This document shows, piece after piece, positions 1-64,000 of a stretch of 64,000 nt of DNA. Numbering within the stretch: position 1 is the stretch's first letter; each line of letters starts with the position of its first letter. The notes beneath the pieces were generated by a model. That model saw only the letters and a program-made list of their open reading frames with translations, was not told the origin of the DNA and did not search any database. The position numbers were made by a program, and so were the translations under genes. This DNA comes from Octopus sinensis (taxonomy: Eukaryota), in assembly GCF_006345805.1 (NCBI RefSeq), contig NC_043014.1:13702001-13766000 (forward strand), given 5' to 3'.

Positions 1-800
1 CAATGCTTTGTGTGTACTAGGAATAGGTAGTTCTAGTAAGGGTTTTACTTGGTCAGGGTCAGGTTTCAGCCAAGCAATCGAATCTGTGTAGTGCTGTAAA
101 TGCATTTGGTATCATTAAAAATTAAATTACAGTCCTTAGCAACTTGAAGAAAATGCTTTAAATTTCGATCATGTTCTTTCTTCGATTTACCACACACAGT
201 TATGTTGTCGATATATGCAAAAGTAGCTCTACAATTATGGCTTTCGATTATATTATCGATCACTACATTTGTAAGTCCGAAAGCAATACGTTTGCTTTGA
301 TATAATTTTCCCTGCGCTTCGAAAGCCATGTAAGGTCGATCTTTCAACTGGAACCTCAACTTGATGATGAGCACTTTTGAGATCTAGTGTGCTAAAATAA
401 TTAAACTGAGCTATGTTTGCGACCATGTCATGCATATTTGGCAGTGGATATCCATCTAATTGCGTAAACTATGGGTTTACAGTCAGAGCTTAAATTTTCA
501 AACAACCTCGGTGTAATGTCACTTAGAGCTCCCAAATGTAACGGGGGCTTATCGCCGTCGAAGGTAATTTGTACATGTTGATTTTCTGTTTTGATGGGGA
601 TTTATCCAATTTTTTTTTCACCTCACACTCCAGACCGATTTTGGGGGCACTTAAAAACCACGTGAGAAGCCTTTTCAGTAAAAAAATAAATTTGTAAATA
701 CTTTCAAACGAAAAGTTGTGTGATTTAAGGGAGATTTGGCTATTGTTTCTAGCACATCCCACGACCACCTTCCTCGTTTCTTTGTCACCCTCACATGTAT
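1..800 (-). mobile_element. Ty3/Gypsy LTR retrotransposon pol relic (reverse transcriptase), frameshifted, runs off the left edge
   Basis: Minus-strand frames give DGYPLPNMHDMV..YFSTLDLKSAHHQV, YIDNITVCGKSKKEHDRNL and PDPDQVKPLLELPIP, which are Gypsy RT motifs split over several frames. Confidence 0.9.
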
Positions 801-1234
801 TGATGTTTTTTCAATATTTTTCTCCCATGAACACATTTGTGATATTATAAAAAAAGATTTTTAATTTATGATTTTTTCAATCCTCACCATTTTATAATTT
901 CAAAATACTGGATAATCTGAGACGGTCATTGATCCAGCAATTTAAATAAGAGATATGTAAAAGATAATTTATTTTAACTAAGAAATATTGAAAAACATCA
1001 ATATATGTGAGATTAACAAAGAAACGATCAAGGTGGTTACAGGATGTGCTAGAAACAAGAGTCAAATAAATCTCCCTTAAATCACACCGTTTCGTCTGAA
1101 AATAATCGTTTTTTTGGGGGCTTTTTTTTTTACTCAAAGATTTCTCACATGGTTTTTAGGGGTGTAGTACCAAAACAATTGGCCAAAATCGGTCCGAAGG
1201 GCTAAGTGAAAAAAGGGCACTGTCATGCTTTTAG

Positions 1235-1800
1235 CTGTCAAGCCTTCCTTTCTCAATAGAAACAGACACATCAGAGGTAGCTATATCTGGCATTTTACAC
1301 CAAAACGGGAAGCCAATTGCATTTTTTTTATTCAAGAACCCTCAACCCATATGAGCGTCGTTATTCTTGTATTGAAAAAGAGGCGACAGCGATTGTGGAA
1401 TCTGAGAAAATGGTATCATTTTCTTCTTGGACGTAACTTCACACTAATAACTGATCAAAACAGTGTGGCTTTTGTTTAATTTTCAGAAGCGCAGTAAATC
1501 TAAAAACGGAAAGATAATGCGTTGGCGAATCGAACTAGCCCAGTATAAATTTGATATCATTTACCGCCAAGGCAAGTTTAATGTTGTATCTGATGCTTTA
1601 TTGTGCAGCTACGACTGATAATGAACTGTATCGTATTCATGCAGCGCTGTGTCATCCTGGGATCACACGACCTTACTCTGTAGATGATGTAAAGCGTATA
1701 ACTAACGATTGTGTAATATGTTGTGAGGTAACCTCTGTTTCGTCAGTAATTAAATCTACTCAAGCTTTTGAAAGATTCAGTGACCATTTTTTCCTAAGTT
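1235..1800 (+). mobile_element. Ty3/Gypsy pol relic (RNase H and integrase HHCC zinc finger), opposite orientation to the RT part
   Basis: Broken frames read FSIETDTSEVAISGILHQNGKPIAFF, WYHFLLGRNFTLITDQNSVAF, RWRIELAQYKFDIIYRQGKFNVVSDAL and IHAALCHPGITR..NDCVIC. Confidence 0.88.
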
Positions 1801-2159
1801 TTGTAGTGGTCCTATGTAGTTGAATGATCTCCCTTGCAAGAAAGTGTATAGAGTAACCCCCCTTTACTAAGTTTCTTGAGACATGAGTCATGAGATGTGA
1901 TTCTTAATTATTCAAGAAGCTTCGCGTTTCTCTTGGATGTTTCCAGAATGTCTAGCGTACCAGTTATAAAAACAGCTTGCTAACCCTGCTCTACGCCACA
2001 TGACTGAAAGCCATCACTTAGTTGCTATTTCTATATTTCCTATCTCTGAACTTTCTTGCATAGATTACTTCATTCAACTAGATTCTGCTGCCACAACTAC
2101 ATCAAGAACGATAACATTCAAGAGTCTTTTAATGTCTTGTCATTTGTAGTAACAACGAT

Positions 2160-2392
2160 ATCTAGCTGGCAGAAACGTTAGCACGCCGGGCGAAATGCGT
2201 AGCCGTATTTCGTCTGCCGTTACGTTCTGAGTTCAAATTCCACCGAGGTCCACTTTGCCTTTCATCCTTTCGGGGTCGATAAATTAAGTACCAGTTACGC
2301 ACTGGAGTCGATGTAATCGACTTGATCTGTTTGTCTGTTCTTGTTTGTCCTCTCTGTGTTTAGCCCCTTGTGGGTTATAAAGAAACAGATAT
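2160..2392 (+). mobile_element. tRNA-derived SINE family B (Meta-domain-like core)
   Basis: A/B-box-like head (TGGCAGAAACGTTAG; GAGTTCAAATTCC), GCCTTTCATCCTTTCGGGGTCGATAAATTAAGTACC core and A-rich tail. Other copies at about 9904-10126(-), 11095-11282(-), 14418-14562(+), 45713-45850(-), 50652-50888(-), 51754-51985(-), 62745-62960(-). Domain name is from memory. Confidence 0.8.
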
Positions 2393-2575
2393 CTGTGTTT
2401 GTGTACAAAAAGAATAAAATTTTGTTCAATCAAAAATCACAACCAACTCCATTGTTCTTCATACACAAAGAAAAAACTTTTAACAGAATGAAACAATGTT
2501 ATGAAGATGTATATAAAATCAAAATAATATGAATCTTATAGAACCTAATATTTCCATAGGTCTTGTAAGTTATTA

Positions 2576-2691
2576 TAATAATGTGTCTATCCCACTGAAA
2601 GTATTGTCTTCAAGGATGAAGAGCACTATAAGGTAATAATGTGTCTATCCCACTGAAAGTATTGTCTTCAAGGATGAAGAGCACTATAAGG
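2576..2691 (+). repeat. Perfect 58-bp tandem duplication
   Basis: TAATAATGTGTCTATCCCACTGAAAGTATTGTCTTCAAGGATGAAGAGCACTATAAGG occurs at 2576-2633 and 2634-2691. Confidence 0.95.
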
Positions 2692-2898
2692 AATCAGTGC
2701 TAAGTAGCATATTACTGGAAACTGAAATATTTGATTTATACAAATGATTAAATGTTAATTTTCAAATTTTGTAACTCATTTTTAAAATGTTTCTCACTTT
2801 TTTTCTTTTGTAGCTGCTTGAATCTGCAGCCATCTCAAAATACAAAAAATATCTGAATTTATTTACATATATTTATAACAGCAAACAGAAAAACAACC

Positions 2899-3690
2899 AT
2901 GTCATCTGCCAGTATTCAAAGAACCGAAAAAGTATATACAGACAGTGTACCTGTTGACCACAGTCTAGATGATATTAGTTTAAATGGACATGATATACCT
3001 TACTCACCAGAGCATTTAGTATATAATATGGAATATCCTACAAAAGGTTATGCTCTAGTCATTAACAATGAAGTATTGTCATTTGGTAATGCTCGCGAAA
3101 TCTCGAGAGAAGAGGTACATTCTATGTCGGATACACTTAAGATGTATGGATTTAAAGTTATCACTCGGAACAACTTGAAGGCTTGTGACTTCAGACAGAT
3201 ATTTAACGACGTCAGCAAACTGGACCATTCAAAATGTGCTTCTTTTGCTTGTATTATTCTAACCCAAGGATTACAGTCTAGTACTATTCAATGCTCTGAT
3301 GAAACTATCTCACTAACAGAGTTATTACCAATGTTTTCCCCCAACAAATGCCCAACTCTCGTTGGTAAACCTAAATTATTTTTCATTCAAAATGCAGACA
3401 CATTAGCAAATAGTGCACACAATTCACAACTTTATAGTGATTACAAAGTTCCAATGATTTCTTTATATGAAGATATCCTTATTTCCTCTTGTACTGTAAG
3501 CTCTGAGAGGAGAGTTGGAGGCTTTATTGAGATATTAAGTAACAGCCTGAAGAACTTTAGAAAGGTGGAACTGCTTTCTATTTTAATGGGAGTCAATTAC
3601 GCCATTGTTTCTAAGTCCAAGAACAATGGTTCAAGAACTAATGCCCCTTCTATACTTTCAACTTTAACAAAACAAATGACATTCTCATAA
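2899..3690 (+). CDS. Caspase-3/7-like (peptidase C14) protein, 263 aa, catalytic dyad substituted (predicted pseudo-caspase)
   Basis: Caspase motifs YNMEYPTKGYALVINN, FACIILTQG (canonical SHG), CPTLVGKPKLFFIQNADT (canonical QACRG) and STLTKQMTF. Uninterrupted ORF. Pyrimidine tract plus TAG acceptor at 2811-2813, alternative CAG acceptor at 2879-2881, ACAACCATG start context. Confidence 0.88.
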   Translation: MSSASIQRTEKVYTDSVPVDHSLDDISLNGHDIPYSPEHLVYNMEYPTKGYALVINNEVLSFGNAREISREEVHSMSDTLKMYGFKVITRNNLKACDFRQIFNDVSKLDHSKCASFACIILTQGLQSSTIQCSDETISLTELLPMFSPNKCPTLVGKPKLFFIQNADTLANSAHNSQLYSDYKVPMISLYEDILISSCTVSSERRVGGFIEILSNSLKNFRKVELLSILMGVNYAIVSKSKNNGSRTNAPSILSTLTKQMTFS

Positions 3691-3819
3691 CCTCATTGGT
3701 GTCCCTCATTTTCAATCTTCTGTGGTAATGGGGGAATGGGGACTCCAAAAGAGATCTCAGGGAGTAGAATCTCTGCATTCCTGAGTTAGTTTTCCACTAC
3801 AATTCTGCAAACAAAGAGA

Positions 3820-4290
3820 CTTGGAGAAGCCATTATGAAAGACTGCCAAATGTTGACCCAGTAGAGGGACCAGCTATCCCAATAGACAGCTCCTTAGTAG
3901 ATAAAGCAATTAAGGATATGAAGACAGGGAAAGAACCTGGCCCATCAGGAATCGCTGCTGGGATGATTAAAGTATCTGGTGGTGTGGGCTATGGCCTAGT
4001 CACCCGCATTGTAAACCAGGTAGTTCATGATGGAGCCATACCCAATGACTGGCATAGCAGCACCATAGTCATCTGCTACAAGGGTAAAGGTGATGCTCTA
4101 GATAGAAATAACTACAAGGGTATTAAACTGCTGGATCAGGTGATGAAGGTCACAGTGAGGGTCATAGTCCATCTCATTAGGGAGAGTCTGCTTAGATGAG
4201 ATGCAGTTTGGTTTTATGCCAGGCAGAAGCACCACCGTACTTGGCTTTTGTTGAGTTGGAGAAAGCCTTTGACAGAGGAATTCGATGATG
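3820..4290 (+). mobile_element. RTE-clade LINE RT fragment, decayed
   Basis: MKTGKEPGPSG..IPNDWHSSTIVICYKGKGDALDRNNYKGIKLL; homologous to the RTE copy at 25085-28020. Confidence 0.9.
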
Positions 4291-4499
4291 ACGATGATGA
4301 AGCAGGTAAGAACATATATGCAAGTTTAAAATGCAACATTGTTTTTGTTTAATCTACATTCTACACATACACATAAGAACAAGCACGCAGATGACAAGAC
4401 AACACACAGCTGATAAGACATCATGTCCTCACGGAAATTAGTGAAGCAGTCTGTTTATAAATTGTCGACTCAAAACAAAAGATAGCCTTCATTTTTTTT

Positions 4500-4826
4500 T
4501 GATAAGTAGCTTGTTTACGAACCACATGGTTCCGGGTTCAGTCCCACTGCGTGGCATCTTGGGCAAGTGTCTTCTGCTATAGCCCTGGGCCGACCAATGC
4601 CTTGTGAGTGGATTTGGTAGACGGAAACTGAAAGAAGCCTGTCGTATATATGTATATATATATATGTATGTGTGTGTGTGTTTGTGTGTCTGTGTTTGTC
4701 CCCCTAGCATTAGCAAAAAGAGACTGATAGAATAAGTACTGGGCTTACAAAGAATAAGTCATTTGCTTCGACCAAAGGCGGTGCTCCAGCATGGCCGCAG
4801 TCAAATGACTGAAACAAGTAAAAGAA
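4500..4826 (+). mobile_element. tRNA-derived SINE family A (CORE-like), partial
   Basis: GGTTCAGTCCC B-box, TTGGGCAAGTGTCTT core, internal (TA)n/(TG)n and CAGTCAAATGACTGAAACAAGTAAAAGA tail; internal deletion. Confidence 0.85.
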
Positions 4827-7800
4827 AAATAAAAAAAAGAAAAGAAAATAATTATAAAGATGTAATTATAGTTAAGGGCTACTGGTAATGACCATCACCA
4901 ATGCTAGTAATAGGTGTCAAATACCTACAGTCCACTCTACAGTTTGTTTTCTCTCTCTCCCTCTTGTACTTATTGTATCATATTACTCATTGATGTGCAG
5001 TTTTGTTTTGTATTATTGTGTTTGATCTTGATGTTCATATGTAGTTGGTTAATAAATTATGTGAATGGGTATTATCTGGTAGTTGATTATTGATTTAGAT
5101 GTATTTCTCCATTTCCTTATTTTGTATTATTAATTTGTGGTAAAACATTTTACCTTCGCCCATATAATACAATAAATGAATTAATTGCATCGCAATTCTT
5201 AACATTTATGTATTAACTTTGTTGGGTGCTTTACTGGCAGTATATTGGATGGTGGGTTGCACTCACAACCCCTATCTCAATTTGTATATATATATACATA
5301 AACATACATATAAGTCTTTGTATAATAATTATTTCTAATTTCAGATATTTATTATAAAGTTTGAAAGTGAACCAAGAAGGAATGAAAATGGATCAAGAAG
5401 TACTGGTAAACAAAGAATGCAGAAATAGCTAGTCAGAAAATATTGAATATCAGAAACCAGTCCTACAAAGATAAACTATTATTTACAGTACATAATAAAT
5501 TTGAGCAAATTGGATCCATCTGCTATGCACAAAGGGCTCAAACATTTACCCAGACTCCAGAAATTAATAAATAGAACTTACAATGAACTAGTCACTAAAA
5601 ACTTTTCACTCATATTAAGCAACTATAAAACACAAATACACAAAAAAAAATATATATCACTCATATTACCTACTTTTGCCTTTCCTTTCCATGCTGGCAT
5701 GGGTTTGATAGGAGCTGGCCAGGCAGGAGCATCCAGCAGTGGACAAATAGGAAAATGAAAACTTTCTGCTCATATTGAGCAATCGTAAAAAAGAAATCGC
5801 GAAATGAAAATCTTACTCATTTTAAGCAACAGTATACCTATTTTGTCCACCCTTGTGTATTACATATTGTAAAGTAAAACAAATAAACAGAAAATTCACA
5901 TAGAAACAACCTGTTTTGTTTTGTTTATTAATTATTTAAACATAATTTGTTATAATGAAAGAATTGTTGTACATTTAATGGTGTAAAAATCGGCAAGTAC
6001 CACGTGTGACATGCTATGCAGCTGAAGGGTTGAACTGTTTGGTTAGCCTGGTTGCTGGAAGCAATTCTGGCTTCAGAGTAATTGTGGTACGACCAGATTT
6101 CCTTAACAGGTAAGTATTTTTTGCTAATCCCTCCCTTTCCAGAATTGATCATTCATGCAAACCAGTGTTTTCTCAACCAAGTTCCATATGAGATTGGGGT
6201 GGTGTAGTGGTGGTCCATGCTACAAAATAATAAACTGGGCATTCACAAAAGAATTGTAAGGGGCCCTGAGAAAACTTTGCTTTAGACGTATGTATTAGTA
6301 CATATTGCAAAGCTGTTAGGTTTCTTTCTCTAACATTTTACATAGTTCAACCTACACAAATTAATATCATCATCATCGATTAATGTCTGCCTTCCATGGT
6401 TGGATGGGTTGACAGGAGATTGCACTTAACTTTTGTGTCTGTTTTGGCATGGATTTTGCAGCAGAATGGACAGTGCTTTTTATGTGGTAAAAGCACAGGA
6501 AAAGCCAGTTTTGGCATGGTTTTTACAGCTGCATGCCTTTCTAAATGCCAACGACTTTACAGTGTGGACTGGATGCTTTTTATGTGGCACCAACACTAGC
6601 AGAGTCACTAAATAATTTGCAAAGCAAAGATGTTTTAAGAGGAGAGGAGGTGATCTTGTGTCAGATGATGAAAAGTTAGTTTGACAGAAACAGGTGTCTT
6701 GTAGAGGAGGTGCATGGTTACCCAGCCAGAAAGAGAAAGTGATCAAGAATGAGGACAGAAACAGGTGTGCTGTTGTACCTGGTTATCCAGCCTGAGGGAA
6801 GAGAGAGATGATAGCAAAGTGCTGGGGCATACTCAAGGAACAGGAATCAGAATGTAAACGGGATGGTAAAGGAAGAGAGAGGTAGATGGCGGCAGGTGTC
6901 AGGGCATACCCTCAAGGAACAGAGGTCATAATATAAGTGGCCAAAGAAGTATAAGGCCAAGAGTAATGCAGTGACTGGTGGAAACTTGAGTATATAGAGG
7001 GTGAGGGACTACGAGATAGCAATGAAACAATGGGCAGTGCCGTGAGGACAGAATTGGAGAGTGAGAGATAAGCACAGTGCAGGAAGAGATATAGTTTAGT
7101 TTGTTAGTGTAGGGATTTTGAAAAAAGTTTCTATAAAACTATTTTTTAAACATCAAATGGCTAGAAGAGTGCAACAGAATAAAATAGCAATCAAATATAT
7201 AGATTGGCCTGCTCGCGTAGCCAGCGGGGTGGCATCATTTGAAGGCTAAAACAATGCGAAGTGCATTGTGGCCAGCGAGGTGTAGCAACATCTGATAGCC
7301 TGGTCACTCACGGTGATATAGATAGATACACAAACCAAACCCAAAATGCCATGCACTAAATCTGGCACCAAAATATGTGAAATTCCATAACACACACACA
7401 TACATAACCATGTGTACATATGTGCAAATATGAACAATTGAGTGCACATGGTTGTGTGTGTGTGTGTGCACATATGTGTGGATGTGCATATATGTGTGTA
7501 TATTTTTATAAATTTGAATTAATGCAATGGAAATATATAATTGGGAGTGGTGCATGTATGTGTGTATGTTGTGTGTGTGTGTGTGTGTGTATGTATAAAA
7601 AAAGGTTAAACAAAAGTACTCAAACACTAGAAATAAAACTTAGATAAAAAAGAAAATGGTTGAGAGCTCTAAACAATATTATAAGAGCGTATGAGATTTA
7701 TTAATTTCTCTGGTTTTATTCATTGAGGAAAGTGGAAAATATTTACTACTTGAAATATACTTGGACAAAATTTTATTTTTTTACCAAATGACGGAATCTT

Positions 7801-7899
7801 TAACATCACACATTCCGTAAAAATTTGGCATGTTGGATGAAATAAGACCACAGGCCGTTTTATGTAGCCTTCATTCATTCTATCTGCGGCTTTATATAG

Positions 7900-8481
7900 A
7901 TATGGTAAGACCTCACCTGGAATTTGCATCACCGGTCTGGAACCCCTATCTTGCCCAGGACATCAATTGTCTGGAAGCTGTTCAGTGACGTGCAACCAAA
8001 AGAATACCCTCCATCAGGCATTTGCCATATCCTGAACGCCTTACTTCCCTGGGCATGGACACATTGAAACTCCGACGTCTGGCAGCTGACTTGGCAGACA
8101 CCCATAAAATTATCAACCATCGCACAAACAATAACTCTGAGCACCTCTTCAAAATCCACCCATCTAACACCCGTGGACATATTTACAAAGTAAGAAAACA
8201 GCACAGCTCCCATGACTTCAGGAAACATTTTTTCACGCTGAGAGTTGCTGAAGCGTGGAACAAACTGCCGGCATCGGTTGTTAGTTGTCAGAGCACTGCA
8301 TCCTTCAAAACTTCCATGTTTCCTGAGATTCGCCAACACTACACTTGATTTTCTCCCCTCCATACACACACAAGCATGTTCACTTTCCAGACATTTCTAC
8401 ATTACTGCATGTACTTTATATGCACTTTCTGACAAGTTGTGGTGCACCTGAGCACTGTATACAATAATTTCATTATTATTT
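7900..8481 (+). mobile_element. CR1/L2-type LINE 3' end
   Basis: SPVWNPYLAQDINCLEAVQ..YPERLTSLGMDTLKLRR..NTRGH..RKHFFTLRVAEAWNKLP, then 3' UTR and (ATT)n tail. Further copies at 8742-9078(+), 11340-11778(+), 17070-17175(-), 35930-36040 and 62160-62560(-). Confidence 0.9.
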
Positions 8482-9522
8482 TATTATTTTAAGGCTAAAC
8501 AATAAATTTGTAAATGTTCAATACAAGGGAGACAATTGCTATTTTAATAAATTTTGAGAACATCTCTTCGGAAAAAAATTGATATCAACAAGTTGAGGCC
8601 AGTCTCTTTGCGACACTGTCAATGATATAAAGAGTTAATCATCTAAAGGAAACATCTGAAAGAATGTTTCCTATTAAGCTGTGTAAATCGCAAGCATTCA
8701 TTAAAATTATTTAAGAAAGATTAATAAACTAAAAGCTTTGTACATGTAAAATATTTACAAAGTCAGAAAACAGCACAGCTCCCATGATATTCGGAAACAT
8801 TTTTCCACGCTAAGAGTTACTGAAGAATGGAACAAGCTGCCGACATCAGTTGTTATTTGTCGGAGCACTGCATCCTTCAAAACTTCCATGCTTCCTGAGA
8901 TTCGCCAACACTACACCTGATTTTTTCCCCTCCATACACACGCAAGCATGTCTCTGACTCATACACTGTTCACTTCCCAGACATTTGTACATTACTGCAT
9001 ATGCTTTATACGCACTTTTGACAAGTTGTGGTGCACCTGAGCACTGTATACAATAATTTCATTATTGTTATTATTTTAAATGGTTTCTTGTATTATAGGC
9101 ACAAGACCACACATCTACAAAATAGTTTGCTTGAAATTATCTCGGTATATTACTGGTACTTATTTTATTTATACCCTCAAAAAGAGATTTTAAGCTCAGA
9201 TCATAAAGTAACTGAATATCAGTGGGTATGAAAGCTGTATTGCAACCAGTTCTATCTTCTGCTGCCCTAATATAATACAAATAATGATTCCAAACACAAA
9301 CACAACTTTTAGGGAGGGAAATAATAAAAAGATTGACATCGACCAATCTCTTTAGCCCACTGTGCTTGATTGGCCCTTAATTTTTGACATTGCAATGAGA
9401 AAAAGCAAGAACTGAATTGGTTCAGCAAGATTTGAACTCAGAAGACAAAATAAATATAACCAAGTACTGGAAAGTATTTTGATTTGATATGCCATTCTAC
9501 CACTTGTTATTTCTTTATTAGT

Positions 9523-9903
9523 GGAGGCGCAATGGCCCAGTGGTTAGGGCAGCGGACTCGCAGTCGTAGGATCGCGGTTTCAATTCCCAGACCGGGCGTT
9601 GTGAGTGTTTATTGAGCGAAAACACCTAAAGCTCCACAAGGCTCCCGGCAGGGATGGTGGTGATCCCTGCTGTACTCTTTCACCACAACTTTCTCTCACT
9701 CTTTCTTCCTGTTTCTGTTGTACCTGTATTTCAAAGGGCCGGCCTTGTCACTCTCTGTATCACGCTGAATATCCCCGAGGACTACGTTAAGGGTACACGT
9801 GTCTGTGGAGTGCTCAGCCACTTACACGTTAATTTCACGAGCAGGCTGTTCCATTGGTCGGATCAACCGGAACCCTCATCGTTGTAACCGACGGAGTGCT
9901 TCC
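9523..9903 (+). mobile_element. tRNA-derived SINE family C, nested in the tail of a family-B SINE
   Basis: Head GGAGGCGCAATGGCCCAGTGGTTAGGGC..GGTTTCAATTCCC. Flanked by ATTTCTTTATT at 9509-9519 and 9904-9914. Second full copy at about 48596-48977. Confidence 0.88.
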
Positions 9904-10126
9904 ATTTCTTTATTGCCCACAAGGGGCTAAACACAGAGGGGACAAACAAACGGATTAAGTCGATTACATCGACCCCAGCGCATAACTGGTACTTAATTTA
10001 TCGACCCCAAAAGGATGAAAGGCAAAGTGGACCTCGGCGGAATTTGAACTCAGAACGTAACGGCAGACAAAATGGGGCTACGCATTTCGCCCGGCGTACT
10101 AACGTTTCTGCCAGCTCGCCGCCTTA
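9904..10126 (-). mobile_element. SINE family B, host of the nested SINE, with 16-bp TSD
   Basis: CCATTCTACCACTTGT at 9492-9507 and 10130-10145 brackets the composite. Confidence 0.85.
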
Positions 10127-10203
10127 ATACCATTCTACCACTTGTGTTACTCTTATCACCCTGAATGGTGCAAATCATAAATAATTGTACTTAAATATCT
10201 TAC

Positions 10204-10599
10204 CTTGCTTCTCCAAGACGTGTTCAAGACCCTCCTTGAATTTTACTTTTGACATTCTGTATGCTAAATTGATGGGTTCTTCTGAATTTTCAATTATAAA
10301 AAATTCTGGTTGACTATAATTTTGTTGTAAGCTTATCATTGATTGTTCATTTTTTAAATTTTCTATCATTACATCATCTGGTTCGGATACACTGCTTGTT
10401 GCATCATCCTCAGTACTAGCTAATTGCGTGATTGCATCTGTTAGTTGCATATTTGTTTGTTTTCTTTGAATGTCAGCTTCAGATTTGCTTGAATACCGAT
10501 TTAATGACTTTAAAGTGGATTGATGGGTAATAATTCCAAATCCTCTATTTTTTGAGGATTTTTTCTTTTGCATTATTTTATTTTTCTGCTCCATTTTAT
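10204..10599 (-). CDS. Internal coding exon of an unidentified gene (396 nt, phase 1/1)
   Basis: Minus-strand acceptor TTTTTTATTTTGTTTTCACAG (AG at 10601-10600) and donor CAAG|GTAAGA (GT at 10203-10202). Open for 132 codons in 70%+ AT sequence: KMEQKNK..LTDAITQLASTEDD..LAYRMSKVKFKEGLEHVLEKQ. No recognised domain. Confidence 0.6.
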
Positions 10600-10649
10600 C
10601 TGTGAAAACAAAATAAAAAATACGTACAACTTGCTTGTTAGCAGGAGAT

Positions 10650-11018
10650 TACTCTCTTTTACTTGTTTCAGTCATTTGACTGCGGCCATGCTGGAGCACC
10701 GCCTTTAGTCGAGCAAATCGACCCCGGGACTTATTATTTGTAAGCCCAGTACTTATTCTATCGGTCTCTTTTGCTGAACCACTAAGTGACAGGGACGTAA
10801 ACACACCAGCATTTGTTGTCAAGCAATGCTAGGGAGACAAACACAGACACACAAACACATACACACACATACATATATACGACAGGCTTCTTTCAGTTTC
10901 CGTCTACCAAATCCACTCACAAGGTATTGGTCGGCCTGGGGCTATAGCAGAAGACACTTGCCCAAGGTGCCACGCAGTGGGACTGAACCCGGAACCACAC
11001 AGCCACTCCTGCGCCTAT
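10650..11018 (-). mobile_element. SINE family A
   Basis: Reverse complement of the family consensus from the ATAGGCGCAGGAGTGGC head to the AAACAAGTAAAAGAG tail; short deletion in the head. Confidence 0.9.
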
Positions 11019-12206
11019 TGTTTCTCTTTTGAAAATATCTCTCCAGGCATTTGAAACATTAAATATTGGGTTCAAATTTTGGTAGAAGGCCAACAATCAC
11101 AGGGTAGGAATAAGTTAGTTACATCAACCCCTGTGCTCAACTGATACTTATTTTATCGACACCAAAAGGACGAAAGGCGGAGCTGACCACAACAGAGTTT
11201 CAACTCAGAACATAAAGACTGACAGAATTGCACTAGGTACTTTGCCCAGCATGTTAATGATTCTGCCAGCTCACCACCTTTGAAACAACAAATATTAATT
11301 TTAGTTGGAATGACTTAGTAAAACCAATAAGTTACAGACTTATGGACACATTGAAACTCCGATGTCTGGCAGCTGACTTGGCAGACACCCATAAAATTAT
11401 CAACCATCGTTCAAACAATAACTCTGAGCACCTTTTCAAACTCCACCCATCTAACACCCGTGGACATATTTACAAAGTAAGAAAACAGCACAGCTCCCAT
11501 GACTTCAGGAAATATTTTTTTCACGCTGAGAGTTGCTGAAGCATGGAACAAACTGCCGGCATCAGTTGTTAGTTGTCGGAGCACTGCATCCTTCAAAACT
11601 TCCATGCTTTCTGAGATTCGCCAACACTACACCTGATTTTCTCCCCTCCATATACACACAAGCATGTATCTAACTCATGCATTGTTCGCTTTCCAGACAT
11701 TTGTACATTACTGCATATACTCTGACAAGTTGTGGTGTACCTGAGCACTGTATACAATAATTTCATTATTATTATTATAGATATACTTTATCCAGGAATC
11801 TGAGAGGATTATAACTCAGTACAATACAGTCATTAATTTTATAATACTGCTCCTTCTTACAGTGGTAAATTGCACAGTACCATAATTTCAGCTAAGGTTG
11901 ATACAGTAAAATGCCAAAGATGGGATTTAAATTGTAATCCAATACACTGTTTAGTAGACCAACTGTAGATCCTTAGTCTAAGTCAATCAAAACTTAATAT
12001 GAATAGCAAGTAGTTTGGTGATTCACAATTCAGAGTTCAACCTTTATTTTAGTTCACTTAGCTCTTGTGCTTGCTTTTATTCTTGTGTATGTATAATGTA
12101 TGTGTGTATATATATATATATATATAAATTAGAGAAAAACCACTATTATGCAATTCAAACAATGATAGACATAAATAAAAAATAAAATATATTTTTTAAA
12201 AACAAG

Positions 12207-13932
12207 GTCATAACCAATCTCATTAGGGAGAGAATTTGTTTAGATGAAATGCAGTTCGGTTTTGTACCAGGTAGAAGCACCACTGATGCTATATTCCTGG
12301 TCCGACAACTGCAGGAGAAGTACCTAGCTAAAGATAAACCCCTCTACATAGCTTTTGTAGACTTGGAGAAAGCCTTTGACAGGGTTCCCCGTTCCCTTAT
12401 CTGGTGGTCGATGCGGAAACTGGAGATTGAAGAATGGCTAAAAAGGGCTGTACAGGCTCTATATAGAGAGGCTGTCAGCAAGGTTAGGATTGGCAACGAA
12501 TATAGTGAAGAATTCCGGGTAGAAGTAGGTGTGCACCAGGGCTCAGCCCTCAGTCCCCTTTTATTCATCATAGTCCTTCAGGCAATAACAGAGGAATTCA
12601 AAACGGGATGCCCCTGGGAGCTCCTCTATGCTGATGACCTAGCTCTCATAGCAGAATCACTACCGGAACTAGAAGAGAAATTTCGGGTGTGGAAGCAAGG
12701 GTTGGAATCAAAGGGCCTTAGAATAAATGTAGCAAAGACCAAAGTATTAGTAAGCAGCAAGAGGTACTCAGCACACACCCCCTCGGGTAGGTGGCCCTGC
12801 TCAACCTGTAGGAAACTCCATAAGATGCACCCAATGTAAGTTATGGACACATAAGAGGTGCAGCAACATTAAAGGGGAATTAACAGATAAGATAGCTTTC
12901 ATGTGTAGCAGATGCACAGGGACAATAGACACAACAGACACTCAGAAAACAGATTCCATCACACTCCAGGGAGAGAAACTAGAAGTAGTTGATAGTTTCC
13001 GCTACCTGGGTGACCAAGTTAGTAGCGGAGGTGGATGCACAGAGAGTATCACCACTAGAATACGAATAGCCTGGGCAAAGTTCAGAAAGCTCCTACCCCT
13101 ACTGGCAACAAAAGGTCTCTCCCTCAGAGCAAAAGGTAGATTGTATGATGCATGTGTGCGAACTGCCATGCTTCACGGTAATGAAACATGGGCTGTGACT
13201 GCAGAAAACATGCGTAGACTTGAAAGAAATGAAGCTAGCATGATCCGCTGGATGTGTAGTGTCAGTGTGCACGCAAGACAGAGTGTAAGCATCCTGAGAG
13301 AAATGCTGGATATAAGAAGCATCAGATGTGGTGTGCAAGAGCGACGCTTGCGATGGTATGGTCATGTGCTGCGGATGGATGAAGAGAGATGTGTGAAGAA
13401 GTGCCACTCCCAAACAGTTGAAGGTATCAGGGGGAGAGGTAGACCCAGGAAGACATGAGATGAGGTAGTCAAGCATGACCTCAGAGCATTGGGCCTCACT
13501 GAGGCAATGGCGAAGGACCGAGATCTCTGGAGATATGCTGTGACTACAAAGACCCGGGCTGCTTTCTGCAGCAATTCCACATACCCCCTACCCATTCTAA
13601 GTACCCCGGATCCCCAAAGTACCCTGGATCCCCAAAGTACCCCGATCCCCAAAGTACCCCGGACCTCGTTGCACCCGTGCCGCTGACACGTTAAAAGCTC
13701 GAACCGATCGTGACCGATGCCGACCCTCCGGCCCCTGTGCAGGTGGCACGTAAAAAGCACCCAATCCACTCACGGAGTGGTTGGCGTTAGGAAGGGCATC
13801 CAGCCGTAGAAACTCTGCCAGATTCAGACTGGAGCCTGGAGCGGCCCCTGGCTTCCCAGACCCGGTCGAACCGTCCAACCCGTGCTAGCGCGGAAAGCGG
13901 ACGTTAAACGATGATGATGATGATGATGATGA
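12207..13932 (+). mobile_element. 5'-truncated RTE-clade LINE (RT C-half, 3' UTR, (GAT)n tail)
   Basis: QFGFVPGRSTTDAIF..FVDLEKAFDRVP..GVHQGSALSPLLF..LLYADDL..FRYLG..LRWYGHVLR. One frameshift near 12815, premature TGA at 13456-13458, (GAT)n tail at about 13910-13932. Confidence 0.95.
13599..13663 (+). repeat. 18-bp tandem repeat x3.7 in the RTE 3' UTR
   Basis: AAGTACCC(C/T)GGATCCCCA units. Confidence 0.85.
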
Positions 13933-13975
13933 TATAACTAGATCACAAAAAGTACAAAAATGAATAATCAATGTA

Positions 13976-14369
13976 TCTTTATATATAAAAGAGAGGTTGT
14001 GTGCTGTCTGTCTCCTACGATTTTGATTCCTAACTACTCCCATATTTTGCGGTGCAGTTTAACCAAAACCGGGTATCTTATAGTCATGATTCATATCGAG
14101 CCCTTCTGGGTATTAGCACGCATCTACGATGAGTCTACGATTTAAAAAAAAATTTACCATCAATTTTTCCCATTTTTAATGCATTTTTGGCATATATAAG
14201 GGAAGTAACTCTAAAAATTTATTATTAAATCTCAGAACGTAAAAAACTACAGTAACACCCCCCCTTTGTGGTTAGCCATATTGAGATGGCTATTATACTT
14301 TACATCTCTAAAAATGCTTATATAGTTATTTCCCTTACAAACCCGAGCAACGCCGGGCGATACTGCTAG
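13976..14369 (+). mobile_element. Non-autonomous Helitron
   Basis: Begins A|TC(TTTATATATAAAAG). Ends with GC-rich CCCGAGCAACGCCGGG hairpin then CTAG|T. No TSD. Confidence 0.85.
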
Positions 14370-14933
14370 TAATAAGTAAAAAAAAAACTATGCAGGCCAA
14401 TCTATATATATATATAGAGGTGGCGAGCTGACAGAAACGTTAGCACACTGGGCGAAATGCGTAGCCATATTTCGTCTGCCGTTACGTTCTGAGTTCAACT
14501 TTGCCTTTCATCCTTTCAGTGTCGATAAATTAAGTACCAGTTACGCACTGGGGTCGATGTAAGTAGCATATTAGGAGGTTAGGGTACTTGATTTCAAGCA
14601 AAAAAAAAAAATCTGATTTTTATTTTTTACCTTAGTGAAAATCGTATGGGTGAAAAGTTATAAATGATTGCTTTTTGTAAATATCTATCCATGCCTTAAC
14701 ATACAAATGAATGGACTTTTGTATAACCCCTTATTTAGTTTATTGTCTATAAGTTAATTTAAGATATACATTGTTATTACGATAAACTAATATGATTTAT
14801 TTAACTAATAATCTGACCTCTTATTGTTTACAACAGATCAAGCGGATAAGTTCAAATGAATTAACCAATTAGAAATAGCTTATGATCTAAAATAACTGCT
14901 CCCTAACCCCCAATAATTTTGAAAATCTTTAAT

Positions 14934-15101
14934 ATAGGCGCAGGAGTGGCTGTGTGGTAAGTAGCTTGTTTACTAACTACATGGTTCCAGATTCAGTCCC
15001 ACTGCATGGCACCTTGGGCAAGTGTCTTCTACTATAGCCTCGGGCCGACCAAAGCCTTGTGAGTGGATTTGGCAGACGAAAACTGGAAGAAGCCCATCGT
15101 A

Positions 15102-15176
<75 letters not shown>

Positions 15177-15397
15177 GTCTGTGTGTGTGTATGTTTGTAT
15201 GTCTGTGTTTGTCCCCCCAACATCGCTTGATAACCGATGCTGGTGTGTTTATGTCCCCGTCACTTAGCAGTTCGGCAAAAGAGATCAATAGAATAAGTAC
15301 TGGGCTTACAAAGAATAAGTCCCGGGATCGAGTTGCTCGATTAAAGGCGGTGCTCCAGCATGGCCACAGTCAAATGACTGAAACAAGTAAAAGAGTA
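14934..15397 (+). mobile_element. SINE family A, full length, long internal (TA)n
   Basis: Complete head, core, (TA)n and tail. Confidence 0.92.
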
Positions 15398-15593
15398 TAC
15401 ATATAACATAAGCATAAATATTGTGGATGAAATTCAGCTTTCACAAAAAGTTAGGAATTTCTCTTTTGGATTTTACAATTGAATTTGTTTGCTTTACGTG
15501 GATGTATAAAATGATAATTATATTCTGATTGTCAGGTCTATATGCTTATACACATGTATTTTTGGATGCATATATACATCTTTATTCTCTTTA

Positions 15594-15979
15594 ACTCTTT
15601 TACTTGTTTCAGTCATTTGACTGCGGCCATGCTGGAGCACCGCCTTTAGTTGGGCAAATCGACCCCGAGACTTATTCTTTGTAAGCCCAGTACTTATTCT
15701 ATCGGTCTCTTTTGCCGAACCGCTAAGTGACGGGGACGTAAACACACCAGCACCGGTTGTCAAGCAATGCTATGGGAACAAACACAGACACACAAACACA
15801 TACACACACATACATATATACGACAGGCTTCTTTCAGTTTCCGTCTACCAAATCCACTCACAAGGCATTGGTCGGCCCGGGGCTATAGTAGAAGACACTT
15901 GCCCAAGATGCCACGCAGTGGGACTGAACCCGGAACCATGTGGTTGGTTAGCAAGCTACTTTCCACACAGCCACTCCTG
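15594..15979 (-). mobile_element. SINE family A, full length, inverted relative to 14934-15397
   Basis: Reverse complement of the same consensus, about 200 bp from the plus copy. Confidence 0.92.
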
Positions 15980-16471
15980 TATAAATATATATATATATTG
16001 AATCTTGTATCGTGAATTTTCGATATGTTAGAAGACATTATTATAGTATGTAAGATCTGTTGAAGATTACTGTTAATACAATAATATTGTTGTTACTGAT
16101 AAGCATAGGCATGTTTATATGTTCTAATGTATATATATGTACTTATATACGTATATGACGTATGGTATATCCTCTCTCTCTCTTTCGGAGAGGCACTGAG
16201 CAGCTATACGCACACATACACACACGGCAGTAACTTCCACCTAGCGAATTCAATCACAAAGCTCCGGTCGGCTCGGGGCTATAGTGGAAGACACCTACCC
16301 AAAGTGCCATGCACAGGGACTGAACCCGAAACCATGTAGCTAGGAAGCAAGCTCCCTAACCACACAGCCATGCCCGGAATATATTGTTTAATTGTGTTCA
16401 TTAATGTATTTTGTGCATGTGAATAGTATATATGCTTTGCTTATGTATGTATATGTGTGTATATATGTATT

Positions 16472-16534
<63 letters not shown>

Positions 16535-16540
<6 letters not shown>

Positions 16541-17060
16541 AATATTAGGGAATAAATCCAAACTTACAGGGAAAAATCAGATTTAGGATTGAATCCAATT
16601 TTATAGTAAAATATTATATTATATTAAATTAGAGACAAAACCACTATTAGGCAAATCAAACAATGAAAGACTTAAGCCAATACATATGATTAATTTATAT
16701 TATTTAAATATGTAACAAAATTATTAAAAAATATAATTAATATATATATATGTGTGTGTATGTATATTTGGATATTTGTTTATTGTTTATTTTTTATATA
16801 TTAAGTAATACGTGTATCATGTTCAGTATATTAATATTAATATTTTTAAAATTCATAATAACCTCTGATGAGGCCTATGGTTTTTTAATATATATAAGTA
16901 TAATATTTTTTGAATGCCTACAACCTTAGTATGTTGACATCTATAGGCAATGAAAATTAAATTTACTTTTGACCATCGGCTGAAACAGCTGTAAGAAGTA
17001 ATTTTTAGGATTTCATTAATTTATACTATGACTTTTAAAATCTATATTTGTATTATGATC
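16535..17060 (+). mobile_element. Penelope-type pseudo-LTR remnant beside (TA)n, with degenerate hammerhead
   Basis: Follows long (TA)n (about 16480-16536). CTGATGA 16865-16871, stem GGCCTATGGT/ACCATCGGCT, GAAAC-AGCT-GTA 16982-16993. A related stub lies at about 12125-12200. Confidence 0.5.
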
Positions 17061-17449
17061 TTATAATAATAATAATAATAATAATTGTGTACAGTGCTCA
17101 GGTGCACTACAACTCATCTAAAGTGTATATATAATCAGGTGTAGTTTCGGTGGATTTGGGAAAGCATGAGGGCCTTTTATATAATATTTTTGTATGCTTT
17201 TGATGTTCTAATTTGTAAAATGAATAAATGATCCAACATTATATTATCTGTAAGTTGATGAACAAACTAAATTTGTTTCTCCATTTTCTTATTTGCATTA
17301 TAAATTTATGGTAAAAATATTTCTTTACCTTCACCTGTTTAATACAATAAATGACTAAATTGTATTGCAATTAAAATCATTTATGTATTAAAAATTTACC
17401 AACAGTATATTGGATGATATCCCATAGTGGGATACACCCATAACCCCTA

Positions 17450-18238
17450 TCTTACTTTGTACTATATCTAGCGGTTGAGGGAACCTGTGGAAGAGGCAGA
17501 CCCAGGAAAACCTGGGACGAGGTGGTGAAGCACGACCTTCGAACTTTAGGTCTCACTGAGGAAATGACTAGAGACCGAGACCTCTGGAAGTGTGCTGTGC
17601 GCGAGAAGACCCGGCAGGACAAGTGAGTCCATAACCCGTGGCCTTCTACATGGGATGGAGCCAGCCTACGTATGCATACCTTCCCTTCTTGGGACACAAA
17701 ACTCTACTTGTGAAGACGTGATGAGGCAAGTGAGGATCAGAATCGAAATCGATCAATGGAAATTGCGGATGTGCTACCAGTGCCGGTGGCATGTCAAAAC
17801 TCTGCTTGTGAAGACCCGTTGAGGCAAGTGACGATCAGAATCGAAATCGATCAATGGAAATCGATCAATGGAAATTGCAGATGTGTTACCAGTGCCGGTG
17901 GCATGTAAGAGAACTTTCCGTTTCACGACCGTTGCCAGCACCGCCCCGTTTCGTGTCCGTTGCCAGCCTCGCCTGGCCCTCGTGCCGGTGGCACATAAAA
18001 AGCACCATCTGTTCGTGGCCGTTTGCCAGCTCTGTCTGGCACCAGTGCGGGTGGCACGTAAAAAGCACCCACTACACTCACGGAGTGGTTGGCGTTAGGA
18101 AGGGCATCCAGCCGTAGAAACACTGCCAGATTTGACTGGGCCTGATGAAGCCTTCTGGCTTCACAGACCCCAGTAGAACCGTCCAACCCATGCTAGCATG
18201 GAAAACGGACGCTAAACGATGATGATGATGATGATGAT
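17450..18238 (+). mobile_element. RTE LINE 3' end with repeat-rich 3' UTR and (GAT)n tail
   Basis: VEGTCGRGRPRKTWDEVVKHDL.. followed by repeated GTGCCGGTGGCA(C/T) hairpin units and GGACGCTAAACGATGATGATG. Confidence 0.9.
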
Positions 18239-18363
18239 ATATATATACATACATACATATATATAGATATACATATATATATACAATCAATATGTGACCG
18301 CGTGCGTATCATTGGCGATTTTTTTCCTCCGACTTCCCTTCATTGGACCTTTCCTTTTTTTAT

Positions 18364-18399
18364 GTTTCTGACGAAGAGCTTCACTCGGAACATTAAATC
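18364..18399 (+). ncRNA. Degenerate minimal type-I hammerhead motif in a pLTR-like repeat
   Basis: GTTT-CTGACGA-A-GAG cttca CTC-g-GAAAC-ATT-AAAT; stem II register and stem III are damaged. Confidence 0.35.
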
Positions 18400-18504
18400 C
18401 TCCTTCTTTCTTTCCTTTCCTGAGTGTCCAATAACACTATACTTGCTCCACGTCCTCGCGTTGTATTTTCTCTTTGTGTTTTCATGTTTGGATTAACTTT
18501 AACT

Positions 18505-20560
18505 ATATACTTTGATACTTTGATACTTTGATACTTTGATAGGTTTCGGCCATTATTGGCCCAGGCCATGTCTAACTTAATAGCACCACCTGGTGAAGTC
18601 TTTCAAGTCAGAATTTGGGCACTATGGCCCACTCAAGTAGAGAGTTATTGTTTACAGAGACATATCCGGGTGTAGGGGGTTTATCCGGGATTTCTTGAAG
18701 GAATCTGTCCAAAGACTTCTTGAACCCTATAGGGTCAGTTTCTGTTTTAATGTGTTTTGGTGTAATGTTAAAGAGAGCGGGGCCAATTGAGGTGAAATAA
18801 TTGTGCCGTATTGTTGTTATGAGATGAGAGTGCGATTTTTGTTTTGGGCGGATGGCACGGGGCCCAAGCCTTGGATGTACCTTAAAGGTGATGCCAACAT
18901 CATTTGGGCAATGCTGATGGAATATTTTCCACATCATGCAGATGATGTAGCGCTCACGACAACGTTGGAGAGAATAGAGTTTTAGCTTTTCTAGTCGACC
19001 CCAATAGTCGAGGCCTGTCATGCCATCTATCTTTTTTGTGATTGCCCTTTGAGGTGCTTCAACTTTTATGATACCTTGTATTGTGTGGGGAGACCACAGT
19101 GGACAACAGTATTCAAGGTGGGGTCGGGCAAAAGTGGAGAAGAGAAGGATAATGGTGTGGATATCTCTCGACTGGAAAGTTCTGAGAATCCAGGAACACA
19201 TTCTGCGGGCCATGTCAACTTTGGTGTTTATATGAGTGGCCCAGCTTATGTTGTTGTCCACAATTACTCCCAAGTCTCTGATGTTGTTGGACGCCGCGAG
19301 AGTTTCACCTGAAGGAAGGGAGTATGGGAGTTTCAGGGCATCCTCTTTTCCAAAGTGGATTAGCTCAAATTTATCCTCGTTCAGCAGCATATTGTTTTTT
19401 TCTGCCCATTGGATAACAGCCAGTAGATCTGACTGAAGGCATGTCCGGTCACTCGCTTCATTTATGACCTTCTGTAGCTTGGAGTCATCTGCAAAGATTT
19501 TTATGTTGCTGTGCTTGATGATGTCATTAATGTCATTAATGTAAATGATGAAAAGAAGTGGGCCCAGCACAGTGCCTTGCGGAACACCACTACTGACTTT
19601 GGCTGGGCTTGATTTTACCCCTTCAACTACAACATGTTGAGATCTGTCTGTCAGGAAACACTTGATCCATTGCAGTAACTTTCCAGAGACACCAATGTTG
19701 GATAGTTTTTTCAATAGGATCTTGTGATCGACCCTGTCGAAGGCCTTACTGAAATCAAGGTAGATGACATCGGTGTTGGAGCCCTCTCCCAAAGCTCTCA
19801 AAATGTCCTCAAAGTGATGCAGGAGCTGCGTTAGGCAGTCCCTTCCATTATGGAACCCATGTTGGTTGGCGATCAGCCGTCTGTTGCTTTCCAGAAATTG
19901 GGTTATTCGAGATCTCACCACCCTCTCAAATACCTTGATGATATGAGAGGTGAGTGAGATCGGACGGTAATTCACTGCAAGGGACTTGTTTCCCTTTTTG
20001 AAAACTGGGACAGAAGGTTTTTTGGAATATAGCCAGCATCCATTGAGTTTCTCCACAGATTAGCAAGGGGAGATGCAAGTTGGTGTCGACACACCTTCAG
20101 GACACAAGCAGGGAACCTATCGGGGCCTACTGCTGAATTGTGTTTTATTTCGTTTATCGCCGCTAAGACATCAGGGGCACTAAACGTTATGTCCGATATA
20201 GTGTGTTGGGGGTTGACATCACTGATACAGTCCAGATCGGCCATGTCAGGATTGCTGAAAACAGAGCAGTATTGTTTCTGCAGTATCTCGGCCATGGATT
20301 TGGCATTATCTTGGAGAGTGCCAGTTTCGTCAATTAGAGGGCCTACAGTGGAGACAGTGACCCTGCGTTTCCTCGCAAATGAAAAGAACACTTTGGGGTT
20401 GAGTTTGATTTTTTCAATGGCCCACTTCTCCTCAGCTGATCTTTGGTTATTGATGAGGGTCTTCATGCATTGTTGGAGGTTATATTTTTTGGATTCAAGC
20501 AGTGCGATAGCCGTCGAATGTGTGTGTTGCTGTTGGCAGTACTTTAGTTTGTTAATTTTT
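18505..20560 (-). mobile_element. CR1/L2-clade LINE, 5'-truncated, ORF2 RT nearly intact
   Basis: 482-aa open frame with NYRPISL, IYLDFSKAFDRV, GVPQGTVLGPLLF, IFADD, RDLG, RPHLEY..WSP. The upstream part (SAVGPDRFP..IPK) is in another frame with one frameshift near 20015. (TCAAAGTA)n-type tail at 18505-18541. Confidence 0.95.
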
Positions 20561-20594
20561 TTAAATGTTTTTGTTAATTTAAAAAAAATTTTTT

Positions 20595-20607
20595 TTATAT
20601 ATACACC

Positions 20608-20652
<45 letters not shown>

Positions 20653-20687
20653 ATTTACATATATACATACACATATATATACATAAA

Positions 20688-20741
<54 letters not shown>

Positions 20742-21099
20742 CATATACATATATAGACATATACATACATATATATACATATACATATATAGACATATAC
20801 ATACATATATATACATACATACATATATATACATACATACATATATATATATATACATATACATATATAAATGCATATACATATATATATGCATACATAT
20901 TTACATATATTTATATTTAAACATATACATACATATATATATATATATATAAATATGTATGTATATATATATATGTACTTGTATATGCATATATATGTTA
21001 AACGATGATGATGATGATGATGATGTGTGTGTATATATATGTTTATATATATGTTTATATATATATGTCTATGTCTATATATATATATATATATGTCTA

Positions 21100-21138
<39 letters not shown>

Positions 21139-21167
21139 TCATCATCATCATCGTTTAACGTCCGTTA

Positions 21168-21198
<31 letters not shown>
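20595..21198. repeat. Compound (TA)n/(TACA)n/(CA)n microsatellite, about 600 bp, with two RTE tail stubs
   Basis: Directly visible; the source of several spurious YI-repeat ORFs. Confidence 0.95.
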
Positions 21199-24100
21199 TA
21201 GAAGGTTTGGAGATAATGTACAAGTATTTCATATTAGAAGAAATGAGGTACTCAGAAAGTCGGATGGTTTTATATTTACAGATATTTATTTGTATATTAC
21301 GTGTTTTTATACATCATATATCATATTTTAGCGCTTTCGTCCATTCTAGTAGAGTTTTCAAATTGAACTAAGTTCTTGGGGAAAACTTGACTATTTTTAT
21401 AGTGTTATTGCATGTGTAGTGGTGGGGAGGGATATAAGATAGTACAACAGGGTGATGAATGGGAAGAAAGTGAGAGAGAGCATGTGTGTGTGTGTGTGTG
21501 TGATTTTGTATCTGAAAGAAATGTTAAAGAAAAAGAAGGAAAGGAAGAAAAGGGAGAGAAAGAAGAAAAAATTGTTTTGTTGGTCTCTTTGTAGCTGGTC
21601 AGGATGTTTACTCCAAGGGGGGTAAAATGTCCCTTTTCAAAAAATTGTCTGGATTTCTTTTTTATCATTGTCTAGTGAGAGTGTGTGTGTGTGTGTTTGT
21701 ATCTGAAAGAAATGTTAAAGAAAAAGAAGGAAAGGAAGAAAAGGGGAGAAATTTTGTTGATATCCTTGCAGTTGGTAGGTTTGTCAAAAATAATTCTTGG
21801 ATTACAGTGATTGTAAATCCAGCTGTCTTCTCCAAGGGGGCAAAATGTCACTTTTCAATAAATTGTATTTCCTTTTTATCATTGTCTTGTGAGAGAGTGT
21901 GTGTGTTTGTGTTTTTCTATCTGAAAGAAGTGTTAAGGAGGAATGGTCAAGTTGTTAAAAATATCCAGTAATTGGCTTTCAGCTGGGGATCAAAATGTCA
22001 CTTTTCAAAAAATTGTCTGGATTTCCTTTTTATCATTGTCATGTGAGAGAGTGTGTATGTATGTGCATGGGTGTCTGCATGTCTGAAAGGAGTGTTAAAA
22101 AAGTGTTTATATTTTTGCAACTGTAAATGATTTTTGGTTTTTAGAAATTGGCCACTTCAAAGGGGTGTAAAATGTCACTTCTCAAAAAATTGTCAGGATT
22201 TCTTTTTATTATTGTTTTGTGAGTGTGTGTGTGTATGTGTGTGTGTGCATGTGTGTGTGGGTGCCTGTGAATCTGGAAGGGAAAAAAGAAGAAAAGGAAG
22301 AAGAAATAATTGTGTTGATATTTATACCACTATTCAGTTCTTTCAATCCAATGTTTGATTCCTGTGCTTACATGGGATGGAGAATCTGGATTAGAGATTG
22401 TTTTTATTTATGTATATGTACATATGTGTAGAACTCTGTGTGTGTGTGTGTGTTTAATACAATTTACTCCTTCATCTAGTACAACTTATTATAGAAATAT
22501 TTTCAGCCATTCAATTTGGGGGAGGACTTAGTTATGATGTATTTTTCCGTATTCCTCCTGAAGGAAGTGTCATTTTTTGGACATTTGTAGAAGGGAAAGA
22601 TCTTAAATTTTCCTTCTCCACATGTATCTAGGTGTTTACTCAGTGGTATCTTGCGCAGTTCCTCCTGTCGGACATGTTGTCGGTGAATTCTGGCTCGTTG
22701 GCATAAAGAATTTCCAGTTTCACCTATATAATCCTCCTTGCATGTGGGGCAGGTTATGTAGTATATTACGTTCTGCATCTTGCAGTTCATATCTGCATTT
22801 ACTTTGAATATGTGACCACTTTTAAATTTCATTTCTTTGTCTCCCTCTATGTATTTGTAGGTGGGGTTACTGCAGATCCCATAACTACCATCTCCGCACT
22901 CTTTTACAAAGAATTCAGTTTTAGTTTTTTATGAGAATTTTCACTCTTGTTAGGTGTTTCTTCAGGTTTTTGTCTTGTCGTCTACTGTTTTTTATGCAAT
23001 ATTTGTTTAGTATGTTTTCCATTTTGTGGCTTTGTAGGACTTTGTAGGTTTGAATGTATGATTTGAAACATATTGGTAACTCCAGGGTTGTGTGTTTATG
23101 AAAGGGATAATGTTTTCTTTGTTTTTTGTTTTGGGTGTCCTAAGTTGTGTGATGTCCAGTTTCATTGCTCTTGAGATTCCATTTTTTATTAGTTTAAGGG
23201 GGTATTTTTGTTCTAGTAGGAAGTTTTTAAGTTCATCTAGTCTTATTAGGTGTGTTTGTGAGTCAGTTACTATGCTGCATATGCATCTTGCCATACTATA
23301 TGGGATGTTTCTTTTTATGTGGGATGGGTAGCAGGAGTAGAAAATTAAATATTGGTGTGTGTCGTTTTTTTTGTGGTGGATGTCTGTTGTGATGATGGAG
23401 TTGTGTATCTTGATGTTGATGTCTAGGAAGGGAAGTTCGTTGTGGCTGGTATCTATTGTGAAGTTGATAGATGGGTGCAGTGTGTTGAGGATGTTGTGGA
23501 ATGTTCGTAGGTCTTCTTCTGATCTGTTCCAAAAGATGAAGCAGTCATCGAGGTAGCATTTCCATTTTTTCTTGATGTATTCTCTGAAGTCATATTTGAA
23601 GACTTTCCCTATTTCATCATATAGTTTGTTCTCAAGGAAACCCATCACCAGGTTGGCATATGAAGGTGCGAATTTTGTACCCATAGCCGTGCCCTTTATC
23701 TGTCGGTATGTCTTGTTGTTGAATGAGAATGTATTTTCTTCGAGTATTAATTGGGTGGCTTGGGTGATAAAGTCTGTCTTGAAACATTTATCTATGAGTT
23801 CCCTGTATTTTTCTACCGATTGTTCTATTGCTTCCAGACCTAGGGTGTGTAGTATGTTCGTGTATAAGTTTGTGACATTGAAGCTTGCAAGTGTGGTGTT
23901 TTTCGGAACTGTATTTGGAATGTGTGTGAGGAAGTCTATGTCATCCCTTATGTAGCTTGGTATCTGTGGGCATAAAGGTTTGAGGAGTACATCTATGAAG
24001 TGGCTTAGTTGTTGTGTTGGCGCCTGGGGCCCGCCACTATTGGTCTCATTGTGAGGTCTGCTGGCCTTTGTATTCTTATATAATGGTTCCTCTGTTCCTT

Positions 24101-25050
24101 TATGGCTCTCTGTATTTCAGAGCTTTTATGAACTTTAGGTAATCCATAAAAGTTGCTATCTTTGGTTCTTGAGTTGCATAGATAGTCTTTCTCCTTATCT
24201 GTAAAGGAGTCCTGGTATTCATTGACAAAAGTTCTAATTTTTTTTTCATTGTTGCTTTCTCCGGTGGTGTTGGTTCCTCTTTATAGTATGTCTGGTTGTT
24301 CAGCAACTCCAGTATCTTTTCTTTGTAGTAATCTGTATCCATAATTACTATTGCTCCACCTTTGTCAGCTTCTTTTATAATGATCGACTTGTCATTTTTC
24401 AGTTTTTGTAAGGCTTGTTTTTCTCCTCTGGGGAGATTCTGTTTGCATTTGTGTGTGTTGAGAGGGAATTTAAATATTGTCTCTATGTATGCGTCAAGGT
24501 GTTTGTCACTTCCCTTGTGAAATGGGATTTTTTTCTTATGATTGAGTTATCTTCTGTTTCCTTATTTCCAAAGAATTCCATAAGGCGGAGGTGGCGGCTG
24601 AAGTTGTCTATATCAGTTTTTAGTTCTATGAGATTTGGAGTGGGTGTGGGTGTAAATTTGAGGCCTTTTAGTAGTAGGTTCATTTCATTTTCATTAAGTT
24701 CTCTTTTAGATAGGTTTATTATTTTGGGGCCTATGTGCTTTGTGTGTTCATTCTGAATTTTTGGTGTATTGGGTCTGGAGTATGGTTGAAGTATCCTTTC
24801 CCTAAAAAGGGGGTTGTGTTGTTGCGTCTCCAAATTCCATTTTCAGGTCTTAGGTTTTCTTGTAGCAGAAGGGGTGGTTTGTATGTGTTGTTTCGTCTTT
24901 GGTAGTTGTTTTCTGCCCATCTTCTGTGTTTGTTGAGCCAATTTCTATTACTGGTATTGCATATTTTGCAGATTTGTGTTAGGTCTTCTGTGTGTTTGGT
25001 ATAAGCCTGTTGTGGGTTGGATTCTGTTCCATTCTTTTCGATGTTTTCTG
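21198..25050 (-). mobile_element. Penelope-like retroelement (Neptune-like), near full length, frameshifted
   Basis: KIINLSKRELNENEMNLLLKGLKFTPTP; ADKGGAIVIMD; GTAMGTKFAPSYANL; YLDDCF; Cys-rich linker; GIY-YIG region NVIYYITCPTCKEDYIGETG..RIH. About 1.3 kb of repetitive 3' region. Both ends abut (TA)n. Confidence 0.92.
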
Positions 25051-25055
25051 TATAT

Positions 25056-25084
<29 letters not shown>

Positions 25085-25087
<3 letters not shown>

Positions 25088-28020
25088 CATCATCATCGTT
25101 TAACGTCCGTTTTCCGCGCTAGCATAGGCTGGACGGTTCGACCGGGGTCTGGGAAGCCAGGGGCTGCACCAGGCTCCAGTCTGATCTGGCAGTGTTTCTA
25201 CAGCTGGATGCCCTTCCTAACGCCAACCACTCCGCGAGTGTAGTGGGTGCTTTTTACGTGTCACCGGCACAGGTGCCAGGGGAGTCTGGAATCGGCCATG
25301 ATCGGTTGGTGCTTTTAACGTACCACCGGCACAGAAGCCAGCCAAGGCGGTGCTGGCATCGGTCACGTTTGGATGGTGCTTTTTATGTGCCACCGGCACA
25401 GAAGCCAGTCGAGGCGTCACTGGCATCGGCCACGTTTGGATGGTGCTTTTTATATGCCACCGGCACAGGTATCACAACTACTATTTCCATTGATATTTAT
25501 TTTGATGTTCATGTACTTGACTCAATAGGTCTCCTCAAGCACAGCGGGATGTTCTGGAATCCAAGGTACTTTGAATGGGCAAGGGCTATGTGGAACTGGT
25601 GCAGGAAGCAGCCCGGGTCTTTGCAGTCACAGCATATCTCCAGAGATCTCGGTCCTTCGCCATTGCCTCTGTGAGGCCCAATGCTCTGAGGTCATGCTTG
25701 ACTACCTCATCCCATGTCTTCCTGGGTCTACCTCTCCCCCTGATACCTTCAACTGTTTGGGAGCGGCACTTCTTCACACATCTCTCCTCATCCATCCGCA
25801 GTACATGACCATACCACCGCAAGCGTCGCTCTTGCACACCACATCTGATGCTTCTTATGTCCAGCATTTCTCTCAGGGTGCTTACCCTCTGTCGTGCGCG
25901 CACACTGACATTACACATCCAGCGGATCATGCTAGCTTCGTTTCTTTCAAGTCTACGCATGTCCTCTGCAATCACGGCCCATGTTTCTCTACCGTGAAGC
26001 ATGGCAGTTCATACACATGCGTCATAGAATCTACCTTTCACTCTGAGCGAGAGACCCTTTGTCGCCAGTAGGGGTAGGAGCTTTCTAAACTTTGCCCAGG
26101 CTATTCGTATTCTAGTGATGACACTCTCCCAGGTAGCGGAAACTATCAACTACTTCTAGTTTCTCCCCCTGGAGTGTGATGGAATCTGTTTTCTGAGTAT
26201 CTGTGGTGTCTATTGTCCCTGTGCATCTGACGCACATGAAAGCTATCTTCTCAGTTAATTTCCCTTTGATGTTGCTGCACCTCTTATGCATCCATAGCTT
26301 ACACTGGGTACATCTTATGGAGTTTCTACCTACACCTTTCCTACAGATCGAGCAGGGCCATCTATGAGAGCCTGGTCATCAGCATAGAGGAGCTCCCAGG
26401 GGCAATCTGTTTTGAATTCCTCTGTTATTGCCTGGAGGACTATGATGAATAAAAGGGGACTGAGGGCTGAGCCTTGGTGTACACCTACTTCTACCTGGAA
26501 TTCTTCACTATATTCGTTGTCAATCCTAACATTGCTGACAGGCTCTCTGTATAGGGCCTGTACAACCCTTATTAGCCATTCATCAATCTCCAGTTTCCGC
26601 ATCGACCACCAGATAAGGGATCAGGGGACCCTGTCAAAGGCTTTCTCCAAGTCCACAAAAGCTATGTAGAGGGGTTTATCTTTAGCTAGGTACTTCTCCT
26701 GCAGTTGTCGGACCAGGAATATAGCATCAGTGGTGCTTCTACCCGGCACAAAACCGAACTGCATCTCATCTAAGCAAATTCTCTCCCTAATGAGATGGGT
26801 TATGACCCTCTCTGTGACCTTCATCACCTGATCCAACAGTTTAATACCCCTGTAGTTATTTCTATCTAGAGCATCACCCTTACCCTTGTAGCAGTTGACT
26901 ATGGTGCTGCTACGCCAGTCATTGGGTATGAATCCATTATGAACTACCTGGTTTACAATGCAGGTGACTAGGCCATAGCCCACATAACCAGCTGTTTTAA
27001 GCATCTCAGCAGTGATTCCTGATGGGCTGGGGGCTTTACCTGGTTTCATACCCTTAATTGCCTTAACTACAAGGGAGCCGTCTATTCGGATAGCTGGTCC
27101 CTCTCCTGGGTCAACATTTGGCAGGCTCTCCTCCTCCCATTCATTCTCCACATTCAGCAGTCTTTCATAATGGCTTCTCCAAGCCTCTTTCTTTTCACCA
27201 TCATTAAAAGCAAGTGCAGCATCATCCATGCGGACACATTTCTTTTCTGTAACATCACTATTTTCTCTCACACACTGTCTGGCAATCCGAAATACCTCAG
27301 TTCTTTGGTCCTCACGTCGCTGGACATTGGCAAACTTCTTCTTTTCTGCTACATCTTTGGCTATGTATACCTGCTGCCCAGCCTCCCTTTTGGCTACCTG
27401 GTACAGTTCCCTGCTACCCCCATCCCTCCAGGCTTTCCAGGCCTGTTTCTTTGCACTAATGGCTTTGTCTACTGCACTATTCCACCACCACGTAACTCTA
27501 AGTTTGGAAGGGACTTTGCCTCATCCACAGACTTGGTCTGTGGCACTCAGCAAGCGGTCCTGTAGGAATTTCCAGCTACCTTCTATGTCCGACGTCTCTA
27601 GCTCCCCCTCCCTCTCATCAAATTTCTTGATGAGGATGTCCCTAAATCTTTGACCATGTGAAGGGTTCTTTAGCTTCTAAATCCTTCTTTTCTGGATTGG
27701 TCTGTTTCTTGGAATCCTTCTGGCCTCAAGCCTAAAGTCACTAATGATTAGCCTATGCTGAGGAATACATTCTTCACCCGGGAGGGTCTTTGTATTTAAG
27801 AGCAACCCTGCATCCCGCTGTCTGGTGAGGATGAAGTCTATTTGCCTAGCGGAGTCTCCTGACTGATAGGTTATAAGGTGGCAGTCAGGCTTCCTGAAGT
27901 TAGTGTTGCAGATTAAAGGTTACATGCATCACAGAATTCCAGTAGTCTAGTTCCCTCATCATTTCTGATGCCAATACCATGGCCACCGTGTACCCCAGTG
28001 AAGATACCCGATTCCCGCCC
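25085..28020 (-). mobile_element. RTE-clade LINE (endonuclease C-half, RT, 3' UTR, tail), multiple lesions
   Basis: EN motifs RNDEGTRLLEFC, NTNFRKP..ITY and QIDFIL. RT blocks as in 12207-13932. (GAT)n tail at 25085-25100 on the minus strand. Confidence 0.95.
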
Positions 28021-28227
28021 AACATGCCCATACATATATACATATACATATACATATATATACACAGTTTATGCAATACTCTAAGTGAGAATTTATGTGA
28101 TGCTTGTGGTTTTAAACATTAGAGTGGCATTTCATCAAACCTCTTCTAATCACCTTCTCACTATAAGTAGTTATTATCATCGTTATCAAATTCACCTGTC
28201 TTTTCCTTTTGTTTTTTGTCTGCTTAA

Positions 28228-28892
28228 CCCTTTAGTGTTCGCATTATTCTGCCAAAAAAAAAGCTTTTTCATCCACATTGCCTCTGTGAGGCCCAATGCT
28301 CTGAGGTCATGCTTGACTACCTCATCCCATGTCTTCCTGGGTCTACCTCTCCCCCTGATACCTTCAACTGTTTGGGAGTGGCACTTCTTCACACATCTCT
28401 CCTCATCCATCCGCAGTACATGACCATACCACCGCAAGCGTCGCTCTTGCACACCACATCTGATGCTTCTTATGTCCAGCATTTCTCTCAGGGTGCTTAC
28501 CCTCTGTCGTGCGCGCACACTGACATTACACATCCAGCGGATCATGCTAGCTTCGTTTCTTTCAAGTCTACGCATATCCTCTGCAGTCACGGCCCATGTT
28601 TCTCTACCGTGAAGCATGGCAGTTCATACACATGCGTCATAGAATCTACCTTTCACTCTGAGCGAGAGACCCTTTGTCGCCAGTAGGGGTAGGAGCTTTC
28701 TAAACTTTGCCCAGGCTATTCGTATTCTAGTGGTAGCGGAAACTATCAACTAGCTATGAGATTTTGATGAGGTAGCTGTTAATTTTTAAAACAACATTGT
28801 AGGGTTGGTGTGAGAGACCAGATCTGACCATTTTGAACATAAAACAGGCAGAATACTTTTGGCCGGATATGGCCGGTTTAAATGCTAAAGGG
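28228..28892. mobile_element. piggyBac-like MITE (TTAA TSD) interrupted by an RTE fragment
   Basis: TTAA|CCCTTTAG (TTAA 28224-28227) ... CTAAAGGG|TTAA (28893-28896). An uninterrupted 200-bp relative lies at 61324-61523. Confidence 0.75.
28277..28752 (-). mobile_element. Internal RTE RT fragment without tail, near-identical to 25661-26152
   Basis: Three substitutions and one 15-bp deletion by manual comparison. Confidence 0.9.
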
Positions 28893-29124
28893 TTAATGTT
28901 GCCCCAAGAGACAAACTGAAATTAATATTTACCCATCAAATGAAATGTGGTACCACTGACAATGCTGTGACGACGGACCATTCCCGATACACTTATTTAC
29001 TATGTATTGTGTTTTCCTCATCTATTAACCTCCTCAGCTTCCCCTCCTCCTCCTTCTTCTTCTTTGTATTCTTCTTCCTCTTCATCCTTCCCACATGATC
29101 TCTATTCCAATTATTTATTCCCTA

Positions 29125-29515
29125 ACTCTTTTACTTGTTTCAGTCATTTGACTGTGGCCATGCTGGAGCACCACCTTTAGTCGAGCAAATCGACCCCAGG
29201 ACTTATTCTTTGTAAGCCTAGTACTTATTTTATCTGTCGCTTTTACCGAACTGCTAAGTTACAGGGATGTAAACACACCAGCATCGGTTATCAAGCGATG
29301 TTGGGGGGGACAAACACAGATACACAAACACACACACACATATATATATACATATATATGACAGGCTTCTTTCAGTTTCCGTCTACCAAATTTACTCACA
29401 TGGCTTTGGTAGGCCCGAGGCTATAGTAGAAGACTCTTGCCCAAGGTGCCACGCAGTGAGACTGAATCCGGAACCATGTGGTTCATAAGCAAGCTACTTA
29501 CCACACAGCCACTCT
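29125..29515 (-). mobile_element. SINE family A
   Basis: Full reverse-complement copy; a partial plus copy follows at about 29780-29935. Confidence 0.9.
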
Positions 29516-29937
29516 TCTATACTTTTATTTACTTTTTGCATCCTTCTGATATAAACAAAAAAAAAAAAACCATTGTCTGAAGATGCACAATATGCATCTG
29601 AAGGCAGGTCCCTTTGATGCAAGTCTAATGGAGTACCACTCTAATGCTAAAACCACAAATATTACGTAAATTTTCACTTTGAATAATGTGTTAAACTAGC
29701 GTTGCAAGCAGTGTTGGTTCAAAACCAATTGTAATAAATCATTAAGGATGTGTTAAAGGACTTGTGTCTTATTCTTTGAGCTGTGTGGTAAAAAGCTCAC
29801 TTCCCAACCACATGGTTTCAGGTTCAGTCTCACTGAGTGGTACCTCAGGCAAGTGTCTTCTACTATAGCATCAGACCAACCAAAGCCTTATGAATGGATT
29901 TGGTAAGACAGAAACTAAAAGAAGCCTATAATATATA

Positions 29938-30232
29938 TATCACCATGACTGACCAGGCTATCAGATGTTGCTACACATTGCTGGTCACAATGTGCATTGC
30001 ATTGTTTTAGCCTTCAAATGACACCACCCTGCTGGCTAAGCGAGCAGGCCAACAGAGGAAAGAGTGAGAGAAAGTTGTGGCGAAAGAGTACAGCAGGGAT
30101 CGCCACCATCCCCTGCCGGAGCCTCGTAGAGCTTTTAGGTGTTTTCGCTCAGTAAACACTCGGTCTGGGAATCGAACTGCGATCCTACAACCACAAGTCC
30201 GCTGCCCTAACCACTGGGCCATTGCGCCTCCA
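29938..30232 (-). mobile_element. SINE with family-C tRNA head but a different 3' body
   Basis: Same GGAGGCGCAATGGCCCAGTGG head. Body (GGCCTGCTCGC..GAAGGCTAAAACAATG..CTGATAGCCTGGTCA) also seen alone at about 7200-7320(+). Confidence 0.75.
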
Positions 30233-30249
30233 CTATATATATATATATA

Positions 30250-30510
30250 TCATCATCATCATCATTGTTTAACGTCCGTTTTTCGCGCTAGCATGGGTTG
30301 GACGGTTCGACCGGGGTCTGGGAAGCCAGGGGCTGCACCAGACTCCAGTCTGATCTGGCAGTGTTTCTACAGCTGGATGCCCTTCCTAACGCCAACCACT
30401 CCGCGAGTGTAGTGGGTGCTTTTTACGTGCCACCTGCACAGGTGCCAGAGGGGTCTGGCATCGGCCACGATTGGTTGGTGCTTTTTATGTGCCACCGGCA
30501 CAGAAGCCAT
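30250..30510 (-). mobile_element. RTE 3' UTR/tail fragment
   Basis: CATCATCATTGTTTAACGTCCG.. family end. Similar pieces at 32196-32400(+), 41020-41325(-), 42430-42630(+), 50555-50650(-) and 6375-6720(-). Confidence 0.85.
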
Positions 30511-30642
30511 TCGATATATATATATATATATATACAGTTGAAAAATGTCAATTCATTATGGCTGTTTCTAATAACTTTTTTAATTGATTATTCTGACCTA
30601 ATGAGATACCTCAACTTAAGTACCTAATTCAACTGAATCTTT

Positions 30643-30674
<32 letters not shown>

Positions 30675-30960
30675 AGTATATATCAATATGTGTGTGTGTG
30701 TGTGTGAGTATATATCAATATGTGTGTGTGTGTGTGTGTGTGTCGTTCCCCCACTACCACCACCACCACTTGACAAACAGTGTTGGTGTGTTTATGTCCA
30801 CGTAACTTAGCAGTTTGGCAAAAAAACAAAAAAAACAAAGAACAATAGAATAAGTACCAGGCTTTAAAAAATGTCCTGGAGGAGATTTGTTCAACAAAAC
30901 CCCTCCAAGATGGTGCCCCAGCATGGCCACAGTCAAATGAGTGAAGCAAGTGAAAGATAT

Positions 30961-31160
30961 TGTGTGGGCAAAAAGTCATGCACCAAATAAGGTCAATACG
31001 CTTCAGAATCATCAAAGACATTTTTCAACTTTTCTAAAATTGAATAAAATAAACAAAACAATGATAAACACACACACACACATACTTGTAACATGATGAA
31101 CAAACTGAATAACCTTATATAAATGTCAAATGTTTTGGTGCGTAACTTTTGGCCCACTCT
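30961..31160. mobile_element. Degenerate Tc1/mariner-type MITE
   Basis: Imperfect 28-bp TIRs TTGTGTGGGCAAAAAGTCATGCACCAAA and revcomp CAGAGTGGGCCAAAAGTTACGCACCAAA, flanked by TA-like sites. Confidence 0.5.
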
Positions 31161-31162
31161 GT

Positions 31163-31462
31163 ATGTATGTATATATATATATATATATAAAAGTCAAGTT
31201 GTGTGTCTGTCTCCTACGATTTAGATTCCTAACTACTCCCACATTTTGCAGTGCAGTTTAACCAAAACCGGGTATCTTATAGTCGTGATTCATATCGAGC
31301 CCTTCTGGGTATTAGCGCGCGTCTACGATGAGGCTACGGTCTTTAAAAAAATTTACCATAATTTTTTTTCCATTTTAATGCATTTTTTGGCTATAACTCT
31401 CTAAAAATGCTTATATAGTTATTTCCCTTACAAACCCGAGCAATGCTGGGCGATACTGCTAG
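31163..31462 (+). mobile_element. Non-autonomous Helitron, short variant
   Basis: Same family as 13976-14369, lacking about 100 bp of internal sequence; ends CTAG at 31459-31462. Confidence 0.82.
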
Positions 31463-31472
31463 TATATATATA

Positions 31473-31876
31473 TCTTTATATATAAAAGTAAGGTTGTGTG
31501 CTGTCTGTCTCCTACGATTTAGATTCCTAGCTACTCCCACATTTTGCGGTGCAGTTTAACCAAAACCGGGTATCTTATAGTCGTGATTCATATCGAACCC
31601 TTCTGGGTATTAGTGCATGTCTACGATGAGTCTACGATTTAAAAAAAAATTTACCATCAATTTTTCTCATTTTTAATGCATTTTTGGCATATATAAGGGA
31701 AGTAACGCTCTAAAAATTTATTATTAAATCTCAGAAAGTAAAAAGCTACATACAGTAACACCCCCTCCCTCTTTGTGGTTAGCCATATTGAGATGGCTAT
31801 TATACTTTACATCTCTAAAAATGCTTATATAGATATTTCCCTTACAAACCCAAGCAACGCCGGGCGATACTGCTAG
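31473..31876 (+). mobile_element. Non-autonomous Helitron, long variant, 10 bp after the previous copy
   Basis: A|TC start at 31473; hairpin plus CTAG|T at 31873-31876. Confidence 0.85.
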
Positions 31877-31951
31877 TATATATATATATATATTTATATG
31901 AAAAAACAAGTCAAGATAGAAAATGCTAAAATAATTTTATAAAAAACATTT

Positions 31952-31989
31952 CAGTACCGGTTTCGGTCATTTTGAGACCTTTTCAACTG
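31952..31989 (-). ncRNA. Minimal type-I hammerhead ribozyme motif, U3-A8 core variant
   Basis: Minus strand reads CAG-TTGAAAA-GGTC tcaaaat GACC-GAAA-C cg G-TA-CTG. Stems I (3 bp) and II (4 bp) pair and stem III is the palindrome ACCGGT. Lies in a pLTR-like remnant (about 31897-32190) next to (TA)n. Confidence 0.6.
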
Positions 31990-32398
31990 TAACGATTAAA
32001 TAATTAAATTTAGAAAAATTAAAAGAAAAGTTTTTTTAAAAGAATATTTGTATAGTGTTCAAATATAAGTGGCATTTTCCTTGTTTCTGCCTTTCTCTGT
32101 CTCTCTTGTTTGCACTTGTGTGTTCGAGGTTGTTGTGAATTCTTGGTAGGGAAGGAGAAGAAGAAGAAGGATGATGAGGAGAAGGGGGGGAAATATCTGG
32201 CACCAGTGCGGGTGGCACGTAAAAAGCACCCACTACACTCACGGAGTGGTTGGCGTTAGGAAGGGCATCCAGCCGTAGAAACACTGCCAGATTTGACTGG
32301 GCCTGATGAAGCCTTCTGGCTTCACAGACCCCAGTAGAACCGTCCAACCCATGCTAGCATGGAAAACGGACGCTAAATGATGATGATGATGATGATGA

Positions 32399-32459
<61 letters not shown>

Positions 32460-32816
32460 TTACTTGTTTCAATCATGTGACATGTGGCCATACTGCAGCA
32501 CCGCCTTTAGTCGAGCAAATCGACCCCAGGACTTATTCTTTGTAAATCTAGTAATTATTCTATCAGTCTCTTTTGCTGAACCACTAAGTTATGGGAACGT
32601 AAACACACCAGCATCGGTTGTTGGGGTGGGGGGACAAACACAGACACACAAACATATATACGATGGGCTTCTTTCAGTTTCTGTCTACCAAATCCACTCA
32701 CAAGGCTTTGGTCGGCCCGGGGCTAAAGTAGAAGACACTTGCCCAAGGTGCCACACAGTGGGACTGAACCTGGAACCATGTGGTTCGTAAGCAAGCTACT
32801 TACCACACAGCCACTC
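32460..32816 (-). mobile_element. SINE family A
   Basis: Reverse-complement copy. Confidence 0.88.
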
Positions 32817-33142
32817 CACCCTGCCAAATATTGTATGAACGTTACAGATTACAATACTACATGGGACCTTTCGTTTACCTGTTTAACATGGTGGAGGGTA
32901 GGAGGCGATCTGAAGGAAATTTGACTGCTATTTCTAGTAGATGGAGAAAACACGTCAAGGCTCCTTCATAGGCATAATGTTGATTGTGTTAGTATTGAGG
33001 GTGGCGGCGGTGATGACGGTGGTTGCAATCCACAGATCTAGAAACAGATTATTTTGGTACCTATGGATTCAGGACTTTGATGGACTATGTTAGCAATGAT
33101 TAGGTGTTAAGTAAATGTTTATTTATATACACCCATACACAA

Positions 33143-33541
33143 AGGCGCAGGAGTGGCTGTGTGGTAAGTAGCTTCTTTACCAACCACATGGTTCCGGGTT
33201 CAGTCCCACTGCGTGGCACCTTGGGCAAGTGTCTTCTACTATAGCCTCGGGCCGACCAAAGCCTTGTGAGTGGATTTGGTAGACGGAAACTGAAAGAAGC
33301 CCGTTGCATATATGTATATGTATATGCGTGTATGTGTTTGTGTGTCTGTGTTTGTCCCCCTAGCATTGCTTGACAACCGATGCTGGTGTGTTTATGTCCC
33401 CGTTACTTAGCGGTTCGGCAAAAGAGACCGATAGAATAAGTACTGGGCTTACAAAAGAATAAGTCCTGGGGGTCGAGTTGCTCGATTAAAGGCGGTGCTC
33501 CAGCATGGCCGCAGTCAAATGGCTGAAACAAGTAAAAGAGT
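33143..33541 (+). mobile_element. SINE family A, full length
   Basis: Complete head to tail; inverted relative to 32460-32816. Confidence 0.92.
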
Positions 33542-33730
33542 AAAGGTCCACTACAAGGCCCAGTGGGGTGACTTGTAAACCTCGATGACCCTGAAAGTTA
33601 TGTCAATGGAGTGCAAGCTCCAGCTAGGGCCTCCCTTTCTAGGCAGATCAAAGGAGAGGACGTAAAGACAGATGACATGTTGTTAAGCATTTTGTCTGGC
33701 TAATGGTTCTGCCAGCATGCCACCTTAGTA

Positions 33731-33779
<49 letters not shown>

Positions 33780-33780
<1 letters not shown>

Positions 33781-34850
33781 TAGAAGAAATGAGGTACTCA
33801 GAAGATCGGATGGTTTATATTTACAGATCTTTATTTATATATTACATTTTTTATATACATATCATATCATTTAGATCATTAGCGCTTTCTCCCATTCTAG
33901 TGGGGTTTTCAAATCAAACTAAGTTCCTGTGTGAGGAATTTTGATCATTTTATAGTTTCCTAGTGGTGGGGAGGAATATAAGACAGTACAAGAGGATGAT
34001 GGATGAGGAGAAAGTGAGAGAGAGAACATGTGTGTATGTGTGTGTGTGTTTTTGTATCTGGGATGAGTGCTAAAGCGAAAGAGGGGAAGGGAGAGGGAAG
34101 AAGAAGAAAAGAATTTTTTTGGTCTGCTGGACAGAATATTGACTCCAAGGGAGTTCTAAGGCCTTAGGAAAAAAAAAGGAATTTCAGCTTTGACCACTTC
34201 ACAGTGTCTCTGAGTGTGTGGTGGCAGGGAGGCAGGCCATAAATTATATTTCCTTTTATCATTGTGAGAATGGTCAAATGCTTTTTTGGGTTTAAGAATT
34301 CTTTCCACTTTTTATGAGGTGTGTGTGTGTCCGTGTGTTTGTGTATGTGTGTGTGTGTGTGTGCGTGTGTGGGTGTCTGTGTGTTTGGAGAAGGGAAGAG
34401 ATAAAAAAAAGGAAAAAGAAAAAGAAAAATAAGGGAGGAAGGGGAAAAAGTTGTGTTGATATTTATACCACTATATATATATACATGCTTATACATGAAA
34501 TATTAGAAAAAAAAAAAACACCTTTTATCGATTCAAAATGAACAACTAAATTACACCATCTTCAAAATTGCATATCATAGGAAAGTTAAAATTAAAATGA
34601 CAATTAAAAAGTAAAGATGAAGTAAATTACAAAAATAATATAATGTATATAACAGGTAATATATATATATACACACATATATATATATACATATACACAC
34701 ACATATTAAATGTTCTACTATATTATATTGTAAATCGAAAGATTTGTCCTTCACTGTATGATGAGTAAAATTTTAGCCATTTAATTTGGGGGGAGAACTT
34801 AGCTATGAAATATTTTTCCATATTCCTCCTGAAAGAGGTGTCGTTCTTCG
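33780..34850 (-). mobile_element. 3' remnant of the Neptune-like Penelope family
   Basis: PKNDTSFRRNMEKYFIAKFSP matches the C-terminus at 22503-22580. The distal end resembles 21198-21400, including a TTGAAAA..GAAAGCGCTA motif at about 33878-33914. Confidence 0.75.
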
Positions 34851-34865
34851 GATATATATATATGT

Positions 34866-35271
34866 GGATCTTTTCGGTTTGAACGGCAGTTTTTTCTAGC
34901 GGTGTCATATGAAATTGTCACCCATAATTATGACCCTAGTATCGATCTATTGCATTTCAATCTGTTTTAGGGTTAGGGTTAGAGGTGGGGGGAAGGGTAT
35001 CTTTTTTCTTCACAAATGTAAATAAACCCAATCTGTTTCTTAAACGAGGGACATAGTCATACGGCACAGAATGTTTTTTTTTACCTCAATAGACGTCATT
35101 GATTGGTTGAAATTGCAGAAATTGAAGAAGAAAAAAAACAACAAATATGTTACAAACTATAGAATTTTCTCAATAAAGCCAAGAGAAAAATATCTTTTAT
35201 AAACACATTCTACCAGTATACGAGTTACCTAGAAATTATGTTAAAAACTGCCGTTCAAACCGAAAAGATCC
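34866..35271. mobile_element. TIR MITE (Mutator-like) carrying TTAGGG repeats
   Basis: Perfect 29-bp TIRs GGATCTTTTCGGTTTGAACGGCAGTTTTT (34866-34894 and 35243-35271); TTAGGGTTAGGGTTAGAG at 34967-34984. Confidence 0.85.
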
Positions 35272-35414
35272 ATATATGGATATATGTATCATGTTGACTG
35301 TCCACTTTTTCGTGTTCAGTCCTTAATTGGTATATATAAATATTTTAATCTTCGGATTCTTTTTAATGTGCTAGACCACTGGTTTTAATTGACTAATATC
35401 AATTTTTACCCTTA

Positions 35415-35471
<57 letters not shown>

Positions 35472-35491
35472 ATCACATATTTGCTGGTTAA

Positions 35492-35929
35492 AGGATGACC
35501 AGAGGCTAAACAATTACGTATTGTACTAAATCTCAGTTATCCTAAGCAGTAGGATACGTTAGGATAGACAGATGGTCATTTCTACACAAGTGTGTCCACT
35601 CTTCATGATTTTGTTTCCTCATAACTTACAGTAAGATGTATATTTTTCAATGAAACTTTGGAATCTCTTTCAGATTATGTAAATTACGATTTTATCGGAA
35701 TTTGTTATGAATTTTTTTTCGGTTGGGAGGAAAGAGGTGTTTTGGATATTTCACACAAGATATTTTTGTTTCCTCATAACTTTCAGAAAAATGAGTATTT
35801 TTTAATCACATTTTCTACTGATATCTTTCAGATAGTGTAGATTACGATTATATTAGAATTTAATGTAAGGAACAAAAAGTTGGTGGGTGTGCAGACATTT
35901 ATTCTAACATACATATGACACTGCATCCT
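35492..35929. mobile_element. Kolobok-like MITE (TTAA TSD, AGG termini)
   Basis: TTAA|AGGATG (TTAA 35488-35491) ... CATCCT|TTAA (35930-35933). The TIR match is short, so the superfamily call is inference. Confidence 0.5.
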
Positions 35930-36129
35930 TTAAGGCCCTCATGCTTTCCGAAATCCGCCGAAACTACACCTGATTATACATACACTTTAGATGAGTTGTA
36001 GTGCACCTGAGCACTGTACACAATGTTTTTATTATTATTATACATCAAATATATATCAACAAAATTAAATTTGAGATTTTGAAAAAAAAAAAAAGAAAAA
36101 AAAGAAAATGAAAATTATCTGATGTGTGT

Positions 36130-36400
36130 TGGTACATATGTGTGTATGCTCATGAATTTGTTTCCCATTAAATATCGATACATATCAAGAAAATGTTTTT
36201 TTTATATATGGGGGGGGGGTTAGGGTTAGGGTTTCTGTTAGGGTTAGGGGTGGGAGAAAAGGGTTTCTGTTATCTTCAGAAATGTAAACAAAGTCACGTG
36301 TGTACTTATACCGAAGGATCGCCAAATATCGATATAATCGTAACGAACACCATCTGAAAAATATTCGGAAAAAAAAAAAAAAATTCATTTTTCAGAAAGT
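36130..36400. repeat. Diverged relative of the TTAGGG-bearing MITE with G-rich telomere-like tract
   Basis: GGGGGGGGGGTTAGGGTTAGGGTTTCTGTTAGGGTTAGGGGTGGG at about 36210-36255. Confidence 0.6.
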
Positions 36401-36874
36401 TGAGGAAACAAAGTCAGATGAGGTGTACACTTGGCGTGGATAAGCCGACAGGTGTATAAGATAAAATAACCGATTTAGTTGTTAAAGAAATAATAGAGTT
36501 TAAACATTGCATTCTGAAATTATTATGTTTTAAATTTAAATTAAACTCACCTGGATGATTGTAAAGGAAAAACTTTGTAGTGAAGCGTTAACTTTGAAAA
36601 CAAATTTTAACGCTGTTCATTGCCATCCGTAACGCTGCGTCAAAGGGAGATAATAAAAAAAAGGCTTCAGACGAAGTTTGGCGACGTTATTTACATTACG
36701 CTTTACTCTTTTACTTGTTTCAGTCATTTGACTGCGGCCATGCTGGAGCACCGTCTTTAGTCAGGACTTATTCTATCGTCTTTTTTGCCGAACCGCTAAG
36801 TGACGGCGACGTAAACACACCAGCATCGGTTGTTAAGCAATGCTAGAGGGACAAACACAGACACACAAACATAT

Positions 36875-36943
<69 letters not shown>

Positions 36944-37012
36944 GGAGTAAACACATAAATGTGAAACAAGGTGGTAAAAAGAGTACTCAAATACCAGTGG
37001 TAGAGTAATATG

Positions 37013-37169
37013 CTTTATTTAAAGCAGCAGAAAATTCAACAAAATCTGTTACTCTGAGTTTCTCGTTGCCGTTCATCAGACAGTTTTTTCTAGCAAAAAC
37101 TGTCTGATGAACGGCAACGAGAAACTCAGAGTAACAGATTTTGTTGAATTTTCTGCTGCTTTAAATAAA

Positions 37170-37170
<1 letters not shown>
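37013..37170. repeat. Perfect 76-bp inverted repeat with 6-nt loop
   Basis: 37013-37088 is the exact reverse complement of 37095-37170 (checked base by base); loop TCTAGC. Confidence 0.97.
37095..37142 (+). ncRNA. Type-I hammerhead ribozyme motif (mirror copy at 37041-37088 on the minus strand)
   Basis: AAAAaCTGT-CTGATGA-aCG gcaa CGa-GAAA-CT cag AG-TA-ACAGaTTTT. Canonical core, stem I 4+4 bp, GNRA-capped but weak stem II, stem III closed, predicted GUA cleavage after 37133. Confidence 0.6.
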
Positions 37171-37207
<37 letters not shown>

Positions 37208-37408
37208 GACAGGCTTCTTTCAGTTTCCGTCTACTAAATACACTCACAAGGCATTGGTCGGTCCGGGGCTATAGCAAAAGACACTTGCCCAAGATGCCAC
37301 GCAGTGGGACTGAACCCGGAACCATGTCGTTGGTAAGCAAGCTACTTACCACACAGCCACTCCATCATTTACATTTGACGGATATTTGTCCTCATCTTGT
37401 TTGTAGTT

Positions 37409-37454
37409 AACGCAACGTTTCGGCTGATACACCCTCCAGCCTTCATCAGGTGTC
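37409..37454 (-). ncRNA. Minimal hammerhead motif in a pLTR-like repeat
   Basis: GACAC-CTGATGA-A-GGCTG gagggtgtat CAGCC-GAAACGTT-GCGTT. Sister copy at 48182-48227 has TTGATGA and a fully paired stem I. Confidence 0.5.
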
Positions 37455-38159
37455 TTAGGGAAATTTCGAACCTGGGTTCTCATTCCTAAGGTATTTCTCG
37501 ATGGCATTATTATTATCATTGAGTGAGAGAGCAGTGCATGCCATCAAAGTGACACTGGGGTAAAATATACGAAGCCCAGTATACCCATCATGACTACCAG
37601 TCTGATAAGGGTACACTAGGTACATGCATCACAACCATATATGCGCGACATGGTGATCTCATATCAAGATAAACAGCACATGATCTAGCAGGTGGGGGGC
37701 CAGTTAGAATTTTCTTCTGGTCGAGTAACCCATCCCGCTCAAAAGGTCCCTGAATAAGGGTTGTTTAAGGATATTGAACGAACGTCGGGTTGACTCCACG
37801 GTTGTTGGTTGAACATGACTATGTCGGCGACGGTAGTTGTTGATAGCAGTGTGCGTCTGTTCGTTAGCTGTATGGTGATATACAATAACAACTCGACCTT
37901 GTTCAGTAGTGGGTAGTAAAGAAATCGGCACTGTCATGCTTTTAGTTGTCAGGAGAAAAGTAGAAAAAGTGTGACGTCACTCGTCCACCTTCGTTTCTTT
38001 CCGCAGAATTTATCAAAACGCGTGTAAATTTATCGGCACTGTCATGCTTTTAGCTGTCAGAAGTGAAAGTCGTCAACTTCGTGTATTTACGTCAGGTTTA
38101 TACCTTCGTTAACTTACGCCTTATCGGCACTGTCATGCTGTTTAAACTTTATAAATAAA

Positions 38160-38665
38160 CTAGCAGTATCGCGCGGCGTTGCTCGGGTTTGTAAGGGAAA
38201 TAACTATATAAGCATTTTTAGAGAGTTACTTCCCTTATAAATTCGGGCTTTCTTAGCCATTTTTGTTTTCGTGTCTTCAAGCCATGAAGTCGTTGTTCTA
38301 AAAGAACGCTGGTTTCCTTCACAACGCATTACGACGTTGATTTCTTTACACTCCCTTCCCCACAGCTTCACGAGGGAGGGAAGGGGGAGAAGCAAACAGG
38401 TGCAGCTGTGAGCGTGGACGCCAACTCCGCCGCCATCGACACACGATGCATTTTATGCATTAAAATGGAATAAAAAATGATGTTAAATTATTTTTAAAAT
38501 CGTAGACTCATCGTTGACGCGCGCTAATAGTCAGACGGGCTCGATATGAATCACGACTATAAGATACCCGAATTTGGTTAAACTGCACCGCAAAATGTGG
38601 GAGGAGTTAGGAATCTAAATCGAAGGGGACAGACACTCACACAACTAGAGTTTTATATATATAGA
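38160..38665 (-). mobile_element. Non-autonomous Helitron with a different internal segment
   Basis: Minus-strand TC(TATATATATAAAA) start at 38665 and hairpin plus CTAG|T end at 38160. Termini shared with 13976-14369; about 38230-38460 is unrelated. Confidence 0.8.
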
Positions 38666-40134
38666 TATATTCGTGCAGTGTGTGTATATGTGGCTATATG
38701 TCTGACTAATGTGTGTGTGTCTGTATTTATTGTATGTGTGTATAAGTAGTTATAAGCTTATATTATCCATTATAGTAATATTTGTCTGTTGAAATCCGTT
38801 TTAAGGCGGTCAATAGTTTAATTAAAGATGTGTCTATACATGTATATATATATATATATACATGTGTATACATATATATATATACACATGTATATATATA
38901 TATATATATGTATACACATGTATATATATGTATACACATGTATATATGTATGTATACACATGTATATATACACATGTATATATATATCTCCATATATATA
39001 AAACTGAAATGCGTTTTTACCGCTTGGATCGCTTTCAATGCCACTACATCCCGTCCGATTCGCTCCAAAATTTACAGGGACATGTAGAATGAGGTGACGA
39101 TGCTCGTGGGCTACCTTAGAAATCCCTATCTTAAAAGGTGTTGTTGCTAGGGGCCATCTTCCTCACTCACCCTATTTCCTCCAGTACCCTCTCACTCCTC
39201 TTCATTTCACAATGCCACTCCCGTTATTTAATGTAAAGTCTTCCTCAAATCACTCTCTCGCTATTTCCTCTCTTCCAAGAACATTTTCACTCACTCTATC
39301 TCTTAGCTTCCCATACATTTTACTCATGTATCTATCTGCGTTCATAGACAGAAACAAATATTACATCGCCATCGCGTTCTATTGTCTACCTGTCAACACA
39401 CACACACACATATACATATATCTAATATTATATTTTTATTTTTATGTTTTTGTTTTTGTTTTTTTACTGTTTCATTTCCCTATTAGTGGTTTTATCTAAT
39501 TTAATTTCTACAGCGTGCACACACACACACACACACCTATATGTGGCCCCAGTACACCCGAATGAAATCGGGTTCTCTTCATCAAAATGTGAAAAGGGGT
39601 CTACAATTATCATCGCCACAACTTATGTATGTCTTCCTCACTCACTCACTCTTTTTCCTAATGATAATTATCATCGCCACCACCACCAACACACAATCAT
39701 GACAATCTTTCTCTTAAAACAAATCATGTTTACATTGCAAAATATTTCATTTTCCCGTCCTCTCTTTCATATATCACCTTTTCTTTCTCGACCTCTCTCT
39801 TTTTTCGCCGTCTCTATTTATTCTACAACGAGTCTATCAATGACAGCCGCAAAAGTTTCAATATTCCTACTTCACCTCTTTCAGAAACGCAACAGATATT
39901 TTTTTTTTTGCCGGGGTTAAAGCCCACTACATCCCGTCGGATTTACTCCAAAATTTACACCTTCTCTTTCTACCTCTAACTCCCATTCAATTTCTCTTTA
40001 TCTCCATTCTTAAAGATAATTATCATCGCCACCACGACCACCAACACACAATCTGGACAATCTTTCTCTTATAACAAATCATGTTTACATTGCAACGACG
40101 TCTGCCACCTCCGCCGTCTCTATTTATTCTGCAA

Positions 40135-40332
40135 ATGACCAGAACTCGGGAAACTTGATTGAGTGTTCTATGGTCTATGACCAGAACTCGGGAAACTTGG
40201 TTGAGTGTTCTATGGTTTATGACCAGAACTCGGGAAACTTGCTTGACTGTTCTATGGTCTATGACCAGAACTCGGGAAACTTGGTTGAGTGTTCTATGGT
40301 CTATGACCAGAACTTGGGAAACTTGGTTGAGT
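40135..40332 (+). repeat. 42-bp minisatellite, 4.7 copies
   Basis: Unit ATGACCAGAACTCGGGAAACTTGGTTGAGTGTTCTATGGTCT starts at 40135, 40177, 40219, 40261 and 40303. Confidence 0.95.
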
Positions 40333-41324
40333 CCTCATCTTATAAAATGTGGCCCCAGTAGACCCAAATGAAATCGGGTTATATTAACCAAAATGTGAAA
40401 AGGGGTCTAAATGGGGCTGGAAGGGGATTAAAATTTAAAGGAGCGAGTGTTTAGCAATTCTCTGTTACATCAAGCTAAAAAATTTGCGCCAGCCTTTTAA
40501 TCGTCAATGTGTTGCCGTCCATGATGAAGAAGTTTTGAATGCTTGCCATCGTGAGTCTACTGTCGTGAGAAAGAATCAATTCAAAACTTGGTTTTTAGGG
40601 ATTTTTTTTACATCAAGTTCGAAATTTTACGCCAGCCGTTGAACTGTCAATACGTTGCTGTCCGTCGTTAAGAAATGCCAGCCATGGTGACTCTACTATC
40701 CTCAAATTCTATCCCTTCAAACTTTGGTTTCCAATATTTTATTATTTTTATTCAGCTCGCAAGTTCGTCTGTCCCTTTTAAATGTTAGTGTTTTGCTGTC
40801 TGCCTTGAAGCAGACCTTTCCGTTGTTACTGCCTGATATTTATGATTGATCTTTCTAAATATTTTATTTCTCAACTTACTCAAGATCTTTTGTTGTTTAT
40901 AAATGGGAGAGAGATAGATAAAGATAGAGAGTAAGAGAAAGCGAGGGAGAGTCCGAGAGAAAGGAAGAGTAAGAGAGTGGGAAAGTGAGAGAGAAAGGAG
41001 AGAGAAACAAAGAGGGAGAATCATCATCATCGTTTAACGTCCGTTTTCCGTGCTAGCACGGGTTGGACAGTTTGACAGGGGTCTGGGAAGCCAGGAGGCT
41101 GCACCAGGCTCCAGTCTGATCTGGCAGTGTTTCGACAGGTGGATGCCCTTCCTAACGCCAACCACTCTGTGAGCGTAGTGGGTGCTTTTTTCGTGCCGCC
41201 GGCACAGGTGCCAGGGGGGCTGGCAGCGGCCACGATCGGTTGGTGCTTTTTACGTGCCACCAGCACAGAAGCCAGTCAAGGCGGCGCTGCAATCCGCCAC
41301 GTTCGGATGGTGCTTTTTACGTGC

Positions 41325-41392
41325 TGAAAGGAAGCAACAGAAAGTAACAACCACACTCTTACCCGCGCGTAGAGCGGGTCACCTTCAGCTAG
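41325..41392 (+). mobile_element. 3' end of a second Helitron family
   Basis: ACCCGC gcgtaga GCGGGT hairpin (41361-41379), then CTAG (41389-41392) and T. Confidence 0.6.
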
Positions 41393-43035
41393 TTTTGTAT
41401 ATGACTGTGTATCTGTCAGTGAAGAAATGTGTGCGAGTGTGTATATGTCTCACAGTATGTGTGTCTTTCCACGTGAGGTACGTTATGAAACACACTACAT
41501 GTATGTAAGGGCTAGTCAGTGTCAGTGCGAAATTTTATTTTCATTTCAATCAAAACAATATAACATTTCATAGAAATAATCTTTCTATTTACGGAGATGT
41601 ACTTGCATAGCAAGTGACTTGATCTGAAATCGTGTACTTTGAACACACACACACATTTTATTTTCATTATTTTCATTTCGATTAAAACAATATAACATTT
41701 CAGAGAGATACTCTTTCTATTGTCAACAGGACATTTTGTACCACAACGACAACATCACATTTTATATATGACTGTGAGTGTATGTGTGTAAGTGTATGAG
41801 TGTGTATATGTCTCATAGTATGTGTGTCTTTCCGCGTTAGGTACGTTATTAAACATGCGTGAATGTATGTCTCTATGTGGCTATCTTAGTATATGTATGT
41901 GAGTGTATGTTAGGAACATTTTATAGCACAACGACGACGTCACATTTTGTATATGAGTGTATATTTGACGGCGAGTGTCTGTGTGTTACGTACGTTATTA
42001 CGTACGTTATTAAACACACACACAGACACATCTACACATATGTGACGACTGACACACTTGAATGTATGTATGTGAATTCTAGACGTGAAACTCTCGAAAA
42101 AAGAAACCATGAGGTGGCAAGGTCCAATGTGTATATAAAAATACACATTTACTCTTCCATTACCAGTTAATAATTATCGCAGCAGTTGTAAGGTTGCAAG
42201 GTATTTACAATTACATATTTACCCTTACATTAAGAAATTTATCCTCTATAATTATTTGTCTCTTTGTAATAATTATTGTGGCATTTACCATTAAATTAGC
42301 AGTTCCATACACGTGCTTCTATTTCGTTCATTTCCTTATATTTCGTTAATTTACACTGCATACACAAATGCAGACATACTATGTACATATATATACACAA
42401 ATACAGACATACTATATACAAAAAAAAATTCGAGCGAGGTCGTTGCCAGTACCGCCTGACTGGTCTTTGTGCCGGTGGCACGTAAAAGCACCCACTACAT
42501 TCTCGGAATGGTTGGCGTTAAGAAGATCAAGACTGGAGCCTGGTGCAGCCATCTGGTTCGCCAGCCCACAGTCAAACCGTCCAACCCATGCTAGCATGGA
42601 AAGCGGACGTTAAACGACGACGTCGACGTTGATATCACGCTGTAAGTCTTTATGCCTTTTGTTTTCAAGTAATTCATCACTACATATTCTCATGTGACAG
42701 CAGAGGCTCACTTTATGTTTATTCTTCAGCAATATCAGCAGTCCAATGTCAACCCTTCGCCTTCTGCAACATTTCAGCTGTTCACTTCCCCATTGCCGTC
42801 TCCCATTGCAGCCCATTTCCGGAATGTAAACATTTCTCTATTCATTTGACTGTAAACCATACGACAGGTCGTTTTAGATGCAGCACCGACCGCCTCAAAG
42901 GCGAGTATATCCATTGGTAGCTTTTTGGTGGATTCAAAAATTACATTCTCATCCATTCCCAATTTTCCATGAAAGGGCACGGAATCCTCCAAACGGACGT
43001 ATTATATGTCGCTTAGTCGAATTAGACCATCATTT

Positions 43036-43641
43036 GGATCTTTTCTTTTTGAACGGCAGACAATTTCTAGTTAACTAAACATTTTAAAACTTCGTATACT
43101 AGTAGAATGTGTCAAAATAAAACATTTTTTTCTCTTGGCTTTCTTGAGAAAATTGTAATTTATTTAACGTAGTTTAACTTTTCGAATTTTAACCAATCCT
43201 ATGCTCTCTTTTGAGCTAAAATCATTTGCTGCGTCTAAAACTGAGACATCCTGTAACTAACCCTAAACTCTAATTTTTTTTTCTTAATTGTTAAATTAAT
43301 TTAGTTGTTACACGTGTAAAAAAAAAACTAAAGCAATGGGATTAAATTAATTTAACAATTAAGAAAAAAAAATTTAGGATTAGGGTTAGTTACAGGATGA
43401 TTAGGGTTAGTTACAGTTTTAGACGCAGCAAATGATTTTAGTTGAATGGAGGTAATCGATTGGTTAAAATTGCCGAAATGCTCGGATTTTCAGACGAAAT
43501 ATCTTACAAACTATAGAATTTTCTCAATAAAACCAAGAGAAAATTATGTTTTATAAACACATTCTACCAGTATACGAAGTTTAAAAGTATTTAGTTAACT
43601 AGAAATTGTGTTGACATCTGCCGTTCAAAAGGAAAAGATCC
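43036..43641. mobile_element. Foldback-type MITE (long imperfect inverted arms) with TTAGGG-like repeats
   Basis: GGATCTTTTC..GAACGGCAG / CTGCCGTTC..GAAAAGATCC termini. The arms pair inward to about 43303/43343. A right-arm fragment of the family lies at about 44650-44960. Confidence 0.8.
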
Positions 43642-43726
43642 TATACATATACAAACCATACCATTTTAATTCCGAGCAACGCCGGGTATCTCTGCCAGTA
43701 TATGTGTGTGTGTGTGTGGTGTGTGT

Positions 43727-43975
43727 GAAGGCGCATGGCTCAGTGGTTAAAGCGTCGAGCTTACAATCGTGAAGTTGTGAGGTTCGAATCCTGGACCGGG
43801 CTGCGTGTTGTGTTCTTGAGCAAGACACTTTATTTTACGTTGCTCCAGTTAACTCAGCTATAGAAATGAGTTGCAACGTCACTGGTGCCAGTGGCATGGA
43901 GATGGGAGGCCGGTATGCATGGGCGACTGTTGGTCTTCCATAAACAACTTTGCCTAGGAGGTCTCAGCAGTATTA
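43727..43975 (+). mobile_element. tRNA-derived SINE family D
   Basis: GGCGCATGGCTCAGTGGTTAAAGCG..GGTTCGAATCC head, CTTGAGCAAGACACTT core and TA tail. Confidence 0.75.
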
Positions 43976-45105
43976 TATATATATATATATACGCGAAACT
44001 CTATAACCCTTTGCTTGATCTTCCCTTCCTTCCTTGTCTTCCTCTCTCTCTCTCTCACTCCTCCTCATCTCTCTCACAGTCGGGCGACCACTTCCTTTCG
44101 CTTGCGGCCTCTCAACAGTGAACACGCTTTCTTCCTGCGCTCTTAAGAATCTTTCCTCGTCTAGGCCAAAAAAGGCCCTCATTGTTTGTTTTCTTTTCTT
44201 GTACTGTATTTTTTTGTAATTGTATTTTTATTTTGTATTTTATTTTGTAATTTTATTTGTATCGTTTTTACGTCCTGTTTTTGTCACATTTTTTTCTTTC
44301 CTTGTTTTTACCCCACTGCGAAGGAATTTTATTTAATTCTTTCGCAGGAAGGGCTAGCTCGACGAGTCGTGTTCTGTCCTCACCTTCGAAACACGCATGG
44401 AGTCGTACTAGGGACAGCTGGTGAAGGGGAGTTTTCCTTGTGTTGTTTGTCTTGTACTCTGTTTTTCGTTGTTAAAAAAAAGGTCCGTTTCCATGTTTGT
44501 TTTTACGTTTTCGTTTCTTGTTGAGTTCTACGTCTATTTGTGGTGTCCTGTACTCACGTATATATATTTATGTATGCATGTATATATACATGTAGATGTA
44601 GGTACGTACTTATATGTATGTATGTATACATTTTATTTATTACACTATTGTATGACTGAGGGGTGGGGGAAGGGTATCTTTTTTTCTTCGCAAATGTAAA
44701 TAAACCCAATCTGTTTCTTAAAGGAGGGACATATTCATACAGCACGGAATGTTTTCACCCCAAATGGAGGTAAGCGATTGGTTAAAATTGCCGAAATGCT
44801 CGATTTTAAAGTGGAAATATCTTACAATCTATAGAATTTTCTCAATAAAGCCAAGAAAAAATGATGTTTTATAAACACATTCTACCAGTATACGAAGTTT
44901 AAAAGTGTTTAGTTAACTAGAAATTGTGTTGAAAACTGCCGTTCAAAAGGAAAAGATCCCCTAAGAGATTACTCGGTTACAGAACGTGGAACCTGGCGAG
45001 TGGTCTCTTTAGTGGCTAAGTAATTCTCCTGCAGTTGCCTCACGGGGAACATTACATCCGTAATAGCTCTACATAGCAGAAAACTGAAATCTGACCTTTG
45101 CTAAT

Positions 45106-45497
45106 TACTCTTTTACTTGTTTCAGTCATTTGACTGTGGCCATGCTGGAGCACCGCCTTTAGTCGAGCAAATCGACCCGAGGACTAATTCTTTGTAAGCC
45201 TAGTACTTATTCTATCGGTCAATTTTGCCGAATCGCTAAGTTACGGGGACGTAAACACACCAGCATCGGTTGTCAAGCAATGCTAGGGGGACAAACACAG
45301 ACACACAAACATACACACACTTATAAGGATACATATATATGACGGGCTTCTTTCAGTTTCCGCCTACCAAATCCACTCACAAGGCTTTGGTCGACCCAAA
45401 GCTATAGTAGAAACCACTTTGCCCAAGGTACCACACAGTGGGGCTGAACCCGGAACCATGTGGTTGGTAAACAAGCTACTTACCACACAGCCACTCT
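45106..45497 (-). mobile_element. SINE family A
   Basis: Reverse-complement copy, preceded by a tiny RTE RT scrap (about 44960-45070, -). Confidence 0.88.
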
Positions 45498-47086
45498 TAT
45501 AATCAGTCGTTAAAAATATAAATATTTGTGACAGAGGCAGTATTAATACCAACAAGTAATATTTATCTCTACTTAAACGTCAATGTTCTGTTGGAACAAA
45601 CTATACTACGGTCTCATATTGACTTTCGGCGCAAAATGCACACTTGTTTAAATAGCGCCGTGACCACCAAATCAAGTGATTTCGACCTAAATATTTGTTT
45701 CTTTATCGCCCACAGGATGCTAAACATAGAGGGGACAAACAAGGACTGACAAAGGGATTAAGTTGATCGCATCGACAACCAGTGCGTAACTGGTACTTAT
45801 TTAATCGACCTAGAAAGGATGAAAGGCGAAGTCGACCTTGGCGGAATTCTGACCTAAATTTTACTTCCCGATATTAATACTGCTAGCAATATAAACGAAT
45901 ACATTGTGCGCAGCAAGATATTAGTTTCTCTTTCGGTAACTACCGCAGTCGAGTTTTGTTGTAAGAGAACATCTACGTTTAAGTGGGGCTATATATTAAG
46001 CACCCCTATATATTCTGGTTTAAGCACCCGGGTAACTTTTTTAGTGAAATTTTCAGAAAACCCTGGCAAATTTGTGTTCCACATACGGGAATTCATACGA
46101 TAATACAAATAATAATAATAATGATAATTTTTTAAAAAATTATTTCAAGTACTTTAATTACTTCAGTGACTATCACTGACGGACAATCTATCCTTTAAGG
46201 CCATCATCTTTTTAACTGTGCTACAATCAGCTCCAATGGTTGGTCCCTCTGTTCAGCCTACTTAAAAAGCCTCACCATCTAATCCATTCACGTCATTCAA
46301 CAACCTCATTCGATAACATTTTCATGCCTTTTATTTTTGGTATCGGTAAGGAAACATCCATTATCATTCCGAAAACACTTCTCAATCTCACGATTTTCGC
46401 TTGATCACAACTTTTTGTATCCCAGAATATCTCAAGGCTTTGATCCTCATAAACAAACATGTTGCTTTCTGCTTCTCTCCGTAAGTATTCTTAACATCTA
46501 TTTTTTTTTTCTAGTTACTTAACTAGCATTCAGTTCAATAAAAATATAGATAAGGGTACTATTTAAGAAGAGTGGTCCCGGTGCGCGCACTCGCGAATCC
46601 GCGCTATCTAGTCGTGACTAGTCGATCCTACAACGACGGCCTAGCAAAGTAAATAAAACACAAAATGAATATTTTTTTTACACAAAGTAAATAATTTTTT
46701 AAAAAACAAAGTAAATAAAACACAAAAACACAGAGTAAATAATTTTTTTAAACAAAGTAAGAATCGACTAAATAGTACCATAGGTAAGTTATTAAAATTT
46801 ACCAAAATATAATTTTAAGGTATGGTTTTCAACTTATTAAAATGCATAGATATATGAGGCTTTGAAATCCTTTAATACCGAATGTGCCAGTGTATAAGAC
46901 ACGTTTTTAATCTCAACATTAACCCGTATTTTTATTCTTAAATGTAACAAAAAATTGCCATGCGTCAAATCTGGATAGGATGCTGGATTATGATGAAATT
47001 TGCTTTGCTTCCTGCCACCTACGAAATATACTGTTTTTTCACAAAATATAGGTTTATCTAATGCGATAGTACGTTATATGTGAGTA

Positions 47087-47581
47087 CCGTAAATCCTCGA
47101 GTATAATACGCAGGGGATTTTTTAGGGGGCTGTACCGCTGAAAAACCTAAACATTGCGTATAATACGCACCCCTTCTCTAACTTGAGTCAAGGAGGTCTA
47201 TATAACGTCCTTGACTTGTAAAAATGTATACGGTAACGTCCTTTATTATTATTATATCTATAGCATAATGCAAACGTGTAGCATTTTTGTGCATTTTGTT
47301 TGCAGAAGATAAAGAAATAACAGTAATAACGTTTAATAAATGTTGCTTACTGCAAGTTATGGATGATTCCTTTATGACTTCATTGCTTTCAGGCTTAGCT
47401 TAAGGTATTTTCGCGCCCGACATCACAAAATGCGTCTGAATAATCATAGCCAGACAGCAAATAGAGGCTTGGACATTGCTTAGAAGATAACTTTCATTTT
47501 TAACCTCGTGTATAATACGCACTAGGGATTTTCACCTTTAAATTTTGGGAAAAATTGCGGATTATACTCGAGGATTTACGG
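47087..47581. mobile_element. pogo/Tigger-type (Tc1/mariner superfamily) MITE
   Basis: TA|CCGTAAATCCTCGAGTATAATACGCA ... TGCGGATTATACTCGAGGATTTACGG|TA; 26-bp TIRs with 1 mismatch and internal CGTATAATACGCAC repeats. Confidence 0.85.
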
Positions 47582-47976
47582 TAATTACGAAATAAAACGA
47601 AGAAAAATACTCAGCTGGTTTTCAATACTAAGGATTCAATTTAAGAATAGAGTGGTTTCCCCTGTACAGTTCGGTTCCATTAAATTCTTTGATGACAGTT
47701 GCTGACGCAAAGAGATTTCGACTGGATTACTGACGTAATTGAAGTTATTCTTTGTTTAAAAGTGAAGGGGCGAGGGTACAATTTTCGGCGGAGGTGATCA
47801 TGGATCGCACCCACTTTTGCGATTTTTTTTTTTTACAGGAACACACTATATCGAGGGCGGAGATTCCAAATTTGCAAAAAAATGTGCATTTCAAAATTTA
47901 AATCCCGCCTTCACCCCCACCTAAATTTCTTAAAATTTCACATTTTTAAAGAAATTTTTTAGGCGAAATATAAATA

Positions 47977-48093
47977 TTTTTTTTTAATTGAAATTTAACA
48001 GAACTTTTTTTTTTTTGCCAGAATCATAATATCCATACGGAGATTATGATTCTGGCACAAAAAAAAAGTTGTTAAATTTCAATAAAAAAAAAA
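47977..48093. repeat. About 115-bp hairpin (imperfect inverted repeat)
   Basis: TGCCAGAATCATAAT (48016-48030) pairs with ATTATGATTCTGGCA (48043-48057); outer ATTGAAATTTAAC pairs with GTTAAATTTCAAT. Confidence 0.85.
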
Positions 48094-48595
48094 TAAACAC
48101 CCGTCCTATGACAAGAAGTGAAATTAAAGTGTTTTCTTATTTACATTTAACGGATATTTGTCCTCATCTTGTTTGTTGTTAAACACAACGTTTCGGCTGA
48201 TATACCCTCCAGCCTTCATCAAGTGTCTTGGGGAAATTTCGAACCTGGGTTCTCATTCGTAAGGTAATCCTATGGCTGCGATATATCGATGACACTTTTA
48301 TACTCTGGAGGAGTTTGTAGTTTTGGGCAAAATGTGATATCAGCCAGTTTTTCGATTTTTTTTCAACCGATAAATAAATATTTTTTTGTCTTCCCACGCT
48401 TCTTTAGAATCGATTATTCATGTAAGCTTATAACAACAGAATATGAAACACGAATTCGGTGGGATGCGGGAAGTCACAGAAGAAAGAAAATGTAGGTCAG
48501 TTTCCTCGCGGCGTCTTCAAGAACAATCATAAAATTGAATGGACGGCTTTTTGTGTTTTTTTCACAGCTGTGTAATGTTATCATATATTTTGTGT

Positions 48596-48977
48596 GGAGG
48601 CGCAATGGCCCAGTGGTTAGGGCAGCGGACTCGCGGTCGTAGGATCGCGGTTTCGATTCCCAGACCGGGCGTTGTGAGTGTTTATTGAGTGAAAACACCT
48701 AAAGCTCCACGAGGCTCCGGCAGGGATGGTGGTGATCCCTGCTGTACTCTTTCACCACAACTTTCTCTCACTCTTACTTCCTGTTTCTGTTGTACCTGTA
48801 TTTTAAAGGGCCGGCCTTGTCACTCTCTGTGTCACGCTGAATATCCCCGAGAACTACGTTAAGGGTGCACGTGTCTGTGGAGTGCTCAGCCACTTACGCG
48901 TTAATCTCACGAGCTGGCTGTTCCGTTGATTTGGATCAACCGGAACCCTCGTCGTCGTAACCGACGGAGTGCTTCCA
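48596..48977 (+). mobile_element. SINE family C, full length
   Basis: Near-identical to 9523-9903. Confidence 0.9.
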
Positions 48978-49917
48978 ACAAGTACTTCCGTAAATAAAAG
49001 TACGTTTCTTCCCAACACTTAGTCTCTTGGTTCCTTTCTTTTGAGAAAGTGAGAATTTTTTATACTTAAAATATAACCCCTGGGGAAACGTCGAGTTTTC
49101 TTATTATGAAATAAAAAAATAATCTATGGCTTTTGTAGAAATTTTTCATTTTGTTTTGGCGTGTGTGTTTGTCTTTCATTTCAATACAACGAGGTGGGGA
49201 AAATCAACGTTTTCCCGTCACCGCCGATTATCATATATTTACGGCAGTTCCCAACACAAAAATTTACAGTTATGAACAGTTTTCTATAAAATGCATATTC
49301 CAAACATTTTTTCAAAAACTTTGACATGAAAATTAAATGAAATAAAGAACAAAACAAGATTTTTCTAACACTTACCCGCGAGGAACAAAATCGTGCGTCG
49401 ACCATTCTTGCGTTCAGCTGCTGCCCTTTGGAATGAAATAGCATTATTTCTCAAGATTCCCCCAACGCGATTCAGAGACGAGAAATATATCTTGTCTCCG
49501 AGAGTGGTATTGCAAAATATTTTATCCAAGATTTACCATACATAGATGAGTATAAGACAATGATTTCTGTCTAAGATGTAGAAATGATTTTTTTTCTCAA
49601 AAAAAGAAAAATGGAAACCGGATTCTAAAAATATCTTTGGTTTTTTCCTGTGACTCATTCGATATGTCGGAGACGAAAAACGTTGTTTTAGTTTACCAAG
49701 CCATTTACATTTCAGCGTACAGTACAATCATAATGCTAATCCTTACTCTAACCCTATAAGCCCTTACTCAAAATACAAACGCTAACTTGACCGTAACCTA
49801 ATCCCTAATCCTAATTCAGATCAGGTCATTTCAAAGTGTCGACCAGTGGTTCTCAACAGGGGTCCATATAAATTTTGTAATAAAAACTTATGTGAAATAA
49901 ATCGGTTACACTTCTAC

Positions 49918-50318
49918 GGATCTTTTCGGTTTGAACGACAGTTTTTTCTAGCTGTGTCATATGAAATTGTCACCCATAATTATGACCCTAGTATCGATCT
50001 ATTGCATTTCAATCTGTTTTAGGGTTAGGGGTGGGGAGAAGGGTATCTTTTTTTCTTCACAAATGTAAATAAACCCAATCTGTTTCTTAAACGAGGGACA
50101 TATTCATACGGCACAGAATGTTTTCACCTCAATAGACGTCATTGATTGGTTGAAATTGAAGAAAAAAACAACAAATATGTTACAAACTATAGAATTTTCT
50201 CAATAAAGCCAAGAGAAAAAGATGTTTTATTAACACATTCTACCAGTATACGAAGTTTAAAAGTGTTTAGTTACGTGGAAATTATTTTAAAAAACTGCCA
50301 GTCAAACAGAAAAGATCC
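49918..50318. mobile_element. Mutator-like MITE with 9-bp TSD and TTAGGG repeats
   Basis: Same family as 34866-35271; CACTTCTAC at 49909-49917 and 50319-50327. Confidence 0.88.
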
Positions 50319-51174
50319 CACTTCTACAATGCACAAAATATTTTTACTTTATTTTTACACAATTACTAATAATATTTAATTATAAAAATACAGTAAGACT
50401 TTTATAGATATTGAATGGCTGTGGAGGTCCAGTAGAGCAAAATAGGAACCAATGGGGCCCATGGCTAAAGAATAGTTGAAAACTCTTGGGTAAACAAAAC
50501 ACACTGCAGTAGATCGCATGCTAAAGTAGAACCCAAAAGCATAAGAGACCAAAAATCATCATCATCGTTTAACGTCCGCTTTCCATGCTAGCATGGGTTG
50601 GATGGTTTGACTGAGGACTGACGAACCAGATGGCTGCACCAGGCTCCAATTTACTTATTTCTTTATTGCCCACAAGGGGCTAAACATAGAGGAGACAAAC
50701 AATGGCAGACAAAGGGATTAAGTTGATTACATCGATCCCAGTGTGTAACTGGTACTTAATTTATCGACAGTGAAAGGATGAAAGGCAAAGTCGACCTCGG
50801 TGGAATTTGAACTCAGAATGTAACTGTAGACGAAATACCGCTAAGCATATCACCTGACGTGCTAACGTTTCTGCCAGCTCGCCGCCTTAAATTTACTGAG
50901 GTCGATTTTCTCTTCTATAGTGCCCTTTCTGTCACCAAATAAAGTAATATTTCCCCATGGCCAGATATGCTTTTCATACAAGATTAGAAATGAAGGACAT
51001 CACTTGCACGATGGTGGCACGTGCTTACAACTACCATGCAATGTCAAGACAAGGAAACTGTTGTACACATACGTTTGTGTATATATACTTGAATCTGTTT
51101 TATACAGAAATGTATAATGTGTGTGTGTTATTTTATATACTTGAACCTTAATCTTTTGTGTGTGTATATATATA

Positions 51175-51520
51175 TAGGCACAGGAGTGGCTGTGTGGTAA
51201 GTAGCTTGCTTACCAACCACATGGTTCCGGGTTCAGTCCCACTGTGTGGCACCTTGGGCGAGTGTCTTCTGCTATAGCCTCAGGCCAACCAAAGCCTTGT
51301 GAGTGGATTTGGTAGAAGGAAACTGAAAGAAGCCCATCGTATATATGTATGTATATATGTTTGTGTGTCTGTGTTTGTCCCCCCAACAACGCTTGACAAC
51401 TGATGCTGGTGTGTTTACGTCCCTGTAACTTAGCAGTTCGGCAAAAGAGACCAATAGAATAAGTACTAGGCTTACAAAGAATAAGTCCTGGAGTCGATTT
51501 ACTCGACAGTCAAATGACTG
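51175..51520 (+). mobile_element. SINE family A
   Basis: Head to partial tail; further fragments in both orientations at about 52370-52810 and 63015-63150. Confidence 0.88.
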
Positions 51521-54500
51521 AGCTGGAAAGTTCCTTGCTTTGGGTAAAAGAAAACACAGAAGGATCAGTTAATTATGATTTTATTCAATGTATTTCCTTC
51601 TGAGGTTCACACATTTATTTCAGTGGTCTTTCAGTTTTTCTAGGCTCTGTAAAAGAACTTGAAATGTTGGGTCTCCAAACAGGCCTTTCATGATACCTTT
51701 AAAGTCAGGAATTTTTCAGCACCCCCTTGTATACACACTCAACAGGCTTATTTCAGTTTCTTATTTCTTTATTGCCCACAAGGGGCTAAACATAGAGGGG
51801 ACAAACAAGGACAGACAAAGGGACTAAGTCGATTACATCGATCAGTGCGTAACTGGTACTTATTTAATCGACCCCGAAAAGATGAAAGGCAAAGTCGACT
51901 TCGGTGGAATTTGAACTCAGAAAGTAATGGCAGACGAAATACCGCTAAGCATTTTGCCTGGCGTACTAATGTTACTGCCAGCTCACTCAGCTTCTTTCAG
52001 TTTCTGTCGACCAATTCCATTCACAAGGTTTTGGTTGCCTCAGGACTATAACATAAGACACTTATAGGTTCACCTGCAGCAGGAATGAACCTGAAATCTA
52101 GTGGCTGGGAAGCAAACATCTTACCACACAGCCATATCAGCAAGTACATGCTTGTAATTTGAGCAATTAAACTACATAGTCATATGGCTGGAAGGGGTAG
52201 GGTTTAGAATTTCATTATAACGACAAAAACAAACCATTTATTTGTTATCTCATGAATAACATTGTTTAGAAAATCCTAAAGTTGGCTGGTATATATCTTA
52301 GACTAGTAAATACTCCATATCACCATATCTTTTTTTTAATATACCACCTTGATGCTGTTATAACCTATAAAGTTTGCTGCCCCATCACATGGTCTTGAGT
52401 TCAGTCTCACTGTATGACACCTTAGGCAAGTGTTTCCTCTTGTAGTCTGGCCAACCAAAGCCTTGTGAGTGGATTTAGTAGATAGAAACTGAAAAAAGCT
52501 GGTAGTATATATATATATACTTTCAGTTTCTGTCTACCAATTCCATTCACAAGGTTTTGGTTGCCTCAGGGCTATAACAGAAGACACTTGTAGGTTCACA
52601 GAGTCAGAGTTGGAGTTGAAGTTTTTTGTTTCAACTCCACAGCCCTGGTTTACGTCCCTGTAACTTCGCAGTTCAGCAAAAGAAACTGATAGAATAAGTA
52701 CTGGGCGTTAAAAAAAAAAGTACTGCTGTTGATTCATCCAACCAAAAACTCTTCAAGGCGGTGCCCCAGCATGGCCACAGTCTAATGACTGAAACAAGTA
52801 AAAGATAGAAGATATATGTGTATGTGCTGTTATTTCCTTGCTTTGATTTCTTGTGATCGTTGTAAGTGAATGTTATCATGTAAGAGGTGTCTGCTTTAAA
52901 TCTGTGTAAACACGTCCAATCAAAGGAAATATTACCTTGCTTGGAAACAGGTGAGAGTTGATGACAGGGAGGGCATCCAGCAGTAGAAAAATCTACAGAA
53001 ATTAATAGTTACACAGAAATAGTAAATAAAAATATGAAATGAAAAAAAAGACGAAAATTGTTTGTTAGTTTTTTTTTTTGCTGAAGATTTATTTTATTTT
53101 ATTAAGAGTTTCTTTAACTTATTTATAACATATTTTTTTTTTTTGAAATTTTTTTTCCAGATATGAATATGAAGGAGGGAGAAAATTAATATGGGAATGA
53201 ACACCCTTCTGATATCTTTATATATGCGTTTGTGTGTGTATGTGTGCATATGTGTGTATATAAACGCACCAACATACACTTGCAGGGCCATACTGGGTGT
53301 AGCAATATTTGTTGTATAGTGGCTAGTTCGATGAGAGCCAGCTCATTGGATGACAGAGAATCTGGGAGAAGGGGAGACGTAAAGGAGAGAGAGACAGAGA
53401 GAGAGAGAATGACAAGTGGAAGAAGTGAATGGAGACATAGCTAAGTTATTTCTGATTTAATTCAGTTGTTTGATTAATCACAGATTCCTTTAATTAAAAC
53501 ATGTTGGTGCGTGTGATATAGTAAGAGTGGTAGTGAGAAAGAGAGAGAACACGTCTTCGTGTTTGGAGATACGTGAATATGTTCATACACTCACGCAACT
53601 GCACTCAGATATATTGAAAAGCTTCGGACACACACACAGATGTACTTCTCATACACCCATTCTAATATCCCCACATGCACATAAACTGTAGGCATTCAAT
53701 GTATTTTCACGTATGATACACACACGTATTCATACATACAATAAATACAGATATTCAGATGTACTTCCTATAAACTCATTCATACATCACACATAAATGG
53801 TGAAAAAAAAAAAAAATCACCTATTTAAAATAACTGTAGAGCTACAGCTATCTGATGTCAAACACCATCAAAGAGAGAAGCTATCCCTTGCTCTAACAAA
53901 AGTTCTTAGATTTCAGTCTAGAGAATTTTTAGTGTTACAAATCAAGAATATAACACTTGATAAAAAGGACACTTAGCTATGCTGATTTACTTTGATCTAA
54001 ACTAGAAAAGCTAAATGTTAGGAACAATATCAGTGAGTAGAACATTATTCCTATAGTCTACTTCACTGGCTCAACAAATCAACAAAACTTATTACATCTC
54101 ATTATTACAATGAAATGCAGGATTTTAATTGGCAGCACAAATGGCTGGCATTTTCTGTAAAGCATTTAGTTTGATACTCTATTGCCTTAGCCACCTTCGT
54201 TGCTCTGCTCTCTAATCTGGTCAATAATAGCAATAAGAACTATAAATTAATGCCTACATGTATATGTGTACACACACACGTACAATGCATGTGTATATGT
54301 GCCTGTACAGATATAATGCCTTCTTCCATTTTCTTATGCTTACAAGTTAAAAATAGTTAAAATATGTAAAATTTAAAGTAATTACACTTACATTTGTAGT
54401 TATGCTAAAATCTGGATTCTGAGGAACTAAGAAATTTCTTTGAATCTGTAGCTATGTTCTAATGAAAGAAAAAAAAAAACTCAAAATATATCATCTCCAT

Positions 54501-56199
54501 TTTAAATGCTCCAGAATAAAACACATCTATGTTATTATCTCTGATAAAATGAGGATGATCATGCACTTTATAACCTTCTCAGAATTTCACAATGACATTT
54601 CTCAATAACAAACCAAAATTCCAGAATATAAGCATGCATGCATACACACATACGTATTGAAGGAATGAGGAAACAAGAGAAATATCAAGACAGGCCAATG
54701 GAAATTTATATAAATGACAGATGAAGAAATATATCTTTGTAGTAGAGTATCAATGATAAGAACTATATTAAAATAAAATAATAAATGCCTGTAAAGCCAC
54801 CTCAGGTATAATTAGGTTCTGTGTAGACAATGAGAGAGAAATCTTCTGAATAGGAATGCTAGACTATTGCAAATGATATATGATATTCCTCAATGATGTG
54901 ACAATTCCAACAGTTAGATGAATGTGGAATGCTAATGGTGGGAGGATTTGGACTCAAAATTCATAATCTGGTGACTGACTGAAAATCAGTTTGATTTCGT
55001 GTCCGAAAATAAACTGCATTGCTATACTTGGACTAAATACTTCCCCAAACGAATTATATTACGTTAGTTAAGAGATACTGTTGCAGTCAAACACTGGCTG
55101 CTAATAAGGAGTCAACACTAGGTTGAAATTAGTATAAATTAGTTGAAACAAAATGGACAAAAGCTAAATATTTTAGAAGATAAAGAACAGCTTCAGTAGT
55201 TGCTTGTAGAACAATAAATACTAAAGCTGGATAATGTTTGTGCATCAAAGAGAAACTTTGCAATCACTTTGAAACCAAACTAGATAAGTTCAAGAAAATA
55301 GTATAGATATCTGATGACTAAAGATTAAAGAGATGAAAGGGGTATATTTGCAGACAATGATCAGTATTAAGGCAAAGAGTTATATTAGAGTGAGCTAAAG
55401 GCACATTACACAGCAAGAAGCTTCTGAGGGAATTCAGGAGTTTTTTTTTAACAGAAAAAAAAAATTGAAATAAAATAAAATAAATAAATAAAAGATATGG
55501 CATTAAGAAGAGAAATGAACAAAAGCAAAATAAAACTAAAATTAACATATGGCCAGACTACTGCTACACATATGTACCCCATCTGATCAAATACCAGATG
55601 ATAAAGTGTCTGGTACAGTTTTTCAAACAGACTTGAATGTGGTATCTCCCCTTGTGCAGTGAAGATAACACATTAGCTTGGAACTATAAGAGATGCCCCC
55701 AAACAGTTGGTCAGATACAATGTCTGTTGAGTTGTGCACAGCTGACAGGAACTTATTAACTAAACCAAGAACAACAACTACTGCCAATACACCCAGGTAA
55801 ACAAAGTGAATTACGAAGGTTTTGTGTTTGTGTGTGTGTCTATACACTCTTACGTATATATGTATGCATATATACTCATATACACATCCACAGATTAGAT
55901 AGATAGATAGAGAATTTTGTAGTGTTGATTAGAACATTGAGTTCTTCAGCTGCAAACTGTCAAAGTGGATGTACTGAGTTACCGAGATACACAATCAAGC
56001 TGGCAATTGGAGATTTCAGTATCAAGCTGATGGAAACAGAAGTGGATCAGAATCAAATATTGGCCCACATGAATGTATTGACAAGAACAATGATAATATA
56101 AAGAGGCTGCTTTCCAAACACTGATGGTCCAGAACCTCTTATAGTCTGCACTAATTGTGAGCAGAAACTTCAAATTCCTGTGGCTGCCAAAATAAGTAC

Positions 56200-58400
56200 A
56201 TTGCACAGTATAATACCAATAAACTTGCATCATTTATACTAATGTAGAGGTACCTGTATTTCATTTAATTATTTAAATGATCTGTTAGATGACTCTGATC
56301 TCTCCAGATAACAATACCAGAAATTAAATCTATTAACTTGGCAAAATACAAAGAGGCACTCTCCCCTGCAGGATGTTTGTGCATATGGAGCTGGTGCTGA
56401 ATCAGATCATAATTTGGTCATTAGTAAAGTTCTGAAGCTAAAGAGAAACAAATGTGAGGACTTAAAAAGGAGTTAGCCAAAGCAGAGAAAGTTCAAGTGA
56501 AGATAAGAAATTCCAAGTGTTACAAGACGAAGTCACTGTTGATAAACAATGGAAGCTGTTTACCCAGACTGTCAATGCTAGTACACAAGAATTTACTGGT
56601 TAGCACAAAGAGAAGTATCAAGAGAGAACAGAGTCATGAAATCTGATAAGAAAGCTGCAAAAGTCAAGAGAGACTGAACCGGAATCTTAGGAAAGGGTGA
56701 AATATAGTTGTAGCAAAAGATCAGAGATGGTTGGAAGGCAAAATCCACTGAAGCACAGAGCAACAGACATAAGAACACTGTATAAGAGAGTCAAAAAGCT
56801 TAACTGGCAGAAGTAGGAGTAGTGTGTCAATGCAGTACAAAGGGGGCTGCGTACTACTGATCAGTGCAGCCTAAACCCCAAAATGGATTCAATGCTTAAA
56901 AGGCATCTCAATTGACCAGCACCACTCAGTCTTTTGGACTCTGAACAATGATCAAACACCAAATGAATAACAAGGCAGCTAGAGCAGATCATCCTAACAA
57001 TTTCCATACTTTCTATATGCTGAAACATGGCCAGGATATTACTGCACAGTTAACCTGTCAATCTTTTCAGTCTGATCTGATATGACCTGCGTTACAAGTA
57101 CCAGGTGATAGGAGGGGGTCATTGTAACTCTCCCCAACAACGTTTCAATGATTGCACTAGTTAAAGAGAGGCATCATATTGTTGTTTGTCTGAGGTGTTT
57201 TGTGCTGTGATTCTGAAAAGACTAAAACTGAAAATTAGACCACAGTCTCCATAAACAGCAGGTTCAGCTCTCATAGCACCAAATTATGTATAGAACAAAT
57301 ATCCACCTTGTATGTTATTACTGAATAGCACAATGTATTCTGAACAACATAAATTACATTTGAGTACAAGAAGGCCTTTGACAGTGTTCACCACAAGTCA
57401 CTGAGATAAAGATTATACATCTTTACGATATACCAGAGAACTTATGAACATCTTCAAATCAATAACATTCCTGCTGTATCAGTACACACATTGAGAATAC
57501 AGAATCGTTTAATATTGTGACGGTTGTTCATCAGGGATGGACCGTTTGATATTGTAACAGTTGTTTACTAGGGCTGTATTGTTTGCTGTTTCCCTCATTC
57601 TTTCTTGTGTTGTTGACTTCATAAGGAAGACGAGTGTGTGCAATTCAGAGTGTGCCGTAATAATGGAGAGGAAAGGGACCGGGGGGAGATTTGGATTTTG
57701 CTGATGATGTCTTACTGCTAAACCTTCAAGAAACAACTCTGCAGAAAATAACATCTGCCTTAAATACAAATGCAGATGGATTTCATATCGGCTGAGAGAA
57801 AACCACCATTATATCAATCAGTTTAACCACCATATCCTCTCATCAAGACTGGAAATAAGTACCTGAAGAGGGTGTGACAAAATTCCCAGATCTTGGAAGA
57901 GACTTGCAAAAGCTGCAGTAATCTTTTGAGTTGATGGGTCCCGTAAGGTCCAAAACCTCTGTCAGCACAGAAGTGGAATTATGCCTTGACATGTTCATTG
58001 TAGTACCAACAGCTATTTTTGCCAACGACACATGGAACAGTTAGCTAGCATACACAACAGTCTTTCATACACCCTGTCTGGTCAATATTGAAAATTTCCA
58101 GGAGAAATAAGATACAGAAATAGTTGGGATGGAAAATTTACAAGGTATTGTGAAAAGGCGGTGTAGGCAATTTAGTGGACCATGTCCTTGGTTTGAAAGA
58201 GGAAAGGCTATCTCATGAAGAAATGGGTATCAGAAATAAGAAAAAGGAAAATCAGGCCACACCGAGAGAACTGTTGTGGAGGATCTGCAGCACATGAGGG
58301 GTCAGGATAGAAGAATAAAGAAAGAGGAGTATGTGGCTCATAGAAATAGAAGAAACTCATGCTTGAAGTTCCAATATAGATGGGCGGACTTCACACTGAA
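56200..58400 (+). mobile_element. Old, heavily decayed RTE-like LINE
   Basis: Scattered motifs: SDHNLVISK, KKAFDSVH, QGW..F, LDFADDV and a R-W-GH-like region; no long ORF. Confidence 0.65.
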
Positions 58401-59496
58401 GTGTGTGTGTGTATGCATATGCATATATATACATATATATATATATATTTATATATACACATGCACACACAAACTCACAAACATATACATATATGATGAT
58501 GGTACAAGTGTGTATGTACATGCATATAAATATATATGTATATAAAAATATAATGTACATACACACATGCCATACACATATATATATATAATTTCCCTGT
58601 AATGCCCTTTAAAACGTAAGAACTCTTTAACTTTTTTTTTCTCTCTCCAGCTAAAATATTTGGTTTTTCTCCAACAATCTCAGATTACTCTAATGGAATG
58701 GAAATAAGTGTTAGTTTAGCTTTAAAAATCCTCATTCTAAAGAATATATTTCATTTTTTTTTTTACAGTCATCAAATAATTTCTTCACTCTATCTGATGA
58801 TGACGATGATCATGATAACGACGTTGATGATGACAAAGTGGGTAGAAGGGAGGGGAGAGGGAGATCATTAGACAGACTTATGTACACACTGTATTCCCCC
58901 AAATTAAGGGTCTCATGCACACGTACACACGCACACAGCCAAATCTACATTAATCATACTTAGGCGAGTAGCCTTCCAATTTTTTTATTGTTTCTAGTAA
59001 AATGGCTTCAAACACACTTTTTACACACATACACAAACATATATTTTCATATATGTCTGTACATAAAACGTGGAATGATGATGGTGGAGGTGGTGGTGGT
59101 GGGGAAGGGGTGAAATATAAAGGAAGGAAAGAGAGATGTAAATAAATAAAGATATTGTGTGGGTAAATTTAGTTTTTTTTTTTGTTTGATCAATTTGTCC
59201 TCGGTTGTTTATATTTAAAAAAAAAACATAAAAAAAATACACATATATTATTATAAATAAAAACCTTTCCTTCTCTCTGTCAAGAGATGAAATTATCGTG
59301 GAAAAAAAAAAGGTTATCAACAGACCCCAGTATTATGTAAGTAGTGTTAGTAACCTGTGCACACAGAGGAGCCTAGTCATCACGTATTAATTAATGATGG
59401 CATGTGTTCTGTGATAGCAGGAGTAATTAAACATTATAATACAGATTGGCAGGTTTCTGGATAGGCCAGTAGCAAGGCTGCTACTTGCTTGCTCCT

Positions 59497-59622
59497 TCAA
59501 GAGTTCCTAGTTTCTAAGCAGTCACCCAAAGTGAGTCTGTAGTTGGCTATGGCGGTGATGCCGTGATAATGTACAAATGCAGCCGCGACAACGAACACAT
59601 GGAAAATCTGGTGACTTTGAAA
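59497..59622 (-). CDS. AdipoR: Adiponectin receptor (PAQR family), last coding exon
   Basis: Acceptor TTTTTCTTTTATTTTCAG (AG at 59624-59623). Reads FQSHQIFHVFVVAAAFVHYHGITAIANYRLTLGDCLETRNS*, with the HQIFH zinc-ligand motif. Phase 0 matches the upstream exon. Not in the ORF track. Confidence 0.95.
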   Translation of the reverse strand, partial: FQSHQIFHVFVVAAAFVHYHGITAIANYRLTLGDCLETRNS

Positions 59623-59697
59623 CTGAAAATAAAAGAAAAACAAAATTAATGTCAAAGATTTTATTAACAAAACAAACTGTGGTATTTTTTCAAATGA

Positions 59698-60095
59698 CTC
59701 TTTTACTTGTTTCAGTCATTTGACTGCGGCTATGCTGGAGCACCGCCTTTTAGTCGAGCAAATCGACCCCGGGACTTATTCTTTGTAAGCCCAGTACTTA
59801 TTCTATCGGTCTCTTTTGCCGAACCGCTAAGTGACGGGGACGTAAACACACCAGCATCAGTTGTCAAGCAATGCTAGGGGGGACAAACACAGACACACAA
59901 ACACATACACATATATATATACATATATACGACAGGCTTCTTTCAGTTTTCATCTACCAAATCCACTCAAAAGGCATTGGTCGGCCTGGGGCTATAGCAG
60001 AAGACACTTGCCCAAGATGCCACGCAGTGGAACTGAATCCGGAACCATGTGGTTGGTTAGCAAGCTACTTACCACACAGCCACTCCTGCGCCTAT
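59698..60095 (-). mobile_element. SINE family A in the last AdipoR intron
   Basis: Full copy about 75 bp from the acceptor. Confidence 0.9.
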
Positions 60096-61323
60096 ATTGA
60101 TTTTTTTCATCCTTTTTTTTCTTGCAGCAGCATCAATACAATAAGTGATGGCAATTTCTTTATGACTGAAGACCATAAGAGCAGCATGCCTTCAAGTGGC
60201 TCTGTAAACCAATCCTCGATGTTGCAGGGCTTTTCTTCCTGCCTGCACTTTTAAAGTGAAACTCAGTCCACTCAATCTAGTCTCAACTTTAGACTTGGAG
60301 GTCTGACCACAGTGGAGCAGTGGGCTAAGATGGCTGTGGTGACCAGAAAGTTGTTAGTTTTATATTGGAGTGACCATCACCTAGCTGAATTGCCTTACAA
60401 AGATAGAGAGCTCCACCTACCATAGAGTTGTCAGAAAAGTGTCAAAGAGGACACTGGGCCACTTGAGATTCCCCACTCCTTGATCAGCCATCAAGGCTGA
60501 CTCCCTTAGCCTTTTCTTTTCCCTAGGCACTCACAAAGCAGTGCAGGTGATTAACTCATACCTGGGACCCTGATAAGATGTACTACTCCAGGTCAGAGCA
60601 GAGCCGGAAACAGTAGTGGCTAAGAGATGGTGCTAAACGCCTCAAAATCTTGGAACTCCTGAATCAGGACCGCAATAGCTAATACAGCTTAGAGTCATAC
60701 TTAGGTCATACAATAAGTAACAACCAAGTAGACCAATCTAAGTACGTGACAGGTGCCTATTTTTTTGAAAACTAAAAAGAAAAGATGAAAGATAAATCAG
60801 TCAGGGTGGGATTCGTCATTCATCCTTCAAGAGTTGAACTGATTAATTAAGAAAGAACTACAACTTAATTACTGAACTAAAAGCAAACGTTGGATGTTGC
60901 CATCTGCCCACAATTTGTGGTCTTGTGCCTATGTTAAAAACTGTGTTATTTTGTATATTGGGAGGGTCATTATGCCAATAATAAACACATGAATTCCCAT
61001 CAAGAATCTTGCAAACCAAATACAAAGAAAAAAAAAAACAATTATTGTAGTTTTGTTTAATCCCAGGTGAATTCTCATCAAGTAGACTTATCAAAGATAT
61101 TTCAGTTGCAAACACTTGGTCTTTTTTCAATAAATAGCATATGTAGAATTACATTAGATAATCTGTCCTTCTCTAAAGATGATAGGGTGTGATCTTGCAA
61201 GATATTTAGCTGCTATTTCTAGCAGGCCGAGGAACTACATATTATCAAATGGTCTTCTGCCTGTGTTATAAATTACTATTTTTAAAGAAAGGTGGATTAG
61301 CAGAATTGGTAAAACTAGCTTAA

Positions 61324-61523
61324 CCCTTTAGTATTCAGATGTCTTTGTCAAATGTATTGCTTATTTATTCACAACGGTTTTAATTAATCAGATGTTATTT
61401 TATAGCTTCAAGATATCAATGGCCTTTTTTGTATATTTTTGGAATGACATTGTAGGGTAAGTTTGAGAGGTTGGATCTGGTAGAATATTTGGGTCTGCTA
61501 TGTCCAGATTAAATGCTAAAGAG
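61324..61523. mobile_element. piggyBac-like MITE in the AdipoR intron
   Basis: TTAA|CCCTTTAG ... CTAAAGAG|TTAA (TTAA at 61320-61323 and 61524-61527). Confidence 0.7.
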
Positions 61524-61572
61524 TTAAAAAGAAATTAGAAATAGCATTTGAGAATATCTCCTGGCTACTTAC

Positions 61573-61766
61573 CCAAATATCGAATTTTCCTGGAAACAGT
61601 CTTTCTGGAATACGAACTGCATAGATGATAGCTCCGGATATGTAGAGAAGTGCCATAAGGGCTAGCCAGCCGAGAGATGCACAATTAATGGCATGATAGA
61701 ACCCATCAGTGATAACATAATGCATGGCAGGGATAATACCACTTAAACCCAAACCTATAAAAACAC
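61573..61766 (-). CDS. AdipoR: Adiponectin receptor, penultimate coding exon (194 nt)
   Basis: Acceptor CCCTTTTTTTTCTTACCAG and donor TGG|GTAAGT. Reads (G)VFIGLGLSGIIPAMHYVITDGFYHAINCASLGWLALMALLYISGAIIYAVRIPERLFPGKFDIW. Earlier exons were not found, so they presumably lie right of the window. Confidence 0.95.
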
Positions 61767-63449
61767 CTGGTAAGAAAAAAAAGGGAGAGAAAGGAGTGAG
61801 AAAAATAAACAAACAATACTAAAAGAAAAACTTTAAATACTTCAGTAAGTCTTTAGATTTACAAACAAAAAAATGTAGAGGTTACAATATGGAGAGCATA
61901 AGGAAGTATTTCAAGGGAGACAAAGAGACGTTATAATGGAGATGAGACAAAGGCACAAGGGAGATAATGTGAACAAATTCAATGCATGTGGTGGAAATCC
62001 CGATATTTCTAATGAATTTAAGAACTCAACTGGATCTATAGAAATGCATGTTCCTAATCTAATTTCTATTTTGTTAAGTCATTGCCTATTAATAGCATCA
62101 ACATCCCCATTTTTAGCAGCTAAAATTATTCTTTCTGATATCCATTTCGTATATATAATATATAATGAAATTATTGTATACAGTGCTCAGGTGCACCACA
62201 ACTTGTCAGAAAGTGCGTATAAAGTGTATGCAGTAATGTACAAATGTCTGGAAAGCGAACAATGTATGAGTCAGATACATGCTTGCGTGTGTATGGAGGG
62301 GAGAAAATCAGGTGTAGTGTTGGCGAATCTCAGAAAGCATGGAAGTTTTGAAGGGTGCAGTGCTCCGACAACTAACAACTGATGACGGCAGTTTGTTCCA
62401 TGCTTCAGCAACTCTTAGCATGGAAAAATGTTTCCGAAAGTCATGGGCGCTGTGCTGTTTTCTGACTTTGTAAATATGCACATGGGTGTTAGACAGGTGG
62501 AGTTTGAAAAGTTGCTCAGAGTTATTGTTTGTAAGATGGTTGATAATTTTATGGGTGTCTGCAATGTCCTCAAAAATAAATGTTTCCAAATCAATTTCAT
62601 TTTCAACTCTATTTCCACTGGAAATAAATAATATCATGTGATTGCCATCACTTAGGATCCTATTTTCTCCTACTTCTAACAGTGAATTTGCATAGGAGTG
62701 TCATCACTAAAGCAAGGTCTATTGAATATTATTCAATTCTCAGAAAATATATATTGGCTTCAAATTTTAGCACAAGGCCAATAATTTCGAGGGATGGGTC
62801 AAGTTGATTACCTTGACCCCCAAGTGCTCAACTGGTACTTATGTTATTGACCTCGAAAGGATAAAAAAGCAAAGTCGACCCTGGTGAGATTTGAATTTAG
62901 AACATAAAGACAGACAAAATGCCTAGTCCAGTGTAATAACGATTTTGCCAGCTTGCCACCTTTCTCAAAAAAAATAAATAATAATATAACCGTTTTGTAT
63001 GTGTGTGTGAGAGAGAGAACTTTGCATCTCAACCATGTGGTCTTGAGTTCACTCCCACTGCATGGCATCTTTGGCAAGTATCTTTTACTACAGCCCCAGG
63101 CCAACCAAAGCCTTGTGAATGGATTTGGTAGATGGAAATTGAAAGCCTACTATATATATATATATATAGATTAATCAGCCGAAATTGCGAGGATGATCCG
63201 GTTCGTGACTGAAGATTAGAGGCTTCAAATGACCTGTCCGTTTTTTGTATCGTCTATTTGAATGTTTTGCATTCTTGTTCCATTTTGTATTTTTATATAT
63301 ATTTTTTATACATATATATATATTTGCATATGTTTGTGTGCACCATTCTCTTGATATCATGTGATAATTGTAAACACAGATGGACTTCCTGTGATATTGT
63401 GTGTGTGTCTCAATATAGTCCCGTCCTGTGCAGTACTGTGTCACACAGG

Positions 63450-64000
63450 AAGTTATGAGTTAAGAGATTACAAGCAGTAGTTAAAAGATATCAGCAGAGA
63501 AGTAGGTCTGTTGACACCTCACAAGCAGCTGATACAGGATTTTACTTCAACTAGGTGTGACTTGAGGAAACGACTGTGTCCATGGTTTTCATAAATGCCA
63601 CTAACACTGATGCTACTAAAGTTCTACTTTCCTGAAGGAAAAGTTGGATGGATCAAGTGTAGCATTTTATGAAGACCCTTGGGAGCTAGACACAACGTGG
63701 ATGATGAGAGGAAGAGAAACAAATTGATCAGGAGTGCTTGAGTGAATGTGGTACAAGGCCAGACAGCTCTGAAGATTATAGGCCATTATAGTTGCAGTAT
63801 AAATAACAGAGAGAGAAGAAAGCCTGTCTGTGAAGTAGAGGATAGAGCATGACTATAAGTATTTTATACTGAGTGGCCTTTCTCTGGATATAGTCTAGTA
63901 TGTTGGTGTCTGTAGCAGCAGCACTGTCCTAGATTGTGGACATCACCTGAGCTTTGTGGATTGTCACAAAGTTATTAGAGGCTGAAAAGCCAGTTTGGGA
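63450..64000 (+). mobile_element. Decayed LINE endonuclease-region fragment
   Basis: Traces of LGA and xIDH-like APE motifs with many stops; a similar decayed piece lies at about 60140-60720(-). Confidence 0.4.

What the first reader, a model, noticed from the sequence alone, without database searches (positions are those of the whole stretch)
2899..3690. Intact effector-type caspase ORF with both catalytic residues replaced: candidate cephalopod caspase decoy
Seen in sequence: the His of the SHG motif is Gln123 (CAA, 3265-3267) and QACRG reads QNADT (Ala166, 3394-3396). The 263-codon frame is nonetheless stop-free and keeps caspase structural motifs, probable substrate-pocket residues (Arg66, Gln164, Arg in SERR) and Asp-rich N-terminal sites (VYTD/S, VPVD/H, SLDD). 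Established: caspases need the His-Cys dyad, and dead paralogues such as c-FLIP, C. elegans CSP-2/CSP-3 and Aedes CASPS18 act as regulators. Inference: this is a maintained pseudo-enzyme that heterodimerises with or sequesters active caspases or IAPs. An intronless CDS suggests retroposition. Alternatively, the 2881 acceptor keeps the frame open (phase 1), so a CARD/DED prodomain could be spliced on from upstream.
Basis: partly seen in the sequence, partly recalled or inferred. Interest (0 to 1): 0.72.

Follow-up and report, generated by a model that had tools for sequence, protein, structure and literature searches.

The report
Conserved dead caspase gene of octopods
This octopus gene encodes a caspase-like protein that lost its catalytic residues and substrate groove before octopuses and argonauts diverged, yet selection has kept it intact, so it is probably a non-enzymatic regulator (a "pseudocaspase") that nobody has described.

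Summary
Window 2899-3690(+) is an intact 263-codon ORF with a full caspase domain (Pfam PF00656, 93.8 bits). The confident AF2 model matches caspase-7/-3. SHG reads TQG (Gln123) and QACRG reads QNADT (Ala166).

The window is Octopus sinensis. Orthologues in O. vulgaris, O. bimaculoides, an unidentified octopodid and Argonauta hians (two copies) all lack the dyad (His to Q/R/R/V/V; Cys to A/A/A/A/T). One Argonauta copy lies beside the same PAQR/HlyIII gene as in the window, so the loss predates the Octopus-Argonauta split.

It is not a decaying pseudogene. omega=0.59 (LRT vs 1, p=0.004). Only 0.8% of neutral simulations keep the ORF open in three lineages. The CDS has one in-frame indel, against about 6-19 expected from non-coding rates.

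- The substrate groove is dismantled: Arg64 and Trp214 equivalents are lost and loops L1-L4 are shortened.
- The single coding exon is shared with active octopod caspase-3-like paralogues, so it does not mark a gene-specific retrocopy.
- A spliced-on CARD/DED exon is excluded.

Expression and the decoy mechanism remain untested. Verdict: a new member of the known pseudocaspase kind, of moderate interest.

The parts
2899..3690 (+). Complete single-exon CDS (263 aa plus TAA) of a catalytically dead effector-type caspase paralogue
   Evidence: ORF; Pfam PF00656 at 93.8 bits; caspase-3/-7 are the best PDB sequence and fold matches; AF2 pLDDT 82.7 and pTM 0.80
2790..2813 (+). Polypyrimidine tract plus AG (tttctcactttttttcttttgtAG), a probable 3' splice site of a 5'-UTR intron; the exon would start at 2814
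   Evidence: TTTTTTTCTTTTGTAG|CTG is identical in O. sinensis, O. vulgaris and the unidentified octopodid, and O. bimaculoides differs only by a one-T-shorter tract, although the surrounding DNA has indels. Active paralogues and Argonauta L008 also have a polyY-CAG acceptor just upstream of the ATG. Inferred, with no RNA evidence
2814..2898 (+). Probable 5' UTR part of the coding exon (non-coding)
   Evidence: Contains indels that are not multiples of 3 between species and in-frame stops (15, 8 and 2 codons upstream of the ATG in three species). The CAACC|ATG start context is shared with active paralogues
2932..2955 (+). N-terminal motif V12-Y-T-D15|S16-V-P-V19, a conserved Asp-containing candidate cleavage site whose product would start with SVPV
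   Evidence: [VI][YF]TDSVP[VI] is conserved in all four Octopus-lineage sequences and present three times in Argonauta P0009. Active paralogues have GIFFNER.P there instead. Cleavage and IAP binding are inference only
3265..3267 (+). Codon 123, CAA (Gln), at the catalytic His position (SHG reads TQG)
   Evidence: The same column is Q/R/R/V/V in the dead clade and H in 10 of 10 active octopod paralogues
3394..3396 (+). Codon 166, GCA (Ala), at the catalytic Cys position (QACRG reads QNADT)
   Evidence: The same column is A/A/A/A/T in the dead clade and C in 10 of 10 active paralogues
3499..3522 (+). Residues 201-208 (SSERRVGG), the remnant of loop L3, six residues shorter than in active caspases; the Trp214 equivalent is Gly
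   Evidence: L3 length is 7 against 13 in all active sequences, and W214 becomes G/G/G/L/V. R204 and R205 are invariant within the clade. The model has low pLDDT here
3643..3684 (+). Residues 249-262 (APSILSTLTKQMTF), the C-terminal beta-6 strand that forms the dimer interface in caspases
   Evidence: P250, S254, T255, L256, T257, K258 and F262 are invariant across Octopus and Argonauta. The segment aligns to IPCIVSMLTKE.YF of caspase-3/-7 and is predicted as a strand with high pLDDT
3727..4283 (+). LINE-type retroelement fragment about 37 nt after the stop codon (context only, not part of the gene product)
   Evidence: No colinear match to O. bimaculoides, which carries a shorter fragment of the same repeat family at the same place. 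Other copies lie at window 26730-27130(-) and 12206-12382
59500..59631 (-). Exon of a neighbouring PAQR/HlyIII-family gene, used as a synteny anchor
   Evidence: 97.7% aa identity over 44 aa to the HlyIII gene next to Argonauta P0009 (L008 18093-18245); Pfam HlyIII
61555..61767 (-). Preceding exon of the same PAQR/HlyIII gene, a second synteny anchor
   Evidence: 95.8% aa identity over 71 aa to L008; Pfam PF03006 at 65.4 bits

Best explanation
Window 2899-3690 is a genuine gene of Octopus sinensis with a single coding exon. It encodes a pseudocaspase: a short-prodomain, caspase-3/7-like protein that has lost protease function. The loss of the His-Cys dyad, and of most of the substrate groove, happened once, before the Octopus-Argonauta split. 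Since then the reading frame has been preserved by weak but significant purifying selection, at a locus that has stayed next to a PAQR/HlyIII gene. These points are shown. What follows is inferred. The protein keeps the caspase alpha/beta core and the beta-6 dimerisation strand, but it can neither cleave nor canonically bind an Asp substrate. It therefore most likely acts through protein-protein contacts, as a non-catalytic partner of the rapidly evolving active octopod caspase-3-like paralogues or of their regulators, tuning their activation. This would resemble FLIP(L), CSP-3 or CASPS18. The conserved N-terminal TD|SVP motif suggests that it is itself cut by an active caspase. My confidence that it is a maintained, catalytically dead caspase gene is about 0.8. 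My confidence in the specific dimerisation/regulator mechanism is about 0.35.
For: Fold and family: Pfam PF00656 at 93.8 bits; caspase-3/-7 are the top PDB sequence hits; AF2 pLDDT 82.7 and pTM 0.80; Foldseek top hits are caspase-7/-3 at E about 1e-18 with TM up to 0.88. Dead state: His to Q/R/R/V/V, Cys to A/A/A/A/T, Arg64 to R/C/G/A/E, Trp214 to G/G/G/L/V; loops are shortened (L1 by 3, L2 by 6-8, L3 by 6, L4 by about 4-6), whereas 10 of 10 active octopod paralogues keep all of these. Age: the dead clade is monophyletic at 100% bootstrap and includes two Argonauta hians genes. Argonauta L008 and the window share a convergent downstream PAQR gene, with exons 96-98% identical in protein. Octopus sinensis and O. 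bimaculoides are colinear over about 12 kb. Maintenance: the four-taxon ML codon model gives omega=0.59, with an LRT against omega=1 of 8.29 (p=0.004). NG86 gives omega 0.50-0.57 with upper 95% bounds of 0.80-0.90. Only 0.8% of neutral simulations keep the ORF open in all three lineages. The CDS has a single 6-bp in-frame indel, while about 330 nt of upstream flank has 5-8 indel events; this implies about 12-19 expected in the CDS, or about 6.5 using the intronic rate of 51 gap openings in 6.15 kb. All six genes are intact ORFs. The dead lineage's omega (0.54-0.62) is no higher than that of an active paralogue pair (0.69). Interaction surface: the beta-6 motif PS..STLTK..F is invariant across the clade.
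Against: No expression or protein evidence could be obtained. The only non-NCBI contigs (Logan L002-L004) are genomic. omega of about 0.6 is high and is similar in core and loop partitions. For the closest informative pair, CDS divergence (JC 0.094) is not lower than upstream-flank divergence (0.082). O. sinensis and O. vulgaris differ by 3 non-synonymous and 0 synonymous changes. The Argonauta paralogue pair only reaches p=0.058. Nothing here tests dimerisation, and the model is of a monomer. Placement relative to the active effector caspases is unresolved in the NJ tree because of the long branch.
Confidence: 0.6

Rival explanations
1. Caspase-activated IAP binder. The protein is chiefly a substrate rather than a dimer partner. 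An active caspase cuts after Asp15 in the conserved [VI][YF]TD|SVP[VI] motif and exposes an N-terminal Ser-Val-Pro-Val that resembles IAP-binding motifs (AVPI of Smac, AVPF of Hid; Ser-initiated motifs such as SGVD of the caspase-3 small subunit are recalled from memory). The dead caspase body then titrates IAP BIR domains, either releasing or buffering active caspases.
For: The motif is conserved in all four Octopus-lineage sequences and is triplicated in the syntenic Argonauta orthologue P0009. It is a derived feature, absent from active paralogues, which have GIFFNER.P there. The N-terminal 35 residues are predicted to be disordered and therefore accessible.
Against: This is pattern-based only. 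The Argonauta paralogue P0008 lacks the motif. Canonical IBMs start with Ala. P3 is aromatic, which is unusual for caspase sites. No binding or cleavage data exist.
Confidence: 0.12
2. Neofunctionalised scaffold unrelated to cell-death control. The caspase fold has been recruited for a new binding or structural role, marked by invariant residues specific to this clade.
For: The substrate groove is entirely dismantled rather than minimally inactivated. New clade-invariant motifs replace family-conserved ones: TIQC.D.T instead of QIYGTD.K, SSCT instead of AYST, and the invariant Cys132 and Cys198. The clade evolves faster than active paralogues over the same species split (42-45% vs 63-70% identity).
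Against: No evidence for any partner or tissue. The beta-6 dimer strand, the most caspase-specific interaction surface, remains conserved. Every known pseudocaspase acts within caspase pathways (PMC7586951, PMC3591282, PMC4840389).
Confidence: 0.15
3. Slowly decaying, unexpressed relic. This would be a pseudogene whose ORF has survived by chance in a slowly evolving genome.
For: omega is about 0.6. CDS and flank divergence are similar for O. sinensis versus O. bimaculoides (0.094 vs 0.082). There are 3 non-synonymous and 0 synonymous differences to O. vulgaris. The neighbourhood is rich in transposable elements, with a LINE fragment 37 nt after the stop. No transcript evidence was found.
Against: Six intact ORFs occur in five species, spanning a split at which proteins are only 42-45% identical. 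The LRT rejects omega=1 (p=0.004). The probability that all three lineages stay open under neutrality is 0.008. There is a strong deficit of indels, and the only one is in frame. For the more distant pairs the CDS evolves at about two thirds of the flank rate (0.19 vs 0.28). A splice acceptor and the start-codon context are conserved.
Confidence: 0.08
4. Still an active protease that uses non-canonical catalytic residues.
For: Gln164 and an Arg-Arg pair in the L3 remnant are invariant, as are several cysteines (C118, C132, C151, C198).
Against: The residues at the His position differ between species (Q, R, V) and the Cys position is Ala or Thr, so no conserved substitute nucleophile or base sits at the active site. 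Arg64 and Trp214 are lost and all groove loops are shortened.
Confidence: 0.02

Closest known systems
FLIP(L) (CFLAR), the vertebrate pseudo-caspase
   Same: It has a caspase-like domain with both dyad residues replaced (His to Arg, Cys to Tyr in human; PMC7586951). O. bimaculoides and the unidentified species also have Arg at the His position. It is evolutionarily maintained and acts by heterodimerising with an active paralogue through the (pseudo)catalytic domain.
   Different: FLIP(L) is an initiator-type paralogue with tandem DEDs and is recruited to the DISC. The octopod protein has only a 41-residue N-terminal peptide and no CARD or DED, resembles caspase-3/-7, and arose independently. 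Heterodimerisation is not shown here.
C. elegans CSP-3 (and CSP-2)
   Same: These are caspase paralogues without a functional active site that have been reported to inhibit the active caspase CED-3 (PMC3591282). They are small proteins without long prodomains.
   Different: [quoted passage not shown] The octopod protein keeps both p20- and p10-like parts in one chain. The anti-apoptotic role of CSP-3 was itself not reproduced in PMC3591282.
Aedes aegypti CASPS18 decoy caspase
   Same: It is an effector-type (Decay-like) caspase paralogue that lacks catalytic capacity and is considered a decoy that enhances its active paralogue CASPS19 (PMC4840389). It arose within a lineage-specific expansion of effector caspases, as this gene probably did.
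   Different: It is an independent origin in insects. It is paired with a closely related active partner, whereas the octopod gene has no close active paralogue (nearest 29-34% identity) and is not adjacent to one in this 64-kb window.
Molluscan and cephalopod caspases with non-canonical active sites (Crassostrea gigas Cg3A with His to Tyr and QSCRG; Euprymna scolopes EsCasp2_1X 'QANSV'; Mya arenaria caspase-3-like P0004 with SYG and QACTD)
   Same: They show that lophotrochozoan caspase expansions include members with altered catalytic motifs (PMC7836458; PMC9389742).
   Different: Those are single-residue or single-motif departures listed in survey tables. None is shown to be an ancient, syntenic, dyad-less clade with a dismantled groove, and none is orthologous to this gene.
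Active octopod caspase-3-like family (e.g. O. sinensis P0188, O. bimaculoides P0184, A. hians P0190)
   Same: They share the single coding exon, the acceptor just upstream of a CAACC|ATG start, similar length, an N-terminal M..(D/S)..QR..G(I/V)(F/Y) peptide, and lineage-specific strings such as RKNLSV..QIFTDIS.MDH. Their omega is similarly high (0.69).
   Different: They retain [ST]HG, QACRG, GFYSWR, GSWF and full-length loops. They are 63-70% identical between Argonauta and Octopus, against 42-45% for the dead clade.

Membership tests
Caspase family (MEROPS C14A / Pfam Peptidase_C14), homology and fold | Significant full-length match to the caspase domain profile | tested here: met
   PF00656 at 93.8 bits against a cut-off of 21.4, covering profile positions 1-232 of 233
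Caspase family (MEROPS C14A / Pfam Peptidase_C14), homology and fold | Caspase alpha/beta fold with p20-like and p10-like parts | tested here: met
   AF2 pLDDT 82.7 and pTM 0.80; Foldseek top 50 are all caspases, almost all caspase-7/-3, at E about 1e-18 with TM (target) up to 0.88
Catalytically competent caspase | His-Cys catalytic dyad (SHG ... QACXG) | tested here: not met
   Gln123 and Ala166. Across the clade the His position is Q/R/R/V/V and the Cys position is A/A/A/A/T
Catalytically competent caspase | P1-Asp pocket (Arg64, Gln161, Arg207 in caspase-3 numbering) and S2/S4 residues (Trp206, Trp214) on full-length loops L1-L4 | tested here: not met
   Only Gln161 is conserved. Arg64 becomes R/C/G/A/E and Trp214 becomes G/G/G/L/V. 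L1, L2, L3 and L4 are all shortened. Whether R204 corresponds to Arg207 is ambiguous: HMMER pairs them, whereas MAFFT places a gap
Effector (short-prodomain) caspase | No CARD or DED; short N-terminal peptide; closest to caspase-3/-6/-7 | tested here: met
   Only one Pfam domain. A 41-residue N-peptide precedes the domain. An upstream coding exon is excluded. The best PDB hits are caspase-3/-7. The tree position within the effector caspases is unresolved
Pseudoenzyme / pseudocaspase | Homologous to an enzyme family but lacking essential catalytic residues | tested here: met
Pseudoenzyme / pseudocaspase | Evolutionarily maintained (orthologues share the dead state; ORF under selection) | tested here: met
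   Six intact genes in five species; synteny with Argonauta; omega=0.59 with p=0.004; stop-gain and indel tests. The constraint is weak
Pseudoenzyme / pseudocaspase | Expressed as RNA and protein | not testable with these tools
   No transcript data are reachable. The Logan contigs are genomic. Two RefSeq accessions with an identical protein in O. bimaculoides hint at transcript variants, but this was not verified
Pseudoenzyme / pseudocaspase | Regulates an active paralogue by binding (heterodimer, decoy or sequestration) | not testable with these tools
   The only indirect evidence is an invariant beta-6 dimer-strand motif. No multimer modelling or assay was available
   Active paralogues also have single-exon CDSs. 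The gene has a conserved 5'-UTR splice acceptor. No poly(A) tract follows the stop; a LINE fragment does. A retrocopy signature was seen instead for the non-syntenic Argonauta copy L007

The most novel reading that the evidence does not exclude
Octopods may have evolved a pseudocaspase that works as a caspase-triggered IAP antagonist or buffer. Cleavage at the conserved TD|SVP site would unmask a Smac/Reaper-like N-terminus (SVPV) on a dead caspase body that can still dock onto caspase or IAP surfaces. That would combine two known regulatory principles, pseudocaspase and IAP-binding motif, in one ancient, octopod-specific protein. It would also supply a cell-death switch co-evolving with the expanded, fast-evolving octopod caspase-3-like family.
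Probability: 0.1. Interest if true: 0.8.

Novelty: new member of a known kind. Interest (0 to 1): 0.5.

Why it matters
Pseudocaspases are few: FLIP(L) is described as the only human one (PMC7586951), and effector-type examples are rarer still. This gene is annotated in databases only as "caspase-3" or "caspase-3-like", and I found no paper that recognises it as dead. Anyone counting or assaying octopus executioner caspases would therefore misclassify it. It offers a natural experiment: an effector-caspase scaffold that lost the whole substrate groove yet was kept since before the Octopus-Argonauta split. That shows which surfaces of the fold (beta-4, the beta-6 dimer strand, a new TIQC motif) can carry non-catalytic function. 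It also points to a lineage-specific layer of cell-death regulation in cephalopods, whose caspase-3-like family is expanded and evolves fast (omega about 0.7).

Tried and rejected
1. I first read the ~1.18-kb Logan contigs (L002-L004) as possible transcripts. I rejected this because they end in (AT)n and (GT)n repeats and are colinear with genomic DNA upstream of the ATG, including the intron-like polypyrimidine tract.

2. An upstream coding exon or CARD/DED is rejected.

3. A gene-specific retrocopy is rejected, because the active paralogues share the single-exon CDS.

4. A second caspase copy or a tandem partner in the 64-kb window was not found by tblastn.

5. I looked for stronger constraint in the structural core than in the loops. 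omega is about 0.35-0.65 in every partition, which is uninformative with three sequences.

6. The NJ tree does not resolve the sister group of the dead clade because of the long branch.

7. The species behind SRR11869385/91/94 could not be identified; no paper cites these runs.

8. The argonaut genome paper gives no divergence date for Argonauta versus Octopus. The age is therefore given only relative to that split.

9. Searching the literature for the orthologues' accession numbers gave no hits.

10. Model coordinates are not exposed, so I could not measure the positions of Cys132 and Cys198 relative to the old active site or the dimer interface.
Full report
**1. The observation**

Window 2899-3690 (+) is an ATG-to-TAA ORF of 263 codons. 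Its product matches Pfam Peptidase_C14 end to end: protein 49-260 on profile 1-232 of 233, 93.8 bits against a cut-off of 21.4, E=1.7e-26. Its best matches among solved structures are zebrafish and human caspase-3 and human caspase-7 (E about 1e-19 to 1e-17).

In those alignments 'LTQGLQ' lies under 'LSHGDE' and 'FFIQNAD' lies under 'FFIQACR'. An AlphaFold2 model built on a 60-sequence alignment is confident (mean pLDDT 82.7, pTM 0.80). Low confidence is confined to the N-terminal 35 residues and the former active-site loops. Foldseek returns only caspases, almost all caspase-7 or caspase-3, with TM up to 0.88 relative to the target.

**2. Source and relatives**

The exact protein is encoded on GCA_006345805.1 CM016876.1. 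That assembly also carries proteins named Octopus sinensis. The relatives found are:
- O. vulgaris has a 263-aa orthologue at 99% identity (CAI9737443.1).
- O. bimaculoides has a 265-aa orthologue at 83% identity (XP_014769622.1 and XP_014769623.1, named 'caspase-3').
- An unidentified octopodid, sequenced in SRR11869385/91/94, has a 265-aa orthologue at 71% identity.
- An exhaustive HMMER scan of 1.84 billion representatives added two Argonauta hians proteins named 'caspase-3-like': P0008 (255 aa, 48% identity) and P0009 (361 aa, 43% identity).

The next best hits are at about 30-33% identity. No member of this clade was found outside Octopoda.

**3. The dead state is ancestral and goes beyond the dyad**

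Across the five non-redundant members:

| Caspase-3 position | Dead clade | Active octopod paralogues |
|---|---|---|
| His121 | Q/R/R/V/V | H in 10 of 10 |
| Cys163 | A/A/A/A/T | C in 10 of 10 |
| Arg64 (P1 pocket) | R/C/G/A/E | R in 10 of 10 |
| Trp214 | G/G/G/L/V | W in 10 of 10 |
| Gln161 | kept in all | Q in 10 of 10 |

Every active-site loop is shorter than in the ten active octopod paralogues and the four outgroups:

| Loop | Dead clade (residues) | Typical active paralogue (residues) |
|---|---|---|
| L1 | 11 | 14 |
| L2/linker | 22-24 | 28-31 |
| L3 | 7 | 13 |
| L4 | 11-13 | 15-17 |

Arg66 is specific to O. sinensis and O. vulgaris. The RR of 'SERR' is invariant within the clade, but its equivalence to Arg207 depends on the aligner.

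The clade is monophyletic with 100% bootstrap support.

Orthology with Argonauta is positional. Two consecutive exons of a HlyIII/PAQR gene lie at window 61555-61767(-) and 59500-59631(-). They are 95.8% and 97.7% identical in protein to the gene that lies convergently downstream of P0009 in Argonauta locus L008. Between O. sinensis and O. bimaculoides the locus is colinear over about 12 kb. In the O. bimaculoides annotation the gene sits antisense inside a gene with an LRR_TMOD-LMOD domain. The dyad was therefore lost once, before the Octopus-Argonauta split.

**4. Live gene or relic?**

Evidence that the gene is maintained:
- A GY94-type ML model on ((O. sinensis, O. vulgaris), O. bimaculoides, sp. 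3) gives omega=0.59 and kappa=3.4. It rejects omega=1 (LRT 8.29, p=0.004).
- Nei-Gojobori pairwise omega is 0.50-0.57, with bootstrap upper bounds of 0.80-0.90.
- Pairwise ML gives 0.54-0.62.
- Neutral simulations with the observed numbers of substitutions keep the ORF open in all three lineages in only 0.8% of trials.
- The CDS has one indel, of 6 bp and in frame. The about 330 nt upstream has 5-8 indel events per species pair, and colinear non-coding blocks have 51 gap openings in 6.15 kb. By my arithmetic this means about 6.5 to 19 indels expected in 789-795 nt.
- All six genes, including both Argonauta copies at only 42-45% identity to Octopus, are uninterrupted.

Evidence on the other side:
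- omega is high and about the same in the core, the loops and the N-peptide.
- For O. sinensis versus O. bimaculoides, CDS divergence (JC 0.094) is not below upstream-flank divergence (0.082). For the more distant pairs it is (0.19 versus 0.28).
- O. sinensis and O. vulgaris differ by three non-synonymous changes and no synonymous ones.
- The Argonauta paralogue pair gives omega=0.64 with p=0.058.

An active paralogue pair (O. sinensis P0188 versus O. bimaculoides P0184, possibly not one-to-one orthologues) gives omega=0.69. A high omega is therefore a property of the whole octopod caspase-3-like family, not a sign of decay in this member.

I conclude that the reading frame is maintained by selection (about 0.8). 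Expression could not be tested. The Logan contigs that carry the third orthologue end in simple repeats and are colinear with genomic upstream sequence, so they are genomic.

**5. Gene structure**

The two active octopod caspase-3-like genes that I checked also have single-exon CDSs: 867 bp for 288 aa and 852 bp for 283 aa. Both Argonauta dead genes do too. Upstream of the ATG, a polypyrimidine tract plus AG (window 2790-2813) is conserved in all four Octopus-lineage sequences, although the neighbouring DNA has indels. Active paralogues and Argonauta L008 likewise have a polyY-CAG acceptor shortly before a shared CAACC|ATG start context.

The family pattern is therefore a 5'-UTR intron plus one coding exon. 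The lack of CDS introns says nothing specific about this gene.

Species 3 has an in-frame TAA two codons before the ATG. O. bimaculoides has a 1-nt indel between that AG and the ATG, which changes the phase. The first in-frame upstream stops lie 15, 8 and 2 codons before the ATG in the three lineages.

**6. What is conserved, and the likely mechanism**

Between Octopus and Argonauta, invariant residues are densest in:
- beta-4 (KPKLFFIQ; 67% invariant)
- the preceding NKC.TL segment (58%)
- helix 2 (50%)
- the C-terminal beta-6 strand (PS..STLTK..F; 50%)
- a hairpin with the clade-specific motif TIQC.D.T (47%), which replaces QIYGTD.K of the active paralogues

They are sparsest in L2, L4 and the N-peptide.

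In caspases, beta-6 forms the dimer interface (established knowledge; compare the Caspase-3 V266 mutant entries 5iar, 5i9b and 5iak among the matches, V266 being a dimer-interface residue by my recollection). A protein that keeps the fold and that strand but has no groove is best explained as a non-catalytic binding partner. The known pseudocaspases FLIP(L), CSP-3 and CASPS18 work in this way (PMC7586951, PMC3591282, PMC4840389). This step is inference, and I give it about 0.35.

A second lead is the derived N-terminal motif [VI][YF]TD|SVP[VI]. It is conserved in all Octopus-lineage sequences and present three times in the syntenic Argonauta orthologue. Cleavage after the Asp would expose SVPV, which resembles IAP-binding motifs. 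That resemblance is recalled from memory, so it is a lead and not a test. The linker Asp181 (LYSD/HDSD) is conserved within the Octopus lineage but is shifted in Argonauta.

**7. Comparison with what is known, and novelty**

The gene meets the homology and fold criteria of the caspase family and fails the catalytic ones. It has the short-prodomain architecture of effector caspases. It meets the sequence-level and evolutionary criteria of a pseudoenzyme. Expression and regulatory function remain untested.

Surveys of molluscan and cephalopod caspases list isolated non-canonical motifs: Cg3A with His to Tyr (PMC7836458), and EsCasp2_1X with 'QANSV' (PMC9389742). I found no description of this clade, and databases call it caspase-3(-like). 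It is a new member of a known kind (pseudocaspases), independently evolved and old. Interest is moderate at 0.5. On the other hand, the deep conservation strengthens the central claim.

Noticed in passing
window 2576-2691: A 58-bp tandem duplication (two copies, 2576-2633 and 2634-2691) lies about 200 bp upstream of the ATG, inside the presumed 5'-UTR intron. It is present in O. sinensis only; O. vulgaris, O. bimaculoides and the third species have one copy.
   Followed up: partly
L007 9940-10000 and 10769-10840 (Argonauta hians BAAFZT010000015.1): The non-syntenic Argonauta copy (P0008) looks like a processed retrocopy of the syntenic gene (P0009, L008). Homology between the two starts exactly at the L008 5'-UTR splice acceptor (..CCAG|CAGAACTTTT), and L007 has ATTAAA followed by an A9 tract about 60 nt after its stop. 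The ORF is nevertheless intact, with omega=0.64 against its parent.
   Followed up: partly
L008 10001-11086 (Argonauta P0009): The syntenic Argonauta orthologue carries a 35-residue insertion in the L3 remnant that contains a third copy of the N-terminal 'NG.PTIFTDS.P' motif and a duplicated 'TTRTNR' segment. It also has a tandem duplication of the motif at the N-terminus and a 40-residue basic C-terminal extension. It may be a partly mis-modelled or idiosyncratic copy.
   Followed up: no
window 3727-4283; also 26730-27130(-), 12206-12382: A LINE-type retroelement fragment (ORF 3918-4199 with an RT N-terminal-like sequence and no Pfam hit) lies 37 nt after the caspase stop codon. O. bimaculoides has a shorter fragment of the same repeat family at the same site, so the insertion is old and probably sits in or next to the 3' UTR.
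   Followed up: partly
window 66-435(-), 1225-1823(+), 12249-13458(+): Retroelement debris surrounds the gene: RVT_1 fragments at 66-371(-) (35.9 bits) and 12249-12836(+) (94.1 bits), and a weak RT_RNaseH hit at 1225-1476. Further RT-like copies at about 25.6-26.1 kb and 28.3-28.7 kb match Argonauta repeats.
   Followed up: partly
window 59500-61767(-): Two highly conserved exons of a PAQR/HlyIII (adiponectin-receptor-like) gene are 96-98% identical in protein to Argonauta. The gene presumably continues beyond these exons, and the rest of it was not mapped.
   Followed up: partly
window 10175-10594(-): A 139-aa ATG-initiated ORF lies in a block that is 88.6% identical in DNA to O. bimaculoides L001 17048-17571. 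That is where the annotated antisense host gene (product with PF27087 LRR_TMOD-LMOD) begins. It may be that gene's first coding exon, with no significant Pfam hit. If so, the caspase gene is nested in its intron.
   Followed up: partly
P0004 (Mya arenaria caspase-3-like, XP_052788819.1): This bivalve caspase-3-like protein has Tyr in place of the catalytic His (SYG) and QACTD in place of QACRG. It parallels Crassostrea Cg3A (PMC7836458) and is an independent, partial departure from the canonical site.
   Followed up: no
L009 / L010 (active octopod caspase-3-like genes P0188, P0184): The catalytically intact octopod caspase-3-like family is expanded (at least 10 distinct proteins across three Octopus species and Argonauta). 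The two members checked have a single coding exon, and that pair evolves fast (omega about 0.69 for an O. sinensis / O. bimaculoides pair), which is unusual for executioner caspases.
   Followed up: partly
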